Of a DNA stretch of 64,000 nucleotides, positions 1-64,000 are shown piece by piece (position 1 is the first letter of the stretch; the number at the start of each line of letters is the position of its first letter). The notes under the pieces are model-generated. The model saw only the letters and a list, made by a program, of their open reading frames with translations, did not search any database and had not been told where the DNA came from. The stretch comes from Candidatus Brocadiia bacterium (GTDB taxonomy: Bacteria; Planctomycetota; Brocadiia; CAIUPP01), in NCBI GenBank assembly GCA_050015075.1, contig JBEKCB010000005.1, positions 137,436-201,435 of the forward strand. Direction: 5' to 3'. The position numbers and the translations under genes are program-made.

Positions 1-88
1 CGCGCGTCACCCACGGCCGAGCGGCGGGCTTGCCCGCCGGCTGTGTGGAGGGCTCGCCCGACGCTTGGCTGTCCGGATCTTCCGCCAC
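1..88 (-). CDS. probable N-terminus of a gene running off the left edge (VAEDPDSQASGEPSTQPAGKPAARPWVTR...)
   Basis: GTG at 88 preceded by GGAGA, open to the window edge, directly downstream of the HAD gene on the same strand. Confidence 0.35.
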   Translation of the reverse strand, partial: MAEDPDSQASGEPSTQPAGKPAARPWVTR

Positions 89-104
89 CGAAATTCTCCA
101 GACT

Positions 105-749
105 TCATTGCAGGAGCGGGATCAGCAGCCGCAGATCGGCCCGCTCGACGACATGCTTCGCCCGCGCGGCGACCTCGGGCGACGAGGGCAGGAACGCAAT
201 GCTCAACCCGGCCCGCTCGAACATGCCGATGTCCGCCGGCCCGTCGCCGACGGCGACTACGCGCCGCGTCGGGATGCCCATATCGCCGGCGATCCTGGCG
301 AGCATTGCACCTTTCTCGGCGAACGGCACCGCCAGTTCCAGTTCGCCGGTCAGCCGGCCGGCTTCGAGCCGTTCGCGGTTCGCCAGCACGCGCGCGATCC
401 CGAACTCGCGCGCGAGACGCAGCCCGAGCCGTTCGAGGCCGTTGCTGACGATGGCGGTCGGAATCCCCCGGGCGGAGAGATGCGCCAGGAGTTCGCGGCA
501 GCCTTCCATCAGCGGCACCTCTTCCACCGCGCGGTCGAGCAGCTCCACCGGCGCGCCCTTCCACGTCGCCGTGTCCAAGCGCGCGAACTCGTCGTAGCCC
601 AGCGCGCCCGCCTTGTACTGTTCCCAGTACGGCAGCCCGTGCGAGGTCCACGTGCCGACCTTGCCGTGCATCAATTCCCAGACCGTCGGCGAGGCCGTCA
701 GCGTGCCTTCCATGTCGAAGACGACCAGGTCAATCCCGTTTGCGCTCAT
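105..749 (-). CDS. HAD-IB family hydrolase (phosphoserine phosphatase-like)
   Basis: Motif I variant VVFDMEGTL, motif II IVSNG, motif IV AVGDGPADIGM. Confidence 0.85.
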   Translation of the reverse strand: MSANGIDLVVFDMEGTLTASPTVWELMHGKVGTWTSHGLPYWEQYKAGALGYDEFARLDTATWKGAPVELLDRAVEEVPLMEGCRELLAHLSARGIPTAIVSNGLERLGLRLAREFGIARVLANRERLEAGRLTGELELAVPFAEKGAMLARIAGDMGIPTRRVVAVGDGPADIGMFERAGLSIAFLPSSPEVAARAKHVVERADLRLLIPLLQ

Positions 750-779
750 CGGTCACCTTTGCCGCACATTCGACGCGCC

Positions 780-1877
780 TCAGTGCGGGCCTGAGTCGGT
801 CGAACGGCCCGCAGATTCGGAGTCGGTTCGGTCCGGCTGTTCAGCCTTCGGCGGTGCGCCGGCCGAACGGGCCGCCAGTTGCCCGCAGCCCGCCGCGATC
901 TCGCGTCCGCGCCGGAAGCGGATCGTCACCGACGCGCCGTCCTCCTCGAGCCATTCGCGGAACTTCAGCGTCTCGCGGCTCGACGGCGAATCGAAGGCCG
1001 CGCCGCTGACCGCATTATACTCAATCAGGTTGACTTTTCCGTCCAGCCGCTGCGCGATGCGCGCGAGTTCCTTCGCGTGCGCGCGGGCGGTGTTCACGCC
1101 GCGCAGGAGCACGTACTCGACCGTCACGCGCTTGCCGGTCCGCGCCGCGTAGCCGTCGCAGGCTTCCAGGACGCGTTCGAGCGGATGCTGCCGCGCGATC
1201 GGCATCAGTTGCTCGCGCTGCTCCTGGAAAGGCGAATTGAGCGAGAGCGCCAGCCGCACGGTCACCGGCGCGCACGACAGCGCCTCGATCCCGGGCACGA
1301 TGCCGCACGTGGAGACGGTGATCTTGCGCGTGCCGAGCGCGAAACGCTCCGGATCGGCGAGCGCCTCGATGGCCTTGATCAGGTTCTCCAGGTTGAGCAG
1401 CGGTTCGCCCATGCCCATGAAGACGACGTTCGTCATGCGGCCGTCGCGGCGGGAGATTTCCACGGCCTGGAGCAGCATCTCGCCGACGGTCAGGTTCCGC
1501 GTGAAGCCGAGCGCGCCGGTCGCACAGAAGACGCAACCCATCGCGCAGCCGGCCTGGGTGGAGAGGCAAACGGAGTGGCGGCCTTCTTCGCGCATCGAGA
1601 CGGCCTCGACCCGCGCGGCGTCGTCAAAGCGGAAAAGATATTTCGCCGTCTCGCCGTCGGCCGCGCGCGAGACGTTCTCGACCTCGCCGGCGCCGACGCG
1701 CGACTCCCGGGCCAGCGCCTGCCGGAAGTCGGCGGAGAGGTTCGTCATGCGCGCGAAGTCGCGCTCGTATTTCTCGAAAATCCACGACCGCAACTGGCGC
1801 GCGCGATACGGCTTCTGGCCGATCTTCGCCACAAAGTCGTTCAGGGCGTCCGGCGAAAGGCTGAGGAGATCCAACAT
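780..1877 (-). CDS. rlmN: 23S rRNA (adenine-2503-C2) methyltransferase RlmN (radical SAM)
   Basis: CLSTQAGCAMGCVFCATG (CxxxCxxC), VFMGMGEPLLN, C-terminal IAAGCGQL. Confidence 0.95.
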   Translation of the reverse strand: MLDLLSLSPDALNDFVAKIGQKPYRARQLRSWIFEKYERDFARMTNLSADFRQALARESRVGAGEVENVSRAADGETAKYLFRFDDAARVEAVSMREEGRHSVCLSTQAGCAMGCVFCATGALGFTRNLTVGEMLLQAVEISRRDGRMTNVVFMGMGEPLLNLENLIKAIEALADPERFALGTRKITVSTCGIVPGIEALSCAPVTVRLALSLNSPFQEQREQLMPIARQHPLERVLEACDGYAARTGKRVTVEYVLLRGVNTARAHAKELARIAQRLDGKVNLIEYNAVSGAAFDSPSSRETLKFREWLEEDGASVTIRFRRGREIAAGCGQLAARSAGAPPKAEQPDRTDSESAGRSTDSGPH

Positions 1878-1937
1878 TGCCGATTTCCGATTGCTGATTT
1901 GTCCGCCGTAGCCTTGGCGGAGGCGGATTGCCGAATG
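1876..1937. repeat. REP-like palindrome GTCCGCCGTAGCCTTGGCGGAGGCGGA with flanking 7-mers (family B, copy 1)
   Basis: Reverse-complement relative of 44638-44664 and 58765-58792. Confidence 0.75.
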
Positions 1938-1944
1938 AACGAAA

Positions 1945-2679
1945 TCAGAAGTCCTTGCTGGTGTGGTCCATCAAATCCCGAAGGTGGCGCGTGTCGTTTT
2001 CGACGGCGACGCGCAGCGTTCCGTTTCCGTATTCGAGCACCGAGATGGCGCCGGTATCGAGGCGGACTTCCCAGAAGTGGGAGTTGTCCAGCCCTTTCGC
2101 TTCGCAAAGCAGGAGCTTGAGCACCACGCGATGCGAGACGAGCGCGATGGTGCCTTCCGGATTCTGCCGCGCCAGTTCCGTCAGCCGCGGCGCGGCGCGG
2201 CGGCGGACGTCGTCGAGCGACTCGCCGCCGGGAAATTTCACCAGGTGCGGCGACTCTTTCCACTGGCGGTACTGGTCGCCGAATTTCGCGCGCGCCTCGG
2301 TATCCCAGTATTCCGTCCATTCTCCGTAATCCAGGTCCGTGAGGGCCTCGTCCACGATCACCGCGAGGCCGCGGCCGGCGGCGACCGCCTCGGCCGTCTC
2401 GCGGGCGCGCGAGAGCGGGCTGGAGTAGATGGCGGCCAGGGGAACCTGGCGCAGCGCGCGCGCCGCACAAGCCGCTTCGAGACGGCCCTGCTCGTTGAGG
2501 GGAATGTCCCTGCGGCCGCGGAAAATCTTCGCCTTGTTCCACGCCGTTTCGCCGTGCCGCACGAGATAAATCTGGCCCAATGCCGCCTCCCGCTGACTGG
2601 CGCCGCGCGGCGGAGAGCCGCTGCTTCGCAGAGCCGCATCGGATATTTCCATATTACCGGAACGGACGCGAAGCCGCAA
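1945..2679 (-). CDS. histidine phosphatase (phosphoglycerate mutase) family protein
   Basis: LVRHGETAWN, YSSPLSRARETA, FPGGES, LVSH; true start probably downstream of 2679. Confidence 0.9.
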   Translation of the reverse strand: MRLRVRSGNMEISDAALRSSGSPPRGASQREAALGQIYLVRHGETAWNKAKIFRGRRDIPLNEQGRLEAACAARALRQVPLAAIYSSPLSRARETAEAVAAGRGLAVIVDEALTDLDYGEWTEYWDTEARAKFGDQYRQWKESPHLVKFPGGESLDDVRRRAAPRLTELARQNPEGTIALVSHRVVLKLLLCEAKGLDNSHFWEVRLDTGAISVLEYGNGTLRVAVENDTRHLRDLMDHTSKDF

Positions 2680-2708
2680 TGGAGCGCGGGGGCGATGGGA
2701 CGGAGGCG

Positions 2709-4301
2709 TTACAGGAAGGCGCGCCAGTCCAGGTCCGGGAAAACGGGATTCATGGCGCGGAGTCTTTCGACGTACTTGCGGTCCACGTTGCCGGAGCGGA
2801 CCATCTCGTAAAGTCGGGTGAAACTATGGAGGTGGTTGCGCGTGCGCTTTTCGGCGTAGGGCGCGGCGCCGCCGGTGGCCATGAGGAACGCCCAGTCGCT
2901 GCTCTGGGCGAGGAGCAGCTCGCGCGCCGCCTGCTGCAGGGCCGCCTGGACCGCCGCGGCAGGCTTCTTCTTGCCGGCCGCGCGGCCGGCCAGCTCCGCC
3001 ATCCGCTCCTCGGCCTTGTGCAGGTGGCGATAGATCCAGTCGTTCGCGCCGTTGAGCCACACCTCGAAGTATCCCTTCTCGCCCCACGAGGAACTGCTCG
3101 GCGTCGAGATCTGCTCCGGCGGATGCTGATCGAGATACTCGGAGAGCGTCGAGACCACGTAGTCGTCGCGCACGCACTGCGAGGCGCGGAAGACCTCTTC
3201 GAGGAATTCCGGCCCTTCGTACCACCAGTGGCCGAACAGCTCCGCGTCGTAGGGCGCGACCACGACCGGCGGGACCGAGAGTTTCGATTTGAGGAACCGC
3301 AACTGGTGCTGGCGGCAGAACACGAAATGCCCGCCATGCTCCACGGCTTTCCGCACCGCCGCCGCGCGGTCGTACAACTGCTTCTCATGAAGCGCGACGC
3401 GGCCCGTGACGCGATAATACTTCAACCCCAGGTTCCGCCGGACACCGTCGTCGTGCAGGTACGGTTCGATATAGTCGTAGCTGGCGTCGTAACCCAGGTC
3501 GCGGTAGAACTCGCGGTAGGCGCCGTCGCCGGGATAGCCTTCCTCGGAACTCCAGACCTGCTTGGAGGATTCGAGGTCGCGCCCGAACGCCGCTACGCCG
3601 GAGGGACACACGACCGGCGCATGGACGCCGTGCGGCGAGGTGGGGAAGGCATTCAGGATCCCGTGCGCGTCCACGAGAAAATAGCGGATTCCCGCCTCGG
3701 CCAGCGCGCGGTCCATGCCGGGCCGATAGGCGCACTCCGGCAGCCAGAAGCCTTTCGGCCGGCGGCCGAGATGGCGCGTGACGGTCTCGACGCCGATCTC
3801 CACCTGCGCGCGGACGGCGTTCGGAGTGAGCATCAGCGGCAGGAACCCGTGCGTCGCGGCGCAGGCGAGCACCTCCAGGTTCCCGGCGTCCTGAATCTCC
3901 TTGAACGCGGGCACTAGGTTGCCGTCGTGCCTGCGGAAGAGGAAGTCGCGCACCAGCCGGAAGCGTTCGAGATAGTGAAGCGCCACTGCGCGCTCGCCGG
4001 TCGAACGCCCCCGGTGCCGCGCTTCCTCCTGCGCCAGCTTGATCCGCCGGTCCAGGTATTGCCGGCATCGCTGCTTGAGGAGCGGGTTGGCGAACATCTC
4101 CAGCAGCGTGGGAGTCAGCGTCATCGTCACGCGGAAGGGCACGCCCTCGTCGCTGAGCCGGTTCCAGGCCAGCAGGATCGGGACGTACGTCTCCGTGACC
4201 GCCTCGAAAAACCATTCCTCTTCGAGGAACGTCTCGTGCTCGGGATGGTGGATGAACGGCAGGTGCGCGTGCAGCACGATCGCCAGATGCGCGTCGGACA
4301 T
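2709..4301 (-). CDS. GH57 family 1,4-alpha-glucan branching enzyme (DUF1957 domain)
   Basis: LHAHLP, EAVTETYVP, GFWLPECAY (nucleophile), PYDAELFGHWWYEG (acid/base), LAQSSDWAF. Confidence 0.93.
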   Translation of the reverse strand: MSDAHLAIVLHAHLPFIHHPEHETFLEEEWFFEAVTETYVPILLAWNRLSDEGVPFRVTMTLTPTLLEMFANPLLKQRCRQYLDRRIKLAQEEARHRGRSTGERAVALHYLERFRLVRDFLFRRHDGNLVPAFKEIQDAGNLEVLACAATHGFLPLMLTPNAVRAQVEIGVETVTRHLGRRPKGFWLPECAYRPGMDRALAEAGIRYFLVDAHGILNAFPTSPHGVHAPVVCPSGVAAFGRDLESSKQVWSSEEGYPGDGAYREFYRDLGYDASYDYIEPYLHDDGVRRNLGLKYYRVTGRVALHEKQLYDRAAAVRKAVEHGGHFVFCRQHQLRFLKSKLSVPPVVVAPYDAELFGHWWYEGPEFLEEVFRASQCVRDDYVVSTLSEYLDQHPPEQISTPSSSSWGEKGYFEVWLNGANDWIYRHLHKAEERMAELAGRAAGKKKPAAAVQAALQQAARELLLAQSSDWAFLMATGGAAPYAEKRTRNHLHSFTRLYEMVRSGNVDRKYVERLRAMNPVFPDLDWRAFL

Positions 4302-4310
4302 CGTCCGGCC

Positions 4311-4931
4311 TCACTTGCCGCCGGCGTAGGCGGCGGCGAAGACTTTCTCCCAGGGCACGGGGATCGGCGTCGGCGGCGGACCGGCCGGCCGATCCGGCCC
4401 CGGCGCCTCCACGGCGAGGGGCGCTCGCCGCGCCGGTTTCGTTGCGCCTTCCGCAGGACGCATTCTGAGCGTTCCGCGCGCGGTCCTCACGGCCGCACCG
4501 GCCTGTCTCGAAATCGGATGGCGCGCCGCCTGGACAATCTCCGCCGGGACATATTCGCCGCTCTCGCCGGCCCATCGGATCGGCGTGGTCACCTCCTCGG
4601 AAGCCGCGAGCCGGCGGAGCCGCGCGCCGCGTTTTTCGAAAAGCTCGAAGCGGCAGGTGCGGTTCGGCGCCACAAGCAGATACCAGTTGTCCGCATCGGC
4701 GGGCGGCTCCAGGTCGTACGCGCGCTTCGCCGTCAAGTCGTAGACGCGGACCATCCGCGGATTGCCGGCCACGCGCACTTCGGTCTCGACGTCCCAGTAG
4801 AGGTAGATCTGCTCGGGAGAGCGGACGAGCGCGACGATGCGGTTCTCGGCGTTGGACCGCGGGAGCGGCTCGCCGCGGTCAATATACGGCGGACGCGGGG
4901 ACGCTCTCTTCGCTCGAGTTCCCTTGGCCAT
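4311..4931 (-). CDS. DUF4912 domain-containing protein
   Basis: LPRSNAENRIVALVRSPEQIYLYWDV...RVYDLT...NWY...ASEEVTTP; this family typically lies next to GH57 genes. Confidence 0.8.
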   Translation of the reverse strand: MAKGTRAKRASPRPPYIDRGEPLPRSNAENRIVALVRSPEQIYLYWDVETEVRVAGNPRMVRVYDLTAKRAYDLEPPADADNWYLLVAPNRTCRFELFEKRGARLRRLAASEEVTTPIRWAGESGEYVPAEIVQAARHPISRQAGAAVRTARGTLRMRPAEGATKPARRAPLAVEAPGPDRPAGPPPTPIPVPWEKVFAAAYAGGK

Positions 4932-4957
4932 CGGCGGTGTTCAGCCCTTCGCCAGCG

Positions 4958-6190
4958 TCAGGCGCGCCAGAATTCCTCGCCCCGCGGCACGCCTTTCGGA
5001 ATCACGACGATCCCGCTGTCGGTCACGGTGAATTTTTTCCGGTCGGCCGCCAGGTCCGACCCGACGCGGGCATGCGGCGGAATGACGACGCCCTTGTCCA
5101 CAATGGCCCGCCGCACGTGGGCGTACGGGCCGACGACGACGTCGTCCATGAGGATGGATTCCTCGACGTGGGCCTGCGCCTCGACGCGAACTCCCGGCGA
5201 GAGCACCGACCGCGCGACGTTGCCGCCGGCGATGATGCAGCCCTGCGAGACGATGGAATCCACGGCCGTTCCCCGCCGCCCGCCGGCCTCGTCGAACACG
5301 AACTTCGCCGGCGGCTGCTGCTTGAGGTTGGTGCGGATCGGCCAGTCGGTGTCGTAGAGATTGAAGAGCGGGTCCACCGCGACGAGGTCCATGTTCGCCT
5401 GGTAATAGGCGTCGAGCGTGCCGATGTCGCGCCAGTACTTGATCGCCTTGCGGTTCTCGTCGCGGAAGAGATAGGCATAGGTCGGCCGCTCGCGCATGAC
5501 GCGCGGGAGGATGTCGCGGCCGAAATCGTGGGTGGAATCGCGCTTGGCGTCCTCGGTGACGAGTTGGACGAGCGCGTGGGTGGTAAAGGCGTAGATGCCC
5601 ATGCTCGCCAGGCAGAGGTCCGGCCGGCCGGGCAGCGGCTTGGGGTTCGCCGGCTTCTCTTCGAAGCCGACGGTGCGCATTGTTTCGTCCACCGTCATCA
5701 CGCCGAAACGCGGCCCTTCGGCGATGGGCACCTCGACGCACGCCACGGTGATGTCCGCCCGCGTGGCCTGGTGCTGGCTGAGCATCCGCAGGTAGTCCAT
5801 CTTGTAGATGTGGTCGCCGGCGAGGATCAGGACGTACTCCGGGCGCTCCTGTTCGAGCGTGTAGATGTTCTGGAAGATCGCGTCGGCGGTGCCCAGGTAC
5901 CAGCGCTCGCCGATGCGCTGCTGCGGCGGCATGGGCACGATGAACTCGCCGATCTCCTCGTCGAAGCGCGTCCACGCCAGCCGAAGGTGGCGGTCGAGCG
6001 AGAAGGACTTGTACTGCGTCAGGACGTAGACGCGGCGCAGGCCGCTGTTGACGCAGTTGCTCAGGGTGAAGTCAATAATGCGATAGCAGCCGCCGAACGG
6101 GACCGCGGGCTTGGCGCGGTCGCGCGTGAGCGGATACAGGCGCTCGCCCTGCCCGCCGCCCAGGACGATGACCAGCGTTTGTCTCGTCAC
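4958..6190 (-). CDS. glgC: glucose-1-phosphate adenylyltransferase
   Basis: LGGGQGERLYPLTRDRAKPAVPFGG, WYLGTADAI, GDHIYKMDY, FEEKP, ASMGIY, YWRDIGT. Confidence 0.96.
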   Translation of the reverse strand: MTRQTLVIVLGGGQGERLYPLTRDRAKPAVPFGGCYRIIDFTLSNCVNSGLRRVYVLTQYKSFSLDRHLRLAWTRFDEEIGEFIVPMPPQQRIGERWYLGTADAIFQNIYTLEQERPEYVLILAGDHIYKMDYLRMLSQHQATRADITVACVEVPIAEGPRFGVMTVDETMRTVGFEEKPANPKPLPGRPDLCLASMGIYAFTTHALVQLVTEDAKRDSTHDFGRDILPRVMRERPTYAYLFRDENRKAIKYWRDIGTLDAYYQANMDLVAVDPLFNLYDTDWPIRTNLKQQPPAKFVFDEAGGRRGTAVDSIVSQGCIIAGGNVARSVLSPGVRVEAQAHVEESILMDDVVVGPYAHVRRAIVDKGVVIPPHARVGSDLAADRKKFTVTDSGIVVIPKGVPRGEEFWRA

Positions 6191-6200
6191 GATGCGCTCC

Positions 6201-6584
6201 TCACGCTCCGGCCGGGGCGGCCGGGCGACTGCGCGATTCCAACACCCTCTTGATCGTGTCCTTGAGTTCCGTCAGGTCGGAGGACTTCACGACGTAGGCG
6301 TCGGCCGACCAGGAGCGGAAACTTTCCCGGTAGGTCGCGTAAGCCGTATTCAGGATGATCGGCAGCTTGTGGTCCTTGGCGAGCATGCGGCTCATCGCCT
6401 CGATGCCGTCAATCCCGGGCATGCTGACATCCATCACCACCAGGTCCGGCCGGGCCTTCTCGACCACCTCGAGGGCCTCGCGGCCGTCATGCGCGGTGAT
6501 GACGTCGTAGCCGGCGCTGCGGATTTCATTCGCGTAGAGCAGGCACTGGTTCGGGTCGTCTTCCACGACCAGGATGGTCGTCAA
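6201..6584 (-). CDS. stand-alone response regulator receiver protein
   Basis: TTG start after GAAAGGAG; ILVVEDD, DLVVMDVSMPGIDG, ILNTAY, YVVKS; C-terminal part of ORF 6201..7043. Confidence 0.9.
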   Translation of the reverse strand: MTTILVVEDDPNQCLLYANEIRSAGYDVITAHDGREALEVVEKARPDLVVMDVSMPGIDGIEAMSRMLAKDHKLPIILNTAYATYRESFRSWSADAYVVKSSDLTELKDTIKRVLESRSRPAAPAGA

Positions 6585-6603
6585 CGGGAGATCTCCTTTC
6601 GCG

Positions 6604-7644
6604 TCAACTCGACGCCGCGACTCTGCCGCCGGAGGCCGAACGTCCGAGCTTGCTGGCCTCGCGGAGGAAGGCCGCGGCGCTCTCCGGAAGCACCGGGTTG
6701 ATATAACATCCGGTCCCCCATTCGAAACCGGCGATCTTCGTGATGCACGGGATGATCTCGATGTGCCAGTGGAAGTAATCGGCGGATTTTTCGCCGAGCG
6801 GCGAGGTGTGGATGAGATAGTTGTACGCGGGCGTCTCGAGGGCCTGGTCGAGCCGGTTGAGCACGGTGCGCAGCGCCGAGGCGATGTCGCCGAGCGCCTC
6901 GGCCGGGTGGTCCTCGAAGTGCGGCACGTGCCGCGTCGGCAGGAGCCACGTCTCGAACGGGAACCGCGAGGCATAGGGCGCGATCGCGATGCAGTGCCGG
7001 CCGACGTGGATGACGCGCTCGCCCTTGGCGACCTCGCGGTCAATCATGTTGCAGAAAAGGCACGCGCCGGCCGCCTCGTTGAATTGCCGCGCGTGGCGCA
7101 CCTCGGTGCGGACGGTCTCCGGCACCACCGGCATGCCGATCATCTGCGAATGCGAATGCTCCACCGTGGCGCCGGCCGCCGAGCCGACGTTCTTGAAAAT
7201 CATGCCGTACAGGAACCGGCTGTCCTGCCGCACGCTCGCGAGGCGCTGCTGGTAGATGCGCAGCACGTCCGTGACGCCCGCGTCGTCCATCTCGTTGAGC
7301 GACAGGATGTGCCGCTGGCTTTCGATGATGACTTCGTGGATGCCGAATCCGGTCATGCCCCGGCAGGCCGCGTCGCCGACGATCTCGATCGGCGCGTCGG
7401 GCCGCAGCGCGGGGAACCGGTTCGGGACGACGCGCACCCGCCAGCCCGGACGGTTCGCCTGCTGCGGATCGCTGCGCATCGCGGCGACCTCCGGCGGCGT
7501 CTTGTCCTCGTGCCCTTCGCAGAAGGGGCAGAACCCGCCCACGCTGTAACGCCGTTCGACAGGAAAGTCCGTCGGCCGCGCCGCCCGCTCGGGGGCGATG
7601 ATGACCCATCGGCCGGAAACGCGGTCTCTTCGGAACTCTGACAT
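6604..7644 (-). CDS. galT: GalT family nucleotidyltransferase (galactose-1-phosphate uridylyltransferase / ADP-glucose phosphorylase-like)
   Basis: RAARP, CPFCEGHE, VVPNRFPAL, HEVIIES, FKNVGSAAGATVEHSHSQ, AGFEWGTG. Confidence 0.88.
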   Translation of the reverse strand: MSEFRRDRVSGRWVIIAPERAARPTDFPVERRYSVGGFCPFCEGHEDKTPPEVAAMRSDPQQANRPGWRVRVVPNRFPALRPDAPIEIVGDAACRGMTGFGIHEVIIESQRHILSLNEMDDAGVTDVLRIYQQRLASVRQDSRFLYGMIFKNVGSAAGATVEHSHSQMIGMPVVPETVRTEVRHARQFNEAAGACLFCNMIDREVAKGERVIHVGRHCIAIAPYASRFPFETWLLPTRHVPHFEDHPAEALGDIASALRTVLNRLDQALETPAYNYLIHTSPLGEKSADYFHWHIEIIPCITKIAGFEWGTGCYINPVLPESAAAFLREASKLGRSASGGRVAASS

Positions 7645-7707
7645 GGTGGTGCGAGCCTGCCCGAAAACCCCTTCTGCCGCATGATCGTGCCGGCATGCAC
7701 GCCTGCC

Positions 7708-8724
7708 CTATCTTACAGATTCTCGCCGCCGAGTCAACCCTCTCCGGCGCTCCGGCATCTGGCGCAGCGTCACCGTCGAGGGATGGAAAATGCGCGTCAC
7801 GCCCTCGTCGAGCCGGACGATCAAGCCGTCCTCCAGCGAAAGGTCGAGCACGCGGCCCCGGAACTCGCGGCCGCTTTCGAGCAGCAGCACCCGCTCGCCC
7901 AGCGTCGAGGAAATCCGCCGCCAGCGCCGGGCGATGTGGCCGTACTCGCCCAGGCGCAGGTCGCCGTACCAGCGGTCCAGCGACGCCAGCAGCACGCGGG
8001 CCAGGTCGTTGCGCTCCGGCGGCGTTCCCGTTTCGGCCGCCAGCGAGGTCGCCATCTCGCGGATCTCCGGCGGGAATTCCCTCGCGCGCACGCGCACGTT
8101 CACGCCGATGCCCAGCACGAACGCCGACCCGGTCGCCAGCGAGCGCCCTTCCACGAGAAGGCCCGCCACTTTCCGGTCGCGGACGGTGATGTCGTTCGGC
8201 CACCGGATGCGCGCGGGGAGCCCCAGCCGTTCCTGCAGCGCCTCCGCGACCGCCACGGCCGAAACGATGGTGAGCAGGTGGCTTTGCCGCACTTCGAGTT
8301 CCGGCCGCAGCACAATGGAGAAGAGCAGGCCCGACCGCGGCGGAGAAAACCACCGCCGGCCCATTCGGCCGCGGCCGGCGGTCTGTTCCTCGGCGAAGAT
8401 CGCCGTGCCTTCGGGAGCGCCCGAAAGCGCCTCCTGCCAGGCGGCGTCGTTCGTCGAGGCGACGCGCTCGAGCACCGTCACCTGCCGGCCGATGACCTTC
8501 GTCTTGAGACCGCGCGTGATCTCGTGCGCAATCAACCGGCCGCCGCAACCGGCGAACCGGATCTTGCCGCCGCGCCGCCGACCGATGACGTAGCCGTCCG
8601 CGCGCAGTTCCTCCACGGCGCGCTCCACCTCGGCCGGTTCGCCCAGCGTCTCCGCGGCGAGGTCCGCCGGGGCGGTCCATTCGCCGGTCCGCTTCCGCAG
8701 CGCCTCGCATACAGCCCACTTCAC
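7708..8724 (-). CDS. birA: bifunctional biotin--[acetyl-CoA carboxylase] ligase / repressor
   Basis: N-terminal HTH-like segment, STND, EEQTAGRGRMGRRW, RWPNDI, KVAGLLVE, GIGVNV. Confidence 0.93.
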   Translation of the reverse strand: MKWAVCEALRKRTGEWTAPADLAAETLGEPAEVERAVEELRADGYVIGRRRGGKIRFAGCGGRLIAHEITRGLKTKVIGRQVTVLERVASTNDAAWQEALSGAPEGTAIFAEEQTAGRGRMGRRWFSPPRSGLLFSIVLRPELEVRQSHLLTIVSAVAVAEALQERLGLPARIRWPNDITVRDRKVAGLLVEGRSLATGSAFVLGIGVNVRVRAREFPPEIREMATSLAAETGTPPERNDLARVLLASLDRWYGDLRLGEYGHIARRWRRISSTLGERVLLLESGREFRGRVLDLSLEDGLIVRLDEGVTRIFHPSTVTLRQMPERRRGLTRRRESVR

Positions 8725-8770
8725 GGCGCGCGTCCCCTTTCCGATCGCGGCGAGTGTTTCCGCGCGGCCG

Positions 8771-9763
8771 TCACATTCCCGGCGCCCACAGGTACAGGAA
8801 CGTCGGTCCGCGGCGCAGCAGCAGCATGTTCAGTCCTTCTTCGAGCAGCAGCCCCGTGCCCGCCTGGGCGTAAATGTTCGAGTTGTAACTGGCGGTAGAG
8901 CGGTAGAGGATCACGTCGGCGGACTCGATCTTCGCCAGGCCGCACGCCGCCTGGATGGCGTCGCGCAGATAACCGACGCGGTCCACCAGGCGCAACTGGA
9001 GCGCCTCCTGCGCGCCCATGACGCGGCCGTCGGAAACGATCTTCAACTGCTGCTCGTCCATCGCCGGACGCCGCTCGCGCACCTTGGCCAGGAACTGGTC
9101 GAAGAGCGCGCGGTTAAGCCCTTGAAGGATTTCGCGTTCCTCCGGCGTCATCGGGCGCGTGGGCGAACCGATGTCCTTCTTCTCGCCGGACTTGATGACC
9201 ACCGGCTCGAGGCCGAGCTTGCCGTACAGCTTCTCCATATTGATGAGGTCCATGATGACGCCGACCGAACCGGTGATGGTGGTCGGCGAGGCCACGATGC
9301 AGTCGGCCGAAAGCGCGGTGTAATAGCCGCCGGAAGCCGCGGTGCCCATGAGCGCGGCGACGACCGGCTTGCCGCTGGTCTCCTTGAAACGCAGCACTTC
9401 CTGGTAGATCGTGTCGCTGGCGGAAGCCTCGCCGCCGGGGCTGTTGATCCGCAGCACGATGGCGCGCACGCGGGAGTCCGCCGCCGCCAGTTGAAGTTTC
9501 TGCTGCACGTCGGCGACGCTCGTGCCGCCGAGCAGCGTCCAGAAGCCCGCTTCCGAGGCGATGAATCCGCTGACCTCGATCAGCGCGATGCGGTTCGTCT
9601 CCGTCCAGTGCCCGGACTTCTCCACGATGACGCGTTCGAGTCCCTCCTGCGGGAACGGGCCGACGTTGATGCACCCGGCGAGCGCGAGCGCCAGCAACGC
9701 GCCCGCCGCGCCGGCGCGCGCCGATTTCCACAGCGACACTCTTCGCACCCTTCGTTGTTCCAT
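8771..9763 (-). CDS. sppA: signal peptide peptidase SppA (S49), lipoprotein
   Basis: Lipobox LAGC, LRINSPGG, AASGGYY, TGSVGV, KSGEKKD; start placed at the ATG after AAAGGG. Confidence 0.92.
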   Translation of the reverse strand: MEQRRVRRVSLWKSARAGAAGALLALALAGCINVGPFPQEGLERVIVEKSGHWTETNRIALIEVSGFIASEAGFWTLLGGTSVADVQQKLQLAAADSRVRAIVLRINSPGGEASASDTIYQEVLRFKETSGKPVVAALMGTAASGGYYTALSADCIVASPTTITGSVGVIMDLINMEKLYGKLGLEPVVIKSGEKKDIGSPTRPMTPEEREILQGLNRALFDQFLAKVRERRPAMDEQQLKIVSDGRVMGAQEALQLRLVDRVGYLRDAIQAACGLAKIESADVILYRSTASYNSNIYAQAGTGLLLEEGLNMLLLRRGPTFLYLWAPGM

Positions 9764-9948
9764 GATCTTCCCTTTCATCGGAGATCTGCGTTCGGACCGG
9801 ATTTCTCGGAACGGTCGAGTCGTTTCCCATAGACTGGCAAAAAACCGCCGCCGGCGCAAGCGCCCTTCCATCGCTGAACCCTGCGCGAAAGCCATTTTAC
9901 ATTTCCGTGCGGAGATTTTACATTGATTCCCGGCATGGAGGGTGTCGC

Positions 9949-11625
9949 TTGTCGAAAGCCAGGACGGGCTCGAGCGGGTTCGCGGCCATCGCGGCGGTGC
10001 TGTTCCTCGCGGCGGGCTTGCGCGGGGCGATCCTCTTCGCGGGGCATCGCGGCCTGCGGAGCGACGAGGCGGTCGTCGGGCTGATGGCCAAGCACATCTT
10101 CACGCGCGGCGAGACGCCGGTGTTCCTCTACGGCCAGGCGTATGGCGGCGGCCACGCGATGGCCGCCTACCTGGCCGCGCCGCTCTTCGCGGCGTTCGGG
10201 CGCTCAGCGGTGCTGCTCGACGGCGTTTCCATGGCGCTCTCGCTCGTAAGCGTCTGGCTCGTCTGGCTCATCGTGAGGCGCCACGTCGGCGATGCGGCGG
10301 CGGTCCTCGCGGCGGCGCTCTACGCGTTCTCTCCGCCTGTGGTCTACCAGTCCTATCTCGTCAACGGCGGTACCGAGGCGTTTCTCCTGGCGCTCGTGGC
10401 GCTCCACTTCTTCCTGCGGTCGTACGCGGGCGAGGAACCGGACCCGGGCGGACAGTTCCTGGCCGGGCTCTTCGCCGGGCTGGCGTACTGGGCGATGGAC
10501 TACACGCTGCTCTACCCGGTGGTCTTCGCGCTGCTGTGGCTGGCGCGCGGATCGGCGGGGCGATGGCGCGCGCTGGGGCGGCTGGCAGGCGGGTTCCTGG
10601 TCGGCTGCCTGCCGCTGGTGGCGTACAACGCGGCGCATGATTTCGAGCACTTCCGGCAGATGTATGCGCCGGCGGCGGGGGCCAGCGTCGGGTTCCTGGT
10701 GCATTTCTTCGGCGCACTCCGGGGCGTTTTTTCCGGGGACCTCGCGGCATTCTTCGGCGGCGACATAGACGATGTCCACACGGCCGGCCCGGCGGCGTGG
10801 GTCCATGCGGCCGCCGCGATGCTCGCCGTGGCGATCCTGATCTATCGGCACCGCGCGGCGATCGCGCGCTTCCTCAAGTCGCGGCAAGTGCCGGTGACGC
10901 TGCTGCCGGCCGTCTTCGTGATCGTGTACCTGGGCATGTACGGCGTCGCAAAATTCTCGCTGCCGGAACTCCGCACGCCGCGCTACCTGCTGCCGCTCTG
11001 CCCGTTCGTCAGCATCGCCATCGCAATCGTGGTCGCGGGCTGGACGGGCGCGCGCAGGTGGGCCGGCCTGGCGGTGATCGCTTTTCTCGTGGCGGCCGGC
11101 GCGGCGGAGTCGCTTCAGATCGGGATGCGCCCCTGGCACGAGGAACACCGGATCAGGACCTCCGGCATCGAGATGGCAAAGCTGGCCGCGGCGGTCGAGG
11201 AGCGCGGCATCCGCGTCGCGCTTGCGCCTTACGAGATTCAGTGGCGGCTGATGTTCGCGACGGACGAAAGGGTGACGGTCTCTTCCGTCTGGATCAGTCC
11301 CGGGCCGGCGCTGGGCCAGACCTCACGCTATCAACCTTACGACGACGCGGTGGTGAAGATGGTCCGCGAGGGCAAGAAATTCGCTTTCATTTTCCGGCGC
11401 GATTTCGGTTTTGCGGAGTGGGCGGCGCGCGGACGCTCCGGCGGCATCACGCGCGATATCTGGCGGGACGCCTGCCGAAGAGCGGGAATTTCGCCGGCGG
11501 GAATTCCGGTCGGCGAGGAGTTCGTGATCTTCTATCCTCTGGACTTGTCTTTCATGCAGGCGCTCTTGAAGGCCCAGGAAGCAGCCGCCCCGGCGTCCGC
11601 GCCGGGCGCCGCATCGGGCCGGTGA
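9949..11625 (+). CDS. GT-C fold (ArnT/PMT-like) integral membrane glycosyltransferase
   Basis: SDEAVVGLMAKHI...FLYGQAYGG N-terminal loop, many TM segments, PRYLLP; TTG start after GGAGG. Confidence 0.8.
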   Translation: MSKARTGSSGFAAIAAVLFLAAGLRGAILFAGHRGLRSDEAVVGLMAKHIFTRGETPVFLYGQAYGGGHAMAAYLAAPLFAAFGRSAVLLDGVSMALSLVSVWLVWLIVRRHVGDAAAVLAAALYAFSPPVVYQSYLVNGGTEAFLLALVALHFFLRSYAGEEPDPGGQFLAGLFAGLAYWAMDYTLLYPVVFALLWLARGSAGRWRALGRLAGGFLVGCLPLVAYNAAHDFEHFRQMYAPAAGASVGFLVHFFGALRGVFSGDLAAFFGGDIDDVHTAGPAAWVHAAAAMLAVAILIYRHRAAIARFLKSRQVPVTLLPAVFVIVYLGMYGVAKFSLPELRTPRYLLPLCPFVSIAIAIVVAGWTGARRWAGLAVIAFLVAAGAAESLQIGMRPWHEEHRIRTSGIEMAKLAAAVEERGIRVALAPYEIQWRLMFATDERVTVSSVWISPGPALGQTSRYQPYDDAVVKMVREGKKFAFIFRRDFGFAEWAARGRSGGITRDIWRDACRRAGISPAGIPVGEEFVIFYPLDLSFMQALLKAQEAAAPASAPGAASGR

Positions 11626-11676
11626 GACCCTGAGAGAGCGGCGTCGTTCGGGGCAAACACGCCACACGGAGCCAGT

Positions 11677-13146
11677 CTATTTCCAAGTCGTTTCGGCCGG
11701 CGGAGTTTTCTCTCCATTCGGGCCCGCTGGAATATCATTGCGGTACTTCTGCCACATTTCCATCACGAACGGATCCCAGGTCTGTCTTTGCCATGCCCAG
11801 TCCAAATAGGTCAGTCCGGTAGCAGGATAAGGAGGGAATTTCGTCTGCGCCTGGATGGTTTTCATGAATTGCGTATCGTCTTCCGTCATCCAGCGATCCA
11901 CATAACTGAAAAATGCATCGTGGTCCCAATATTTTTCCGCGTGCATAAGCCTGGCCGCCAATGCCTCGCCCACCCAGGCAAGACTCGTGCAACTGCGGCG
12001 ATAAGCCTCGTTCATGCCGGGCTCCTCCGGATCGATCGGCCAGTCTTTGGGCTGAAGATCTTCATACTGGCCCCAACCGGGAGTCGTCTTATTCATATTA
12101 ATCCCGTTTTTGTCAACGCCTTGATGCCCGGCATAAACCACGTTCGCCCCGGTCCAGGAGCGTTTGAACAAGGTCTGCATATCCTCTCCAAACTGGCACT
12201 GGGGATAGGTCTTGCTCGGTGAGGCCATTTCGTCATCGCCCAGCATGATCCCGGCGAACACAATCGGCCATTTCCTTCCCGTCCCATGCCCGCCGAAACC
12301 TTGCCATCCGTGAAAACCGGCTCGCACGATTCCCCACAGATCAATTCCGTTCTGCACGAAACCGATCAGGAGCTTCTCTTTTCTCGCCGGCGGCAGATCG
12401 GTCATTAAGATCAAGCTGGCCAGGCCGGCGGACCTGCCCAGCTCTCTTCCATACTGCGGCTGGTATTCCGCCGGGGCGTCAAAGGAAAAGAAAACCAGAT
12501 CGAGCCAGACGCGGATGTAATGATCTTCAAACTCTTTCAGCATCAGCGCGCCCTGGTCGGTATCGAAAGTGTCTTTGCCATAAGACAAGCTGGGCAAAAG
12601 GTTCCTCTTTAGATTGCCGGCCAGATAGATTTTCTGGGACCGGTCGCAATAGGACGGGCGGAAGGCGTCCGCCGGCACCGCCGCAGCGAGGCAGGTGAGC
12701 ACGCAGGCGCTCTTCACCGGGCAGCCTGATTTATCGCTCCTCCGAAGCCAATTCGGTATAGTCCCGAATTCCTTATCGCTGGCGCTGATCGTGGAGATCA
12801 GCGCGTCGCCCGGCTTCATGTGGATCGGCAATGGGGTGGACATCTTGGGGTCATAGCGTCCCGCCGGTTCGCGGCTGTCGTATCCGCTGTAACCGTCATT
12901 CAGCGGCGGATTCAACTCGCTTCCATTTCGCCCGTTGCCCGGCGGAGGAGTGATCGAGACCACTTCGCAGTCGCCCACGACATAGTAGTCTCCGGTGACA
13001 AACCGTCCGACCTCGGCCGGTTCACTGAGTTTCCACGTGATCCCGTATTGCGTGACGGTATCGGTCTTCTCGGCTCGAGCATTCCGAGCGAACATGCCCA
13101 GGAGAACGGCCCCAACGATCAGACAAGCTTTCTTGGACGAGTGCAT
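11677..13146 (-). CDS. secreted hypothetical protein, lower GC than flanks
   Basis: Signal peptide ending ARA-E, TQYGITW...GRFVTGDYYVVG; good RBS (GGAGG); visibly more A/T-rich codons. Confidence 0.8.
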   Translation of the reverse strand: MHSSKKACLIVGAVLLGMFARNARAEKTDTVTQYGITWKLSEPAEVGRFVTGDYYVVGDCEVVSITPPPGNGRNGSELNPPLNDGYSGYDSREPAGRYDPKMSTPLPIHMKPGDALISTISASDKEFGTIPNWLRRSDKSGCPVKSACVLTCLAAAVPADAFRPSYCDRSQKIYLAGNLKRNLLPSLSYGKDTFDTDQGALMLKEFEDHYIRVWLDLVFFSFDAPAEYQPQYGRELGRSAGLASLILMTDLPPARKEKLLIGFVQNGIDLWGIVRAGFHGWQGFGGHGTGRKWPIVFAGIMLGDDEMASPSKTYPQCQFGEDMQTLFKRSWTGANVVYAGHQGVDKNGINMNKTTPGWGQYEDLQPKDWPIDPEEPGMNEAYRRSCTSLAWVGEALAARLMHAEKYWDHDAFFSYVDRWMTEDDTQFMKTIQAQTKFPPYPATGLTYLDWAWQRQTWDPFVMEMWQKYRNDIPAGPNGEKTPPAETTWK

Positions 13147-13204
13147 TTTTTACCTCCCGTTGGCGTCCCAGGCTAATCGCACAATACGCACACTCGGCGC
13201 CGTG

Positions 13205-13244
13205 AATAGAAAGGGGCGCGCGCCTTGAATGGCCCGCGCCCCTT
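13205..13244 (-). terminator. GC-rich hairpin, probable terminator of the OmpA/MotB gene
   Basis: AAGGGGCGCGCGCC-6nt-GGCCCGCGCCCCTT (1 mismatch), followed by a short U-rich tail on the minus strand. Confidence 0.55.
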
Positions 13245-13263
13245 CCGCAAGGACTGGCACGAC

Positions 13264-14058
13264 TTACTTCGGCGTCATCGGCTCGGCGGATTTCGACGGC
13301 TTCGGCGCGCGGCCGGCGGGTTTCGGCGTCGTCCCCTCGGGGATTTCGCGCGGGTTCACGGTGTCCTTCAGCAGGATGATCTCCGCGCGGCGCGACTTGG
13401 CCTTGTCTTCCGTGCCGGAGGCGCCGGACACCAACGCGTACTGGCCGTAACCTTCGAAGTGCAAGCGCGCCGACGGGATGCCGGCTTTCTCGAGGAACTC
13501 CAGCACCGCGAGCGCGCGGTGCCCGGAGAGATCGAAGTTGTCCTCCCACTTGCCCTTGGTTTTCTTGATCGGATCCGAATCGGTGAAGCCGCGGATCGCG
13601 AGCTTGTTCGGCTTGTCGCGCACCAGTTCGGCCACCTGCTTGAGGACCTTCTCGCCGCTGGATTTCAACTTGGCTTCGCCGGAGGCGAAGAGGACGTCGC
13701 CCTTCACGCGGATGCCCACATCGCCGCTCGGCGTCGTGAACGTCTCCACGTTCTCGCCCAGTTCCGGCCCGCCCTTGCTGATGCCCCGCTGCAGGTTCTC
13801 GAGGTTCGCCTTCAGCGCCGTCAGCAGCTCGCCTTTATCCTGTAACTGCGTCTTGAGGAAATCGTTCTCCTGCGTGAGCGAGACCTTGTCATTCGTCAGC
13901 GAGCTGATAATGACCGACTGGTCCTGATTCAAACGTTTCAGCGTGTTGTACTCATCGTACTCGGAGGGCGTCAGCCACCGTCCCGTGGACCGGCAACCGG
14001 AAAACGCCACGACGCTCCCGACCACCAACAGGCACGCCCCCCACCGCAGGCTCTTCAT
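13264..14058 (-). CDS. OmpA/MotB-family peptidoglycan-binding lipoprotein with coiled coil
   Basis: Lipobox FSGC, VLFASGEAKL, IRGFTDSDP, NFDLSGHRA, SRRAEI. Confidence 0.88.
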   Translation of the reverse strand: MKSLRWGACLLVVGSVVAFSGCRSTGRWLTPSEYDEYNTLKRLNQDQSVIISSLTNDKVSLTQENDFLKTQLQDKGELLTALKANLENLQRGISKGGPELGENVETFTTPSGDVGIRVKGDVLFASGEAKLKSSGEKVLKQVAELVRDKPNKLAIRGFTDSDPIKKTKGKWEDNFDLSGHRALAVLEFLEKAGIPSARLHFEGYGQYALVSGASGTEDKAKSRRAEIILLKDTVNPREIPEGTTPKPAGRAPKPSKSAEPMTPK

Positions 14059-14156
14059 CAGACACTCCTTTCGCTGACCCAGGTCAAAAAAACACGGACT
14101 CGTTTCTGTCCAACGGCGTTTATTTCCGCCAGGCGCTCCATGCGCCTTGATTCATT

Positions 14157-15578
14157 TCAGCGCGACTGACTGTGCATCGCCTCGGCGATCTTGGCGGTCA
14201 GGGCGTTGTGTACATTAAATGCGTCGCAGAAGAGCAGGGCTCCGGCAATGATCAGAGCCACCGTGGCGGCGATGAGCAGCACGTTGCCGATCGGCCAGGG
14301 CTGCGCGGTCTCCCAACCGGCCGGGACGATGGCAGGCGCCGCCTCTTCTTCGGGCTCTTCTTCGCCGGCCTGTTCCTGAAGGGCCGCCGCGACCGCTCCA
14401 TCCACGCCGCCGGTCTCAACCGCCTCGCCTCCCTCGCCCAGGGCGGCCTTGGTTTCCTCGGCGCCCAGGGCGGCCTTGGTTTCCTCCGCGACCGGGATGC
14501 CGACCGTCTCGTGGTCGTCGCCCGGCGCCTCAGCGGCCGTCGCGGGCTTGGGGCCTGCGCCGACGACCTCTTTCGTCTCAAGCACTTCGTCCACGTCGAG
14601 CGTTTCGAGCGCCTCGTCGCTGCTGTCGTCCGGGGCGGGTCCGAGGATATCGGCGACGACCTTGTCGGTCGAAGGGTCTTTCGATTTCGGTGCGGGCTTC
14701 TGTCCGACTTGCGAGGGACTTTCCGAGGCGACTTCGATTTCATCGCCGGAGGTGCCCTCGTCGGAAAACTGGATGCGGGACGCGCTGGAGGCGGACTCGG
14801 ACGAGCTTTCCTCGGCGACTTCGAGGATGTCCATGGAGGATTCCGATTCGTCGGCGATGAGCACCGAATCGCCTCTTTCCCCATCCGACGGCAGTTTCAA
14901 ATCCTTTTCCGCGAAGTCGAACGCCGGAGCGGCCCCTGGCTTGGCTTTCTCTTCCTTGCCGGCGCCCGGCAGAAGCAGCGAAGTCTGGTCGCCCTCCTCG
15001 AGGACCGGCGGCTCTTCTTCGTGGAGGTCCTTGATGCCGGCTTCCGCGCCGGTCACGCCGCGCGTCTCGACCTCTTGGTCCACGTCGAGCGTCGCGAGCG
15101 CCTCGTCGCTGCTGTCCTCAGGCGCGGGCCCGAGAATGTCGGTGACGACCTTGTCGGTTGACGCGTCGCCAATTTTCGGCGCGGCGCTTCCCGGAGCCGC
15201 CTTCATATCATCGCTGGAGCTGACTTCGTCGGGGACGAGGTCCTTCTCGCCGAACTGGAAGACGGGCTTCTCCGGCTGCTTGTTTTTGGGTTCGCCCGGC
15301 TGGACCGGCGCCAGGACGGAGGTCTGGTCGGTGTCCTCGATGCCCGCGTCGGACTCGACTTCGGTCAGGTCAATCTTGGAGGAGGCGCCTTCGGCCAGCA
15401 CCGTGGCGCCGCCGGCGAGTCTCTTCTTGTACGCGTCAATATCCGCAGGGCGGAACTTGTAGGTCTTCTGGTCGAGGAAACCGCGCAGAAGACCCTTCTT
15501 CACCAGCTCGGCGATCTGGTCTTTGCTCAGTTGGAGTTGCTTGGCGGCATCGTCAATGTTCAAGAGTACGTCAGCCAT
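14157..15578 (-). CDS. excisionase-like HTH protein with long acidic low-complexity region and C-terminal TM helix
   Basis: LNIDDAAKQLQLSKDQIAELVKKGLLRGF...YKFRPADID, D/E/S-rich repeats, C-terminal hydrophobic helix; RBS GAGGAGG. Confidence 0.8.
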   Translation of the reverse strand: MADVLLNIDDAAKQLQLSKDQIAELVKKGLLRGFLDQKTYKFRPADIDAYKKRLAGGATVLAEGASSKIDLTEVESDAGIEDTDQTSVLAPVQPGEPKNKQPEKPVFQFGEKDLVPDEVSSSDDMKAAPGSAAPKIGDASTDKVVTDILGPAPEDSSDEALATLDVDQEVETRGVTGAEAGIKDLHEEEPPVLEEGDQTSLLLPGAGKEEKAKPGAAPAFDFAEKDLKLPSDGERGDSVLIADESESSMDILEVAEESSSESASSASRIQFSDEGTSGDEIEVASESPSQVGQKPAPKSKDPSTDKVVADILGPAPDDSSDEALETLDVDEVLETKEVVGAGPKPATAAEAPGDDHETVGIPVAEETKAALGAEETKAALGEGGEAVETGGVDGAVAAALQEQAGEEEPEEEAAPAIVPAGWETAQPWPIGNVLLIAATVALIIAGALLFCDAFNVHNALTAKIAEAMHSQSR

Positions 15579-15790
15579 GGCACACCTCCTCGCCGGTCAG
15601 GTCCGAACGAGAGTCCGGATGCCGGCTTTCAACCAGACGGCGATCCCTCGAAACTGCGGGGGTAGTATAGCACCGCCCGCAACCGTAAAGCAAGGAATTC
15701 ATGGCGCGGAATGCAACCGGCCGGGCACGGCGGGATCGTTCAGGCTGCGATGGGCGGCGGGCGCCGTTCGGGCGCTTCGGCGTCGGTGGA

Positions 15791-16417
15791 TCAAGACTTG
15801 GGGGCCGTTCCGGATCCGGATACGCCTTCCGCGTCCGACGACCCGCGCGCGAGGCGCAGAACGGCGTCGTGAAGTTCATCCAGTCCGACCGGCTTGGCCA
15901 TGCACAGGTCCGCGCCGGCCTCTTTGGCCTTCTCGATGTTCTCGGTGGTGGCGTACCCGGTGAGGACGAGGATGCGTGTCTGCCGCGACCGCGGCGAAGC
16001 TTTGATATTGCGGCAGACGTCCAGCCCGTTCATGCCGGCCATCAGGAGGTCGAGAATCACGATGTGCGGCTGGAACTCGGAGACCTGGCGGCCAGCGGCG
16101 AATCCGTCGGCGGCCTGCCGGACCCGCATGTTCGGCTGGCGGCCCAGGAATTCCGTCGCGCTCTCGCGGAACGCCGCGTCATCGTCCACGACGAGCACCC
16201 GCAGCGTGCCGGTCAGATCGCGCCAGCCTCGAAGCTTGCGGGATTCGAGGAAGGCGTGCACGTCCGCGTCGAGCACGCGCAGATGTCCGCCGGGCGTTTC
16301 GTACGCCGGAAGGTTCCCCTCCAGAATCCACCGCCGGACGGTCGTGTAGTGAACACCACACTGTTCAGCGACCTGCATCGTGGAAAGGGCCTTCTGAACC
16401 TGTCCGCGCTTCTTCAA
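15791..16417 (-). CDS. response regulator with N-terminal excisionase-type HTH
   Basis: STMQVAEQCGVHYTTVRRWI...TPGGHLRV; VLVVDDD, ILDLLMAGMNG, LTGY, KP. Confidence 0.9.
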   Translation of the reverse strand: MKKRGQVQKALSTMQVAEQCGVHYTTVRRWILEGNLPAYETPGGHLRVLDADVHAFLESRKLRGWRDLTGTLRVLVVDDDAAFRESATEFLGRQPNMRVRQAADGFAAGRQVSEFQPHIVILDLLMAGMNGLDVCRNIKASPRSRQTRILVLTGYATTENIEKAKEAGADLCMAKPVGLDELHDAVLRLARGSSDAEGVSGSGTAPKS

Positions 16418-16486
16418 ATCGTACCATCTCCTTCCATTTCGAAGTCGAATTCCAGTCCCCTCGGAAGGATATCACTCTCTCTCATT

Positions 16487-16515
16487 AACATACCACGATG
16501 TGGCTAGCGCGTCAA
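16487..16515 (-). promoter_or_regulatory. sigma70-type promoter of the HTH-response regulator
   Basis: TTGACG-17bp-TATGTT with TG extension on the minus strand. Confidence 0.55.
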
Positions 16516-16577
16516 TTATCGCTCTCCCTTGAGGTTAGAACGCCGCATCCGCGTCAAACCAGGGCGGGTTCCGCTCG

Positions 16578-16606
16578 TTGACGCATTCGCATTGAAGCAG
16601 TACAAT
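16578..16606 (+). promoter_or_regulatory. sigma70-type promoter of the Gfo/Idh/MocA gene
   Basis: TTGACG-17bp-TACAAT. Confidence 0.7.
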
Positions 16607-16662
16607 TCCTCGCGTATCATCAGGCGACATCGGCTCCACAGGAACAGGCCAGGAGAAAATTC

Positions 16663-17793
16663 ATGCCCTCGTTAAAAGTCGGCATCGTCGGCCTGGGCGG
16701 AATCGGCCAGGCGCATTTGAAGGCGATCTTAAAACTGGGCGACGTGCAGTTGGTCGGCTTCGCCGATACCAGCAGTGCCGTGCGCGAGTCGCAAAGCCAG
16801 GAGCATAAACTGCCCGCCTTTGCGAGCCACCTTGAACTGATCGAAAAAGCGCATCCGGACTACGTCGTCATCTGCACGCCGCATTACAGCCACACCGATA
16901 TTGCAATGGACGCCATGAGGCGCGGCGTGCACGCCTTCGCGGAGAAGCCGCTGACGGTTTCCGCCGCCCGCGCCGAGGAATGCGCCGCGGTGGCCAGGCA
17001 GACCGGCCGGGTCCTCGCCGTGAATTTTCTCAGGCGGCTGCAGCCCGCCGAGCGGAAACTGCACGACCTGATCCAGGTCGGCTTCCTCGGCCGGACGCTC
17101 CGTGTGACGATGGTCTGCACCCGGTGGTTCCGGTCCATGGCTTACTATCACTCGAGCCCATGGCGGGCGACCTGGTCGGGCGAAGGCGGCGGCATCACCG
17201 TCAACCAGTCGCCGCACGACCTCGACCTGCTCAACTGGGCCGTCGGCATGCCCTCGGAGGTCTTCGCCGAGGTCAACACCTCCGGCCACGAGATCGAGGT
17301 CGAGGACGACGTCGTCGCCGCCATGAAGTGGCCCGGCGGCGCGACCGGAACGATGCACGTCACGACCAACGAGGCGCCCGGACGGACCTTCTTCGAGGTT
17401 GCCGGCACCCGCGGCACGCTCACGCTCGAGAACAACAAGCTCAAGGCGACCGAACTGGCGGAGGATTCCTCGCAGTTCAGCAACACCTCGAAAGGGGTGT
17501 GGAACAGCCCGGGAGTGAAATCGGCCATGACATACGAACTGACGGACACGGCGGACGGTTTCATGCTGATGCACCAGAACTTCGCCGACGCGATCCGGAA
17601 GGGCGCGCCGCTGATCTGCCCCGGCGACGAGGGCGTCCGGGAAGTGGAACTGGCCAACGCGCTGCTCGTCTCCGGCGTGAAGCGCAAGTGGGCCGCCACG
17701 CCGGTGGACCCGAAGGAGTTCGACGCGGTGCTTGCGAAGCTGCTCGAGCTCAAGAAACTCGACGCCGCGAAGGCGTATTTCACGGGGCGGTAG
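16663..17793 (+). CDS. Gfo/Idh/MocA family oxidoreductase
   Basis: VGIVGLGGIG, ICTPHYSH, AEKPL, GGGITVNQSPHDLD. Confidence 0.93.
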   Translation: MPSLKVGIVGLGGIGQAHLKAILKLGDVQLVGFADTSSAVRESQSQEHKLPAFASHLELIEKAHPDYVVICTPHYSHTDIAMDAMRRGVHAFAEKPLTVSAARAEECAAVARQTGRVLAVNFLRRLQPAERKLHDLIQVGFLGRTLRVTMVCTRWFRSMAYYHSSPWRATWSGEGGGITVNQSPHDLDLLNWAVGMPSEVFAEVNTSGHEIEVEDDVVAAMKWPGGATGTMHVTTNEAPGRTFFEVAGTRGTLTLENNKLKATELAEDSSQFSNTSKGVWNSPGVKSAMTYELTDTADGFMLMHQNFADAIRKGAPLICPGDEGVREVELANALLVSGVKRKWAATPVDPKEFDAVLAKLLELKKLDAAKAYFTGR

Positions 17794-17844
17794 TCTGCTT
17801 GTAGTGGCGCCGTAAGGCGCTGCTCGTATGCCCTGACGGGCACA

Positions 17845-18396
17845 CTACGAGCCCGGCTTGCAGATGATCTCGTGCACCTTCAAGTCGAAGAAGTTGTGCG
17901 TGTTCGCCGGAGTGAGGACGAGGGCCGTGTCCGCGCCGCGGCCTGAGCCGCCGCAGGAGACGACCTTCTCGTCCGTGCGCACCATGCCGGCGTCGCAGGC
18001 CATAAGGGCCACCTCGCAGGCGACCTTGGTTCCCTGCCCGAAGATGCGCAGTGTGGCCGCGACGATCTCGTCGGACTGATACGTCTGGAACTTTCTCCGG
18101 ACGGCGCGGCCGAGGCCGCCGAACGCATGGGCCGCCGTCACGAGCCGCGCGCCCTCGGCGAGGATCTGCTTCTCGACCTCGGCGGACATGTCCTGCGAGT
18201 CAGCGCGCGCGAAACCGAAGACGGACCGGACCACCATTAGTCGCGCGGCCGGCCACGATCCCAGGAACTTCAGCGCCGTCGCGCCGGTGTTCGACGCGAC
18301 GACGATCTTCTCGACGCGCAATTCCTTCGCCCGGGCCACGGCCAGGTCAATCGTCTCGCGCGTGTTTTCCTCTCCGGCGTTCTTGAAGACGATCAT
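17845..18396 (-). CDS. pyruvate kinase C-terminal-like (MTH1675-like) protein
   Basis: F...GEENTRET, IVVASNTGATA, LRIFGQGTKVACEVALMACDAG, GGSGRGADTA, EIICKP. Confidence 0.85.
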   Translation of the reverse strand: MIVFKNAGEENTRETIDLAVARAKELRVEKIVVASNTGATALKFLGSWPAARLMVVRSVFGFARADSQDMSAEVEKQILAEGARLVTAAHAFGGLGRAVRRKFQTYQSDEIVAATLRIFGQGTKVACEVALMACDAGMVRTDEKVVSCGGSGRGADTALVLTPANTHNFFDLKVHEIICKPGS

Positions 18397-18490
18397 GGCT
18401 TTCTCCCTCGCTCGCGCCCTGCCGCCGCTCCGCCGCGCCCGCACGAGGAGTCTATCACACGGAATGCGGCCCGGCAACGGCCGAGGGCAC

Positions 18491-18519
18491 TTGACTTGAG
18501 GCGCTCATAACGGCATGAT
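18491..18519 (+). promoter_or_regulatory. sigma70-type promoter of the gnd operon
   Basis: TTGACT-17bp-CATGAT. Confidence 0.55.
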
Positions 18520-18586
18520 AACTATTCTACGCCGCGGTTTCTCCGTCGGCCTTAGCGACTTCAATTTTCTGACCGGGAGTTCAGTC

Positions 18587-20038
18587 ATGGCGCAAGCGGA
18601 CATCGGCCTCATCGGCCTGGCGGTAATGGGCGAGAACATCGTGCTCAATATGGAGAGCAAGGGGTTCACCGTGGCGCTGTTCAACCGCACGGTGGAGAAG
18701 GTGGACGCGTTCGTCGCCGGCCGCGGCGCGGGCAAGAAGTTCGTCGGCTGTCATAGCATCCAGGAACTCGCCGCCGCTCTCAAGCGTCCCCGCAAGGTGA
18801 TGCTGCTGGTGAAGGCCGGCCAGCCGGTGGACGATCTCATCGAGCAGCTCATCCCCGTGCTGGAGCCGGGCGACATCATCATTGACGGCGGCAACAGCCA
18901 CTTCACGGACACGATCCGCCGCGCGAAGCTCGTCGAGAGCAAGGGACTGCTGTACATCGGCACGGGCGTCTCCGGCGGCGAGGAAGGCGCGCTGACCGGC
19001 CCTTCGATGATGCCCGGCGGCAGCCCCGCCGCCTGGCCGCTGGTCAAGGACATCTTCCAGAAAATCTGCGCCCGGACGCCCGAGGGCGAACCGTGCTGCG
19101 ACTGGGTCGGCGAGAACGGCGCCGGCCACTTCGTCAAGATGGTCCACAACGGCATCGAATACGGCGATATGCAGATGATCTGCGAGACCTACTTGATGAT
19201 GAAGGAAGGCCTCGGCATGTCGAACGAGGAGATGCACGACGCGTTCAACGCCTGGAACGAGGCGGAGCTGAAGTCCTACCTGGTCGAGATCACCCGCGAC
19301 ATCCTCGCTTATAAGAACGAGGAAGGGCAATACGTCGTGGACCTGATCCTGGACACGGCCGGGCAGAAAGGCACCGGCAAGTGGACCGTGCTGGCCGCCC
19401 TCGACGAAGGCCAGCCGCTGACGCTGATTGGCGAGGCGGTCTTCGCGCGCTGCCTCTCGGCGATCAAGGAAGAGCGCGTGGCCGCCAGCAAGGTGCTCAA
19501 AGGGAAGATGAAGAAGATCCGCGGCGACCGGCCGGCGCTGATCGCCGACCTGAGCCGGGCGCTGTACGCCGCGAAGATCGTCTCCTACGCGCAGGGATTC
19601 CAACTGATGCGCTCGGCGGCGAAGACGTACTCCTGGAACCTCAACTACGGCGGCATCGCGCTGATGTGGCGCGGCGGCTGCATCATCCGCTCGGCATTCC
19701 TGGGCAAGATCAAGGAGGCCTACGTCAACAATCCGAAGATCACCAACCTGCTGCTCGACCCGTTCTTCGCCGGTGCTGTGAAAACGGCGGAGAAATCGTG
19801 GCGCAACGTGATCCGGAAAGCCGTGCAGGCGCGCATCCCGGTCCCGGCGATCGGCTCGGCGCTGGAGTTCTACGACGGCTACCGCGCGCCGCGGCTCCCG
19901 GCGAACCTGCTCCAGGCGCAGCGCGACTACTTCGGCGCGCACACCTACGAGCGCGTGGACAAGCCGCGCGGCGAGTTCTTCCACACGAATTGGACCGGAA
20001 AAGGCGGAACGACGAGCGCTTCCACTTATACGGTATGA
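18587..20038 (+). CDS. gnd: NADP-dependent 6-phosphogluconate dehydrogenase (decarboxylating)
   Basis: IGLIGLAVMG, DGGNS, GVSGGEEGA, VKMVHNGIEYGDMQ, QKGTGKW, QAQRDYFGAHTY. Confidence 0.98.
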   Translation: MAQADIGLIGLAVMGENIVLNMESKGFTVALFNRTVEKVDAFVAGRGAGKKFVGCHSIQELAAALKRPRKVMLLVKAGQPVDDLIEQLIPVLEPGDIIIDGGNSHFTDTIRRAKLVESKGLLYIGTGVSGGEEGALTGPSMMPGGSPAAWPLVKDIFQKICARTPEGEPCCDWVGENGAGHFVKMVHNGIEYGDMQMICETYLMMKEGLGMSNEEMHDAFNAWNEAELKSYLVEITRDILAYKNEEGQYVVDLILDTAGQKGTGKWTVLAALDEGQPLTLIGEAVFARCLSAIKEERVAASKVLKGKMKKIRGDRPALIADLSRALYAAKIVSYAQGFQLMRSAAKTYSWNLNYGGIALMWRGGCIIRSAFLGKIKEAYVNNPKITNLLLDPFFAGAVKTAEKSWRNVIRKAVQARIPVPAIGSALEFYDGYRAPRLPANLLQAQRDYFGAHTYERVDKPRGEFFHTNWTGKGGTTSASTYTV

Positions 20039-20077
20039 TTACGAAGTTTTGAAACCGGTTCCAGGAAGGAGCTTTCC

Positions 20078-20905
20078 ATGTGCAGCCCGTTGACGGAATA
20101 TCTCGAGTCCATGTTCAGCCTCGAAGGCCGCACCGCCGTGGTGACCGGCGGCGGCGGAGTGCTCTGCAGCCGCATGGCCGAGGCGCTGGCCCAGGCCGGC
20201 GCGAGCGTCATCCTCTGGGACGTCCGCCAGGACGCGCTCAACGAGAAGGTCGCCCAGATCCGCAAGACCCTCGGCGACGACAAGCGCGCCAACGCCGTTC
20301 AGGTGGACCTGATGAACGAAGACTCCATCCGCGCCGGGATCGAGAAGTCCGTGAAGTTCACCGGCCAGGTGGACATCCTCCTCAACGGCGCCGGCGGCAA
20401 CCGCGGCAAGTCCACGCTCCAGGAGGTCAAGGCCGAGGACATCGAATTCGTCCTCAAGCTGAACTTGCTCGCCGGCTGCATCCTGCCGGTGAAGCATTTC
20501 TCCAAGTACTGGATCGAGAAGAAGATCAAGGGCACGATCATCAACATCGCCTCGATGGCGTCGTTCAACCCGCTCTCGGGCGTCTACGCCTATTCGGCCG
20601 CCAAGGCGGCGGTGATGAACCAGACGGTAGCGCAGGCCAAGGAGCTGGCCCCGTTCGGCATCCGCGCCAACGCCATCGCGCCGGGATTCCTCATCGCCGA
20701 CCAGAACCGCGCGCTGCTGCTCAACCCGGACGGCTCACTCACGCCGCGCGGGCAGGCGGTCATCCATCATACGCCCGCCGGCCGGTTCGGCGAGGCCCAC
20801 GAACTCGTCGGCGCGATCCTGTTCCTGGCCTCCGACAAGGCCGCCGGCTTCGTCAGCGGCATCACCCTGCCGGTGGACGGCGCGTACCTGGCGTTCAACA
20901 TCTGA
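20078..20905 (+). CDS. SDR family oxidoreductase (D-mannonate/gluconate dehydrogenase-like)
   Basis: TGGGGVL, NGAGGN, YSAAK, NAIAPGF...QNRALL, HTPAGRFG. Confidence 0.88.
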   Translation: MCSPLTEYLESMFSLEGRTAVVTGGGGVLCSRMAEALAQAGASVILWDVRQDALNEKVAQIRKTLGDDKRANAVQVDLMNEDSIRAGIEKSVKFTGQVDILLNGAGGNRGKSTLQEVKAEDIEFVLKLNLLAGCILPVKHFSKYWIEKKIKGTIINIASMASFNPLSGVYAYSAAKAAVMNQTVAQAKELAPFGIRANAIAPGFLIADQNRALLLNPDGSLTPRGQAVIHHTPAGRFGEAHELVGAILFLASDKAAGFVSGITLPVDGAYLAFNI

Positions 20906-20925
20906 TCTCGAACAAGGGAAAAGGC

Positions 20926-21834
20926 ATGGCCGGCGATCCGCAGGCGCCGCTCAAGGCGCTCGAGCCGAAGCACGAGTTCTTCATCGGCATTGACTCGGAC
21001 GGCTGCGCGTTCGACACGATGGAGATCAAGCACAAGGAGTGCTTCTGCCCGAACTTCATTGACCATTTTCACTGCCAGGCGGTCAGCAAGTACACGCGCG
21101 ACGCCTGGGACTTCGTCAACCTCTACTCGAAATGGCGCGGCTGCAACCGGTGGCAGGCGGTCGTCCGCGTCCTCGACCTGCTCCACGACCGCGACGAGGT
21201 CAAACGCCGCCACGCGAAGATCACCGAGGGCAAGGCCATCAAGGAGTTCGCGAGATCCAACAAGGTGCTGAGCAACGACACGCTCAAGGAAGCGATCGCG
21301 CGCGCCCACGATCCGGCGGCGAAGAAGGAGCTCGAGGAGGCGCTCGCCTGGTCGAAGGCGGTCAACGAGTCCATCGCGAAGATGGTGCATGACGTGCCGC
21401 CCTTCCCGTTCGTCCGCGAGTGCCTGGAGAAGGCGTTCAAGAAGGCGGACATGATCGTCGTCAGCCAGACGCCGACCGAGGCGCTCGTCCGCGAGTGGAA
21501 GGAACACCGCATCGAAGGGCACGTCAGCCTCATCGCCGGCCAGGAGATGGGCAGCAAATCCGAGCACATTCAGTTCGCCGCCGGCGGCAAATACCCGCCG
21601 TCGAAGATCCTCATGATCGGCGACGCGCCCGGCGACCTCAAGGCCGCCCGCGACAACAGCGCGCTGTTCTTCCCCATTGATCCGGGCAGCGAGGACGCTT
21701 CCTGGCAAGTGCTCTTCGAGGAGGGCCTCGACCGCTTCTTCGCGGGCACTTACGCCGGCGCATACGAGAAGAGACTCGTCGAACAGTTCGACCGGCTGCT
21801 GCCCGAGCGGCCGCCGTGGAAGAAGAAGGGCTGA
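20926..21834 (+). CDS. HAD family hydrolase
   Basis: IGIDSDGCAFDTMEIKH, VVSQT, GQEMGSK, LMIGDAPGD; C-terminal part of ORF 20080..21834. Confidence 0.88.
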   Translation: MAGDPQAPLKALEPKHEFFIGIDSDGCAFDTMEIKHKECFCPNFIDHFHCQAVSKYTRDAWDFVNLYSKWRGCNRWQAVVRVLDLLHDRDEVKRRHAKITEGKAIKEFARSNKVLSNDTLKEAIARAHDPAAKKELEEALAWSKAVNESIAKMVHDVPPFPFVRECLEKAFKKADMIVVSQTPTEALVREWKEHRIEGHVSLIAGQEMGSKSEHIQFAAGGKYPPSKILMIGDAPGDLKAARDNSALFFPIDPGSEDASWQVLFEEGLDRFFAGTYAGAYEKRLVEQFDRLLPERPPWKKKG

Positions 21835-21887
21835 GCCATTGTCAATGGCCCATTCCTGACGGATAGCGGATAAGGGATGATAGGCTT

Positions 21888-21966
21888 GGGCCGGTTTCGG
21901 CATTACCCCATGGCCTTCGCATGAACCCCTCGTGCGTTGGTTCAGCCGAGGCCGGCCCTTTTTATT
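21888..21966 (+). ncRNA. candidate structured RNA / attenuator-like terminator
   Basis: 14-bp outer stem (two G-U pairs), inner TGAACC/GGTTCA hairpin, then TTTTTATT. Confidence 0.4.
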
Positions 21967-22007
21967 GCCGCAGGTGAAAAAACGTTCTCGGACAGTTGGA
22001 GAATCGA

Positions 22008-23390
22008 ATGGATCCCCGGCGGGAAAACATGCTGCGCGAGCTGCGGTCCATCCTCGGCGCCGAGCGCGTCTCGGCCGAGATCGAGGAGCGGATCCTCGCG
22101 TCTTACGACGGCACGCGCCGCTCCGCGCTGCCGGACATCGTCGCGTTCCCGCAGACCGCCGAGGAAATCTCCCGCGTGCTGCGCTGGGCAAACCGCGAGA
22201 AGACGCCGGTCTATCCGCGCGGCGCGGCGAGCGGGCTGACCGGCGGCGCGGTGCCCGTCGGCGGCGGAGTCGCGCTCGACCTCCGGCGGATGAACCGCAT
22301 CCTCGAGGTGGACGACGACAACCAGGTGGCCACTGTCGAGCCGGGCGTCACCGTCAGCGATTTCCAGGCCGAGGTGCAGCGCCGCGGCCTGTTCTATCCG
22401 CCCGACCCCGCCAGCGCGGATTTCTCCACGCTCGGCGGCAACGTCGCCGAATGCGCCGGCGGGCTGCGCGCGGTCAAGTACGGCGTCACGCGCGATTACG
22501 TCACCGGCCTCGAGGTCGTCCTGCCGCAGGGCGACATCATCCACGTCGGCGCGCGCACGCTGAAGTGCGTCACCGGCTACGACCTCACGCGCCTCTTCGT
22601 CGGCTCCGAAGGCACCCTCGGCGTCTTCACGAAGATCCACCTGCGCCTCATCCCGCTCCCGCCGGCGCGGCGCACGCTGCTGGCGCTCTTCGAGTCACCC
22701 GAGGCCGCCGCAAACGCCTCGACGCGCGTCCTCAAGGCCGGGATTCTGCCGGCCGCGCTGGAGTTCATAGATGACGTGACGATCGAGTGCATCCGCAAGA
22801 AGCAGCCGCTGGATATCCCCGCCGCCGCGCGGGGCGCGCTCATCATCGAGCTCGACGGCGACGAGGCCTCCTGCGTCTCCGGCATCGGGATCATTGCGGG
22901 CGTTCTCGCCCGGAACGGGGCGCTGGAGAGCCGCCGCGCCGACACGCCCGCCGACCGGACGCGGCTTTGGGCGTTCCGCAAGGCCGCCTCGCCCGCGCTG
23001 TTCGCGGCCTTACCGAACAAGCTCAACGAGGACATCTGCGTCCTGCCGAGCCGCACCTCCGAGATGCTCCGCCGCACGCGCGACATCGCCGCGAAGCACG
23101 GAGTCCTCATCGCCAACTACGGGCACATCGGCGAGGGGAACCTGCACGTGAATATCATGTACCCGCACGGCGAAAAGGCGCACGCCGAAGCCGAGGCGGC
23201 CTCGGTCGAGGTCATGAAAGCCGCCCTCGAACTCGGCGGCACACTCTCCGGCGAGCACGGCATCGGCCTGACCAAGCTGGAGTTCCTTCCGCTCGAAGTC
23301 GCCCCCGTCGAACTCGCGCTCATGCGCTCCATCAAGAAACTGCTCGACCCGAACAACATCCTCAACCCGGGGAAAATTTTCAGTTCCTGA
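22008..23390 (+). CDS. FAD-linked oxidase, GlcD / D-lactate dehydrogenase family
   Basis: PRGAASGLTGGA, YPPDPAS, STLGGNVAECAGG, KYGVTRDYV, GSEGTLG, GHIGEGNLH, SGEHGIG, LNPGK. Confidence 0.93.
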   Translation: MDPRRENMLRELRSILGAERVSAEIEERILASYDGTRRSALPDIVAFPQTAEEISRVLRWANREKTPVYPRGAASGLTGGAVPVGGGVALDLRRMNRILEVDDDNQVATVEPGVTVSDFQAEVQRRGLFYPPDPASADFSTLGGNVAECAGGLRAVKYGVTRDYVTGLEVVLPQGDIIHVGARTLKCVTGYDLTRLFVGSEGTLGVFTKIHLRLIPLPPARRTLLALFESPEAAANASTRVLKAGILPAALEFIDDVTIECIRKKQPLDIPAAARGALIIELDGDEASCVSGIGIIAGVLARNGALESRRADTPADRTRLWAFRKAASPALFAALPNKLNEDICVLPSRTSEMLRRTRDIAAKHGVLIANYGHIGEGNLHVNIMYPHGEKAHAEAEAASVEVMKAALELGGTLSGEHGIGLTKLEFLPLEVAPVELALMRSIKKLLDPNNILNPGKIFSS

Positions 23391-23398
23391 CGGCTTGA

Positions 23399-24028
23399 CT
23401 ATGCGCCGTGGTATCGTTTCTTTACGGTCGCCGGACCCTGATGCCCTACGGAGCGGGCGATCTGGTCAAGCCGTTGTACGCCGATGAAGCCGTGATATTT
23501 CGCCGCCAGCGAGCGAAGACGGGCATAGCTTTTGGTCGGCGTAACCTTGAGAAGCTCGGCGACGTCCCGGTCGTCCTTGGCGTCGAAGATGGCCAGCTTC
23601 ATGCAAACCAGGTGATCCCGCGGAACGACGGGCACGGCGAAAGGACCGATGTGAAGGCGTTTGCGCTGTCGTCGCGCGGCCCGGACGGCATCGGCGAATA
23701 GCCCCGACAAATGCGGGTGCCGGTCTATGAAGTCAACGGCGATTCCCGACGTCCGTACTCCGCACCCGCCGATATCCAGACTCTTGACTTTGTACCCTTT
23801 ATCCGAAGCGATTACCGCAAGATCGCGCTCGCGCCCATAAGGCACCGCGAAATTAACTTCCTTCGTGAGTCCTTGCCCTTCAGCGGGAACATAACTCCAC
23901 ACTGCCAGCCGGCCGGCGAGAGCAAATGGCGTACGGGCTTCGCGCAAAATCGTGAGACCCGCCAAAAGCGACTTCTCGGCATCAAACCGAAGAGAGGACA
24001 TGTCGGTCTGCTTCCGATATCTCGCCAC
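23399..24028 (-). CDS. nucleotidyltransferase-fold protein (DUF6036/AbiEii-like), degenerate motif
   Basis: FALAGRLAV...TKEVNFAV, VDFI, LVCMKL...KDDRDV; RBS GAAGGAG; lower GC. Confidence 0.6.
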   Translation of the reverse strand: MARYRKQTDMSSLRFDAEKSLLAGLTILREARTPFALAGRLAVWSYVPAEGQGLTKEVNFAVPYGRERDLAVIASDKGYKVKSLDIGGCGVRTSGIAVDFIDRHPHLSGLFADAVRAARRQRKRLHIGPFAVPVVPRDHLVCMKLAIFDAKDDRDVAELLKVTPTKSYARLRSLAAKYHGFIGVQRLDQIARSVGHQGPATVKKRYHGA

Positions 24029-24042
24029 GGTGCGCTCTCCTT

Positions 24043-25983
24043 CTAAGGCTTCTTCGCCTTGACGAAGTTCAGCATTCCGCCGGCCAGGATGATCTCGCGT
24101 TCCCGCGGGCCCAACTCGCAGCGGAGGGCGATGGTCAGGTCCTTCGCGGGGACCTTCAATTCGAGGTCCTTCCCGGCGGCGATCCGCGCGCGCAGGTCGG
24201 TGACCTCGACGCGGTCGCCCTGCTGCAGACGGTCGTAGTCCGCCTCGTTGACGAACGTCGCCGGGACGATGCCGAAGTTGATGAGGTTGGACCGGTGGAT
24301 GCGCTCGATCGTCTTAGCGGCGACCATCCGAACGCCGAGGTGCATCGGGCATAACGCCGCGTGCTCGCGGCTGGAACCCTGCCCGTAACTCAGTCCCGCG
24401 ACGATCACGTTGTCCACGCCGTTCTTTTTATTCGACCCCGCGCGGCCGGCGAAAGTCGCGTCCACGTTCTCGAACACGAACTCGGAGTACTTGGCGATGT
24501 TCGACCGGTACTTCATCCGCGAACCGGCCGGGATGATGTGGTCGGTCGTGACCTTGTCGCCGACCTTGATGGCGACCTCGCCCGCGATCCGCTCCTTGAG
24601 CGGCTCGGCGACCGGCGGCAGCCCGATACCGGCGCCGCGGTAAATCTCGACCTTCGATCGGTCCGCCGGCGGCTGGAGGATCATCGCGTCGTCCACGTGG
24701 AATTTCTTCGGCAGCCGGATCGCCGGCGGCGCGGAGCCGAGGTCGCGCGGGTCGGTGATGACGCCGGTGATGGCCGCGGCGGCAGCGACTTGAGGGCTGA
24801 CGAGGTAGACGTTCGCCGACTGCGTGCCGCTGCGCCCGAGGAAATTCCGGTTGCTGGTCCTGAGACTGACGGCATGGCTCCTCGGCGCCTGGCCGATGCC
24901 GATGCAGAACCCGCAGGCGCATTCGTTGATGCGCGCGCCGGCCGCGATGAGCGCCGCCAGCCCGCCGCTCGCCACGATCATCTCCATCACCTGCCGCGAC
25001 GCGGGCGCGACGACCAGGCTGACATTCGGGTGCAGCCGCCGGCCTTCGAGCATCTTCGCGACGGTCATCAGGTCGCTATACGAGGAGTTCGTGCAGCTCC
25101 CGACGCAGACCTGGTCCACCGGCGTGCCGGCGATCTCGCGCACCTTGGCGATGTTGCCGGGGCTATGCGGCGTCGCGGCCAGCGGCTCGAGCGCGGAGAG
25201 GTTCACCTGCATCCGCTTCTCGTACGCCGCGCCCGGCTCCGGCTTCAGCTCGATCCATTGTTCCGCGCGCCCCTGCGCGGTCAGGAACCGCCGCGTGACA
25301 GAGTCGCTCGGGAAAACAGAGCTGGTCACGCCCATCTCGGCGCCCATGTTGGCGATCGTGGCGCGTTCCGGGACGGAGAGCGTGCGGACGCCCGGCCCGG
25401 CGTATTCGACGACGAAGCCGACGTTCCCCTTCGTCGTGAGCTGCCGCAGCATTTCCAGGATGATGTCCTTGGCTGAGACCCACGGCGAGAGTTTGCCGGC
25501 GAGGTCCACGCGGCAGACGCTCGGCGCCGCCAGCGTGAACGTCCCCTGCGCCATGGCGGCGGCCACGTCGAGCCCGCCGGCGCCGATGGCCAGGCAGCCG
25601 ATGCCGCCGGCGGTCGGCGTGTGCGAGTCGGAGCCCAGCAGCGTCTTTCCGGGGCGCGCGAACCGCTCCAGGTGCACCTGGTGGCAGATGCCGTTCCCCG
25701 CGCGCGAGTAGAGAATGCCGTATTTTGCCGCCACCGTCTGGAGATATTTCTGGTCGTCGGCGTTCTCGTAGCCGTCCTGGAGCGTGTTGTGGTCCACGTA
25801 ACTGACGGAGAGTTCCGTCTGCAGCCGCTCGGCGCCCATCGCCTCGAGCTGCAAGTACGCCATCGTCCCGGTCGCGTCCTGCGTGAGAGTCTGGTCAATC
25901 CGGATCGTCAACTCCCGGCCGGGCTCCAGGCTTCCGGAGACCATGTGTTCATTGAGGATTCTGCGGGCGACGGAAAGGCGCAT
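24043..25983 (-). CDS. aconitate hydratase
   Basis: DQTLTQDATG, YVDHN, GICHQ, GSDSHT, GSCTNSS, CGFCIG, NRNF, TTDHI, YGQGSSREHAA. Confidence 0.95.
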   Translation of the reverse strand: MRLSVARRILNEHMVSGSLEPGRELTIRIDQTLTQDATGTMAYLQLEAMGAERLQTELSVSYVDHNTLQDGYENADDQKYLQTVAAKYGILYSRAGNGICHQVHLERFARPGKTLLGSDSHTPTAGGIGCLAIGAGGLDVAAAMAQGTFTLAAPSVCRVDLAGKLSPWVSAKDIILEMLRQLTTKGNVGFVVEYAGPGVRTLSVPERATIANMGAEMGVTSSVFPSDSVTRRFLTAQGRAEQWIELKPEPGAAYEKRMQVNLSALEPLAATPHSPGNIAKVREIAGTPVDQVCVGSCTNSSYSDLMTVAKMLEGRRLHPNVSLVVAPASRQVMEMIVASGGLAALIAAGARINECACGFCIGIGQAPRSHAVSLRTSNRNFLGRSGTQSANVYLVSPQVAAAAAITGVITDPRDLGSAPPAIRLPKKFHVDDAMILQPPADRSKVEIYRGAGIGLPPVAEPLKERIAGEVAIKVGDKVTTDHIIPAGSRMKYRSNIAKYSEFVFENVDATFAGRAGSNKKNGVDNVIVAGLSYGQGSSREHAALCPMHLGVRMVAAKTIERIHRSNLINFGIVPATFVNEADYDRLQQGDRVEVTDLRARIAAGKDLELKVPAKDLTIALRCELGPREREIILAGGMLNFVKAKKP

Positions 25984-26093
25984 CTGTTTTCTCCTGGTTT
26001 GCCGACTAGGGAATGCGGGTCGCAAACTGGAACGTTACACGGAATGGCCAGCAAAATCAAGGCAGCGCGGAGTGCGGATAAGGACGAAAAAAA

Positions 26094-26158
26094 GATGAAG
26101 GCTTAAGAACGGCGGCAGATTATGAGCCGTCTTTATCCTTCATCCTTGAATTTCACTT
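26094..26158. repeat. degenerate inverted heptamer repeats (GATGAAG / CTTCATC type)
   Basis: GATGAAG GCTTAAG ... CTTTATC CTTCATC CTTGAAT in the divergent intergenic region. Confidence 0.4.
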
Positions 26159-26401
26159 TACAAACGGGATTCCGATGGTCAAAATACGATATAGTATGGC
26201 TGACCGTCACGCGCGCGCAGCGTTCTGCGCGCGATAGGTTGGGTTGTCTGAGGAATTTCAGATAATCTCGTGTTTGAAAGCCGACTGTCCTTGGGAGGAC
26301 GGTCAAGTGGGAAATCCCGGATTACACGGCTTAAGCCTGCGCGCCGCAGCGGCGACGAGAACCGGGCGTCCCGCGCTGCGGCCATCTTTCGCGGACCCGT
26401 T

Positions 26402-29400
26402 ATGAACTCCAAAGAACGCCGAAGCAATGAGCCGTTGCAGCTCTCCTCGGAAGCGACCGCCGACTTCCGAGTGCTGGTGGAGAACCTCGCCGAGCCGGTC
26501 GTGATCATGGACCGCGCCGGCACGATCCGCTTCATGAACCCGCGCGCGGAGCGGATGCTGGTGCTGGGGCTCAAGGAACAGGTCGAAGCGTACCTGAAAA
26601 ACCCGTCCCACCGACAACCGGACAGCCAAGTCCGATTCCGTGTCGACCGCTTCGGCGACCTGGTCCTGCGAATCCACATTTCCAATGTCCCCTGGCAGGG
26701 CCAGCCGGCGATGCAGGTGTCGCTGAGGAACGTAACACACTACGTCACGCCCGCACAACGCTTCTCGGAGGAGACCGCGCAGTTCAATGGGGACAACGGC
26801 GGCTCGCAGAGATCGCTCGAGCAACTCGAGGCGCGGTTACAGGATCTCGCCGCGGAACGCGACAACGTTTACGCTGCGACTGCGCAGCGGCTCGCACAGG
26901 AGACCGCCCAGTTCCAAAAAAACCAGCAGGAGGCGCAGGCGCAGCGCGAACGGCTGGAGGCGCAGTTGAAAGAACTCGCCGCGGAGAAAGAACGCATCGA
27001 GCAGTCGCTCCGCGCCGAACTGGCGCAACTTCGCGAAGCCGCGGCCAAGGCGGAGCCGGCCAACGAGGACCTCGTCCAGGCCCGGCGGACGATGGACGAA
27101 TTAGCCGCCGCCCGCCGCGAACTCGAGGCGCGCACCGGACATAGCCCCGAGGAGTGGTCTTCATTGAGGCAGCTCCAGGCGGACGCAGCGGAAGCGGAGA
27201 GCCGGCTCGCGGCGGCGCAGAAGAAGTCCAGAGCGGCGGCCGAGAAGGCGAGCGCCGAGCGGCGCCAGGCGCAGGATGAGGCGCAGTCACTCCGCGAGCG
27301 GCTCGCCGAGGCCGAGCGCGCAACGGCGGAGTCGGCCGAGCGCAATCGGCGGCTCGACGAACAGGTGAATCAGCTCGCCGCCGAGCGCGAGAACGCCGCC
27401 CGACAGCTTCACGATGCGATCGCTGCGCGGGACCGGTCGCAGGACGAAATCGCGCGGTTGCAGCAACTGCTCGACGCAGCCGGCCGCGCGCAGGAGGAAT
27501 TGAGCGCCGGCCGCCAGGCGCTCGAGGAGCGGGCCCGGCAGCAGGCCGACGAACTCCTGAAGTCCGGCGCGCAACTTCAGGCCGAGTCCGCGAGCCGCGC
27601 CGAGGCGGAGAAGACCGTCGCACAACTTCAGGCGCAGGTCGCCGACGGCGACAACGCCAAGGCGGAAAGTGAACGCCTTCGGCAGCAGATTGCTGAAACC
27701 GAGAGCGCGGGCAAGAATCTGCATGCCGAGCAGCAGAGGCTGACGGAGCGCGCGCAACAGGCTGAGGAAGCGTCGGCAAAGCTCCGGGACCAGCTCCGGC
27801 AGCAACTCGAGGAACTCCAGCGTCTGCGGGATGCAAACAGCTTGATGGAGCAAGAGCGGGCGGCATCCGCGCGGGTGGCCGATGAACTGCGGGCCCGCAG
27901 TCAGACCATCGAGGGACGTGCGAAAGAGCAGGCCGACGAGCTGACCAAGGCGCTCGAGCAACTTCGGGCGGAAATCGCCCAGCGCGAAAAACTGACAGCA
28001 GAGGCTTCTCAACTCCGTGACGAGGCCGCCGAGTCCCGGCGCGTGCGCGAGGAGTTGGAGACACGGCTCCTCCAGCTTCAAGGACCCTTGGCGGAGCTGG
28101 CCCGCGCGCAGGAGCAATCCAAGGCAGAGCTTGCGAAAGAGACCGAGCTCCGGGCGCGAGCCGTGGCGGAAGTCCAGCAGCTCCGGCAAGAGGTTTCTGC
28201 GGCCCGGCAGGCGCAGGCACAGCTTGCCGCGCAACGGGCGGAGCTTCAAGTACAGGTCGAGGAGCTGACCGCGCCTCGGAAGCGGCCCGATGAGGAACTG
28301 GAGAAGGAGAAGGCGGCGCAGCTCGAGTTGGCGGAACTTACCGCCCGGTGCCTCCGGTTCCAGGAAGAGATCAAGAAACTGGCGGCATCGCAGGAACGGG
28401 CGAACGTGCAACTTCAAGTTGAGTACGCAGAGCGAAAACGAACGGAAGAAGAAAACGAGCAACTGCGCGAGCACGTCGCCGAGTCCAAGCGGGCTGCAGA
28501 GTACCTCAGGAATCAACGGAACGTGCTCGAGGGAGAGGTGAAACGATGCGGCGACGAAATCGCCGCGCTCACGCAACAACTTCGGCACGAAGGGGGCCAG
28601 GGGAAGCAGGCCCAAGTGGAAAATGAGCAGCTCCGGCAAGCGCAGGCAGGCTGGGAGGCCCGGTATTTCCAGGTCCAAGAGCAACTGAAGGAACTGGCCC
28701 GCGCACGGGAGGAGGTCAAGGCGCAACTGGAGAAGGAAGTCGGGCAGCGGACGCGAGCCGAGGCGGCAGTCCAGCAGCTCCGGCAGGAGGTCTCTGCGGC
28801 CCAGCGGGCGCGGGCAGAACTCGCCGCTCAGCAGACGCAGCTTCAGGCGCAGAGGAGGGAACTCTCTGTCTTCCAGGGGAACTCCCAGGCGGAGTTGGAG
28901 AGAGAGATTGTCGAACGAAAACGAGCCCAGGGCGAAGTGGAGCAGCTTCGCCACGAGCGTTTCGTCCTCCAGAAGGCGCAAGAGGAACTTGAATTGCGCC
29001 ACACGCAGTTCCAAACGCAACTGGATGACGACGCGAGGGCGCTGGACGAAGCGCGGCTGAAGCTTCAAGAGGAACACTCCCAGCGGGAGCTGTCAGAAAA
29101 GCAGAATGAACAGCTGTCGCAGGAAATCGGTCAGGTCAACCGAGCGCTGCAGGAGTCGGAGGCCAAACGCTCCGAACTGGAAGCGGCAACGACCGCCCGC
29201 CCGGCTGAGACGGAGAAGCTCGTGAAGCAGGTTGGCCAGGAGGCCGCCGAGCGCGAACAACTGCAGGCAAGGCAGCACGACCTCGAACTGGAGCTGGCCG
29301 AGCTCAGACAGGCGGAGGCAAAATGGCAGCGGCAGCGCGACGAACTGGAAGCGCTGGTGCAATTGAGGAGCGAGGCAATGGAAAAGACCGATCAGCAGCT

Positions 29401-30397
29401 TCAGACGGAGCTGGCGGCCCGGAAGAAGGCCGAGGAGGAAAACCTGGCCCTGCAGCAGGCCGTTGCCGAGGCCGCCCGGATGAGCGAGGAATTCGGAGGC
29501 GAGCGCGCGCGTCTTGGAGAACAGGTGAAAGAACTCTCGGACGCCCTGAACGAAACCAAGGCACACGTCCTGGTCGAAATGGACGAGCGCGCCGACGCCG
29601 AGAAGGAAAAAAAGCAGCTCGAGCAGGATGTCGAGCAACTCAAACGAGCCGACGAGGAATTGCGGACGCAACGGCTGCAGCTCATGGGGCGACTGAAGGA
29701 CAACAGCGAGGGACTCTCCAGGGTTCGGGAGCAACTCCAGGAGGAAGCCGTAGATCGGAAACGGGCTCGTGAGGAGAACGACAAGCTGCGCCAGGATCTG
29801 GGCGAGGCCTTGCGCGCAACGCAGGAGGCGAAGAAGAGCGCGGAGGAGTTTGAAGCGCGCGCGCGCGCGCACGCCGAGGAACTGATGAAGGCCAACGAAG
29901 CGCTGCGACAGGAAGCCGCCGAACGCCAACGCGCCCGGGAGGAAAACGACCAACTCCGGAGCCTGACGGCCGAGACCAAAGCGGCCTTGGAGGAATCGGC
30001 GACGCAGCGCGACGAGTATAAGAGTTGGGCCGAACAGCGCGCAGAAGAACTGCGGCGGCAAATCGCCCTGCAGCAGCAAGCCCAGGAAGAGAACCAGCAA
30101 CTTCAGCAGAAACTCGCCAAGTCCATGCAGTCCGTGGAGACCTTCAGGGCAGGATTCGAGGCGCTCAAAGGCCTGGCGAAAGCGAGCGCCGACGAAACAG
30201 CCAGGGAGAACGAAGCCCTTCGCCAGAAGCTGGCCGAGTACGAGCGGGAAGGACAGTCGCTGGGCACGGTCCTGAACGACCTCTCCGCGTCAGGGAGCAA
30301 GTTCCTCGGCGCGCTCGAGAAGTTCAAAGCGCACGGTCGGGAGCCGCCTCGCCCTGAGACCCCGGGCGCAGCGTCCGAGGCCGGGGAGAATCGCTGA
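26402..30397 (+). CDS. PAS-domain protein with very long repetitive coiled coil (56-aa period)
   Basis: FRVLVENLAEPVVIMDRAGTIRFMNPRAERML...WQGQPAMQVSLRNVT (PAS/PAC), then ~1200 aa of E/Q/R/L/A coiled coil. Confidence 0.88.
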   Translation: MNSKERRSNEPLQLSSEATADFRVLVENLAEPVVIMDRAGTIRFMNPRAERMLVLGLKEQVEAYLKNPSHRQPDSQVRFRVDRFGDLVLRIHISNVPWQGQPAMQVSLRNVTHYVTPAQRFSEETAQFNGDNGGSQRSLEQLEARLQDLAAERDNVYAATAQRLAQETAQFQKNQQEAQAQRERLEAQLKELAAEKERIEQSLRAELAQLREAAAKAEPANEDLVQARRTMDELAAARRELEARTGHSPEEWSSLRQLQADAAEAESRLAAAQKKSRAAAEKASAERRQAQDEAQSLRERLAEAERATAESAERNRRLDEQVNQLAAERENAARQLHDAIAARDRSQDEIARLQQLLDAAGRAQEELSAGRQALEERARQQADELLKSGAQLQAESASRAEAEKTVAQLQAQVADGDNAKAESERLRQQIAETESAGKNLHAEQQRLTERAQQAEEASAKLRDQLRQQLEELQRLRDANSLMEQERAASARVADELRARSQTIEGRAKEQADELTKALEQLRAEIAQREKLTAEASQLRDEAAESRRVREELETRLLQLQGPLAELARAQEQSKAELAKETELRARAVAEVQQLRQEVSAARQAQAQLAAQRAELQVQVEELTAPRKRPDEELEKEKAAQLELAELTARCLRFQEEIKKLAASQERANVQLQVEYAERKRTEEENEQLREHVAESKRAAEYLRNQRNVLEGEVKRCGDEIAALTQQLRHEGGQGKQAQVENEQLRQAQAGWEARYFQVQEQLKELARAREEVKAQLEKEVGQRTRAEAAVQQLRQEVSAAQRARAELAAQQTQLQAQRRELSVFQGNSQAELEREIVERKRAQGEVEQLRHERFVLQKAQEELELRHTQFQTQLDDDARALDEARLKLQEEHSQRELSEKQNEQLSQEIGQVNRALQESEAKRSELEAATTARPAETEKLVKQVGQEAAEREQLQARQHDLELELAELRQAEAKWQRQRDELEALVQLRSEAMEKTDQQLQTELAARKKAEEENLALQQAVAEAARMSEEFGGERARLGEQVKELSDALNETKAHVLVEMDERADAEKEKKQLEQDVEQLKRADEELRTQRLQLMGRLKDNSEGLSRVREQLQEEAVDRKRAREENDKLRQDLGEALRATQEAKKSAEEFEARARAHAEELMKANEALRQEAAERQRAREENDQLRSLTAETKAALEESATQRDEYKSWAEQRAEELRRQIALQQQAQEENQQLQQKLAKSMQSVETFRAGFEALKGLAKASADETARENEALRQKLAEYEREGQSLGTVLNDLSASGSKFLGALEKFKAHGREPPRPETPGAASEAGENR

Positions 30398-30500
30398 ATC
30401 CTGACCGCGGTCCGCGCGGAGAAACGTCAGGGCACAGTGGCGCGGGCTGTTGCGCAGACTCAACGTCCGGAGGCGAACGCAACCGGACCCGACTTCGCAA

Positions 30501-30614
30501 CTATTTCCTCTTGCACGTGCATTTCGCCGAAGGTTTCTTACAGGCTGAACAAACTCCGTCCTTGATCGCTGCCCCGCATTTGCTGCACGGGCTACATCCG
30601 CATGTCTGGCACAT
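30501..30614 (-). CDS. small cysteine-rich metallothionein-like protein (37 aa; not in the ORF track)
   Basis: Manual translation MCQTCGCSPCSKCGAAIKDGVCSACKKPSAKCTCKRK*; 9 Cys; RBS GAAAGGGG 10 nt upstream. Confidence 0.8.
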   Translation of the reverse strand: MCQTCGCSPCSKCGAAIKDGVCSACKKPSAKCTCKRK

Positions 30615-30659
30615 GATAAAGCATCCCCTTTCTTCTGCCAGCCGCTCCACTGTGTCCTT

Positions 30660-30694
30660 ACTGAAAGCTAAGCAATTGAAAGCAGAATTGTCAA
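30660..30694 (-). promoter_or_regulatory. candidate promoter/operator of the Cys-rich peptide gene
   Basis: TTGACA (overlapping the upstream stop)-18bp-TAGCTT; GCTTTCA direct repeat twice. Confidence 0.45.
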
Positions 30695-31833
30695 GACTTT
30701 TTCGGCCCCTTGAACCGCCGCGTGGGCACCGTCTCCGCGCGCATTCCGGTCGCGACCGCGACGGGAACCGCGCCGCCGCCGGCTTGCTTCAGGGCGGAAA
30801 TGACTTCCTTCTCCCGGCCGGGCGCGACCGAGATGAAACTGTTCGTCCCCAGCACGATCTTGCTGCCCAGCGCGCCGCCGCCTGTGGCGGCGGTGATCAA
30901 CGCCTCGATCTCGGGAACGTTGTATCCCAGGTAATCCCGGAGCAACTCGTGCTGCTTGTCCATCATCTCGACCAGCCGGTCGTCGTCAATCCCGTACTCG
31001 CTCTCCAGCAACTCGAAGGCCTGCCGGCTGAGATCGCGCATCGCCAGCTGCGCGTACACGACGCCGGCATCCGCGTCCGGCAGTTCCTTGAGGCGCGGGA
31101 TCACCTCGTCGTCGGAGGCGTCGCGCAGGTTGAACCCCTCCTGCATTTTCACGACTGCGCTCAGCGCCGAGAGCGTGGCCCGGACCGCCTGCGCGTGCCG
31201 GTCGAGGCCATTCCCGCCCGGCCCGGCGCAGCAGCTCACCAGGCCCGGCAGCGCGCGGTCAATCAGCGCCACCTGGGACGGCCTGGCCGCCGGGAGCGCC
31301 GGGTCGCCGGGCTCCAGGAACAACATCCCGCCCAGAATGCAGGCGTACGTCTCCGGGATCCACCACGCGGTGCGCGGCTCGTCCCGATAGGCCCGGCAGG
31401 CGGCCTGCGCCGTCTCATTGGCCGAGAGCTCGGCCAGTCGCTCATCCAGCGAGAGCAGCGCAACGGCCCACGCGGCGAGCAGCGCCGGGCTGTCCGGCAG
31501 CGCATCCGTCCAGGGCGCGCGGGAAATGACGTGAAAATCGAATCCGGCCTGAAGTTTTTCTTTCCGCGGCGGCGCCGCGCGAAACGCCTTTGAAAGCGCC
31601 GGCATCTGCGGGAACGCTTCCGCCGCTTCGCCCGGCTCGAACGACATCGGCTCCGGAATCCACGGCGCGCTCACCGAAAACCGGCCGTCGCTCCGAGGCG
31701 TCGCCGCAACGGCGGTGCGCAGGTCCAGCGCCAGCGTGACGGCCGGAAGGCCGAGGAAATACTGAAGGTCGCCGAACAGCCGGACCGGCCAGGGCACGGA
31801 GACGATGAGCGTTTTCCCCTGCTCGACGGTCAT
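30691..31833 (-). CDS. GHMP kinase (galactokinase-like) fold protein with degenerate motifs
   Basis: VPWPVRLFGDLQYFLGLPAVTLALD, YACILGG, MMDKQHELLRDYL...PEIEALI...GALGSKI follow the GHMP layout. Confidence 0.7.
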   Translation of the reverse strand: MTVEQGKTLIVSVPWPVRLFGDLQYFLGLPAVTLALDLRTAVAATPRSDGRFSVSAPWIPEPMSFEPGEAAEAFPQMPALSKAFRAAPPRKEKLQAGFDFHVISRAPWTDALPDSPALLAAWAVALLSLDERLAELSANETAQAACRAYRDEPRTAWWIPETYACILGGMLFLEPGDPALPAARPSQVALIDRALPGLVSCCAGPGGNGLDRHAQAVRATLSALSAVVKMQEGFNLRDASDDEVIPRLKELPDADAGVVYAQLAMRDLSRQAFELLESEYGIDDDRLVEMMDKQHELLRDYLGYNVPEIEALITAATGGGALGSKIVLGTNSFISVAPGREKEVISALKQAGGGAVPVAVATGMRAETVPTRRFKGPKKS

Positions 31834-32270
31834 TGAGGCTCCGCCTTGAACGGTCCCTCGAACGCCGTGTCGAAGTCGAAACCGCCCGCGAAATCCTCCC
31901 GCGCGTCGCTTTCCGTCTTCCCCAACAGCCCGTGCTCGACCAGGTTGAAGACGATCTCGCCGAAATCCTCCGTGCGCCGGACGCGCCAGGTCCGGAAAAC
32001 GGTCGGCGCCAGCGGTCCGAACATTTGCGCGGCGTACTCGCGAATGCCGTTGAGGAGTTCCTGCCCGCTGACGTGCCGCTGCGCCGGCGTCAGGTCCGGG
32101 GCGTTGCGCCCGAGCGCCTTCTGCGTGTACGTCAGCGCGTCGTAGATGAAAAGATATGCCGCCAGTTCGTAGCGCGAATCGCGGGAAAGGATCTGCTGCC
32201 GGATGGCGGTCTCCGCCGGCACCGCCTCCGGCTTCGCTGCGGGACTCTGCGGAGCTTTTTCCTCAGTCAT
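31830..32270 (-). CDS. Minf_1886 / TIGR04138-type PVC-superphylum conserved protein
   Basis: DSRYELAAYLF, RHVSGQELLNGIREYAAQMFGPLA...W.VRRTEDFGEIVFNLVE. Confidence 0.85.
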   Translation of the reverse strand: MTEEKAPQSPAAKPEAVPAETAIRQQILSRDSRYELAAYLFIYDALTYTQKALGRNAPDLTPAQRHVSGQELLNGIREYAAQMFGPLAPTVFRTWRVRRTEDFGEIVFNLVEHGLLGKTESDAREDFAGGFDFDTAFEGPFKAEPQ

Positions 32271-32288
32271 CGGATCGGCGCCCCAGGC

Positions 32289-33815
32289 TTACGTTTCTTT
32301 CTTCGGGAACAGCGGCTGCCCGCGCCGGATCTTCGTGCCCGGCTTCAGGCCGCCCCAGGTCAGCGCTTCGGCCAGCGTGCGGCGCTCCTCCTCGATGCCC
32401 AACTGCTGCCGGATGGCCAGCGCCGAGGCGGGCATCGTCGGCTCGATCAGCAGCCCCAGAATGCGCGAGGCTTCCGCCAGGTGATAAAGCGTCGCGCCCA
32501 GCGCGGCCCGCTGGGCCGGGTCCTTCGCCTGCGACCAGGGCTTGCGCTCCTCGACGTACTGGTTCGCGCGGCGGACGAACTCCCAGATGCGCTCAAGCGC
32601 GCGGCTGAACTGCAGCTCGGCCATGCACGCGTCCACGTCCTGGAAAAGCGACGCAGCGGCCTCGGCCAGCGCGCCGTCCCGCTGAGCGGGACCGGGGTCC
32701 GGCACGACTCCCTGGAAGTAGCGGTCCATCATCGAGAGAGTCCGGAAGACGAAATTGCCCAGGTCCCCGGCCAGCTCGGCATTGTAGCGCTGGAGCATGG
32801 CGGAATCGCGGAAATCGCCGTCGAGGCCGAACGGCAGCTCGCGGAGCAGGAAGTAGCGCAGCGCGTCGGCGCCGTAGACGTCGGCGACCTCGCCGGGCGT
32901 GACGAAATTGTTCTTGCTCTTGCTCATCTTCTCGCCGTTGTGCGTCCACCAGCCGTGCGCGAAGACGCCCTTGGGCGGCTCCAGCCCGAGCGCCATGAGC
33001 ATCGCCGGCCAGATCGCTGCGTGGAACCACAAGATGTCCTTGCCGATCAACTGCACGTCAGCGGGCCAGCGGCGGCGGAACGTTTCCTCGTCGGTCGAAT
33101 AGCCGACGGCGGAGACGTAATTGATGAGCGCGTCAATCCACACGTAGGCGCGGTGCGCCGGATCGAACGGCAGGGGCACGGCCCAGTCGAGCGTCGTCCG
33201 CGTGGCGCTCAGGTCGCGCAGCCCGGCGGCCACTCGCGAGCGCAGCTCGTTCATCCGGCCGGCGGGCCGGACGAAATCCGGGCGCTCCTCGTAGAGTTTG
33301 AGCAGCCGCTCCTGGTACCGGCTCAACCGGAAGAAATAGCTCGCCTCGGAGTTCCATTCCGTCGGCCGCCCGCAGTCCGGGCACTTCGGCTGCGGCTCGT
33401 CGGACTCCTTCAGGAACGACTCGCACGAGACGCAATACCAGCCCTTATATTCGCCCGGATACAGGTCGCCGGAATCGCGCCAGCGCTGAAAAATGAGCTG
33501 CACCACCCGCTCGTGCCGCGCCTCGGTCGTCCGGATGAAGTCGTCGTGAGAAATCTCCAGCCGCTTCCAGGCATCGTGATACGCCGCGACGACGCGGTCG
33601 GCCAGTTCGCGCGGCGCAAGCCCCTCAGCCTGCGCGGCGCGCTGCACCTTCAGGCCGTGCTCGTCGGTGCCTGTCAGAAAAAGCACGTCGTAGCCGCATT
33701 GCCGCTTGTAGCGCGCGAGCGCGTCCGCGGCGATGGTCGTGTATGAGTTGCCGATGTGCGGCGAGTCGGTCACGTAGTAGATCGGCGTGGTGACGTAGAA
33801 ACCGGGCTTACTCAT
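32289..33815 (-). CDS. metG: methionine--tRNA ligase (short form, no C-terminal tRNA-binding domain)
   Basis: TTPIYY, HIGN, TGTDEHG, CVSCE/CPDC, YVWIDAL, IGKDI, KMSKS. Confidence 0.97.
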   Translation of the reverse strand: MSKPGFYVTTPIYYVTDSPHIGNSYTTIAADALARYKRQCGYDVLFLTGTDEHGLKVQRAAQAEGLAPRELADRVVAAYHDAWKRLEISHDDFIRTTEARHERVVQLIFQRWRDSGDLYPGEYKGWYCVSCESFLKESDEPQPKCPDCGRPTEWNSEASYFFRLSRYQERLLKLYEERPDFVRPAGRMNELRSRVAAGLRDLSATRTTLDWAVPLPFDPAHRAYVWIDALINYVSAVGYSTDEETFRRRWPADVQLIGKDILWFHAAIWPAMLMALGLEPPKGVFAHGWWTHNGEKMSKSKNNFVTPGEVADVYGADALRYFLLRELPFGLDGDFRDSAMLQRYNAELAGDLGNFVFRTLSMMDRYFQGVVPDPGPAQRDGALAEAAASLFQDVDACMAELQFSRALERIWEFVRRANQYVEERKPWSQAKDPAQRAALGATLYHLAEASRILGLLIEPTMPASALAIRQQLGIEEERRTLAEALTWGGLKPGTKIRRGQPLFPKKET

Positions 33816-34680
33816 CCGGCAACCGCTCCTCGGGCTCGTCGGCCGCCCCGGCTCTTGCGGCGGCTTCGCGCGGGCAGACGGTCTTGATCTGCGCCAGCGG
33901 CACGGTCACCTGCCGCTTGTCGGCGGCCAGCGCGACGGTGACGAGCTTCCTCTCGGCGTCCTGCGCAACCACTTCGCCTTCGCCCTCCGGCGTCGCCACG
34001 AGCACGCCCACGCCGGGCAGCCCGCTCTTCATGTCCTCGTAAACGCTGTCCTCGAAGCGCAGGCAGCACATCAGCCGCCCGCAGCGGCCGGAGATCTTCG
34101 CCGGGTCGAGCGTGGCCTTCTGGTTCTTGGCCATCTTCATCGTCACCGGCTCGAGGTTCTTGATGAACGTCTTGCAGCAGAGCTCGCGGCCGCAGTGCTC
34201 GTAATCGGCCAGCAGGCGCGCCTCGTCGCGCACGCCGATCTGCCGCATCTCGATGCGCGTGTGATATTCCTGCGCCAGGTCCTTCACCAGCTCGCGGAAA
34301 TCCACGCGCCCCTCGGCCAGGAAGTAGAAGATGATCTTCGAACCGCCGAGCAGGTGCTCGACGCTGGCGAGCTTCATCGGCAGGTTGCGCTCCTGGATCT
34401 TCTTCTTGCAGAAGTCGAATTCCTTCGGCTGGTCCACGTCGCGCAGGGTGGTCAGCTTTTTCAGGTCGTCGGCATTCAGCTTGCGGATCACCTCGCCGAC
34501 GACGCCGCTCTGCGCGTCCTCGCCGGCGTACGGCTCGACCGGGTTGAGGATATCGCCGAACTCGACGCCGCGTTCGGTGCGGATCACGCAGCGGTCGCCC
34601 ATGCGCAGCCCGCTGAAATCGGCGCGGAAGCCGCCCACGTGGCTCATCGCGCCGAACCGTATTGTCGCTCGGTACTTCAT
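33808..34680 (-). CDS. PSP1-domain YaaT/RicT family protein
   Basis: RVDFRELVKDLA, RIEMRQIGVRDEA, CGRELCC, KISGRCGRLMCCLRFE; start after GGAGG. Confidence 0.93.
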   Translation of the reverse strand: MKYRATIRFGAMSHVGGFRADFSGLRMGDRCVIRTERGVEFGDILNPVEPYAGEDAQSGVVGEVIRKLNADDLKKLTTLRDVDQPKEFDFCKKKIQERNLPMKLASVEHLLGGSKIIFYFLAEGRVDFRELVKDLAQEYHTRIEMRQIGVRDEARLLADYEHCGRELCCKTFIKNLEPVTMKMAKNQKATLDPAKISGRCGRLMCCLRFEDSVYEDMKSGLPGVGVLVATPEGEGEVVAQDAERKLVTVALAADKRQVTVPLAQIKTVCPREAAARAGAADEPEERLPDE

Positions 34681-34715
34681 CGAGAAAACCTCCGCCGAAT
34701 GGACGGCGTACGGCA

Positions 34716-34791
34716 GACGATGGACGATAGACGATGGACCCTGGATGACGGACCACGAACTGTCGTCCATCGTCCCTCGTCCATCGTCCAT
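34716..34791. repeat. inverted arrays of GACGATG/CATCGTC heptamers (family C)
   Basis: GACGATG GACGATA GACGATG ... GTCCATC GTCCCTC GTCCATC; in the yaaT 5' leader. Confidence 0.75.
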
Positions 34792-34819
34792 TGGGAAAAG
34801 GCCGGATTCGCTATGCTCG

Positions 34820-34848
34820 ATGATATCAGCGCCGCGGGAGACTGTCAA
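34820..34848 (-). promoter_or_regulatory. sigma70-type promoter of the yaaT-metG operon
   Basis: TTGACA-17bp-TATCAT on the minus strand. Confidence 0.75.
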
Positions 34849-34928
34849 CAAACGCCGGCAGGATGAGGCTCGAAGATGCTGAGTAGAGGATACGCTGGCT
34901 CCCTCGCTCACAACTCACGCGACATCGG

Positions 34929-35102
34929 TCAAAAATCGCCGATCCTGTGGCCAACGTTGCTTGGGTGAGGCCGATCCGCACCGTCCCAGAGGAAGGGCTT
35001 GCGCCGGCCGGAGCGGCCATCCTGCATCGCGAGGAACCAGAGAAGAAATACCAGGACGATCGCCATGCTGATTACGGCCAGCACCGCCCATACGTTTCGC
35101 AT
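34929..35102 (-). CDS. small single-TM hypothetical protein (57 aa)
   Basis: MRNVWAVLAVISMAIVLVFLLWFLAMQDG...; GAGG upstream. Confidence 0.45.
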   Translation of the reverse strand: MRNVWAVLAVISMAIVLVFLLWFLAMQDGRSGRRKPFLWDGADRPHPSNVGHRIGDF

Positions 35103-35149
35103 GGCACGCGCCTCGTTTGCATACCACCGCGAACTCAGTTCGCTTCTAC

Positions 35150-35467
35150 TTATGCATCTCGATGGCCACGCGTTTTGCGCCGTTGCAACCATTTCGCGAA
35201 AGAGGCTTGGCTTTCGCCCGAGGGCTTTCCGGTCAACAGTCCCTCTACGCTGACGTCTTCGTCAAGGCCAGGCCAATGAATCCCGGTCCCCTTGCCGATC
35301 AATCTCCATTTAGCCCGCTCGGCCGAAGTGCCGTGCAGCAATCGGGGATACCATGCCAGCGGCACGCATATGCTCCGCCCATCGCTCAAGTCAACGCTCA
35401 AGCCGTCCGCCGTCACCTTTACGTTCTGGGCGCGCGGCATTTCGATTTCAACCGTGGAAATATTCAT
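35150..35467 (-). CDS. DUF2442 domain protein (putative antitoxin)
   Basis: VDLSDGRSICVPLAWYPRLLHGT...GIHWPGLDEDVSVEGLL. Confidence 0.92.
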   Translation of the reverse strand: MNISTVEIEMPRAQNVKVTADGLSVDLSDGRSICVPLAWYPRLLHGTSAERAKWRLIGKGTGIHWPGLDEDVSVEGLLTGKPSGESQASFAKWLQRRKTRGHRDA

Positions 35468-35684
35468 TCCAACCCTCCGACAGTTCCTCTTGATTGTCAG
35501 CGACCATGCTCTGAATTCGAGCGATTTCCGCCCTGCTGAATCCGCCGCTCTTCTGCAATCTTACGGGCTGGAGCCAGAATTTTGCAACCTTGTCACCACA
35601 CTCGACATGGATATGCAGCGGCTCGTGTCGGTCGCTGGCGTAAAAGAAAAACCGGTACGGCCCGCGCCTGAGAATCGTGGGCAT
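35448..35684 (-). CDS. DUF4160 domain protein (putative toxin)
   Basis: MPTILRRGPYRFFFY...HEPLHIHV...AKFWL...WNEYF. Confidence 0.92.
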   Translation of the reverse strand: MPTILRRGPYRFFFYASDRHEPLHIHVECGDKVAKFWLQPVRLQKSGGFSRAEIARIQSMVADNQEELSEGWNEYFHG

Positions 35685-35690
35685 ACGGCC

Positions 35691-35897
35691 TCAATCCTCC
35701 TCCACCTCAATCGCCGCATCCGGGCACATCGCCGCGCAGAAGGTGCAGCCGGTGCAGGCGATCTCCTCGTGGACTTCGGCGATATGGACGCCGCGGCGGT
35801 TGACGGCGACGGACATGTAGAGGATTTTCTTCGGGCAGACCGGCACGCAGAGGCCGCAGCCTTTGCAGTATTTCTGGTGAACGCGGACTTTAGGCAT
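35691..35897 (-). CDS. 2x[4Fe-4S] ferredoxin (2-oxoacid:ferredoxin oxidoreductase delta-like)
   Basis: CKGCGLCVPVCP and CTGCTFCAAMCPDAAIEV. Confidence 0.92.
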   Translation of the reverse strand: MPKVRVHQKYCKGCGLCVPVCPKKILYMSVAVNRRGVHIAEVHEEIACTGCTFCAAMCPDAAIEVEED

Positions 35898-36744
35898 GTT
35901 GGATCGAGCCTTCCCAAAGCAGCTTGGCCCGGAGTGTCTGGAAGAAACTCCGGTTGGAAACTTTCAGCAGCCGCACCGGCCACGGGTTGCGGCGTATCCG
36001 GACGCGGTCGCCGTTCTGGAGCGGCACGAGCACCTGGCCGTCGGCGGTCATCGCGAACGAGACGCCGCTCGCCCGCGTCTCGACCTCGACCCGCGCGCCG
36101 GCGTCCACGACCAGCGGGCGGTTGCTCAGCGAGTGCGGGCAGATGGCGGAGATGACCATCGCCGAGACGTCCGGCGGGATGATCGGGCCGCCGGAGGCGA
36201 GCGAGTGCGCCGTCGAGCCGGTCGGCGTCGAGACGATCAGCCCGTCGGCCACCAGGGTGGTGACCTGCTCGCCGTTGATGAAGAGCCGCATCTCGATGAT
36301 ACGCGAGAACGCCTCGCGCGAGATGACCACGTCGTTCAGCGCGACGCACTGCCGGATTTTCCGGAAGCCGCGCCCGTTCGGCCGCAGGACTTCCGCCTGG
36401 ATCATCATGCGCTCGACCGGCTCGGGGATCTTTTTCATCAGCGCGTCGAGCGTGGCGCCGAGTTCGTCGGGGTTGATCTCCGCGAGGAACCCCAGCTTGC
36501 CCAGGTTCACGCCCAGCAGCGGGATGCCCGCGCGCGAGAGGCGCCGCGCCGCGGCGAGGATCGCCCCGTCGCCGCCGAGCACCAGCGCGAAGTCGGCCCG
36601 GACGCGCTCATGCTCGACCCGCTCGAACAAGTCGCGCCGGCTGATCCGCGCGCGGCCGCGCAACTGCGCCTCCGCCGACGCCATCGCCTCGCGCGCCCTC
36701 GGCTTGTTCAAGTCCGCCATAATCAATACTTTAGGCAGTTTCAC
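35890..36744 (-). CDS. nadK: NAD(+) kinase
   Basis: LGGDGAIL, GVNLGKLGFL, ALND, DGLIVSTPTGSTAHSLASGGPI. Confidence 0.95.
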   Translation of the reverse strand: MKLPKVLIMADLNKPRAREAMASAEAQLRGRARISRRDLFERVEHERVRADFALVLGGDGAILAAARRLSRAGIPLLGVNLGKLGFLAEINPDELGATLDALMKKIPEPVERMMIQAEVLRPNGRGFRKIRQCVALNDVVISREAFSRIIEMRLFINGEQVTTLVADGLIVSTPTGSTAHSLASGGPIIPPDVSAMVISAICPHSLSNRPLVVDAGARVEVETRASGVSFAMTADGQVLVPLQNGDRVRIRRNPWPVRLLKVSNRSFFQTLRAKLLWEGSIQHA

Positions 36745-36780
36745 CGGCTCGTCATCCCGTAAACCCGGCGCGCTGCGCCG

Positions 36781-37038
36781 TCACTCTTCCTTCGACGGTT
36801 CGCTTTCCTCTTCCGGCTCGAACGGCGCCGTCTTCAGTTCGCCGTCGTCGCTCTTGAGGAGGACCTCGACGCGCTTTTCCGCATCGCGGAGAATCTCGTA
36901 ACACTTCTTCAGCGCCTTGACGCCTTCCTCATATCTAGCAAGCGAGTCGTCAAGGGTCAAGTCACCGGCTTCGAGATCGGCGACGATCTTCTCGAGGCGC
37001 GCGAGGTGCTCCTCGAATTTCGGCTTGCTCTTCGCCAT
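36781..37038 (-). CDS. xseB: exodeoxyribonuclease VII small subunit
   Basis: FEEHLARLEKIVADLEAGDLTLDDSLARYEEGV. Confidence 0.95.
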   Translation of the reverse strand: MAKSKPKFEEHLARLEKIVADLEAGDLTLDDSLARYEEGVKALKKCYEILRDAEKRVEVLLKSDDGELKTAPFEPEEESEPSKEE

Positions 37039-37094
37039 ATCACCACCTCCGAATCATCTCACACAAAGCCACGGCAAAGCACAACGGCGAGTTC

Positions 37095-37485
37095 TTGCCA
37101 CGGATTGCACGGATTTCCACGGATTACCGGCAACGAACTGCGCAATAATTGAACGAATTCTATTCTTGCTTTCCGGTAATCCGTGAAATCCGTGCAATCC
37201 GTGGCAAAGCCTTGCCGTTTCCGGTAATCCGTGACCATCCGTGCAATCCGTGGCAAAGCCGTGCCATTGCCGGTAATCCGTGGCCATCCGTGTAATCCGT
37301 GGCAAAGCCTTGCCGTTGTCGGTAATCCGTGACCATCCGTGCAATCCGTGGCAAAGCCGTGCCATTGCCGGTAATCCGTGGCCATCCGTGTAATCCGTGG
37401 CAAAGTCTTGCCGTTGTCGGTAATCCGTGACCATCCGTGCAATCCGTGGCAAAGTTTTGTCGTTTCGTAAAATCCGTGGCAGCCG
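37095..37485. repeat. REP-like inverted repeat plus 49-bp tandem array (family A)
   Basis: Left arm 37095-37135; a shorter unit from 37166, 49-bp units at 37212, 37261, 37310, 37359, 37408 and a partial at 37457; core ATCCGTG three times per unit. Confidence 0.92.
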
Positions 37486-38733
37486 TTATTCCACCCGCGA
37501 ACGGAATTCGCCGCGATGGAGCCGGGTGCGGACGAGGTCGCCGGGGCGCAGTTCGGCGGCGTCGCGGACTGCCGCGCCCTGCGGCTCGCGGAGCGTGATG
37601 CTGTAGCCGCGCCGCAGCACGGCGTACGGGCTGAGCGACTCGAGCCGCCCCGAAAGCGCGCTCAAGCGCACGCCCTGGACCTCCAGCGCGCGCCGCCCGT
37701 CGCGGACGAGCCGCTGGCAGAGTTCGTCCACCTGCTGCTCGCGCGCGCGGATGCGCTCGTCGAACCGGCGCGGCTCGCAGCGTTGCGCCAGCCCGGCCAG
37801 CCGTTCCCGCGCCGACGCCGCGCTCGCGGTCAGCGCCCGGCCCAACCGCCGGCGCAGGGAATCAAGGTCCTCCGCCAATTCCCCGGCGTCCGGCACCACC
37901 TGGTTGGCGGCATCCGTCGGCGTCAACGCCCGGAGATCGGCGACGAAGTCCGAAATCGTGAAATCGGTCTCGTGGCCGACCGCGGAGATGACAGGAATCC
38001 GCGAGCGCGCGATCGCCCTCGCCACGACCTCCTCGTTGAACGGCCACAGGTCCTCGAGGCTGCCGCCGCCGCGGCCGACGATCATCACTTCGACATCGGC
38101 GAGCCGGTTGACGAGCGCGATTCCCTCGGCGATCTCGCCGGCCGCCTCGTCGCCCTGGACGCGCACCGGGCAGATGATGACGCGCGTGGACGGGCAGCGG
38201 CGGCGGATGACGCGCAGCATGTCGCGGATCGCCGCGCCGGTCGGCGAGGTGACCAGCGCCACGGCGCGCGGGAACATCGGGATCGGCCGCTTCCGCGCCG
38301 GATCGAACAGGCCCTCTTTCTCCAGCCGCTCCTTCATCTGCAGGAAGGCCAGTTGCAGCGCGCCCACGCCCAGCGGCTCGATCCGCCGCACGGAAATCTG
38401 GTACTGGCCGCGCGGCTCGTACACGGTCACTTCACCCTGCGCCAGGACGGAGAGGCCCTCGGCCATCTTGAACTTCAGCGTCTCCGCCAGCGTGCGCCAC
38501 ATCACGGCGGCGATCTGCGCCGATTCGTCCTTGAGCGTGAAGTAGCAATGGCCGGAGGCGGGGACGCGCAGGTTGCTGATCTCGCCGGTGAGCCAGACGA
38601 GGCCGACGTGCCGTTCGAGCGTCTCGCGGATCTGGCGAGTCAACTGGGAGACGGTGTAGATCGGCGAGCCGTCGGCCGCCGACCGCGGCGCGGCGGGCGT
38701 CGGAGCGCCGGAAGCCGGAAAGAGCGGGGTCAT
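37486..38733 (-). CDS. xseA: exodeoxyribonuclease VII large subunit
   Basis: GEISN, SGHCYFTLKD, TSPTGAAIRD, RGGGSLEDLWPFN, AVGHETD, TPT. Confidence 0.96.
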   Translation of the reverse strand: MTPLFPASGAPTPAAPRSAADGSPIYTVSQLTRQIRETLERHVGLVWLTGEISNLRVPASGHCYFTLKDESAQIAAVMWRTLAETLKFKMAEGLSVLAQGEVTVYEPRGQYQISVRRIEPLGVGALQLAFLQMKERLEKEGLFDPARKRPIPMFPRAVALVTSPTGAAIRDMLRVIRRRCPSTRVIICPVRVQGDEAAGEIAEGIALVNRLADVEVMIVGRGGGSLEDLWPFNEEVVARAIARSRIPVISAVGHETDFTISDFVADLRALTPTDAANQVVPDAGELAEDLDSLRRRLGRALTASAASARERLAGLAQRCEPRRFDERIRAREQQVDELCQRLVRDGRRALEVQGVRLSALSGRLESLSPYAVLRRGYSITLREPQGAAVRDAAELRPGDLVRTRLHRGEFRSRVE

Positions 38734-39527
38734 GGCTCCTGGTCCTCGCGCAGTTGCAGCCGCTCGATGGAGCCGGCGCGGCCGGTCGCCGGGTCGAAGG
38801 CGACCAGCGCGCCGGAGATGCGGACATCGCCCTTCGCAACGTCGAACGGAAACGGCATCTGCGTCAGCGCCGCCTTCAGCACGCGGTCGGTCCGGCGGCC
38901 GAGGACCGAGTCATACGGCCCGGTCATTCCCAGGTCGCAGATGAACGCCGTGCCCTTGGGCAGCACGCGCTCGTCGGCGGTCTGCACGTGCGTGTGCGTG
39001 CCGAAGACGCAGGTCACTCGGCCGTCGAGGTGGCAGCCGAGGGTGATCTTCTCGGCGGTGGCCTCGGCGTGGAAATCCACGAAGATGTTCTGCGTGTGCG
39101 GGCCCACCTGCCGCAGCGCCTCGTCGGCGGCGCGGAACGGGTCGTCCGCCGGCTTCATGAAGACCCGGCCGAGAAGGTCCAGCACGGCGATCTGGACGCC
39201 GCCGGGCAGCGTGTAAAGCCCGACTCCGGCGCCGGAGGCGAGCGGCGAGAGATTCAGCGGCCGCAGCAGCCGCGGCTCGCGCTCGATGAACGGCACGATC
39301 TCCTTGCGCTTCCAGACGTGGTCGCCCATCGTCATCACGTCCACTCCGGCCGCGAGGATCTCGCGGGCGTTGGCGACCGTCAGCCCGGAGCCGCCGGAGG
39401 CGTTCTCGACGTTGGCGATGCAGAAATCCACCTGGCGCTTCTGGCGGAGCGCGGCGAGTTTCCGGGTGAGGATCTCGCGGCCGGGGCTGCCGACCACGTC
39501 GCCCAGGAGCAGCGCGCGCATCGTCAT
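38730..39527 (-). CDS. YmdB / TIGR00282 family metallophosphoesterase
   Basis: GDVVG.PGR, NVENASGG, MGDHVW, DFHAEATAEK, GTHTHVQTAD, DLGMTGP. Confidence 0.94.
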   Translation of the reverse strand: MTMRALLLGDVVGSPGREILTRKLAALRQKRQVDFCIANVENASGGSGLTVANAREILAAGVDVMTMGDHVWKRKEIVPFIEREPRLLRPLNLSPLASGAGVGLYTLPGGVQIAVLDLLGRVFMKPADDPFRAADEALRQVGPHTQNIFVDFHAEATAEKITLGCHLDGRVTCVFGTHTHVQTADERVLPKGTAFICDLGMTGPYDSVLGRRTDRVLKAALTQMPFPFDVAKGDVRISGALVAFDPATGRAGSIERLQLREDQEP

Positions 39528-40039
39528 TTTTTCCCCTTTCCGGGCCGGCCACGCGCCCGGCGCGCCGGCGCCAGCCGCGCGCGCAGGTCCGCTTCCACCG
39601 CGGCCGAGACCATGCCGGCCACGCGCCCGCCGCCCCGGACGATTTCCTTGATGAACCGCGCGTTGATGAACGCGTGCTCCGGCTTCGGCGCGATGAAGAC
39701 CGTCTCGACCCCGGCGCTGCTGCGGTTGGTGAACGCCATCTGGATTTCGTACTCCAGGTCCGAGACGGTCCGGATGCCGCGCAGGACCACGGAGACTTTT
39801 TCGGCCTTCGCAAAGTCCACCATCAGGCCGCGGAACGCCTTGACTTCGACGTTCGGGAGATGGCCGACCTCGCGCCGCATCATCGCCAGGCGCTCGCGCA
39901 GCGAGAAGACGCAGGCCTTTTCCGGGTTGTCGCCCACGCCGACGACCAGCCGATCGAAGATTCGGGCGGCGCGCTCGACCACGTCCAGATGCCCGATCGT
40001 CACCGGGTCGAAAGTGCCCGGGTACAATGCCGTGCGCAT
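39524..40039 (-). CDS. coaD: pantetheine-phosphate adenylyltransferase
   Basis: ALYPGTFDPVTIGHLD, RGIRTVSDLEYE. Confidence 0.96.
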   Translation of the reverse strand: MRTALYPGTFDPVTIGHLDVVERAARIFDRLVVGVGDNPEKACVFSLRERLAMMRREVGHLPNVEVKAFRGLMVDFAKAEKVSVVLRGIRTVSDLEYEIQMAFTNRSSAGVETVFIAPKPEHAFINARFIKEIVRGGGRVAGMVSAAVEADLRARLAPARRARGRPGKGKK

Positions 40040-40067
40040 AGCCAGTCTCCTGATCTCAACTCAGCGC

Positions 40068-42821
40068 TCAGATCGGACCTCCGCCACCGCGGAACGGCGG
40101 CGGCGCGCCCGGCGGCGTGACGTGGAACGTCACCACCGTCGAGTTGCTGGTGCCCTGGTTGAACTCGGCGCCGATACTGAACTGCCAGCCTTCCATTTCG
40201 CGCGTCACGTAAAGCCCGCTGCCGAGGTTGCGCGGGTTGCGCAATTCGTTCGGCACGGGCTGCGCCAGGAAATCGTACGACCAGGTCATGTCCACGCGCC
40301 ATCGGCTGTAACGCGGCTTGTAAGAGAAAGCGATCATGCTGATCGAATGCCAGAACCCGTCCACGTTCGTCGGGTCGAAGTAGTAATTGTGAATGTAAGA
40401 GACTTGCAGCGGCCGCCAGTAGTTGAGCGTCACCGCGCCGTTGGCCGCTTCGAGCCGTTTCCGGTCAACGTTGTAGTCGTTGTCGGTGGTGGAGAGCGTG
40501 ATGTTCTCGTTCACGATCCAGCGCGCGCCGGCTTCGATGAAATCGCCTGTGAACGGCGGGATTCCCTGATCGGCGGAGAGGAAGTCGCCCCGCACGCCGG
40601 GGATCGAGGCTCCGTTGATCAGCACGTGATAATTCACGTCGGCCCGGAACAGCTCGACGAGCTTTCGGCCGGCATCCGTCTGGCGGTAGGTTTGAAGCCG
40701 GCTGAGGAGGCCGAACGTGACGAAGTGGGACTTGTCGAGCGAGTCAATCTCGTCGTTCTGGACGTAGTGCGAGGAGCCCCGGTTGACGTAATAGATGTTT
40801 CCGTATTCCACCGTCGGGGTCAGGATATGGCGCAGGCGGTCCACCTCGAAGAGGCTGCTCTGCGTCTCGTAGGTGCGGTAGAAATTAGAGGCCGCACGCA
40901 CGCCGTAGGCGGAGGCCACGCGGAGCGACGGGCTTTCGTTGTTCACCTCTTCGTTATAGCCGGTGAAGTCCTGCCACAGGAACGGCTCCGCGCGGATGCA
41001 GCCCAACTGGAGCGGATAGGAGACTTCGTGGGCCGTGTCGAAGCGGTCCACCCATTCCGGAGTGGCCAGGCCGGTGGCCTGGTCGAACCTCATGCGCATT
41101 TCCGCCAGGCCGGAGTGAGTCGTCCACAGCAGCCCCGTATCGCCGATCGGCGTGCCGATGACGTGGTACCCCACCGAGTCCTGTTCGAGCACGTTCTGGA
41201 AATCGTTGATCTGCCTCTGGGTCTGGGCGGTGAACATCGTGGTCCCGGAGACGTGGCTCAGGAACGCCTCCGTTTCGCGGTCCTGGTCATCGTCGAGCGC
41301 GGGACGGTCGTACGTGTAGAGGAAGCGCCGGTCGCTCAAGTAGCCGAGTTCGAGGTCGGCCTTCCATCCATTGCCGAGGTTCTCGCGGTCGCGCCAGGTC
41401 ACTTCGCCGCGGTTCTCGCGCAGCACGGGCAGGCCGCTGTCGTCCCATTCGTCGTGGTCCTGGATGTAGTACACCCGCGCGAAACCGTGGCGCGCATCGT
41501 CCTGATAGGGGAACTCCAGTCCGTAGCCGAACCCGCGCGCCGAGAAAGCGTCCGTCCGAAGCGTCAGCTCGCTCCAATCATTGTGATAAATGCCCAGGTC
41601 ATACAGGTCCCACTGAAGCCTGGCGAAGCTGCCGAACTGGTAGGCATTGCCCACCTCGGCGCCTTTGATCAGAAATGTTCCGCCACGGACGTCTTTGGCG
41701 ATATAGGGCCAGTAGAATACCGGGTAATCTTCAATGTAAAACGTGTCGTCGCTGGAGGATACGACCAGACTCCGGAGCGCTCCGGCGGTTTCCGTTTGAG
41801 GCTCCGGCCGGGCTTCCGGCGGCGGCGCCGCGGCCTTTTCCGGCTCGCGCGGAGCCTCGGCACCCAGGAGGACCTGGATCTCCGAACTCTCGACCCTCAG
41901 GTGCGGCTCGGCGAGCGTCGAGGTGGTGAGGTAGCCTTTGCCCTCGGTGGTGAAGCGATAGAGGCTCTGCTCGCGGATGGCTTCTGCGACGAACTGGATC
42001 GGAAGCTGGCGCGTCGGCTCGTGGGTGCGGATGCGGGCGGCGACTGCAATGCCCTGCTCGGTGATGCCGTCAATATAGAGCGCCTGGCATGTCATGTGGA
42101 TGTCGTCGCGGCGGAAGTCCACCGAGCCTTCCGCGTAAATGCTCTGCAGTCGAGGCGACCCGTAGTGCGGCTCGCGGAACTGGATGCGCACGCGCAGGAC
42201 GTCGGCGAGGAGCGTCATGTCATTGGTGAAGACGGCCGCGTTGCCCAGGAGCGTGACCGTGGCGCCGGCCTCGCTCAGGTCGGCCACGGTCGTGCGTTCC
42301 GCGGAGGGATGCAACTGTCCGAGCAGCCCGGTTGCGGCGCCTGCCGCCGCGCCGGCCGCCGCGTCGCCGTGCAGGGTCATGGCCCGGAGGCGGAACGGAT
42401 CCGCCGCGGGCGGCTCGCCGGAGATGACTTGCAGGCCGCTCAACACCAGGCCTCCGGAGGCGGCCATCCGGATCAGTCCGGGCGCCTCCCAGGGGATTGG
42501 CTTGCCGTCCTCCAGAAGCACCGTCCCCTTTTCACCGTACACTTCGAGGACGCCGGCCTTGCCGCCGGCCTGCGCGGATTCGCTGAGCCACACCCACAGG
42601 CGCGGAGAGGTGATGTGGGAATTTCCCTGGTAGAGGTTCACGTTCCCCTGGAGGTCCAGGAGCGTTTTCCCGTCCTGCTGCCATCGGAGCACGTTGGCCG
42701 CCGAGATGCCGACCGGGCTTTTCCCGTCGCCGAACGGCCGGCGCGGCGCCTCGACCGCGTCGGCCCAGGCCGCCGCGGCCGCGAACAGCAGGCAAAAAGA
42801 CAACGTCGCAACCGTCCGCAT
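40068..42821 (-). CDS. lptD: LPS-assembly protein LptD-like outer-membrane beta-barrel
   Basis: Signal peptide, OstA-like N-terminal region, PVFYWPY, SDRRFL, RHILTP, beta-strand-rich C-terminus. Confidence 0.72.
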   Translation of the reverse strand: MRTVATLSFCLLFAAAAAWADAVEAPRRPFGDGKSPVGISAANVLRWQQDGKTLLDLQGNVNLYQGNSHITSPRLWVWLSESAQAGGKAGVLEVYGEKGTVLLEDGKPIPWEAPGLIRMAASGGLVLSGLQVISGEPPAADPFRLRAMTLHGDAAAGAAAGAATGLLGQLHPSAERTTVADLSEAGATVTLLGNAAVFTNDMTLLADVLRVRIQFREPHYGSPRLQSIYAEGSVDFRRDDIHMTCQALYIDGITEQGIAVAARIRTHEPTRQLPIQFVAEAIREQSLYRFTTEGKGYLTTSTLAEPHLRVESSEIQVLLGAEAPREPEKAAAPPPEARPEPQTETAGALRSLVVSSSDDTFYIEDYPVFYWPYIAKDVRGGTFLIKGAEVGNAYQFGSFARLQWDLYDLGIYHNDWSELTLRTDAFSARGFGYGLEFPYQDDARHGFARVYYIQDHDEWDDSGLPVLRENRGEVTWRDRENLGNGWKADLELGYLSDRRFLYTYDRPALDDDQDRETEAFLSHVSGTTMFTAQTQRQINDFQNVLEQDSVGYHVIGTPIGDTGLLWTTHSGLAEMRMRFDQATGLATPEWVDRFDTAHEVSYPLQLGCIRAEPFLWQDFTGYNEEVNNESPSLRVASAYGVRAASNFYRTYETQSSLFEVDRLRHILTPTVEYGNIYYVNRGSSHYVQNDEIDSLDKSHFVTFGLLSRLQTYRQTDAGRKLVELFRADVNYHVLINGASIPGVRGDFLSADQGIPPFTGDFIEAGARWIVNENITLSTTDNDYNVDRKRLEAANGAVTLNYWRPLQVSYIHNYYFDPTNVDGFWHSISMIAFSYKPRYSRWRVDMTWSYDFLAQPVPNELRNPRNLGSGLYVTREMEGWQFSIGAEFNQGTSNSTVVTFHVTPPGAPPPFRGGGGPI

Positions 42822-42999
42822 CGGTCAACCCAGTAGTGCCGTCCTGCTTGTTCGTCGCCGAAAAGGCCGCGTCCGCGTGCGCAAGATGCGAGATTCGCCC
42901 ATGCCGCGCCGGCTTGCGCCTTGCTGAAGAGCGTCTCGCGCGACGAGTCCGGCTTCTTCGACAGCCTGGAATCGTTTTCGAGAAGCGAGGCCCGGCGGC

Positions 43000-44556
43000 T
43001 CAGGTTGCCGACTGCCGATTCCCCGGCTGGGCCGCGACCTCCTGCGTCTTTCGTGAGCTGCCGGGAAGAATCCGGCCCTCGCTGACGGCGTCGAGCAGGG
43101 CCTCGACGACGCGCGGATCGAACTGCACGCCCGACGCCTTGTGTACGGTCTGGATCACCTTCTCGAGCGCCAGGCGGTCGCGGTAAGGGCGGCGCGAGCA
43201 CATCGCGTCGAAAGCGTCCGCCGCGGCCAGGATCCGCGAGAGGAGCGAGGCCTCCTCGTGCTTCAACCCGTCCGGATAGCCCTTGCCGTCCCAGCGCTCG
43301 TGATGATGAAGCACGATTTCGGCGATCTCCGCGGCGCCCTCGATGTTCCGGATGATCTCGCTGCCGAGGCGGGAATGCTTCTTGACGACCTCGAACTCCG
43401 CGTCGGTCAGCGGGCCCGCCTTGCGCAGGATGCTTTCGGGCACGCCGATCTTGCCCACGTCATGGAGGAAGCCGGCCAGCTCGAGCGTGCCGAGATGGGT
43501 TTCCCCGAGCTGCATTCTCCTGCCGATTTCCAGCGCGAAGTGAGTCACGCGCTCGGAGTGGCCCAGCGTGTAATCGTCCTTGGCCTCGATGGCCGCCGCG
43601 AGGGCGCGGACGGTGCCGCGGAGCATCTGCCGCAACTGGTCCGAAAGCTGCGTGCGCTGGATGGCCAGCCCCGCCTGCTTGCCGATCGCTAGCAGCAACT
43701 GCAGGTCGCACTTCAGAAACGCCTCCGACTGTCCGACCGAGTCCACGTAAAGGATGCCGATGGCGCGCTCCGGTGTTTCCACGGGCACGCAGAGCACGGA
43801 CTGGATGTTCTGCGCGATCACGCTCTCGACCTGTTTCAGGTGTTCATCGAGGAGCGCGTTCGACATGAGGACCGAGGTGCGGTTGCGATAACATTCCTCG
43901 ACGACCGTTGTGCTGAAGCCGCGCGGGACGCCCGGCGCCGCTGAAGTTTCTTTGTGCGCAACGGTCTCAAGGCTTCCCGCCGGTCCGGCGAGAAGGAGGA
44001 TGGCGCGGTCGGCCCTGACCACTTTGAGAATTTCGTCGAGGATGCGCTTGTAAAGGGCGTCGAGGCGCGATTCCGCGCTGAGGAGGTTGCCGATCTGGTA
44101 GATGGTCGCCAGGTCGCGCTGGACGCGGCGGTAGTTCTCGATGTTTTCCGCTTCCCCGGTGAGCTCCATCAGGCTGCTGTCTTCGAGCTTGAGATCCTGC
44201 CGGATCTCCTCCACCCGGTCCGGGACCTGGGCGATGAAGTCCGCTTTCATCCGGCGCCGGTCCGGAGTGCAGCGGAACTCGAACTCGACCGCGCCGATGC
44301 GGACGCGGTCGCCGGGATTCAGCCGGCGGCGCTCGATCCGCGCATCGTTGACCCAGGTGCCGTTCGTGCTGGCGAGGTCGCAGACGAAATAATCCTCGTC
44401 CACCTTCTCGATGCAGCAGTGCTGGCGCGAAAGCCCCGAATCCAGGATCTGAATGTCCGCGTCTTCGCCGCGCCCGAGGACGAGTTTCTGGCCGTCCCCG
44501 AGCTGGAACGGCCTCGTGTACACCTGCCCCTTCAGCGCGACCAGTTCTATCTTCAT
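43000..44556 (-). CDS. FHA-GAF-HD-GYP cyclic dinucleotide phosphodiesterase
   Basis: FHA (LGRG...SRQHC...DLASTNGTW), GAF (SVLCVP...GILYVDS), HD-GYP (GHSERV, LHDVGKIG, HHERWDGKGYP). Confidence 0.93.
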   Translation of the reverse strand: MKIELVALKGQVYTRPFQLGDGQKLVLGRGEDADIQILDSGLSRQHCCIEKVDEDYFVCDLASTNGTWVNDARIERRRLNPGDRVRIGAVEFEFRCTPDRRRMKADFIAQVPDRVEEIRQDLKLEDSSLMELTGEAENIENYRRVQRDLATIYQIGNLLSAESRLDALYKRILDEILKVVRADRAILLLAGPAGSLETVAHKETSAAPGVPRGFSTTVVEECYRNRTSVLMSNALLDEHLKQVESVIAQNIQSVLCVPVETPERAIGILYVDSVGQSEAFLKCDLQLLLAIGKQAGLAIQRTQLSDQLRQMLRGTVRALAAAIEAKDDYTLGHSERVTHFALEIGRRMQLGETHLGTLELAGFLHDVGKIGVPESILRKAGPLTDAEFEVVKKHSRLGSEIIRNIEGAAEIAEIVLHHHERWDGKGYPDGLKHEEASLLSRILAAADAFDAMCSRRPYRDRLALEKVIQTVHKASGVQFDPRVVEALLDAVSEGRILPGSSRKTQEVAAQPGNRQSAT

Positions 44557-44613
44557 TGACCTCCGCCGTCGCAGAAACGGCGGCATTGTATCAGTTTTGC
44601 CGGCAGGATTCTA

Positions 44614-44676
44614 CAATCAGCATTCGGCATTCGGCAATCCGCCTTCGCCAAGGCTTCGGCGGACAAGTCGGCATTC
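44614..44676. repeat. REP-like palindrome TCCGCCTTCGCCAAGGCTTCGGCGGAC with GGCATTC heptamers (family B, copy 2)
   Basis: Matches 1901-1927 (reverse complement) and 58765-58792. Confidence 0.75.
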
Positions 44677-45454
44677 ACCTGGCCATCCATCCGCCGTCCA
44701 CGACGAGCAGGTGCCCGTGAACGTACCGCGCGGCGTCGCTGACGAGGAACAGCAGCGGCCCGACCATATCCTCCGGCCGGCCCCAGCGCCCGGCGGGAAT
44801 GCGGTCGCGGATCTTCGGCTCGCGGACCGGGTCGCGCGCGAGCGCCTCGCACATGTCCGTCTCGAAATACCCCGGCGCGATGGCGTTGACGTTGATGTTC
44901 TTCGAGGCCCACTCGTTGGCCAGCGCCTTGGTGATGCCGGCGACGCCGTGCTTGGCCGCCGTGTACGCGGGGATCGTCCAGCCGCCCTGGAAGCTCGACA
45001 GCGAGGCGATGTTGACGATCTTCCCGCCGCCCTGCCTGACCATCGCGCGCCCGGCCTCCTGGCACAGCTCGAAGACCCCGGTCAGCATCAGGCTCAGGAT
45101 CGTGTCCCACTTCTCGATGGAGAAATCCAGCGAGCGCTCGCGGTGCTGAATGCCCGCGCAGTTCACCAGGATGTCCAGCCGCCCGAAACGCTCGATGACT
45201 TTCGGGATCACCTGCGACCGCTGCGCGCGGTCGGCCAGGTCCGCCTGGACGTAAAGCAGTTCCGCGCCGGCGGCGGCCGCTTCCTTCTCGAGTCCGTTCG
45301 AGTCCGCATGGCTCGCCGCGACGGCCACCTTCGCCTGCGCGCGCGCCAGCCCGAGCGCCATCGCCCGCCCCAGCCCGCGCCGCCCGCCGGTCACCAGCGC
45401 CACTTTGCCCGCGATATCGAACCAGTCGCGCCGCTCGAATTGAACTGCACTCAT
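44675..45454 (-). CDS. SDR oxidoreductase, KduD-like (2-dehydro-3-deoxy-D-gluconate 5-dehydrogenase)
   Basis: TGGRRGLG, NIASLSSFQGG, YTAAKHGVAGITKALANEWA, RIPAGRWG, VDGGWMAR. Confidence 0.88.
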   Translation of the reverse strand: MSAVQFERRDWFDIAGKVALVTGGRRGLGRAMALGLARAQAKVAVAASHADSNGLEKEAAAAGAELLYVQADLADRAQRSQVIPKVIERFGRLDILVNCAGIQHRERSLDFSIEKWDTILSLMLTGVFELCQEAGRAMVRQGGGKIVNIASLSSFQGGWTIPAYTAAKHGVAGITKALANEWASKNINVNAIAPGYFETDMCEALARDPVREPKIRDRIPAGRWGRPEDMVGPLLFLVSDAARYVHGHLLVVDGGWMAR

Positions 45455-45539
45455 TCGCGCCCTCCGATTCCGCTTTGGTTGACATTCACCGGCACAGATC
45501 ATAGCATTTTGACGCTGCCTTGGACATCGGAGGAGCCGC

Positions 45540-45971
45540 GTGAAATCTGGAAGTCCGCGTCGTATCCAGGCCGGACTTATACTGGTATTCCTGCTCGTGC
45601 TGCTTCCTGGGCTTCCACAGATCGCGTCCAAACCCGGCGAGTGGATGCGCGCGATGCCGCAGGATGCGATCGTCGCGCGCGACAAGCGCTTCGCCGAACT
45701 GCGCCAGGCGCTGCCGAAACACGGCACGGTCGGCTATGTGACCGACGGCCCGCTGGATCGTCCGCTCGGCGACGGCAGGGTGCACTCCGTTCTGATGATA
45801 GCCCAGTACTGCCTGGCGCCTGTGATTCTGGTCAATTCGACCGAGCCGGAGATCATCGTCGGCGATTTCTCCAGCGCCGAATCCGGCGCGCAGGTGATCT
45901 CCGCGCAACATCTTGTTGTCACCCGCTGGTTCGAAAACGGCGTCTGTCTGCTGCGCAAGGGCGGCAAGTGA
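45540..45971 (+). CDS. membrane-anchored hypothetical protein
   Basis: N-terminal TM, VGYVTD...AQYCLAPV; its stop overlaps the next start (GTGA). Confidence 0.7.
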   Translation: MKSGSPRRIQAGLILVFLLVLLPGLPQIASKPGEWMRAMPQDAIVARDKRFAELRQALPKHGTVGYVTDGPLDRPLGDGRVHSVLMIAQYCLAPVILVNSTEPEIIVGDFSSAESGAQVISAQHLVVTRWFENGVCLLRKGGK

Positions 45972-47398
45972 CTTTGATATCCCTCATCCTTCTGCTGCTT
46001 CCGATCCTGGCCGGGATCGTTTTCGTGTCGCTCCTGTGGCCGGACCGGCGATGGCAGTCGGATTTCGCGCTGAAGGCGTCGCTCAGCGTCGGCATCGGCT
46101 ACGGCATAATCTCCTGCGTCTTCTTCATCTGGGTGCTCTCGTCCGGGAACGCCCATTATTCCGCTTACTTTGCGACGGAGTGCGCGCTTGTGATCATCTC
46201 GGCCGCCGTAGTGGTCGCGCGCGCAAGGAAGAGGGACGGCCGGCCGCCCTGGCGCCCGGACGCCGCGTCTTCGCCGGCGCCCCGGACGCGGCTGCTGATC
46301 CTGGCGGCGCTCCTGCTCCTGATGTTCAGCCGGATAGCGGCCGGCCTGATCGAGGCCGTCGGCCAGCCGAGCGGCGACGCGGACGCCTGGAGCACATGGA
46401 ACCTTCAGGCGCGGTTCCTGTCGCGGGGCGGTCCGAACTGGGTTGATCTTGCCCGGTACAGTTACCCGCATCACACCGACTACCCGCTGATGCTGCCGCT
46501 CTCGGTGGCGCGAGGCTGGCAGGCCGCCGGAATCGAGACCGCCGCCGTGCCCATCGCCATCGGAATATTTTTCACCTTCGGCACGGTCCTTCTGCTGTTT
46601 TGGGCCCTGTCGTTCCTGCGCAACCAGGTCCGCGGTTTCGTGGCCGGCGCGATATTGCTGGGCACGCCGTTTTTCATTCTGCACGGCGCCCGGCAACTGG
46701 CCGACGTGCCGCTGGGCTTTTTCATCCTGGCCGCGACCGTTCTATTCTGTCTTCAGGACAGGCTGACCACCCGCGGTTTCGCACTCGTGGTAATGGCCGG
46801 CGCAGCGTGCGGCCTGGCCGGATGGACCAAGAATGAAGGGCTGCTGTTCCTGGGATGCATGATCCTTGCGCGCTGGGCGACCGTCACGCTCAAGCGCGGC
46901 TGGAGATCGTGGCTCTCCGAGATGCCCTGGTTTCTGGCAGGCCTGCTCCCGGTGCTGGCGATCGTCATCTGCTTCAAGGCCCGGTATGCGCCGCCGAATG
47001 ACCTGCATCTCGGCCAGAACCTCGCCGGTCTTGCAACCCCGTCGCGCTACTGGTACATCGCGAAGGAATTCGCGCGGCAGGCGCTCACCTTCGGCCATTG
47101 GCAGGAATTCGGGCCGGTTCCGCTCAGCCCCGTCCCGCTGCTGGCGGGCTACTGGCTCTGTCGCGGAATCAGCCTGCGCCATGAGGAAGCCGAAGGAGTG
47201 GCCACGTCGTTCCTGGCGCTGATCCTGACCCTCGCAGGCTATTTCTGCGTGTACCTGCTGACCCCGCTCGACCTCGCAACTCACGTAAGGACTTCGTGCG
47301 ACCGCCTCTTCCTGCAACTGTGGCCCAGCCTGATCTTCATCTGCTTCATGGCGCTTCCCAGCCCCGTTGTACAAGCCCAGTCCCTGAAAAGCGACTGA
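45968..47398 (+). CDS. GT-C fold integral membrane glycosyltransferase-like protein
   Basis: DAWSTWNLQAR, HTDYPL, ADVPL, WTKNEG, many TM helices; C-terminal part of ORF 44453..47398. Confidence 0.78.
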   Translation: MTLISLILLLLPILAGIVFVSLLWPDRRWQSDFALKASLSVGIGYGIISCVFFIWVLSSGNAHYSAYFATECALVIISAAVVVARARKRDGRPPWRPDAASSPAPRTRLLILAALLLLMFSRIAAGLIEAVGQPSGDADAWSTWNLQARFLSRGGPNWVDLARYSYPHHTDYPLMLPLSVARGWQAAGIETAAVPIAIGIFFTFGTVLLLFWALSFLRNQVRGFVAGAILLGTPFFILHGARQLADVPLGFFILAATVLFCLQDRLTTRGFALVVMAGAACGLAGWTKNEGLLFLGCMILARWATVTLKRGWRSWLSEMPWFLAGLLPVLAIVICFKARYAPPNDLHLGQNLAGLATPSRYWYIAKEFARQALTFGHWQEFGPVPLSPVPLLAGYWLCRGISLRHEEAEGVATSFLALILTLAGYFCVYLLTPLDLATHVRTSCDRLFLQLWPSLIFICFMALPSPVVQAQSLKSD

Positions 47399-47431
47399 TC
47401 GCCTATCACCCGAACAAGCTATGCCTCCCGC

Positions 47432-47480
47432 TTGACAGCCGCCGATTCTCAGGCCATAATGTTAGTGTTATGTTATCGGT
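47432..47480 (+). promoter_or_regulatory. sigma70 promoter of dinB with downstream TGTTA repeats
   Basis: TTGACA-17bp-CATAAT followed by GTTAGTGTTATGTTATC. Confidence 0.75.
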
Positions 47481-47494
47481 ATAGGCGCAAGAGC

Positions 47495-48661
47495 ATGGCC
47501 GAGACCCGCGACATTCTGCACGTGGACGTGGACGCGTTCTTCGCGTCGGTCGAGCAGGTGCTCGATCCGCGGTTGCGGGGAAAACCGGTCATCGTCGGCG
47601 GCAACCCGAATGACCGGTCGGTGGTGGCTTCCGCCTCCTATCCGGCGCGGGCGTTCGGCGTGCGGAGCGCGATGCCCATCGCGCAGGCGCGCCGGCTCTG
47701 CCCGCACGCGGTTTTTCTGCCGGGCAATTTACAGGCGTACTGCGAATTCTCGGAGCGCGTGCGCGAGATCCTGCTGCGGTTCACGCCGCTGGTCGAGGCG
47801 GCTTCGATGGATGACTTCTACCTCGACTTCACCGGCTGCCGCCCGCTGCACGGCCGCCCGCTCCAGGCGGCGGAGCGGATGAAGTCCGTGGTGCGCGCGG
47901 AGACGGGACTGAGCGTCACCGCCGCGGTCGCCTCGAACAAGCTCCTGGCCAAGGTCGCGTCGGACCTGGCGAAGCCGGACGGCCTCATCGAAGTCCGGCG
48001 CGGCTGCGAGGCGGCGTTCCTGCGGCCGCTGCCGGTCGGGCGGCTGCCCGGCGTCGGCCCGAGTAACGAGGCGACGCTGCGCAAGCTCAACCTCGTGACG
48101 GTCGGCCAGGTGGCGGAAATCCCGCCGGAGTCGCTCGAGCAGATGTTCGGCGCCTGGGGCGCTGCGCTTGGCGAGCGCGCTCGCGGGCGCGACGACTCGC
48201 CGGTGATCGCGGAGGCCGCCCGGCCGAAGTCCATCGGCCGCGAGAGCACTTTTCCGCAGGACACTTCCGACCGCGCCGAGGTGCGCGCGATGCTCTATTC
48301 GCTGACCGAGCGCGCGGCGCGCCAGCTCCGCGAGGAGGGCCTGCTGGCGCGCTGCGTGACGGTCCGGGTCCGCTACGCCGATTTCCAGACCGTGACGGCC
48401 GCGCGCACGCTGCCGACGCTGACCGACCAGGACAAGGCATTCTACGAGACCGCGCTCGAGCAGGTCGAGCGCCTGCTGGCGCGGCGGATGCGGGTCCGGC
48501 TGATCGGCGTGACGCTCTCGGCGCTGGCGTCGTTGCAGGAGCGCCAGGGCGACCTGTTCGCGGAGACGGAGTTCCAGCGGCGGAGGCGGTTCTATCGCGG
48601 GCTGGACCGGTTGCGGGACCGGTTCGGTTTCGAAATCGCCCGCGTCGGCCCGGCGCAGTAG
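47495..48661 (+). CDS. dinB: DNA polymerase IV (Y family)
   Basis: ILHVDVDAFFASVE, SASYPARAFGVRSAMP, ASMDDFYLD, KLLAKVASDLAKPDG, KSIGRESTF. Confidence 0.95.
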   Translation: MAETRDILHVDVDAFFASVEQVLDPRLRGKPVIVGGNPNDRSVVASASYPARAFGVRSAMPIAQARRLCPHAVFLPGNLQAYCEFSERVREILLRFTPLVEAASMDDFYLDFTGCRPLHGRPLQAAERMKSVVRAETGLSVTAAVASNKLLAKVASDLAKPDGLIEVRRGCEAAFLRPLPVGRLPGVGPSNEATLRKLNLVTVGQVAEIPPESLEQMFGAWGAALGERARGRDDSPVIAEAARPKSIGRESTFPQDTSDRAEVRAMLYSLTERAARQLREEGLLARCVTVRVRYADFQTVTAARTLPTLTDQDKAFYETALEQVERLLARRMRVRLIGVTLSALASLQERQGDLFAETEFQRRRRFYRGLDRLRDRFGFEIARVGPAQ

Positions 48662-48713
48662 GTCAGAAAACGTTTTCGCCACGGGTTGACGGAAACGGAA
48701 AGAAAAACGTTTT

Positions 48714-48827
48714 TTGCCGCGGATTTCACGGATTTCCACGGATTACCGTAAACGTCAGAATAAGTTTTCCAGCATCCGTTCCCGTCGTTGCCGGTAATCC
48801 GTGGCCATCCGTGAAATCCGTGGCAAA
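48714..48827. repeat. REP-like inverted repeat (family A, non-amplified copy)
   Basis: TTGCCGCGGATTTCACGGATTTCCACGGATTACCG ... CCGGTAATCCGTGGCCATCCGTGAAATCCGTGGCAAA, between convergent genes. Confidence 0.85.
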
Positions 48828-48852
48828 GACGTTCCGTTGTTCTCCGCCGCGA

Positions 48853-49386
48853 TCAGAACGCGCCGTCTATGACCGGCTTCTCCTGGATGATGTTCCACAT
48901 CTCCGGATAGGTCAGATAGAGACGCGTGTCGTTGAGGATGCGGAAGTGCTCGTTCTCTTCCTCGGCGATCTTGAGGAGGATCTCTTTCTCCTGCGCGTCG
49001 GTCACCGTCTTGGCGGCGCCGGCGTAAAAGAAAAAGGCCTTCTCTTCCATGCCGAGCGCGATGTCAATTGCCTGGACCTCGTCGGTGCTCCGGCGCGACT
49101 TCTTCACCTGCGCGGCGGCGGCCTTGAAAATGGACTGGATCCGTTTCGCCGGGCTCGAGTCGTCCAGCTCGTCCGCGCGGCTCGGCCGCACCCCTTCCTG
49201 CGCGGCCATCTCCTGGAAGATCGCCCGGTGCCGCTCCTCGTCCTTGGAGAGCGACGCGAACATTTTCTTGACGAGCCGGTTCTCGGCCTGCCCGGCGGCC
49301 TTCGAGTAGAACCGGATGCCCTCCTCTTCCATGTGGATCGCAATGCCCAGCGCGTCGGAACGTTTCGCTTTGCCCGCCATGGTCAT
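48853..49386 (-). CDS. rubrerythrin-type ferritin-like diiron protein
   Basis: AIHMEEEGIRFY...DEERH...ALGMEEKAFFFY...EENEH. Confidence 0.9.
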   Translation of the reverse strand: MTMAGKAKRSDALGIAIHMEEEGIRFYSKAAGQAENRLVKKMFASLSKDEERHRAIFQEMAAQEGVRPSRADELDDSSPAKRIQSIFKAAAAQVKKSRRSTDEVQAIDIALGMEEKAFFFYAGAAKTVTDAQEKEILLKIAEEENEHFRILNDTRLYLTYPEMWNIIQEKPVIDGAF

Positions 49387-49468
49387 CTCCTGCGAAGAGT
49401 AACTCCGGAAACGCGCGCCTCATACCGACGATGTTACCGGCGCGCGCCGCTGAAATCAAGCCGCTCCG

Positions 49469-49984
49469 CTACGCCCAGAAATCGTCCTCGGCCGGCGGCG
49501 TGCCTTCGAGCGACCGCCACGCGAAGCCGCCGCCAAGCAGCACCAGCTCGTCCTGGAGCAGCCGTGCGTGCCGCGATTCCTGCTCGACCAGGCTCTCGAA
49601 GAGCTTGCGCGCGGCGGCCTTCCGGCAGCGCGCGGCGCAGCGGCGATAGAAGCTCTCGGAGTCCTTCTCCGCCTGCAGCGCCAGCCGGAGCGACGCTTCC
49701 GGCGTATCGTCATGAGGGAAGCCGGCCACCTCGGCGCGGGAAATCGGCGTGCGCTGAAGTTTCTCCGGGCGCGTCAGCCCCTGGATCGCCTTGCCGAGCA
49801 GCCGCGCGTGCTCGCGCTCCTCCTCGGCGAGGTAGCGGAGCTTGGCGCTCGTCAGGCGGCTCTTCGCCTGGGCGGCCATCCGCGTGTAGCGCCTCAGCGC
49901 GCCCTGCTCCATCCGCAACGCGAAGGAGAGCACTTCATACGGTCCGGCGTCCGCGACCCAGCCCCAGATGCTGCGTGCGCTCAT
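49469..49984 (-). CDS. rubrerythrin-type ferritin-like diiron protein
   Basis: ALRMEQGALRRY...EEREH...ALQAEKDSESFY...QESRH. Confidence 0.88.
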   Translation of the reverse strand: MSARSIWGWVADAGPYEVLSFALRMEQGALRRYTRMAAQAKSRLTSAKLRYLAEEEREHARLLGKAIQGLTRPEKLQRTPISRAEVAGFPHDDTPEASLRLALQAEKDSESFYRRCAARCRKAAARKLFESLVEQESRHARLLQDELVLLGGGFAWRSLEGTPPAEDDFWA

Positions 49985-50832
49985 GGTTTCGTCTCCTCAT
50001 CCTGAATCTCGCCGGTATACACGATCCGCGCGGGGCCGGCGATCCGCGCCGGGCCTTCGCCGCGCCATTCGCCGGTCATTCGGCCGCCCCGCGTGACCAC
50101 CTCGATGCGGTCGCCCGTCAGACCGAGTGTCCGCCCGATCGCGGCCGCCGCGGCCACGCCGCTTCCGCAACTGAACGTCTCGCCGACGCCGCGTTCCCAG
50201 ATGCGCATGTGGACGCGCTCGCGCCCTTCCGCACGGCACCACAGGACGCTCGTCCGCTTGGGGAAAAGCGCGTGGCGCTCGAGCAGCGGGCTGACTTCCT
50301 GAAAGACGCGCTCCTCCACGTCGGCCTCGCCGAAGATCGCCGTGTGCGCGGTGCCGGTGGAGACGCACGAAATCGGGAACGTGCGGCCGGCGATCTCGAG
50401 CGGATGCCGCAGGACGGCCTTTCCGGGCAAGAGAACCGGAATCGCCGCCGGATCGAACTGCGGGACGAGCACAGCGATTTCGACCTCGAAGGCGCCCCGG
50501 CCCAGGTGGCGAACCCGGGCTTCGTGCCGGCCGAGCGGCGTGAGCAGCACTGGGTGGCTTTCCTCGTCCGCCTCGGGCCCGGCCAGGTACGCGGCGGCGC
50601 AGCGCAGGCCGTTGCCGCAGAAGTCCTCCGTGCCGTCCGGGTTGAACATCCGCATCAGCGGCGGTCCGCGCCGGCCGCCTTCGAGCGTCAACAGCCCGTC
50701 TCCGCCGACGCCATGATGCCGATCGCACAGCCGGATGGCCAGCGACGGCGCGTCCGTCACCGGCTCGCGGCGGCCATCCACCAACACCAGATCATTTCCG
50801 CCCGCCTCGACCTTGATGAAATGAAGCGGCAT
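49981..50832 (-). CDS. dapF: diaminopimelate epimerase
   Basis: GNDL, GVGGDG, NPDGTEDFCGNGLRC, WERGVGETFSCGSG. Confidence 0.93.
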   Translation of the reverse strand: MPLHFIKVEAGGNDLVLVDGRREPVTDAPSLAIRLCDRHHGVGGDGLLTLEGGRRGPPLMRMFNPDGTEDFCGNGLRCAAAYLAGPEADEESHPVLLTPLGRHEARVRHLGRGAFEVEIAVLVPQFDPAAIPVLLPGKAVLRHPLEIAGRTFPISCVSTGTAHTAIFGEADVEERVFQEVSPLLERHALFPKRTSVLWCRAEGRERVHMRIWERGVGETFSCGSGVAAAAAIGRTLGLTGDRIEVVTRGGRMTGEWRGEGPARIAGPARIVYTGEIQDEETKP

Positions 50833-50850
50833 CAGTCACCTCGCAGAAAG

Positions 50851-50941
50851 GACGATAGACGACCGACGATAGACGATGGTTCGCAGGGAGCATATCGTCC
50901 ATCGTCCGTCGTCCATCGTCTCCCGTCTATCGTCTGTCGTC
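50851..50941. repeat. inverted arrays of GACGATA/CATCGTC heptamers (family C)
   Basis: GACGATA GACGACC GACGATA GACGATG ... TATCGTC CATCGTC CGTCGTC CATCGTC TCCCGTC TATCGTC TGTCGTC. Confidence 0.8.
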
Positions 50942-53012
50942 AAGCGTCGCCCCCGTCCACCAGCCGTTCCAGCCGGAACGTCGCGGTCCGGCGGACGCGC
51001 TGGAACCACCGGCCCGTCGGATCGAGCGCGGGGAACCACCACGCCGACGGGCGCAGGTCCGCGTGCGGCAGCCCTTCCGAGGCGAGCAGCGCGTTGCGGA
51101 CGAGTTGCAGCCGCGCCGTTTCCGCCGCGCGCTCGACGGTGAGCAGCAGCCGACGCGCCGAGGCGGCCTTCCGCCCGCGTTCGAGCGCCAGCAGCCGCAG
51201 CGCGATCTCGCCCCGCTTTTCGCGGAGCCGGCTCAGTTCCTTCTGCTTCGCCTCAAGCGAGAGGAGCAGCGCACCGCCTTCGCGTTCGGCCTCCGCGTAT
51301 TCCGCGCCGAGCCGCGCCCGTTCGCCCGCGGCCGCATGCGCCGGCAGGTCCGCCAGCTTCCGCTTCAGCGGCCGGATTCTCTCGCGGCTCATCGCGCCGC
51401 GCCGCGTCTCGAGCATCCGGATCTCCGCCACGGCGCTGTCCTCCCGCGCGCGCAAGTCCTGCGCCTTGTGCCGCAGCGCGTCGGCCCGGCGCTGAATCTT
51501 CAGCAGAAGCGCGTTCGCCGCGGCGCACTGCCGCAGCCGCCGGAACCAGGCCGCGTGCTGGTCGTCGGCGAGATAACGCACCAGGTCGCACGCGCCCGCG
51601 ACGCCTTTGAGCTCGCGCAGCAGCCGCTGCTGTTCCTTGACGGCGCTCCGCCAGCGGCGGCTGAACTCCCTGCAATCCAGCGCGGGCTTGCCGAACGCCT
51701 GCGCGAGGTGCTCCGGCATCCGCAGCGCCGCGCCGCAGACCGACAGCGAATCCCACGTGCGCAGGCGCATGCGAAGAAGCGGGTTCACGCGGACGCGCAC
51801 GCCGCTTTTGCGCATCGCCGCCAGCATCTGCTGCGTGCGCGGCAGATACGCCGAGCCGGTCTCGGCGAAGACCATCACGAACTCGGCCGAGAGCATCGCG
51901 GGCAGGGCGAGCGCTTTGCCCAGGAGCGCGACGCCGCCGCCGAGCGCGTCTTCGAGCAGCGCCGCGAGCGTTCGCACGTCGCGCACCGGCTCGGTCAGCG
52001 GCCATTGGCCCGGCTGGCGGAAATCCACCGCGACGAACGCGGGCCCGACGCGCAGCGTGCCGCGTCCGCGGCCGGGCGCATAGACGTCGAACGGCAGCGC
52101 GCCTTCGCCGGAGGCGGCCAACCGGGCCGTCGCCGATTCGCCGGCGGCGGCATCGTAAGCGGCGCGGCAGGCGGCGGAGGTCGCTTCGTCCAGGAAGTGC
52201 GCGGCGAACTGGAACCGCGGCAGGTCGGCCGTGCGGCGATTGAACGCCAGCAGCTCGCGCGCGCCCGCGACGGTGACGTTGGCGGGCAGTGCGCTTAGGA
52301 ATCCTTCGTAGAAACCGCGAAGCATGCGCGCGAAAAGCTCGCCGACGGAGCCTGCCGGGCGCTCTGCGACGAATTGTTTCACCGCTTCAGCATTGCAGGA
52401 GATCGCCGCGCGGACGGACTTCCGGTCCTGCGGCCGGGCCAGGACCGCCTGCGTCCGGCGCGAGGCCCATTCAAGGAGTTCCAGGAGCGCGGGCGCGACC
52501 TCGCGCGCGGGCGTGTCGCATACGACGGAGTCCGGCCCGTTGCCGACGATGCCGCGCCAGCCGAACGCCTCGGTGATCTTGTCCAGCATAGCCTGCCGCG
52601 CGTGTCCTTCGGGCAGGAGCCGGTCGAGCCGCACTCCGGCCTCGGCCAGCGCCTGGCGCGAGGGGCACACTTCGGCGCCGAAGAGCGCGGAGATCTCGCC
52701 CGCCGCGATCCACGCGTCGCGCGTCGTGCCGTCGTTTCGAGGGACAATCTGCCACGGAGAGCGGGAGAGCGGCGACCGCACGCGGGAGAAATAGTCCAGG
52801 TCGTGAATGCCGACGATCATCGGCCGCCCGGCGTCGGCTTGCCCGCCGGAGGCGTTGGCCGCGACGATCGCCTTCATCGGCTCGTCCCAGAGCGGCGTCT
52901 GTCCGAGCGCCAGCAGCGGCGCGCCGGGCGCGGCGCGGTCGAGCTCGCGCAGAATTTCGCGGAGCGATGCCGCCTCGTGCGCTTTGCCTGAATTGATTGT
53001 CCGCGCGCCCAT
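50940..53012 (-). CDS. hypothetical protein with coiled-coil insert (possibly BshC-like)
   Basis: Long ORF with native codon usage; LGQTPLWDEPMK, GIHDLDYF, GSAY, late coiled coil; start inferred from the duplicated 5' end. Confidence 0.75.
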   Translation of the reverse strand: MGARTINSGKAHEAASLREILRELDRAAPGAPLLALGQTPLWDEPMKAIVAANASGGQADAGRPMIVGIHDLDYFSRVRSPLSRSPWQIVPRNDGTTRDAWIAAGEISALFGAEVCPSRQALAEAGVRLDRLLPEGHARQAMLDKITEAFGWRGIVGNGPDSVVCDTPAREVAPALLELLEWASRRTQAVLARPQDRKSVRAAISCNAEAVKQFVAERPAGSVGELFARMLRGFYEGFLSALPANVTVAGARELLAFNRRTADLPRFQFAAHFLDEATSAACRAAYDAAAGESATARLAASGEGALPFDVYAPGRGRGTLRVGPAFVAVDFRQPGQWPLTEPVRDVRTLAALLEDALGGGVALLGKALALPAMLSAEFVMVFAETGSAYLPRTQQMLAAMRKSGVRVRVNPLLRMRLRTWDSLSVCGAALRMPEHLAQAFGKPALDCREFSRRWRSAVKEQQRLLRELKGVAGACDLVRYLADDQHAAWFRRLRQCAAANALLLKIQRRADALRHKAQDLRAREDSAVAEIRMLETRRGAMSRERIRPLKRKLADLPAHAAAGERARLGAEYAEAEREGGALLLSLEAKQKELSRLREKRGEIALRLLALERGRKAASARRLLLTVERAAETARLQLVRNALLASEGLPHADLRPSAWWFPALDPTGRWFQRVRRTATFRLERLVDGGDA

Positions 53013-53066
53013 GCATTCAGCATGCGGGAAACGGGGGCAAAATGCAAGTCCGGCGCGGGTGGGCGC
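52921..53066. repeat. 146-bp direct repeat, left copy
   Basis: Ungapped alignment to 56065-56210; I counted 12 mismatches. Confidence 0.92.
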
Positions 53067-53142
53067 TGAACTCTGAGCCTTGGTTTTGGGGTATAATAAG
53101 CTGGCGGCGGAGCGCGGGGCTGTCAGATTCGGGTGAAGCAAA

Positions 53143-53650
53143 ATGGCGACCGATCAGCCGGAATCGGCGACCGGGAAACCGCCTGAAACGGCGTTCCGAA
53201 GACTGCTGCGTCAATGGCACATCGCAGCGATGGGACTCCTTCTCGTAGCGACAGGGATCCTAGCGCCGCTTGTGGCCCTTTTCACGGGCTGGCCTTGCAA
53301 GGTTTTTTTATTGCCGCTGGCGCTCCTCGTTGCGCTCATCCCGATGTGTTTCACAGATATCCTCTTTAGCGGAAAAAATCCGCGTGGTTTCCCTGACGTT
53401 GCTGATGCTCATCACGGCGGGGCTTGCGGTCTTAATTGGCTATGGAGTTTATGCGATTGGAAGACCGCCGATCGAGGGCAAATCTGACGCAGAGGTGTCA
53501 ACAGGAATAATCTTTATAATGAAGGAATTCTGGCCTTCCATTATTGGCACCCTCGTTGCCGCAGTCCCGGTCGCGGCTATTATGCCGATTTCTTCGTCTC
53601 CACTGGGAGGAACGCGAACTTTTTCACGCCGGCCTCACCAATTCCGGTGA
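53143..53650 (+). pseudogene. frameshifted multi-TM membrane protein
   Basis: Hydrophobic helices in ORF 53143..53487 continue in frame 53270..53650; removing one A from the A6 run (53373-53378) joins LFSGK to IRVVSLTLL. Confidence 0.6.
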
Positions 53651-53655
53651 GCCGA

Positions 53656-55977
53656 TCAGCGCACCATGAAGCCGATGCGGTCGAAGTAGATCGCCCCTTT
53701 CGCCGGTTTGCTGGCGTTCAGGATGAAGATGATGTTCATCGCCGATGGCACCGCCTTGATGTAGTCCTCGGTCGTCACGTCGAGCTGGTGAGTCTTCCAC
53801 TGCCCCGTGTCCTTGAGCGGCACGTCGCCAAGGTGCATCCACCAGTTGGCCGGGCTCTGCATCACCACCATGATGCTGGCGTCGAGATCGTCGCACGCGA
53901 AGTCGGGGGAGGTCATAAGGTCGAAGACCACGCCGCGGATGTTGCTCTTGTCGAGCTTGCCGGCTTCAGGCAGGCGGCTGATTTTCAGGACCGCTCTGGC
54001 CTTGTCGGCCGGCACCACGCCGCCGGCCGGCACATCGACGCGCGCCACCGCACGGTTTGGTCGCTTTGTCAGGTCTTCCTTGAGTGCGAAGTCGGATGAG
54101 AAGGTTTCCTTGTCGGTGACGGGCGGGTTGGAGAAGTCCCAGAAGACGACCGGCCGGGGCACCGAAGGCTTCACCGTCATCTTGTTGGTTGCCGTCACAT
54201 CCCCGGACCGGGCGGTGAGCGTCAGCTCGCCGGGCGCCGCCGGCTGCATGTCGAAGTGTCCGACGTCTTCCGCCAGACGGACCTTGCGGCGATCGAACGT
54301 CACGCCGCTGCTGGCGGTGAGGGCGGCCGGCGCGAGCGTACCGCGGTACGGGTCCTCCGTGCCGGCTTCCAGCGCTATCACCTCGCCGCGGATATGGTCG
54401 CCGGCGTACATCTCCGAGGGCATCACGAACCGCAGCTCCGGGGTCCCCGGCGCTGGCTTCTTCTCAGATAGGGCCTTCCGGGCCATGGGCGAGAGGGCCG
54501 GCTTTGCCTTGTCCGGGACGCGCACGTAGGTCATGGAGAAGGGAGCAAGCGTAACGTTGAAGTCATCGCCCGTTTTGAGTCCTTCGATGCGCGGACCGGT
54601 ACTCCACTGTGGGCGCTTCGCCACCGTGTTCCAGTGATACTCCCGGCTGGTCACGGTCGCCAGTTCGCCTTCGCTCGCCGGGCTGAAGCCGGCAATCTGT
54701 ACACCGACCTTTGCCTCGCGCTCCTGGTCCGTATTGACGAACATCACGATCAGCGCATCATCGGAGCGGGAGGCGTAGCTGTAGACCGTCTGGTTGCTGG
54801 AACGGGCGGGGATCAGGCGGTCCCCCATGTAGTTGTTCCAGAGCCAGAGGGCATAGTATTCCGATTTCCGGACATGATGGACGCCGTCCTTGCTGTAAAA
54901 GAGGTCGCTGAAGCAGTCCCACTGGCTGGCGATGCTCACTCCCTTCTCGGCCAACTCCCCCAGGAAGATACTGGCCCAGAGGCCGCTGAACATCCGCGAG
55001 TTGTCTATTCCGCCGGCGAGGTTCCACTCGGTATAGGCGATCTCGATCTGCTTCTCGCGCTGGGGCTGGTACTCGTGGATCCACCTCCTCACCGGGGCCA
55101 CCTGGCTCGCGACCGATCCGCCGATGTCCGCGAACATCCGGGCGTCGCTGAGCGTCCTGCTGCCGGGGTAGGTGTGGATTGAGACGAAGTCCACGTTCGC
55201 GCCGCAGTCGCGGATCATCTCCTCGGCGAACGCGCCGCCGCCGATCTTGATCGTCGGGTCCACCTTACGCATGGCGGCGGCCATGTCGTTATGCTGCTTC
55301 GTATACATCTCGGCTGTGAGCTGGCCCTTGCCGAAGGGTAGCTCTGTGCCCGGTTCCCAGGAGCCCCCCAGCTCGTTGCCGATCTCCCAGTAGTGGACGT
55401 CGTAGCCCATCTTCTTGTTGGCCCACTTCACCCACTCCGCGGCATCGCTGGGCCTGCCCGTGCCGGCATTGGGGCAGGTCAGGGCCTCGGTTCCAGGGAT
55501 TGCCTTGATGAAGTCCTGCTGCGTCTTGACGTCGACGTGACCGTGCCAGCCCCCGGTGGCAGGGTGGAGGGTCCTGGGGTCCACGGTGAAGGAAGGGGCG
55601 TATGCGCTGTAGTCCACCGCCGGATAGCCATCGGGGCCGACCCTGCTCGGGTCCACCTTGCCCTCAGCGTCCCGCACGCCGTTGCCGTTCCAATAGACGC
55701 TGTTGGCCCAGGAGCCGCCCGGAATGCGGATGTAGCGGCCGTGCATCTCGGTCAGCCACTTCCTCACGTCGGCCGCGGCGTATTCGGACCCGTAGTACCA
55801 CATCGCCACGTTGGTCCCGCCGAGCCGCTGCGGGTCCATCGTCCGGAGGGTCTTGGCCGCATCAACGGTGAAGGTCGCCTGGATCGGCGTATCGTCGGCT
55901 GCCAGGGTGGTTGGGCCATGGATCGAGAAGAAGGCTGCAACGCACGCCAGAAGGACGATGGGGTGAAGTCTGGTCAT
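53656..55977 (-). CDS. secreted clan GH-A glycoside hydrolase (GH44/GH51/GH79-like) with C-terminal beta domains
   Basis: Signal peptide, IRIPGGSWAN, YWEIGNE (acid/base), FVSIHTYP, IAYTEWN (nucleophile). Confidence 0.82.
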   Translation of the reverse strand: MTRLHPIVLLACVAAFFSIHGPTTLAADDTPIQATFTVDAAKTLRTMDPQRLGGTNVAMWYYGSEYAAADVRKWLTEMHGRYIRIPGGSWANSVYWNGNGVRDAEGKVDPSRVGPDGYPAVDYSAYAPSFTVDPRTLHPATGGWHGHVDVKTQQDFIKAIPGTEALTCPNAGTGRPSDAAEWVKWANKKMGYDVHYWEIGNELGGSWEPGTELPFGKGQLTAEMYTKQHNDMAAAMRKVDPTIKIGGGAFAEEMIRDCGANVDFVSIHTYPGSRTLSDARMFADIGGSVASQVAPVRRWIHEYQPQREKQIEIAYTEWNLAGGIDNSRMFSGLWASIFLGELAEKGVSIASQWDCFSDLFYSKDGVHHVRKSEYYALWLWNNYMGDRLIPARSSNQTVYSYASRSDDALIVMFVNTDQEREAKVGVQIAGFSPASEGELATVTSREYHWNTVAKRPQWSTGPRIEGLKTGDDFNVTLAPFSMTYVRVPDKAKPALSPMARKALSEKKPAPGTPELRFVMPSEMYAGDHIRGEVIALEAGTEDPYRGTLAPAALTASSGVTFDRRKVRLAEDVGHFDMQPAAPGELTLTARSGDVTATNKMTVKPSVPRPVVFWDFSNPPVTDKETFSSDFALKEDLTKRPNRAVARVDVPAGGVVPADKARAVLKISRLPEAGKLDKSNIRGVVFDLMTSPDFACDDLDASIMVVMQSPANWWMHLGDVPLKDTGQWKTHQLDVTTEDYIKAVPSAMNIIFILNASKPAKGAIYFDRIGFMVR

Positions 55978-56060
55978 AGGATTCGGGATTTCCCATTTGA
56001 CCGCCACTCCAGGGGCGGCCGTCATCCGCACATGACATTGCAGCCGCAAAGCAGCGGTTG

Positions 56061-56210
56061 TCAAGCGCCGGGCGCGGCGCGGTCGAGCTCGCGCAGAGTT
56101 TCGCGGAGCGATGCCGCCTCGTGCGTCTTGCCTGCATGGATTGCCCGCGCGCTCATGCGTTCAGCATGCGGGAATCGGGGACAAAATGCAAGTCCGGCGA
56201 GGGTCGGCGC
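56061..56210 (-). pseudogene. truncated 5' copy of the 50940..53012 gene (right copy of the 146-bp repeat)
   Basis: Reads MSARAIHAGKTHEAASLRETLRELDRAAPGA* versus MGARTINSGKAHEAASLREILRELDRAAPGAPLL... Confidence 0.85.
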
Positions 56211-56431
56211 GCAATTCGTTGATGACGAGGAAGGCCGTCTGTCGCGTCACTCCGCACCGCCCTGACTGACCGGACATTATGCAACTCAATGCAACTCATG
56301 CCCGGGCGGCAGACTAGTTACGTATCGTACCTAGTCACCAGGCCGAGCCTTGTTGCAGGCGCTCCTGAAGCAGTAATGCGGTTGAGCGCAAACGGGCGGG
56401 CAGCGTGTTTGAACGCGAAAGGAGCGAGTTC

Positions 56432-57679
56432 TCAGCCGTTGAATTTGCCGAGGAGCAGCGTGCCGTTGTGGCCGCCGAAGCCGAAGGAGTTGCTGATGGC
56501 TTTGGCGACCCGGACTTGGCGCGGCTGGTTGGGGACGTAGTCGAGGTCGCAGTCCGGGTCGGGCGTCGCGTAGTTGATCGTGGGATGGATAACGTCGCGG
56601 TGCAGGCTGAGAACGGTGGCGACCAGCTCAACTCCGCCGGACGCGCCGAGGAGGTGGCCGATCATGGACTTGGTGGAACTGATGGCGACCTTGCGCGCCG
56701 AGTCGCCGAAGGCGATCTTGACCGCGGCGGTCTCCGCCTTGTCGCCGAGCGGCGTGGAGGTGCCGTGCGCGTTGATGTACGTGATTTCAGCGGCGTTGGA
56801 GCGGCCGTCCAGCAAGGCGGCGGCCATGGCGCGCGCCGGGCCGCGGCCGCTGGGGTCCGGCTCGACGATGTGCGTGCCGTCGCCGGACATTCCGAAGCCG
56901 AGGAACTCGGCGTAGATGCGCGCGCCGCGCTTGCGGGCGTGCTCGAGCTCTTCGAGGACGACGACGCCGGAGCCTTCGCCCATCACGAACCCGTCGCGGT
57001 CCTTGTCGAACGGGCGCGAGGCCTTTTCCGGCTCGTCGTTGCGCGTCGAGAGCGCCTTGGCGGAGCAGAAGCCGGCCATGCCCAGCGGCGTGATGGCGGC
57101 CTCGCTGCCGCCGGTGAGGATCACGTCGGCGGCGCCGGAGCGAAGCGTGGTGAAGGCGATGCCGATGGAGTGGCAACTGGAGGCGCAGGCGGTCGTTGCG
57201 CAGAGGTTCGGCCCCTGAAGGCCATAGTGGATGGAGACCTGGCCGGCGCAGGCGTTGCCCATGAGCTTGGGCACCAGGAACGGGCTGACGCGCGTCGGGC
57301 CGCGCTCGAGCAGGCGCTTGTGCTGCTCCTCGATCTCGATCAGCCCGCCGATGCCGGTGCCGATGATGACGCCGCACCGCGTGCGGTCTTCCTTCTCGAA
57401 GTCCAGCCCGGAATCCTGCACCGACTGCATCGCGGCGATGAGGCCCATCTGCGAGAAGCGGTCAATCCGGTCCGTGGTCCGCTTGTCGAGCCAGCGCCGC
57501 GGATCGAACTGCGGGATCTCGCCGGCGATCTTGCAGGTGAAGCCGGCCGTGTCGAAGCCGGCGATCGGCCGGATGCCGGACTTCCCTGCAAGCAGCGAGT
57601 TCCAATACGTCTCGACGTCCAGCCCGATGGAGCTGATGACGCCCAGACCGGTGACGACGACTCTTCGTTCCCCGCCCAA
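56432..57679 (-). CDS. fabF: beta-ketoacyl-ACP synthase II
   Basis: VVVTGLG, TACASS, SRPFDKDRDGFVMGEG, INAHGTST, KSMIGHLLGA, SNSFGFGGHN. Confidence 0.97.
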   Translation of the reverse strand: MGGERRVVVTGLGVISSIGLDVETYWNSLLAGKSGIRPIAGFDTAGFTCKIAGEIPQFDPRRWLDKRTTDRIDRFSQMGLIAAMQSVQDSGLDFEKEDRTRCGVIIGTGIGGLIEIEEQHKRLLERGPTRVSPFLVPKLMGNACAGQVSIHYGLQGPNLCATTACASSCHSIGIAFTTLRSGAADVILTGGSEAAITPLGMAGFCSAKALSTRNDEPEKASRPFDKDRDGFVMGEGSGVVVLEELEHARKRGARIYAEFLGFGMSGDGTHIVEPDPSGRGPARAMAAALLDGRSNAAEITYINAHGTSTPLGDKAETAAVKIAFGDSARKVAISSTKSMIGHLLGASGGVELVATVLSLHRDVIHPTINYATPDPDCDLDYVPNQPRQVRVAKAISNSFGFGGHNGTLLLGKFNG

Positions 57680-57703
57680 ATGACCTCTCCTGCCGCGAGA
57701 GCG

Positions 57704-57970
57704 TCAGGCGCTCTTCGGGCTCTTGTTGCCGGCGTGCTCCTGGACATACTTGATCGCATCGCCGATGGTGACGATCTTCTGGGCTTCTTCCTCGGGGATG
57801 CTCACGTCGAACTCGTCCTCGATATCCATCATCAACTCGACGGTATCGAGGCTGTCGGCGCCGAGGTCGTTGACGAACGACTTCTCCGGCGCGATCTCCT
57901 CCTTCGGCTTGTCCATCTTCTCGGCGACGATCTCGATAATCCTCTCGGCAATCGCATTCTTGTCGGCCAC
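57704..57970 (-). CDS. acpP: acyl carrier protein
   Basis: DLGADSLDTVELMM. Confidence 0.97.
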   Translation of the reverse strand: MADKNAIAERIIEIVAEKMDKPKEEIAPEKSFVNDLGADSLDTVELMMDIEDEFDVSIPEEEAQKIVTIGDAIKYVQEHAGNKSPKSA

Positions 57971-57990
57971 AGTCTGCTCTCCTTTCTAAC

Positions 57991-58743
57991 TTACATTCCC
58001 ATGCCGCCATCCACATGCAGCACGTGACCGGTGATATACCCGGCTTCCTCGGTCGCGAGGAAGAGCGCGGCGCCGGCGATGTCCGCCGGCTCACTCAAGC
58101 GGCGCAGAGGGATCATGGACATGATCGCCTCCTTCGCCTTGTCCGGCAGTTTATCGGTCATGGCGGTCTTGACGTAGCCCGGCGCGATGGCGTTGACGGT
58201 GATGCTCCGCGACGCCAGCTCGCGGGCCGCCGATTTGGTCAGCCCGATCAGGCCCGCCTTGCTCGCCGAATAGTTGCACTGGCCGGCGTTTCCGATGACG
58301 CCGACGACCGACGCGATGTTGATGATCCGTCCGCTCGGCTGCTTCAGCATATATCGAGCCGCCGCCCGAGTGCAAATGAAGGCGCCGCGCAAATTGATCG
58401 CGAGCACCTTGTCCCACTCCTCGTCGGTCATCCGCAGCAGCAGGTTGTCGCGGGTGATGCCGGCGTTGTTGACGAGGATGTCAATCGAGCCGAAGGCGGT
58501 CGCGATCTCCTTCATGAGCGCGGTGATCTGCTCGCCGTTGGTCACGTCGGCCACGTAGCCCTCGGCGCGCGCGCCGGTGGCCGAGATGGCGGCGGCGGTC
58601 GCCTTGACTTCCTCCATCACGTCGAGCAGCGCGCAACGGGCGCCGGCGTCGGCCAAGGTCTGCGCGATGACCTGCCCGATCCCGCGCGCTCCGCCGGTGA
58701 TGACGGCCGTCTTTCCTTTCAACGGACTCGCTTCTCTGCGCAC
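57991..58743 (-). CDS. fabG: 3-oxoacyl-ACP reductase
   Basis: TGGARGIG, NNAGITRDNLLLRM, GNAGQCNYSASK; GTG start after AAGGAGG. Confidence 0.96.
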   Translation of the reverse strand: MRREASPLKGKTAVITGGARGIGQVIAQTLADAGARCALLDVMEEVKATAAAISATGARAEGYVADVTNGEQITALMKEIATAFGSIDILVNNAGITRDNLLLRMTDEEWDKVLAINLRGAFICTRAAARYMLKQPSGRIINIASVVGVIGNAGQCNYSASKAGLIGLTKSAARELASRSITVNAIAPGYVKTAMTDKLPDKAKEAIMSMIPLRRLSEPADIAGAALFLATEEAGYITGHVLHVDGGMGM

Positions 58744-58764
58744 GACTTCCTCCTTATCCCTGCT

Positions 58765-58792
58765 CCCGCCTTCGCTGAAGCTTCGGCGGGCA
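58765..58792. repeat. REP-like palindrome CCCGCCTTCGCTGAAGCTTCGGCGGGC (family B, copy 3)
   Basis: Variant of 44638-44664 in the fabD-fabG gap. Confidence 0.7.
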
Positions 58793-58800
58793 AGCCGCAC

Positions 58801-59739
58801 TCAGACGTCCAGCCCCGCCTTCAGCAGCTCAACGGTCGAGACGTTCGCGACTTTGCAATCGGGGGCGATGCGTTTCATCAGCCCCGTGAGGACTTTTCCC
58901 GGGCCGACCTCAACGAACCGCGTGCAGCCGTCCTCGACGAGCCGCCGGATGGACCGGCTCCAGAGCACCGGGCTCTTCACCTGCCGCGCCAGCGCGATGC
59001 GGATCTCGTCCGGCTCGCGCACCGGCGCGGCGGTGACGTTCGCGATCACCGGAATCGCGCACGGCTTCATCGGCGCGCCGTTCAACTCCACCTGCAGGCG
59101 CTCCGCGGCCGGCTCCATCAGCGGCGAGTGGAACGCGCCGCTCACCGCCAGCGGCAGCACGCGCTTCGCCTTGCGTTCCCGGGCCAGTTCCGCCACGCGG
59201 GCGACCGCTTCGCGCGTGCCGGACACGACCACCTGGCCGAGGCTGTTGAAATTCGCCGCGACGACCATTCCGGCTTCGCGCGCCTGCGCGCACAGCGCTT
59301 CGACGATCTCGTCGTCGAGGCCCAGCACGCTGGCCATCGTACCGGGGTTCTGCGCGCACGCCTCTTCCATGAACCGGCCGCGCTGCTGCACGAGCCGCAG
59401 GGCGTCCGGGAACTCCAGCGCGCCCGCCATCACGAGAGCGGAATACTCGCCGAGGCTGAGTCCGGCGGCCTCGGAACACTCCTTGACCAGTTCGGGCCGG
59501 GCCTCGCGCAGCGCGGCGACGATCGCGGCGCTCACGGTCAGGATCGCCGGCTGGCTGATCGAGGTGCGGTCCAGCTCGGCCTGCGGCCCGTTGAAGCACA
59601 CGGCCGCGACGTCCCAACCCAGCACTTGCCCGGCCTGCTCAAAGATGCGCGCGGCGGACGGAAACGCCTCCGCGAAGTCGCGTCCCATGCCGACCGTCTG
59701 TGCGCCCTGTCCCGGAAAGAGAAACGCAAGTCGGGCCAT
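58801..59739 (-). CDS. fabD: ACP S-malonyltransferase
   Basis: FPGQGAQ, GLSLGEYSAL, VSGAFHS. Confidence 0.96.
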   Translation of the reverse strand: MARLAFLFPGQGAQTVGMGRDFAEAFPSAARIFEQAGQVLGWDVAAVCFNGPQAELDRTSISQPAILTVSAAIVAALREARPELVKECSEAAGLSLGEYSALVMAGALEFPDALRLVQQRGRFMEEACAQNPGTMASVLGLDDEIVEALCAQAREAGMVVAANFNSLGQVVVSGTREAVARVAELARERKAKRVLPLAVSGAFHSPLMEPAAERLQVELNGAPMKPCAIPVIANVTAAPVREPDEIRIALARQVKSPVLWSRSIRRLVEDGCTRFVEVGPGKVLTGLMKRIAPDCKVANVSTVELLKAGLDV

Positions 59740-59748
59740 GATATCCTT

Positions 59749-59820
59749 AAGTCAGAAGTGGGAACGATGAATGAAGAAGTCCTTCGTCACTCATCCATCG
59801 TACTTCTTCGTTCCTCATCA
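59749..59820. repeat. degenerate inverted heptamer repeats in the fabH-fabD gap
   Basis: GAAGTGG GAACGAT GAATGAA ... TTCGTCA CTCATCC ATCGTAC TTCGTTC. Confidence 0.4.
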
Positions 59821-60810
59821 CCACCGGACCACCGCTGAACTCCAGGACAGCCCGCCGCCGAACGCCACGAACACGACGATGTCGCCGCGCTGGATGCGGC
59901 CCTTCCGGACCGCCTCGTCGAGCGCGATCGGCACCGACGCGGCGGAGGTGTTGCCGTAGCGGTCTATGTTTGTGTAGATCTTGTCCATGCCGACGCCCAG
60001 GCGCTCCGCGGCGGCCTGCAGAATGCGGCTGTTGACCTGGTGCGGGACGATCAGCGCGACGTCGTCCATCGTCAGGCCGGAGCGCTTGAGGGCGCTCTCG
60101 ACGAGTTCGGCCATCTTGACGACGGCGAAGCGGAACGTCTCGCGGCCGTTGATCTGCATGAAGTGGAGGCGCTTGCGGACGGTCTCCTCGGTGGCCGGGG
60201 CCGCGGAGCCGCCGGCGGGCAGCTTCATGAAATCGCCGCCGGAGCCGTCCACGCCGCAGTCGGAGGCGAGCACGCCGCGTCCGTCGGTCGCCGCCCGCAG
60301 CACGGCGGCGCCCGCGCCGTCGCCGAACAGGATGCAGGAGCTGCGGTCGGTGTAATCGGTGATGCGCGTGAGCGTCTCGGCGCCGACGACCAGGACGGTC
60401 TGGCCCGGGTCGGCCTCGATGAGCCGCGCGCCGACGATCAGGCTGTAGAGGAACCCGGCGCAGGCGGCGGAAAGATCGAAGCCGCCGGTGGCCTTCGCGC
60501 CGATCTTCTGCTGGATCATGCAGGCGGTCGAGGGAAAGAGGTAGTCGGGCGTGATCGTGGCGACGATGAGGAGCGAGACTTCCTCGGGGCGGACCTTCGC
60601 ATCGGCCAGGGCGCGGCGGCAGGCCTCGGCGCCAAGGTCGCTGGTGACCTGGCCTTCCGAGACGATCCGCCGCTCGCGGATGCCGGTGCGCGTGAAGATC
60701 CACTCGTCGGTCGTGTCCACCATCTTCTCGAGATCGAAGTTGGTGAGCACGCGCTCCGGCACGTACGAGCCGGTCCCGATGATGGCCGCCCTGACGCGTG
60801 GCTCGCTCAT
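59818..60810 (-). CDS. fabH: beta-ketoacyl-ACP synthase III
   Basis: GTGSYVP, TGIRERR, AACAGF, LFGDGAGA, PHQVN, YGNTSAAS; C-terminal part of ORF 59818..61368. Confidence 0.96.
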   Translation of the reverse strand: MSEPRVRAAIIGTGSYVPERVLTNFDLEKMVDTTDEWIFTRTGIRERRIVSEGQVTSDLGAEACRRALADAKVRPEEVSLLIVATITPDYLFPSTACMIQQKIGAKATGGFDLSAACAGFLYSLIVGARLIEADPGQTVLVVGAETLTRITDYTDRSSCILFGDGAGAAVLRAATDGRGVLASDCGVDGSGGDFMKLPAGGSAAPATEETVRKRLHFMQINGRETFRFAVVKMAELVESALKRSGLTMDDVALIVPHQVNSRILQAAAERLGVGMDKIYTNIDRYGNTSAASVPIALDEAVRKGRIQRGDIVVFVAFGGGLSWSSAVVRW

Positions 60811-61829
60811 TCTTTCTCCGTCGGGAGCATGCCCACGCTGTCGCGCAGCGCGCTGGTGATCGAGCCGCTGACGTTCCCCCGGACGTACGCGATGCCCTTG
60901 AGGACGGCGTTGCAGATGGCGCGCGCGTTCGAGCGGCCGTGGCAGATGATGATGCCGCCGTCCACGCCCAGGAGCAGCCCGCCGCCGTAGTCCGCGAAGT
61001 CCACGCGGCGCTCCAAGTTGAGCAGCACCGGCCGCATGAGGTTGAAACTGAGCCGCCCCCACACGTCGCGGAAGATGGCCGTGCGGAGGATGTCGGCGAG
61101 CATCTCGCCGTAGCCTTCGATCGCCTTGACGAGCGCGTTGCCGACGAAGCCGTCGCAGACGACCACGTCGTGTCGGCCGCGGAAGATGTCGCGGCCTTCG
61201 GCGTTGCCGACGAAATTGATCGGCGCCCGCGCCAGGAGCGCGGCGGCCTCGCGGACGACCGGACCGCCTTTGCTCTCTTCCTCGCCCACGTTGAGGAGGC
61301 CGACGCGCGGCTTTTCGATCTGGAAGATCGCCGAGTGATAGACCGAGGCCATGATGCCGTACTGGCACAGGTGGATCGGCTTGCAGTTGAGGTTCGCGCC
61401 GATGTCCATGATGGTGCAGTGGCCGTTGGCGGACGGTGCGCTGATGGCGATGCCGACGCGCCGCACCCCGGCGATCGGCCGGAGACTGAGCTGCGCGGCG
61501 GCGACCATGGCGCCGGTGTTGCCCGCGCTGATGGCGACGCCCGCCTCGCCGGTGGCGACCATTTTGACGGCGCGGACGATGGAGTTGTCCCGCTTTTTCT
61601 TGATGGCCTCGACCGGCTTCTCGTCCATCGCGATCACCTGCGAAGCGTGGACGATCAGGATGTTCGAGGGGATGGACTGGCCGGCGGCCTTGAACTGGGC
61701 TTCAATGGCGGCGGCATCGCCGACGAGAGCGATCTCGTGATCCGGCCGCGCTTCGGCGGCCTGGATGGCCCCGAGCACGGTCTCTCGCGGCGCGAAGTCG
61801 CCGCCCATTGCATCGAGCGCGATCCGCAT
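60807..61829 (-). CDS. plsX: phosphate acyltransferase
   Basis: IALDAMGGDFAP, SAGNTGA, LLNVGEEESKG, VCDGFVGN, HGRS. Confidence 0.96.
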   Translation of the reverse strand: MRIALDAMGGDFAPRETVLGAIQAAEARPDHEIALVGDAAAIEAQFKAAGQSIPSNILIVHASQVIAMDEKPVEAIKKKRDNSIVRAVKMVATGEAGVAISAGNTGAMVAAAQLSLRPIAGVRRVGIAISAPSANGHCTIMDIGANLNCKPIHLCQYGIMASVYHSAIFQIEKPRVGLLNVGEEESKGGPVVREAAALLARAPINFVGNAEGRDIFRGRHDVVVCDGFVGNALVKAIEGYGEMLADILRTAIFRDVWGRLSFNLMRPVLLNLERRVDFADYGGGLLLGVDGGIIICHGRSNARAICNAVLKGIAYVRGNVSGSITSALRDSVGMLPTEKE

Positions 61830-61832
61830 CGC

Positions 61833-62015
61833 TTACGATTTCTCCATCGAGATCACTTCGCGGCCGGCATAGTAACCGCAGTTCGGGCAAACCGTGTGCG
61901 GTTCCTTCACCGTATCGCACCGCGGACAAAGGGTGGTGCCGCCCTTGCGCAGACTGTCGTGCGTGCGGCGCTTGCGGCCGCGAGTCACCGAGTGCCGTCT
62001 TTTCGGAAGCGCCAT
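61833..62015 (-). CDS. rpmF: 50S ribosomal protein L32 (Zn-ribbon type)
   Basis: MALPKRRHS...KRRTH...CPRC...HTVCPNCGYY. Confidence 0.96.
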   Translation of the reverse strand: MALPKRRHSVTRGRKRRTHDSLRKGGTTLCPRCDTVKEPHTVCPNCGYYAGREVISMEKS

Positions 62016-62211
62016 CGGAGAACCTCTCCAAAAGGAACGGACCGTCCGCTGTCAGCCTTCAGCCGGCCGCCGAACGCCGACAGCTTGCGTTCAACGTCCG
62101 TATGCAAGTTTTCCGTCAGAGGGGCCGGCGGTTTTCCGGAAAAAGGCCGCTCTCCCGCTCGGGCGCGGCTGCCGAGCGGCCTGTGTGGGCATGCGGATAA
62201 AGCAGGCGTTT

Positions 62212-62240
62212 ATCCTATGCGAAAGCCGCCCCGCTGTCAA
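62212..62240 (-). promoter_or_regulatory. sigma70-type promoter of the rpmF-plsX-fab operon
   Basis: TTGACA-17bp-TAGGAT on the minus strand. Confidence 0.7.
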
Positions 62241-62272
62241 GCCGCTCCGCCGGCGCGCGACGAATTCCCGCC

Positions 62273-62992
62273 TTAGTGCGCCGCCGGGATCACGAGCTCC
62301 ATGCCCACTTTCAAGTCGTCGGGGTCCGGCCCGATCTTCGCCTTGTTGGCCTGGTAGATCCGGTCTATATCCGCCTTGGTGGCGGAACCGTACGACTTCT
62401 GGGCGATGGAGGTCAGCGTGTCGCCCGTGGCGATGACATATTTCCCGGCTGCCGCGGCCGGATGGGCCCCGCCCGGCGCGGGCGCAGGACTGCCTGCGGC
62501 GGCCGCCGCGGCGTCCGGAATCTCCAGCTCCATGTTGTCCTTGAGCTTGCCGGGGTCCAGGCCGATCTTATCCTTGTTGGCGTCGTAAATCAGCTTCCAC
62601 TTGGTCGTGGTCTTGTAGAACTGCTCGGAAATGCTCGACAGGGTATCGCCGTGCTGGACCTTGTAGGTCTTCCTGGCCGCGACACGCGGCGGAGGAGGCG
62701 GAGGCGCAACGACGGTGACCGCCGGCATAGCCACGGTGCCCATAGGCATAGGCTCGACGCCGGTCGCCATGGGCGCGGCGCCGGTCACGCCGGCCATCGG
62801 GCCGATTTCGCCGGGGACGCCCATCGGCGGCGAAACCGGCACGACAGGTCCCGGAAGCTCATTCTCGCTGGCCGTGGTGGCCGTTTCCATGGGCGGCATA
62901 TTCCTGTTGTTGTGCCGGAACCACCAGAACACGGCAATGAGCGCAATGAGCAGCACGCCGATCGCAATCCCGATTTTCACATCCCGCTGCAT
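62273..62992 (-). CDS. membrane-anchored protein with two LysM domains
   Basis: N-terminal TM, Pro-rich linker, YKVQHGDTLSSIS...IYDAN and YVIATGDTLTSIA...IYQAN. Confidence 0.9.
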   Translation of the reverse strand: MQRDVKIGIAIGVLLIALIAVFWWFRHNNRNMPPMETATTASENELPGPVVPVSPPMGVPGEIGPMAGVTGAAPMATGVEPMPMGTVAMPAVTVVAPPPPPPRVAARKTYKVQHGDTLSSISEQFYKTTTKWKLIYDANKDKIGLDPGKLKDNMELEIPDAAAAAAGSPAPAPGGAHPAAAAGKYVIATGDTLTSIAQKSYGSATKADIDRIYQANKAKIGPDPDDLKVGMELVIPAAH

Positions 62993-63076
62993 CGGAAAAC
63001 CCTTTCCTAAATCAATCCCGCCGGCGCCTTGGCCGCATTCAAGCGTTGCGGCCGACACGCGTTTATATTTACCGTT

Positions 63077-64000
63077 TCACGCTGAACGGAATGTAACGAT
63101 TCTCGCCAATTTCTTCAAGCTGGCCGCCGCGGATTCCCACCCGATCAGGATCGGGCTGGCGATGAAGATCGAGGAATACGTGCCCACGACCACGCCCACG
63201 GTCATGACGAAGGCGAACCCGTGGATGACCGGCCCGCCCATGATGTAAAGCACCACGACCACGAAGAGCACGGTCAGGCTCGTCAGCACGGTCCGCGACA
63301 GCGTCTGGTTCACGCTCGTATCCACCAGCGCCGCATCCACGCGGCGCCGCACCCCGCCCATGTTCTCGCGGATTCGGTCGAACACGACGATGGTGTCGTT
63401 GGCGGAGTAGCCCATCAGCGTCAGGAAGGCGGCGATCATGGTCAGGTTGACCTTGATGTCGCTGAAACCGAGGAAGTTGCCGACCGGCGTTCCGGAGAGC
63501 GCGTCCGCCACGCCGACCGCTCCGAGGGTGAAGCAGACGTCGTGCACCAGCGCAATGACCGTGGCGAGGCCGAACTTGGACTCGCCGAACCGGAACCACA
63601 GGTAGAAGATCATGGCCACCCAGCTCATGAGGATCGCCAGCACAGCCTTGTTGCGGGTCTCGCCGGCGACCGCCGAGCCGATGGTCTCGATGCTGCGGAA
63701 CGGGTCGCTCAGCCTTTGCTTGACGGCCTCGACGATGGCCGTCTGCGCGGCGGCAACCTGCTGCGCGTTCCCGGTCAGCCGGATATACATCTCCTTCGCC
63801 TGCGTCTTGCCGACGGCGACGGTGTTGATGTTCCCCTGCATGACCATCGCATCGCCGTACCCGGCGCTGACGAGCGTGGCGTGGATCTGCTGCAGTTGCA
63901 CCGGCTGGCTGAGCGTCAGCTTGAAGAACTGCGCGCCCACCGCCAGCTCGGCGGCCCAGTCCGGCGCCGGCGCCGGCGTCAGCTCGACGGTGACCGCCTG
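63077..64000 (-). CDS. secF: protein translocase SecF (C-terminal part, possibly a SecDF fusion), truncated by the window
   Basis: IFYLWFRF, IALVHDV, LMGYSANDTIVVFDRIREN, QTLSRT, VGTYSSIFIASP. Confidence 0.93.
   Translation of the reverse strand, partial: QAVTVELTPAPAPDWAAELAVGAQFFKLTLSQPVQLQQIHATLVSAGYGDAMVMQGNINTVAVGKTQAKEMYIRLTGNAQQVAAAQTAIVEAVKQRLSDPFRSIETIGSAVAGETRNKAVLAILMSWVAMIFYLWFRFGESKFGLATVIALVHDVCFTLGAVGVADALSGTPVGNFLGFSDIKVNLTMIAAFLTLMGYSANDTIVVFDRIRENMGGVRRRVDAALVDTSVNQTLSRTVLTSLTVLFVVVVLYIMGGPVIHGFAFVMTVGVVVGTYSSIFIASPILIGWESAAASLKKLARIVTFRSA

Follow-up and report, generated by a model that had tools for sequence, protein, structure and literature searches.

A PAS-headed protein with a long coiled-coil rod of 56-residue repeats resembling PAS linkers in a peat planctomycete

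Bacterial signalling uses PAS domains and their helical linkers as its standard wiring. One such linker, the S-helix, is described by Anantharaman, Balaji & Aravind (2006; PMC1592074) as a segment of ~40 residues (5 heptads) that connects an upstream sensor to a downstream signalling domain; its central heptad carries a conserved 'ERT' signature (positions c, d and e), with non-polar residues disfavoured at R and T. PAS-bearing two-component parts have also been reused as scaffolds, the pseudokinases PsmA of Streptomyces and DivL of Caulobacter acting in polarity or cytoskeleton complexes by contacting other proteins and not by phosphotransfer (PMC12963549). The bacterial cytoskeletal proteins crescentin, FilP and Scy are long, mostly coiled-coil and non-enzymatic rods. 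Short LOV proteins such as PpSB1-LOV and SBW25-LOV, of ~130-170 aa, consist of a PAS core with a flavin-binding Cys motif and a J-alpha coiled coil, with no effector. In Myxococcus, FrzS/AglZ-type proteins combine a receiver domain with a long coiled coil and lack enzymatic output, and Scy is built upon a long non-heptad repeat.

The protein described here (P0001) is encoded in a 64,000-nt stretch of DNA, referred to below as the window. It begins with a single minimal PAS domain of the sensor type, which is followed by a heptad coiled coil of ~1,150-1,200 residues whose period is 56 aa (8 heptads). With respect to the S-helix of PMC1592074, the repeat unit is alike in its heptad coiled coil, its polar core residues, its place directly after a PAS domain and the alignment of the ERT arginine to a 'd' position. 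The S-helix, however, occurs once and between domains, whereas here the wire is copied ~14-20 times with no domains between the copies, nothing downstream and the enzyme gone, and a domain precedes the first coil segment alone; the unit measures 56 residues rather than ~40, and the ERT signature is lost from its copies. PsmA and DivL retain an inactive kinase core, while P0001 retains the linker only. Crescentin, FilP and Scy, unlike P0001, are not known to have a PAS head or a relation to signalling linkers. The short LOV proteins share the plan of head and helix and count among the best structural matches for the head with its exit helix (TM-score on query 0.54-0.55), but the invariant residues of P0001 include no flavin-binding Cys motif and its helix after PAS, ~1,150 residues, is far longer. 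P0001 and the FrzS/AglZ-type proteins both have a long rod headed by a signalling domain of the two-component type; the rod of the latter is not known to be a regular linker-derived array and their head is a receiver, not PAS. A limited search of the full-text literature found no description of a PAS head joined to linkers in a tandem array.

The gene is an open reading frame of 1331 aa plus stop on the + strand of the window, read from ATG 26402; an in-frame GTG at 26270, which would add 44 aa, is an equally possible start. The gene is flanked by aconitase on one side and by two unknown genes and MetRS on the other, a gene order conserved in a same-genus genome. A 376-nt intergenic region upstream contains a promoter-like hexamer pair. 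The host is a planctomycete from peat, and planctomycetes are noted for unusual cell organisation. The features of the locus are as follows.

26157..26185, + strand: promoter-like hexamer pair, 9 of 12 positions, a consensus match only
26402..30397, + strand: whole gene, 1331 aa plus stop; the only + strand gene there, its neighbours being on the - strand
26447..26794, + strand: minimal PAS domain with flanking helices (Pfam PAS_8, AlphaFold2, Foldseek, invariant columns)
26738..26995, + strand: tandem 43-aa duplication (residues 113-155, then 156-198) in the segment leaving the PAS domain
26885..28726, + strand: degenerate rod part, residues 162-775, with six profile-recognisable 56-aa units
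28036..28255, + strand: internal 220-nt duplication, first copy (DNA comparison)
28633..28852, + strand: internal 220-nt duplication, second copy (DNA comparison)
28727..30070, + strand: eight units of 56 aa (8 heptads) each, all in exact register, residues 776-1223
30071..30331, + strand: conserved helical tail module, residues 1224-1310 (alignment, dN/dS, AlphaFold2)
30332..30394, + strand: Pro-rich disordered C-terminal end, residues 1311-1331 (pLDDT < 50)

The N-terminal PAS domain, reported in a preliminary description made from the sequence alone, is borne out by profile and model. Pfam PAS_8 (PF13188) matches the head at 25.3 bits, above its gathering score of 21.8, and PF00989 matches at 20.3 bits, slightly under its cut-off of 22.6. 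In the AlphaFold2 model, an N-cap helix (residues 16-27) precedes five strands, arranged as strand, strand, two helices, three strands, and an exit helix follows (residues 112-131), with block-mean pLDDT of 82-93 over residues 21-110. The head has the five-stranded antiparallel sheet with intervening helices of the PAS fold and matches solved structures, Foldseek detecting 60 PDB chains at E <= 0.001, the matches listed being domains of the PAS, LOV, heme-PAS or kinase sensor type. The exit helix begins at V111-T112 in a DIT-like 'NVT' sequence, both residues being invariant in 14 family members, and no conserved Cys or His is found among the invariant columns of the head in these members. An ESM Atlas search with the protein detected generic PAS clusters only, at 0.88, under the 0.9 level. 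A complex prediction with two copies of residues 1-260 scored 0.14 against a mark of 0.42, a result that counts neither way on dimerisation. The two copies of the 43-aa duplication are identical at 19 of 43 residues; DNA repeat families D2, D3, D6 and D7, at 129 nt spacing, underlie it, and it is also present in paralogues C20 and C8.

Beyond the head the protein is continuous coiled coil, as previously noted, with a heptad register that is constant over residues 626-1150, earlier blocks at 147-393 and 399-622, and only 6 prolines in the rod. Scored with BLOSUM62, the autocorrelation of residues 130-1290 is highest at lag 56 (0.66 vs -0.22 +/- 0.06 in shuffles; z = 14.4), followed by lags 112, 224 and 168, and four motifs at residues 1000, 1056, 1112 and 1168 are spaced by exactly 56, in agreement with the spacing first read by eye. 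Similar motifs had been reported upstream, and those at residues 776 and 832 do share this register, whereas the motif at 671 lies 105 and not 112 residues ahead of 776 and is therefore one heptad out of register. A search profile built from the eight in-register units detects 6 more units at >= 12 bits within residues 130-775, compared with 0 in 200 heptad-phase-keeping shuffles, for which the maximum is 9.1 bits. In total, 14 clear units and one partial unit (residues 1225-1271) are countable; since the length of the rod alone has room for ~20.6 units, the earlier figure of 18-20 fits as an estimate from length, not as a count. Across 11 aligned units, comprising the eight in register and those at 521, 577 and 671, E4 (d), R8 (a) and L18 (d) never vary, with N15 (a) present in 5/11 and R36 (a) in 7/11. 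In the degenerate part of the rod the heptad register shifts twice, near residue 395 and near residue 625, and there are breaks that contain Pro. At the DNA level, TRF detected no tandem array in the gene; the 220-nt copies are 71% identical and 597 nt (199 aa) apart, and the similarity between 28171 and 28768 observed earlier falls inside this duplication.

The linker origin proposed in the preliminary description is partly supported. A first crude test without composition correction, in which generic coiled-coil windows scored higher (mean 11.2) than windows of 83 aa ahead of HisKA (mean 5.3), was redone because 4 of the top 8 in the 'generic' set were PAS-adjacent linkers and most of the HisKA windows were not helical. 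With the unit re-phased by 20 residues, starting at unit position 21, and 105 non-family PAS proteins as the test set, the profile gave 10 hits on forward vs 1 on reversed sequences at >= 12 bits and 9 vs 0 at >= 15 bits, while a control profile made from the 60-aa coiled-coil repeat of a paralogue gave 0 matches at >= 12 bits. The re-phased alignments are ungapped over 45-54 positions and begin at the DIT/DIS motif of the post-PAS linker, the matched pattern in unrelated signalling proteins being DIT...LE..V.ERT.EL..AN...ERK. Among 24,067 non-family ORFs of the same genome, the top two are PAS-to-HisKA linkers at 19.5 and 15.3 bits, the reversed-sequence maximum being 10.2 bits and SMC scoring 2.8 bits; all but one of the 30 ORFs marked as generic coiled coil stay at <= 8.1 bits, the exception being one of the two top-scoring kinase linkers. 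The profile comparison that had been called for places the unit closer to PAS linkers than to generic coils, and a resemblance to a signalling linker is supported. The similarity is modest, 14-25 bits, and parallel coils rich in E/R/K could have converged on it. Against the original form of the proposal, the un-phased unit profile gives 5 forward vs 3 reversed matches at >= 10 bits in the same genome, which is not significant, and ERT is found at the aligned positions 45-47 in 0/11 P0001 units and 0/6 C20 units, position 46 (the ERT arginine) being most commonly Leu (4/11), with Arg in 3/11. The equation of the unit's own ERKRAEE with the whole linker is not supported either, as the best alignments place the PAS-end 'DIT-ERKRAEE' on unit positions 21-32 and the 'ERT' heptad on 45-47. 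When PDB sequences were searched with the unit profile, no solved long PAS linker was detected among the matches; DC-SIGNR neck repeat, Cep57 and FosB were rejected as chance or low-complexity matches.

No output domain accompanies the rod in any of these searches, consistent with the kinase, cyclase, ATPase and TM segment that had gone unseen by eye. Pfam at E <= 1 detected nothing significant besides PAS in the whole protein, and HisKA/HATPase_c, GGDEF, cyclase and HAMP modules were found neither by Pfam at that threshold nor by NCBIfam. A hidden catalytic or SMC domain was not detected by Pfam, NCBIfam or AlphaFold2: NCBIfam returned SMC coiled-coil matches only, far under cut-off (TIGR02168, 64.7 bits vs 567) and, for TIGR02168, confined to coiled-coil positions, while neither the halves of the SMC ATPase head nor the hinge has a Pfam match and the C-terminus is modelled as a single helix. 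Kyte-Doolittle hydropathy in 19-aa windows revealed no TM segment, the most hydrophobic window (0.96) being inside the PAS domain, and a PADLOC defence-system search of the protein gave no match. In the AlphaFold2 model of residues 1100-1331, a single continuous helix extends until about residue 1310 and is followed by the disordered end. The tail, with the motif ...VETFRAGFE.L...AKASADE...FLGALEKFK, is the stretch best conserved between orthologues (0.89 identity in a 56-residue window from residue 1233), with dN/dS of 0.29 over residues 1224-1331.

The family comprises 16 genes in three related Brocadiia-class genomes (7, 7 and 2 copies). Homologues outside one bacterial family were not found as far as searched, and on that search the family appears to be lineage-specific, confined to a single family of uncultured planctomycetes from peat. 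A shared ancestral unit is supported by paralogue C20, whose 56-aa unit and register match those of P0001, two identical copies included, and by the occurrence of period 56 in a member from genome G002 and in metagenomic members. The rods of other paralogues have periods of 60, 81, 91, 105, 112 and 137/239, and because these periods differ, rod length or coiled-coil character, and not linker sequence, may be what is selected. The head is fused to a Ser/Thr kinase in paralogue C1 and metagenomic P0023 and also occurs inside a REC-PAS-GGDEF protein (P0029), which argues that it is a genuine signalling module; in one paralogue, ~450 residues of coil separate head and Ser/Thr kinase. The orthologue is ~80% identical over its whole length with only two indels. 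The orthologue pair shows that the gene is under purifying selection, with dN/dS < 1 in every segment, and the overall value of 0.43, vs 0.12 for aconitase, indicates weak constraint.

We consider the most likely reading, held with a little better than even confidence, to be that P0001 is a non-enzymatic, PAS-headed dimeric rod serving as a scaffold, and we infer both the scaffold role and the orientation of the dimer. A signalling part seems to have turned structural, as the PAS domain is followed only by a rod of repeated copies of a sensor-to-kinase linker. The rod would have arisen by tandem amplification of a 56-residue module that is collinear with the long post-PAS linker of multi-PAS kinases (DIT - ERKRAEE - LE..V.ERT.EL..AN - EI.ERK.AEE). 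The polar 'switch' arginine of ERT is not conserved in the copies, yet each retains in its core an invariant polar pair, E (d4) with R (a8), and frequently Asn (a15). The protein would be cytoplasmic, its PAS head serving in sensing or dimerisation and its exit helix continuing straight into the rod, where two chains may run parallel and in register as a coiled coil, their PAS domains pairing at one end. Taking the rise to be 0.148 nm per residue, the rod, if extended, would be ~170 nm long. The conserved helical tail at the far end may bind a partner or the membrane, and the head, if it senses a signal, could modulate rod assembly, partner binding or placement, the outcome being a signal-responsive scaffold or tether and not a signal-transmitting enzyme. 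If the rod does work in this way, it would show how a cytoskeleton-like protein can arise from signalling parts, and the ERT-changed linker copies (mostly to Leu), the paralogue rods of varied length and period and the kinase-ended paralogue would form a natural series for asking whether coiled-coil linkers transmit conformational signals and over what distance. A bolder version, in which the PAS head gates the assembly, stiffness or partner binding of the rod as a new bacterial cytoskeletal or tethering element evolved from two-component parts, perhaps with the poly-linker rod even serving as a natural 'wire' for conformational changes over long range, is speculative and rather unlikely.

A generic coiled-coil-rich cytoskeletal protein of the crescentin/FilP kind, in which PAS is an oligomerisation or polymerisation knob and the linker likeness is convergent, is an alternative that we consider improbable. 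The unrelated repeat periods of the other paralogues, the fast evolution of the rod and the absence of Cys and His from the invariant PAS columns, leaving no conserved cofactor residues, are in keeping with it, as are weak matches of paralogues and metagenomic relatives to Filament (PF00038) and the crescentin rod Rod_CreS (PF19220), which at 18-27 bits are below the respective cut-offs of 40 and 100. P0001 itself, however, matches neither profile at E <= 1, and its unit is specifically and collinearly like PAS linkers where the control coiled-coil repeat is not, SMC and other coiled coils of the same genome scoring low. Staggered filament packing is driven by long-period charge periodicity, and in the rod no charge periodicity of >= 10 residues rises above the 95th percentile of heptad-preserving shuffles.

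The scaffold reading also has to be weighed against a trans-acting regulator or decoy, in which the PAS head and proximal coil heterodimerise with paralogues or PAS kinases and titrate or relocate them. The kinase fusions of C1 and P0023, the 46-62% identity of paralogues across their first 230-390 residues, the short 309-aa paralogue C8 and the mimicry of kinase linkers by the unit would all suit such a role, yet we judge it distinctly unlikely, since the kinase-bearing members belong to another subfamily with a short N-terminus and 28-36% identity to the P0001 head, no kinase is found among the gene's neighbours, and a decoy would not need 1,150 residues nor the length kept between species (net difference 34 aa). 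That the ORF is decaying or functionless, its repeats held open by chance in a GC-rich genome, is highly improbable; the fairly high dN/dS, the finding of no homologues outside one bacterial family and the lack of an RNA run on record for the sequence are opposed by an ORF of ~1,300 codons intact in two species at dS 0.25, dN/dS below 1 throughout, conservation of the tail and PAS core, a heptad phase held across > 500 residues and the number of family genes in the three genomes. Contigs from four other peat runs likewise contain pieces without differences to the gene, and no indels are listed. In 3 of these 4 runs, single contigs with short sides of 30-62 nt contain a joint skipping 321 nt (27058 to 27380), which may originate from a paralogue or strain.

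The 1331-aa protein P0001 consists of a PAS head and a coiled-coil rod, extending from about residue 136 to 1290, in which A, E, Q, R and L make up 71% of residues and six prolines occur. A simple a/d register scan found constant heptad phase in three long blocks, residues 147-393, 399-622 and 626-1150. Autocorrelation of the rod (BLOSUM62) is strongest at a lag of 56 residues, z = 14.4 with respect to shuffles, followed by lags of 112, 224 and 168. The four motifs which the preliminary description had spaced 56 aa apart are located at residues 1000, 1056, 1112 and 1168, exactly as claimed; further upstream, residues 776 and 832 are in register and 671 is off by one heptad. A profile constructed from eight in-register units detected six more units of at least 12 bits within residues 130-775, the same profile finding none in 200 shuffles that preserve heptad phase (maximum 9.1 bits). 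Naming residues by heptad and unit position, E at d4, R at a8 and L at d18 are invariant in 11 P0001 units, with N at a15 in five and R at a36 in seven. No tandem array was detected at the DNA level in the P0001 gene, and the DNA-level similarity noticed earlier falls inside a 220-nt duplication, the copies being 597 nt apart and 71% identical.

The linker-like nature of the unit, also proposed in the preliminary description, had been left to a comparison of the unit profile with histidine kinase linkers and generic coiled coils. By raw score, windows labelled generic coiled coil were ahead, mean 11.2 vs 5.3, and four of the eight top 'generic' windows are in fact PAS-adjacent linkers. In its original phase the profile gave five forward and three reversed matches of at least 10 bits in the own genome, which is not significant. 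As the three best forward matches, each a PAS linker, lay against positions 21-56 of the unit, it was re-phased to begin at position 21. The re-phased profile was run against 105 proteins from outside the family, most of them PAS-containing signalling proteins, obtained from the head-profile search of 1.84 billion representatives, with the family-like P0045, P0046 and P0050 left out. Ten forward matches and one reversed match of at least 12 bits were observed, nine and none at 15 bits or more, whereas a control profile made from the coiled-coil repeat (60 aa) in paralogue C26 found nothing above 4.9 bits in the same proteins. The alignments cover 45-54 positions without gaps, running from the PAS-terminal DIT/DIS through 'LE..V.ERT.EL..AN' to 'EI.ERK.AEE'. 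Among 24,067 non-family ORFs of the own genome, the best two matches fall in histidine kinases, each in the linker between PAS and HisKA (19.5 and 15.3 bits vs a reversed maximum of 10.2), the genomic SMC scoring 2.8 bits and other flagged coiled-coil ORFs at most 8.1. The unit thus bears a specific likeness to the long linker found after PAS domains, the scores being modest.

The likeness does not extend to the S-helix signature. Anantharaman et al. (PMC1592074) define the S-helix as a segment of ∼40 residues between two signalling domains, whose central heptad has 'ERT' at c, d and e and disfavours non-polar residues there. The ERT arginine aligns to unit position 46, likewise a 'd' position, so that the unit register is consistent with the S-helix. 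However, ERT is absent at the aligned positions from all 11 P0001 units and all six C20 units, position 46 in P0001 being Leu in four and Arg in three of 11. The P0001 unit is thus no S-helix in the strict sense.

A single PAS domain is detected in P0001 (Pfam PAS_8, 25.3 bits vs a cut-off of 21.8). The head was modelled with AlphaFold2 from an alignment of 14 family members, the block means of pLDDT being 82-93 for residues 21-110. In the model an N-cap helix leads into two strands, which two helices separate from three more strands, and a long exit helix (112-131) follows. Foldseek matched this model to 60 PDB chains with E up to 0.001, those listed being PAS, LOV, heme-PAS and kinase sensor domains with TM-scores of 0.42-0.56. 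V111 and T112, at the site of the 'DIT' motif of many PAS domains, are invariant in the 14 members, the exit helix beginning directly after. No Cys or His column is invariant in these members, so no cofactor can be proposed. The segment leaving the PAS domain is duplicated in tandem (43 aa, 129 nt; 19 of 43 residues identical).

Beyond the PAS domain, Pfam and NCBIfam detect nothing else in P0001, in agreement with the initial view that kinase, cyclase and ATPase domains are lacking; the NCBIfam SMC matches reflect coiled coil only, 64.7 bits vs a cut-off of 567. PADLOC gave no match to the gene. The presumed lack of a TM segment is borne out, the top 19-residue hydrophobicity window, 0.96, being inside the PAS domain. 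Residues 1100-1331 are modelled by AlphaFold2 as a single helix to ∼1310 and then a disordered, Pro-rich end.

The head profile detects seven genes in the own genome, seven in the same-genus genome G001 and two in G002, from another genus of the family, all at E 1e-40 or better. Three paralogues in the own genome are:
G000:C20:68988-72494 (locus L011:992-4447), - strand, C20, 1152 aa, seven consecutive 56-aa units at residues 465-856
G000:C26:49244-54109 (locus L015:1072-5907), + strand, C26, 1612 aa, ∼12 near-identical 60-aa units (ETLKAGSESHADALARAREELAEA...)
G000:C1:137228-141919 (locus L016:1038-5717), + strand, C1, 1560 aa in one open frame

C20 contains the 56-aa unit of P0001, in the same register. 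Two of its units, at 521-576 and 577-632, do not differ at any residue, suggesting a recent amplification or gene conversion. C8 is a short form of 309 aa. C13, C23 and C26 have only the head in common with P0001, with rod periods of 91, 137/239 and 60, respectively, the 60-aa period of C26 not being a multiple of 7 and its last units being cut to 53 aa. C1 is composed of the family PAS head, ∼450 aa of coil, a Ser/Thr kinase (596-845), a TM segment, TPR and an FGE-sulfatase domain. Its N-terminal peptide MGEQRSKE is seen again as MGEQRSEE just before the kinase; it looks as if duplication of the 5' end of the kinase gene set the head-plus-coil module before it. The same head-to-kinase order occurs in metagenomic P0023.

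Profile search found no family head in a third genus (92% complete) and only two weak matches, ∼1e-13, in 57 other genomes searched from the order or the class. Only one protein of similar length with this head was found among 5.8 billion clustered proteins. In the 1.84 billion representatives, 36 match the head profile with E up to 1e-30, many being fragments. The Pfam scan covered 54 of the 56 top representatives, fragments P0051 and P0054 being left out. PAS-type domains only are present in 33 of the 36, the exceptions being P0023 (Ser/Thr kinase), P0029 (REC-PAS-PAS-GGDEF) and P0003 (an extra PAS_3). Both G002 members and G001:C119 likewise lack any further domain. At about 1e-30 to 1e-20, P0038, P0042, P0046 and P0050 have head, PAS_3 and coil, and among the scanned matches beyond these, common PAS kinases and cyclases predominate. 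A sister architecture of family-like PAS head, PAS_3 and coiled coil without output is seen in these four, P0064 and P0091, with units of the 56-aa type in P0046 and P0050 (13-27 bits to the unit profile).

P0001 is a PAS head joined to an array of linker-like units and ending without an output domain. By analogy with PAS kinases, two chains would pair through their PAS heads and run parallel and in register as a coiled coil. On the most likely reading, the rod would derive from a switch linker that became stabilised and the conserved tail would be a docking end, P0001 then being no enzyme but a scaffold or tether modulated by PAS. That it is a generic cytoskeletal rod of convergent sequence is unlikely, the profile preferring PAS linkers to SMC. 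The position of the family head before a kinase in C1 and the resemblance of the unit to linkers of kinases in the same genome speak for a role as decoy or regulator of paralogous kinases, which is nevertheless somewhat less probable still. That P0001 is a decaying ORF is very improbable. The G001 orthologue shows ∼80% identity throughout and differs by two indels, a 38-aa deletion and a 4-aa insertion. Over the whole gene dN/dS is 0.43, with 0.61 in the PAS region, 0.34-0.51 in the rod and 0.29 in the tail, compared with 0.12 for the neighbouring aconitase, 0.30-0.38 for two unknown neighbours and 0.49 for C20. A tail module, ...VETFRAGFE.L...AKASADE...FLGALEKFK..., is common to subfamily members, including metagenomic ones.

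The nearest known systems to the proposed scaffold or tether are the S-helix itself, short LOV proteins consisting of PAS plus J-alpha only, coiled-coil-rich cytoskeletal proteins and the receiver-plus-coiled-coil proteins of Myxococcus. Pseudokinase scaffolds such as PsmA and DivL (PMC12963549) are also close. Full-text literature searches and the available text of PMC1592074 contained no description of a PAS head with a tandem linker-module array lacking other domains. P0001, with the function suggested here as a proposal, may be of interest to the fields of signalling linkers and planctomycete cell biology.

Among the metagenome runs listed, 24 from peat or wetland contain P0001 DNA, and in 16 of these at least half of the sampled words are present; none of the 24 is on record as an RNA run. 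Contigs from four peat/wetland runs contain long stretches without differences to the gene. In each of three of the four, a single contig with short sides (30-62 nt) connects 27058 directly to 27380 and so lacks 321 nt, or 107 codons, without a change of frame, which may reflect a strain variant, a paralogue or an assembly effect.

The P0001 gene (window 26402-30397, +) is open for 1331 codons from ATG. An in-frame GTG at 26270 is an alternative candidate start adding 44 residues, over which ATG 26402 is not preferred. The gene is alone on the + strand, with - strand neighbours on both sides:
upstream, - strand, aconitase gene, separated by a 376-nt spacer
downstream, all - strand, two genes without any Pfam family, then methionyl-tRNA synthetase

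A 209-aa ORF at 23399-24028 (-), without a match in Pfam or PADLOC, adjoins the aconitase gene. Directly downstream of, and convergent with, the rod gene are genes of 380 and 146 aa, 30691-31833 (-) and 31830-32270 (-), which overlap by 4 nt and had no match in Pfam or PADLOC. Gene order around the P0001 gene is identical in G001, the 380- and 146-aa genes being kept in the same position with 89% and 86% identity, respectively.

Follow-up and report, generated by a model that had tools for sequence, protein, structure and literature searches.

The window analyzed here is a 64,000-nt stretch of DNA from a Candidatus Brocadiia bacterium. On its minus strand, at positions 30501..30614, lies a small gene (ATG 30612-30614, stop TAG 30501-30503) whose sequence and translation were read directly; it encodes MCQTCGCSPCSKCGAAIKDGVCSACKKPSAKCTCKRK, a microprotein of 37 aa with 9 Cys. 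A sequence-only reading of this DNA had proposed an ORF at this position with the Cys spacing CxxCxCxxCxxC-x8-CxxC-x6-CxC and a composition rich in Lys and free of aromatic residues and His, and the translated peptide agrees with that description: its layout is C2-x2-C5-x-C7-x2-C10-x2-C13-x8-C22-x2-C25-x6-C32-x-C34, Cys makes up 24% of its residues, and it contains 7 Lys, 1 Arg and no Phe, Trp, Tyr or His. Among the 507 ORFs of at least 30 aa in the window, the microprotein ORF has the highest Cys count in any 37-aa stretch (10, including one from the upstream extension discussed below; the next-best ORFs reach 8 and 6). A six-frame search of the 4.64-Mb genome for the pattern formed by its first seven residues, M-C-x-x-C-G-C, finds this gene and no other site. 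The neighboring genes in the window are housekeeping genes (GHMP-like kinase, Minf_1886, MetRS and RicT).

The mechanical ORF list gives the same frame as 30501-30650, a 49-aa ORF that begins at a GTG (30648-30650). We prefer the ATG because both the homologues and the ribosome-binding site support it; the Shine-Dalgarno (SD)-like sequence that the sequence-only reading had claimed, GAAAGGGG, is indeed present on the minus strand at 30625..30632, 10 nt 5' of the ATG. As this site lies inside the in-frame stretch 30615..30650 (minus strand) and all 79 aligned members of the family described below begin with M-C, the stretch is most likely a 5' untranslated leader and not protein. Further upstream on the minus strand, a candidate -35 hexamer, TTGACA (30689..30694), and a candidate -10 hexamer, TAGCTT (30665..30670), were picked out by eye, and both are the same in a genus mate. 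TTGACA overlaps the stop codon (30691-30693) of a 380-aa gene upstream; TAGCTT lies 18 nt 3' of it and matches TATAAT at 3/6 positions (T1, A2 and T6 are kept). A consensus promoter scan did not report TTGACA, and TAGCTT fell under its threshold; judged by their sequence, the two hexamers may serve as the promoter of the microprotein gene. On the other side, the 3' spacer (30398..30500, minus strand) is shared with a converging 1375-aa gene on the plus strand that ends at 30397. A scan of this spacer found no terminator-like sites and no clear intrinsic terminator, the RNA of 30398-30503 folds no better than shuffled sequences do (z -0.52), and a search for riboswitches or leader RNAs in 30350-30800 gave zero Rfam matches at E values up to 1.

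Family loci were confirmed at 213 sites, counting one genome per species. The conservation, neighborhood and SD figures that follow rest on the 80 of these loci that were retrieved, which yield 79 distinct aligned members; the reading frame is intact in all 80. Full-length homologues are present in 7 other related genomes, and the hosts as a whole belong to the Planctomycetota, Thermodesulfobacteriota, Nitrospirota and Omnitrophota, with a few CPR/DPANN bins. Prevalence is patchy (about 3% of genomes in two phyla), and identity between members is about 60-80% across several phyla. Purifying selection is evident from a mean pS of 0.82 vs a mean pN of 0.19 over 3240 pairs. Both TGC and TGT are used at every Cys column of the family, and GC3 ranges from 0.29 to 0.88 and follows host GC (r 0.80). 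A strict SD-type motif at -18..-4 precedes the gene at 70/80 loci, compared with 6% of random positions in the same loci. Because of this conservation, seen in the homologues, the intact loci and the purifying selection, we judge the microprotein gene to be real and under strong selection at the protein level.

These observations weigh against the reading of the gene as a chance ORF, or as the precursor of a radical-SAM-modified peptide of the SCIFF or ranthipeptide type. Such a reading would suit a product that is small, Cys-rich and often unannotated, and a weak radical-SAM match does lie downstream of one locus (L096, in a bin labelled Kuenenia). However, the protein-level purifying selection extends across phyla, the whole 34-residue core is conserved with no division into leader and core, just one of the 80 loci has the radical-SAM neighbor, and neither a transporter nor a protease was seen as a partner. 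We regard this reading as having a negligible probability, and it has already been largely refuted.

Members of the family are about 35-45 aa long around the 34-residue core, with C-terminal tails of 1 to about 35 residues. The search for homologues with conserved Cys spacing, which had been proposed as a check, showed that the nine Cys are invariant in the 79 distinct members, as are M1, G6, P9 and G14; conservation is at least 90% for Q3, I17, V21 and G24, and 17 of the 34 core positions reach this level. The N-terminus is exactly M-C-x-x-C-G-C in 79/79 members. None of the 79 cores contains Phe, Trp, Tyr or His, and the protein has three CxxCG knuckles. Net charge lies between +3 and +8 in 65/79 members and most tails are Lys-rich, while acid-tailed members have net charges as low as -11. 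Bins of the Sedimentisphaerales/Phycisphaerales keep a basic paralogue and an acidic one in separate conserved contexts, and in one member (L038) the C-terminal CxxC-x6-CxC module is duplicated. The microprotein stands alone: the family matches yielded neither a genuine N-terminal extension nor a fusion. Thirteen longer matches were rejected as fusions, as each comes from a start called too far upstream or from read-through of a short contig, and one further candidate (P0019) was rejected as a family member, being an unrelated repeat protein. A tblastn search of 72,556 plasmids and 50,697 phage records gave no match to the family.

The suggestion that this might be an undescribed, His-free, Cys-rich family has held up, in that all of the cores are free of His and the family is not covered in Pfam, NCBIfam, PHROG or the PDB. 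Matches in the ESM Atlas are to clusters of 'hypothetical protein' only (0.81-0.83). Of ten exact family sequences, six are absent from a collection of 15 billion proteins, and gene callers therefore often miss the microprotein gene. None of six N-terminal heptapeptides from the family was found in the literature searched, and searches for papers on bacterial, anammox and Planctomycetes metallothioneins and on unannotated small Cys-rich proteins brought up nothing on the family.

AlphaFold2, with no metals modeled, predicts a defined fold (mean pLDDT 81) in which residues 2-5 form a turn or helix and a beta bridge (17-18/21-22) lies between two of the knuckles. Comparison of this model with the PDB by Foldseek gave a best E of 8.3, and VIA-align against 48,161 chains gave none with Z of at least 2, the model being too small for such scores. 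The sole PDB similarities of the family profile are to the Cys4 zinc ribbons of RecR and eL37, over C10..C25, with an E of 0.06 that is not significant, and one of the 79 members matches Pfam Zn_Ribbon_1 (PF13240; E 0.0044). The conserved core together with the predicted fold is more what one would expect of a structured metal protein with several sites than of a loose thionein, although the conserved non-Cys residues would also fit a zinc protein that binds a partner.

In that case the microprotein would be a structural zinc ribbon or zinc knuckle with two ZnCys4 sites and a spare Cys, acting as a regulator that binds a protein, RNA or DNA partner, with the metals doing no more than holding the fold. 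The strong conservation outside the Cys, the confident prediction of a fold without metals and the weak zinc-ribbon matches all point this way, as do the Lys-rich tails with their mostly positive charge; the basic and acidic paralogues in separate conserved contexts would suggest specialized partners. However, no conserved neighbor or fusion hints at a partner, and the low prevalence of the family needs a partner that is either universal or equally patchy. Two Cys4 sites also need one Cys fewer than the nine that are invariant, the strict Cys at residue 2 is left unexplained, and the strongly negative net charge of the acid-tailed members argues against general nucleic-acid binding. We consider such a partner-binding zinc protein rather unlikely.

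The sequence-only reading had proposed a metallothionein. In its classical form, this would be a protein whose nine thiolates hold a single M(II)3Cys9 cluster, like that of the animal beta-domain, or a Cu(I) cluster, for the detoxification of Zn, Cd or Cu. Part of the proposal stands, as the window protein has the small size, the Cys content and the lack of aromatic residues by which metallothioneins are operationally recognized, and, in addition to lacking His, it is rich in Lys, Ser, Thr, Gly, Ala and Pro and contains both CxC and CxxC motifs. The clusters of bacterial metallothioneins also have nine Cys, as in the Zn3Cys9His and Cd4Cys9His clusters described for the metallothionein of Pseudomonas fluorescens Q2-87 (PMC7387436), and the duplicated module of one member recalls the modular growth of thioneins. 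The other part of the proposal, that the protein is a metallothionein, is so far a hypothesis: neither a significant metallothionein profile match nor a recurrent context of metal sensors or transporters was found. PF02069 gave no match in the 79 members at E values up to 10, nor for the window protein, and nothing above its cut-off was found in the window's own genome; Metallothio_Euk matched 4/79 members without significance (best E 2.5).

Among the annotated neighbors at the 80 loci there are no ArsR/SmtB, Zur, NikR, hyp or coo genes, and no metal sensor or transporter recurs near these loci. The sole case with an efflux-like neighbor is a locus in an archaeal bin (L078), which adjoins a permease of possible Cu/Zn-efflux type that scores below the family cut-off; this favors a metallothionein, whereas the other 79 loci have no metal-sensor or efflux context. 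The invariant Gly and Pro, the conserved Ile and Val and the fixed N-terminus would suggest distinct sites rather than a single cluster. The carriers' habitats, which are anoxic groundwater, peat and sediment, also speak against metal detoxification: sulfide leaves little free Zn, Cd or Cu in anoxic habitats. Taken as a classical metallothionein, the microprotein therefore seems to us a quite improbable case.

Genes for SOD, WrbA, peroxiredoxin, rubrerythrin-like proteins or CsbD lie within 4 kb of the microprotein gene at 18/80 loci, or in 7/37 context groups, although these groups are partly defined by the same stress genes. By locus count they comprise Fe/Mn SOD at 6 (in 2 lineages), the quinone reductase WrbA at 4, rubrerythrin-like proteins at 3, peroxiredoxin at 1 and CsbD at 4. 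With the same seeds, 0.5% of the own genome lies equally near to such genes, a background that comes from one genome. The window locus itself has no neighbor for defense against oxygen or stress. An arsenic link through ArsH was rejected, as the 'FMN reductase' neighbors are WrbA, scoring above the TIGR01755 cut-off.

The recurrence of these neighbors, and a distribution skewed to anaerobes, could indicate a redox protein of anaerobic oxygen defense, whether an Fe(Cys)4 protein like rubredoxin or desulforedoxin, a small Fe-S carrier, or a sacrificial zinc-thiolate or thiol redox buffer. C7-x2-C10-x2-C13 has the CxxCxxC spacing of ferredoxins, and CxxCG knuckles are also a signature of rubredoxin. 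However, the Pfam matches of the 79 members include neither a rubredoxin nor a ferredoxin profile, even at E values up to 10, the aromatic core of rubredoxin is missing (Phe, Trp and Tyr occur in 0/79 members), and weak matches to NuoE in 5/79 members are not significant (best E 1.2). The neighborhood evidence is suggestive only and is absent at the window. We think a redox protein of this kind very unlikely.

What the sequence-only reading overlooked is that the first seven residues have the identity of a known Ni(II) site. In HypB, the CxxCGC at the N-terminus holds Ni(II) with an affinity in the picomolar range; the ligands of this square-planar site are the N-terminal amine and the thiolates of Cys2, Cys5 and Cys7, and the first Cys must be residue 2 (PMC12284835). 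The start of the microprotein, M1-C2-x-x-C5-G6-C7, is identical to this site in residues and register; as in HypB, the motif stands at residue 2, and it is never displaced from there in 79/79 microproteins. One carrier (G346) has both versions, its HypB starting MCETCGCG and its microprotein MCQTCGCT. As judged from sequence, it is new here that every member of a family begins with the HypB-type M-C-x-x-C-G-C.

The nickel reading of the microprotein is drawn from this seven-residue motif, and the nickel proteins of the genomes speak partly for it and partly against it. In its favor, the window's own genome has a [NiFe]-hydrogenase and HypA-HypB. Against it, no hyp genes are found beside the microprotein gene among the neighbors annotated at the 80 loci, HypB was not found in 4/7 intact carriers among the relatives (97-100% completeness), and it is present in only 1/5 carriers from other phyla. 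In two of these five (G349 and G350, of uncertain completeness), the searches for HypB, [NiFe]-hydrogenase and acetyl-CoA synthase all came back negative. CxxCGC is present in 0/27 HypB ORFs from the window's class, but the microprotein, too, is missing from most of those genomes; there is therefore no simple replacement of a missing HypB tip, and the idea that the microprotein supplies the tip for HypBs without CxxCGC was rejected as a general rule. Acetyl-CoA synthase (PF03598), which is Ni-dependent, is present in 7/9 carriers vs 50/292 non-carriers in the Planctomycetota sample (Fisher p 1.7e-4, with related genomes not being independent). This association speaks for the nickel reading, and the 50 genomes that have the synthase but not the microprotein count against it.

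The explanation that we favor, tentatively and with slightly less than even confidence, is that the microprotein is a folded multi-site metal-thiolate buffer or chaperone, encoded by an independently transcribed gene and representing an unnamed family of mostly anaerobic bacteria and a few archaea. We infer the binding of metals, which we consider very probable, the assignment of the sites, the identity of the metals and the physiological role along the following lines. The 34-residue core would most likely fold around two or three metal ions through the nine invariant Cys thiolates. After removal of Met1, the free N-terminal amine together with Cys2, Cys5 and Cys7 could form a square-planar site of the HypB type; C10-x2-C13-G and C22-x2-C25 could form a hairpin site like that of a zinc ribbon; and C32-x-C34 might either close one of the metal sites or bridge both. 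The first candidate metals would be Ni(II) and Zn(II). Such a small protein would buffer metals or act as their chaperone in the cytosol, could be called metallothionein-like in a broad sense, and would work in anaerobes alongside the oxygen and general stress responses. The near absence of metal-homeostasis genes from the neighborhoods and the housekeeping neighbors in the window count against this explanation.

A bolder version of this buffer or chaperone, which we think unlikely as it stands, is that the family is the first free-standing Ni site of the HypB type (amine/Cys2-Cys5-Cys7), joined to a Cys6 zinc module and serving as a Ni (or Ni/Zn) buffer that is induced with oxygen-stress genes. 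If this were true, the buffer would hold nickel or hand it over when the metalloenzymes of oxygen-sensitive anaerobes are damaged, and anammox bacteria, sulfate reducers and Omnitrophota would be the Ni-enzyme-rich users of it. Annotation of genomes would in that case have passed over a new class of prokaryotic metallothionein or metallochaperone. As an exact copy of the nickel-binding tip of HypB, the N-terminus provides a concrete hypothesis that can be cheaply checked. If metals are bound as proposed, the family would in any case extend the range of small metal-thiolate proteins by a new type, in a field where, according to PMC7387436, the biological role had been studied by 2020 for only two bacterial metallothioneins, SmtA and MymT. 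The gain would concern anaerobes that live by Ni, Fe and Zn enzymes, among them the anammox bacteria employed to treat wastewater. The case further illustrates that most metagenome bins still contain conserved genes of 35-40 codons without annotation.

Several known systems can be set beside the microprotein. The animal beta-domain (M(II)3Cys9) and the small fungal Cu-thioneins likewise pack nine Cys into about 30 residues, use CxC and CxxC motifs, and are rich in Lys, Ser and Gly and free of aromatic residues; the microprotein has no sequence relationship to them, as the Metallothio_Euk result indicates, and differs in its invariant Gly/Pro/Ile/Val positions, its fixed N-terminus and its metal-free predicted fold. 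The SmtA/BmtA metallothioneins have a partly zinc-finger-like fold. They too, including the Pseudomonas PflQ2 MT, are small and Cys-rich with nine cluster Cys (PMC7387436). However, in the SmtA/BmtA family His takes part in the clusters, whereas the microprotein cores have neither His nor aromatic residues and a different Cys spacing; the microprotein also falls short of them by about 20 residues, and no repressor of the SmtB type adjoins its gene. By these sequence measures the family is not an SmtA/BmtA metallothionein. In the Cys4 ribbons of RecR and eL37, the counterpart of C10-x2-C13-G, a short hairpin and C22-x2-C25-G aligns at the non-significant E value given above, but the microprotein has five further invariant Cys, and the structural comparisons with its small model returned no match. 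The haloarchaeal C(P)XCG zinc-finger mu-proteins resemble it in size and in standing alone.

The remaining comparisons are with nickel proteins. CooT, an accessory protein of CO dehydrogenase, is like the microprotein a small stand-alone protein of anaerobes with a Cys at position 2, and this Cys2 takes part in Ni binding (PMC6006190). Both also co-occur with Ni enzymes of the CO/acetyl-CoA pathway. In contrast to the microprotein, CooT is a 7.1-kDa protein of seven beta strands with one Cys per monomer, encoded in coo operons; the microprotein has nine Cys and half the size, and is never found in coo/acs clusters at the 80 loci. HypB has a GTPase domain and a disordered linker, neither of which is present in the microprotein, and the likeness between the two was not found to extend past the seven residues; in the microprotein, the motif instead leads directly into six further invariant Cys.

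The microprotein gene runs from an ATG to a TAG codon at window positions 30501-30614 on the minus strand and encodes 37 residues. Its translation matches exactly the minus-strand peptide claimed in a sequence-only reading, which had also called it Lys-rich and free of aromatic residues and histidine; we counted nine cysteines (positions 2, 5, 7, 10, 13, 22, 25, 32 and 34), seven lysines, one arginine, no aromatic residue and no histidine. The ribosome-binding site claimed there, GAAAGGGG, was likewise read at 30625-30632 on the minus strand, 10 nt 5' of the start codon. In the mechanical ORF list this frame is a 49-aa ORF with a GTG start at 30650; the homologues show the true start to be the ATG, not the upstream GTG. 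The microprotein ORF is the top outlier in Cys density among the window's 507 ORFs of at least 30 aa, the motif M-C-x-x-C-G-C occurs once across the six frames of the organism's 4.64-Mb genome, and the gene is present there in one copy.

The same-strand neighbours upstream are housekeeping genes (GHMP-kinase-like, Minf_1886-family, MetRS and RicT). A gene for a 380-aa protein (30691-31833, minus strand), which has no Pfam match and resembles mevalonate kinase only weakly at its C-terminus, below the cut-off, overlaps by 4 nt, stop codon on start codon, with the Minf_1886-family gene (31830-32270, minus strand), whose family is typical of Planctomycetes and Verrucomicrobia. The candidate promoter elements TTGACA (30689-30694) and TAGCTT (30665-30670) are unchanged in the genus mate and suggest that the microprotein gene has its own promoter; a consensus scan did not pick them up. 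A plus-strand ORF of 1375 aa (26270-30397) converges on it; the product starts with a PAS domain, shows SMC-like coiled-coil similarity over a long stretch and is 77% identical to its counterpart in the genus mate. Antisense to this ORF lies a 68-aa Ser/Cys/Trp-rich ORF (28513-28719, minus strand) with eight Cys within 37 aa, which looks like an antisense-frame artefact.

Both the gene and its family are real; the family has no catalogue entry. The proposed check, a search for homologues with conserved Cys spacing, was clearly positive: of 255 pattern matches from a pattern and tblastn scan of 185,579 species (one genome each), 213 were confirmed, and an intact frame with nine Cys was present in all 80 of the confirmed loci that were fetched, every one from a metagenome bin. 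A phmmer search of 1.84 billion representative proteins returned 18 matches at E <=1e-3; 17 are family members, and the other was rejected as an unrelated repeat protein. By record title the carriers are Brocadiia (the genus mate), Phycisphaerae/Sedimentisphaerales, Pirellulales, Omnitrophota, Nitrospirae, Dehalococcoidales and 'Deltaproteobacteria'/Thermodesulfobacteriota/Deferrimicrobium, with a few Patescibacteria, Micrarchaeota and Woesearchaeota bins. Across 79 distinct sequences all nine cysteines (C2, C5, C7, C10, C13, C22, C25, C32 and C34) are invariant, as are M1, G6, P9 and G14, while Q3, I17, V21 and G24 reach 90% conservation or more. Mean differences over 3240 pairs were 0.82 at synonymous versus 0.19 at non-synonymous sites, both TGC and TGT are used in every Cys column, and GC3 (0.29-0.88) follows host GC (r 0.80); selection acts at the protein level. 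A strict Shine-Dalgarno motif stands at -18..-4 in 70 of the 80 loci, versus 6% of random positions. That the ORF is non-functional or encodes a peptide precursor is scarcely credible; with a radical-SAM neighbour at only 1 of 80 loci, a precursor of a modified peptide is very unlikely.

The microprotein gene is an accessory gene: among sampled Planctomycetota 9 of 301 genomes have it, and so do 10 of 301 from the phylum of G346, a Thermodesulfobacteriota carrier. Among 61 genomes of class relatives, full-length matches in short open frames occurred in the window organism and seven more. One copy (L009/L028, G024:C93) lacks C22, C25, G6, P9 and G14 and runs on to 60 aa, and that of a ninth genome (L010, G039:C10) is frameshifted after C7; the gene is evidently undergoing loss in some lineages.

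One member from a bin labelled Phycisphaerales (L038:4001-4153; 50 residues, 13 Cys) has its C-terminal module (VCSGC...C.C) repeated after C34, so the CxxC-x6-CxC half may be a duplicable unit. Four Phycisphaerales/Sedimentisphaerales bins hold two paralogues each (L040/L082, L044/L083, L047/L087 and L060/L080), each in its own conserved context: the basic paralogue is flanked by a class-III aminotransferase and an HTH protein, and the acidic-core paralogue lies 20 nt 3' of two HtrA-like proteases, then PheT.

The nine-Cys gene has no constant neighbour partner across the 80 loci. Synteny with the window was confined to the genus mate, and the largest flanking cluster, PheT, covers nine loci that come essentially from a single lineage. 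A purely structural zinc microprotein acting with a partner is a possible reading, though a clearly weaker candidate than the one we prefer below. What does recur, in varying arrangements and phyla, is oxygen- and stress-defence genes: Fe/Mn superoxide dismutase (six loci, two lineages, with an apparent SOD-microprotein operon in one Omnitrophota bin), WrbA quinone reductase (four loci), rubrerythrin-like proteins (three), peroxiredoxin (one) and CsbD (four, about 40 nt upstream of the microprotein gene). CsbD and the microprotein probably form a two-gene stress operon in Deferrimicrobium-like bins; in these loci (L032, L036, L039 and L066) a conserved ribosome-binding site, AAGGAGGT, lies between the genes. 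Combined, such neighbours occur at 18 of 80 loci and in 7 of 37 context groups; by the same seeds, only 0.5% of the window organism's own genome has one within 4 kb. The stress association is only a lead, since the groups are defined in a partly circular way and a single genome supplies the background.

No significant Pfam match was obtained for the window protein or the other 78 aligned members; the best of the sub-significant matches were zf_C2H2_13 (12 members, best E 0.0095), Zn_Ribbon_1 (one member, E 0.0044) and Metallothio_Euk (four members, best E 2.5). NCBIfam, PHROGs, and plasmid and phage collections gave no match to the family, a literature search on bacterial metallothioneins and small Cys-rich proteins found nothing on it, and no genuine fusions were found. 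The proposal of an undescribed bacterial metallothionein family thus stands in part: the family is uncatalogued and keeps its nine Cys, but PF02069, the SmtA family, matched none of the 79 members, and among the annotated neighbours of the 80 loci neither metal sensors nor metal transporters are recurrent. Together with the poor Metallothio_Euk score, the missing PF02069 match speaks against a classical M3Cys9 metallothionein, which we regard as unlikely. The sole metal-transport neighbour among those annotated is a 373-aa permease (Pfam ArsP_1; L078:821-2056, in a bin labelled Woesearchaeota) that abuts the microprotein gene (0 nt) and resembles SO_0444-type Cu/Zn efflux transporters below the cut-off. 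AlphaFold2, given the 79-row alignment, predicted a defined small fold (mean pLDDT 81) in which residues 2-5 form a helical turn and 17-18/21-22 a beta bridge; neither Foldseek nor VIA-align found structural neighbours for it. A rubredoxin-like or thiol redox protein is improbable. The best reading, held tentatively, is a predicted folded multi-site metal-thiolate protein whose role in anaerobes would be that of a small metal buffer or chaperone, probably within the oxygen/stress response.

Such a protein could have a nickel link. Of 15 carriers examined, 11 had acetyl-CoA synthase; in the Planctomycetota sample it was found in 7 of 9 carriers versus 50 of 292 non-carriers (Fisher p 1.7e-4, inflated by relatedness). 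The window organism has [NiFe]-hydrogenase genes and a HypA-HypB pair (L110:1441-2730, G000 contig C2). However, HypB was not found in 4 of 7 intact carriers among relatives. Of five carriers belonging to other phyla, just one has HypB, and two yielded none of HypB, hydrogenase and acetyl-CoA synthase. N-terminal CxxCGC is absent from all 27 HypB ORFs of the window's class (its own and 26 others; L110, L112-L140), and most class genomes with such a motif-less HypB also lack the microprotein. We therefore rejected the idea that it is a detached HypB tip for hydrogenase maturation generally.

In the preferred metal-thiolate reading, an N-terminal HypB-type site and a zinc-ribbon-like site would be closed by the C-terminal CxC. 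The family profile matches the RecR and eL37 Cys4 zinc ribbons only marginally (E 0.06), over C10..C25. At the other end, all 79 members start M-C-x-x-C-G-C with no extra residue in front, whereas C34 is followed by a tail of anything between 1 and about 35 residues, with a character ranging from strongly basic to strongly acidic; this asymmetry argues that Cys is obligatory as residue 2. The high-affinity nickel site of HypB (PMC12284835) has the identical motif in the identical register, and in G346 HypB (L141:1432-2175) starts MCETCGCG and the microprotein MCQTCGCT; at the level of the motif, a Ni-type site is suggested. A further precedent is CooT, a small nickel protein of CO dehydrogenase maturation that uses Cys2 as well (PMC6006190).
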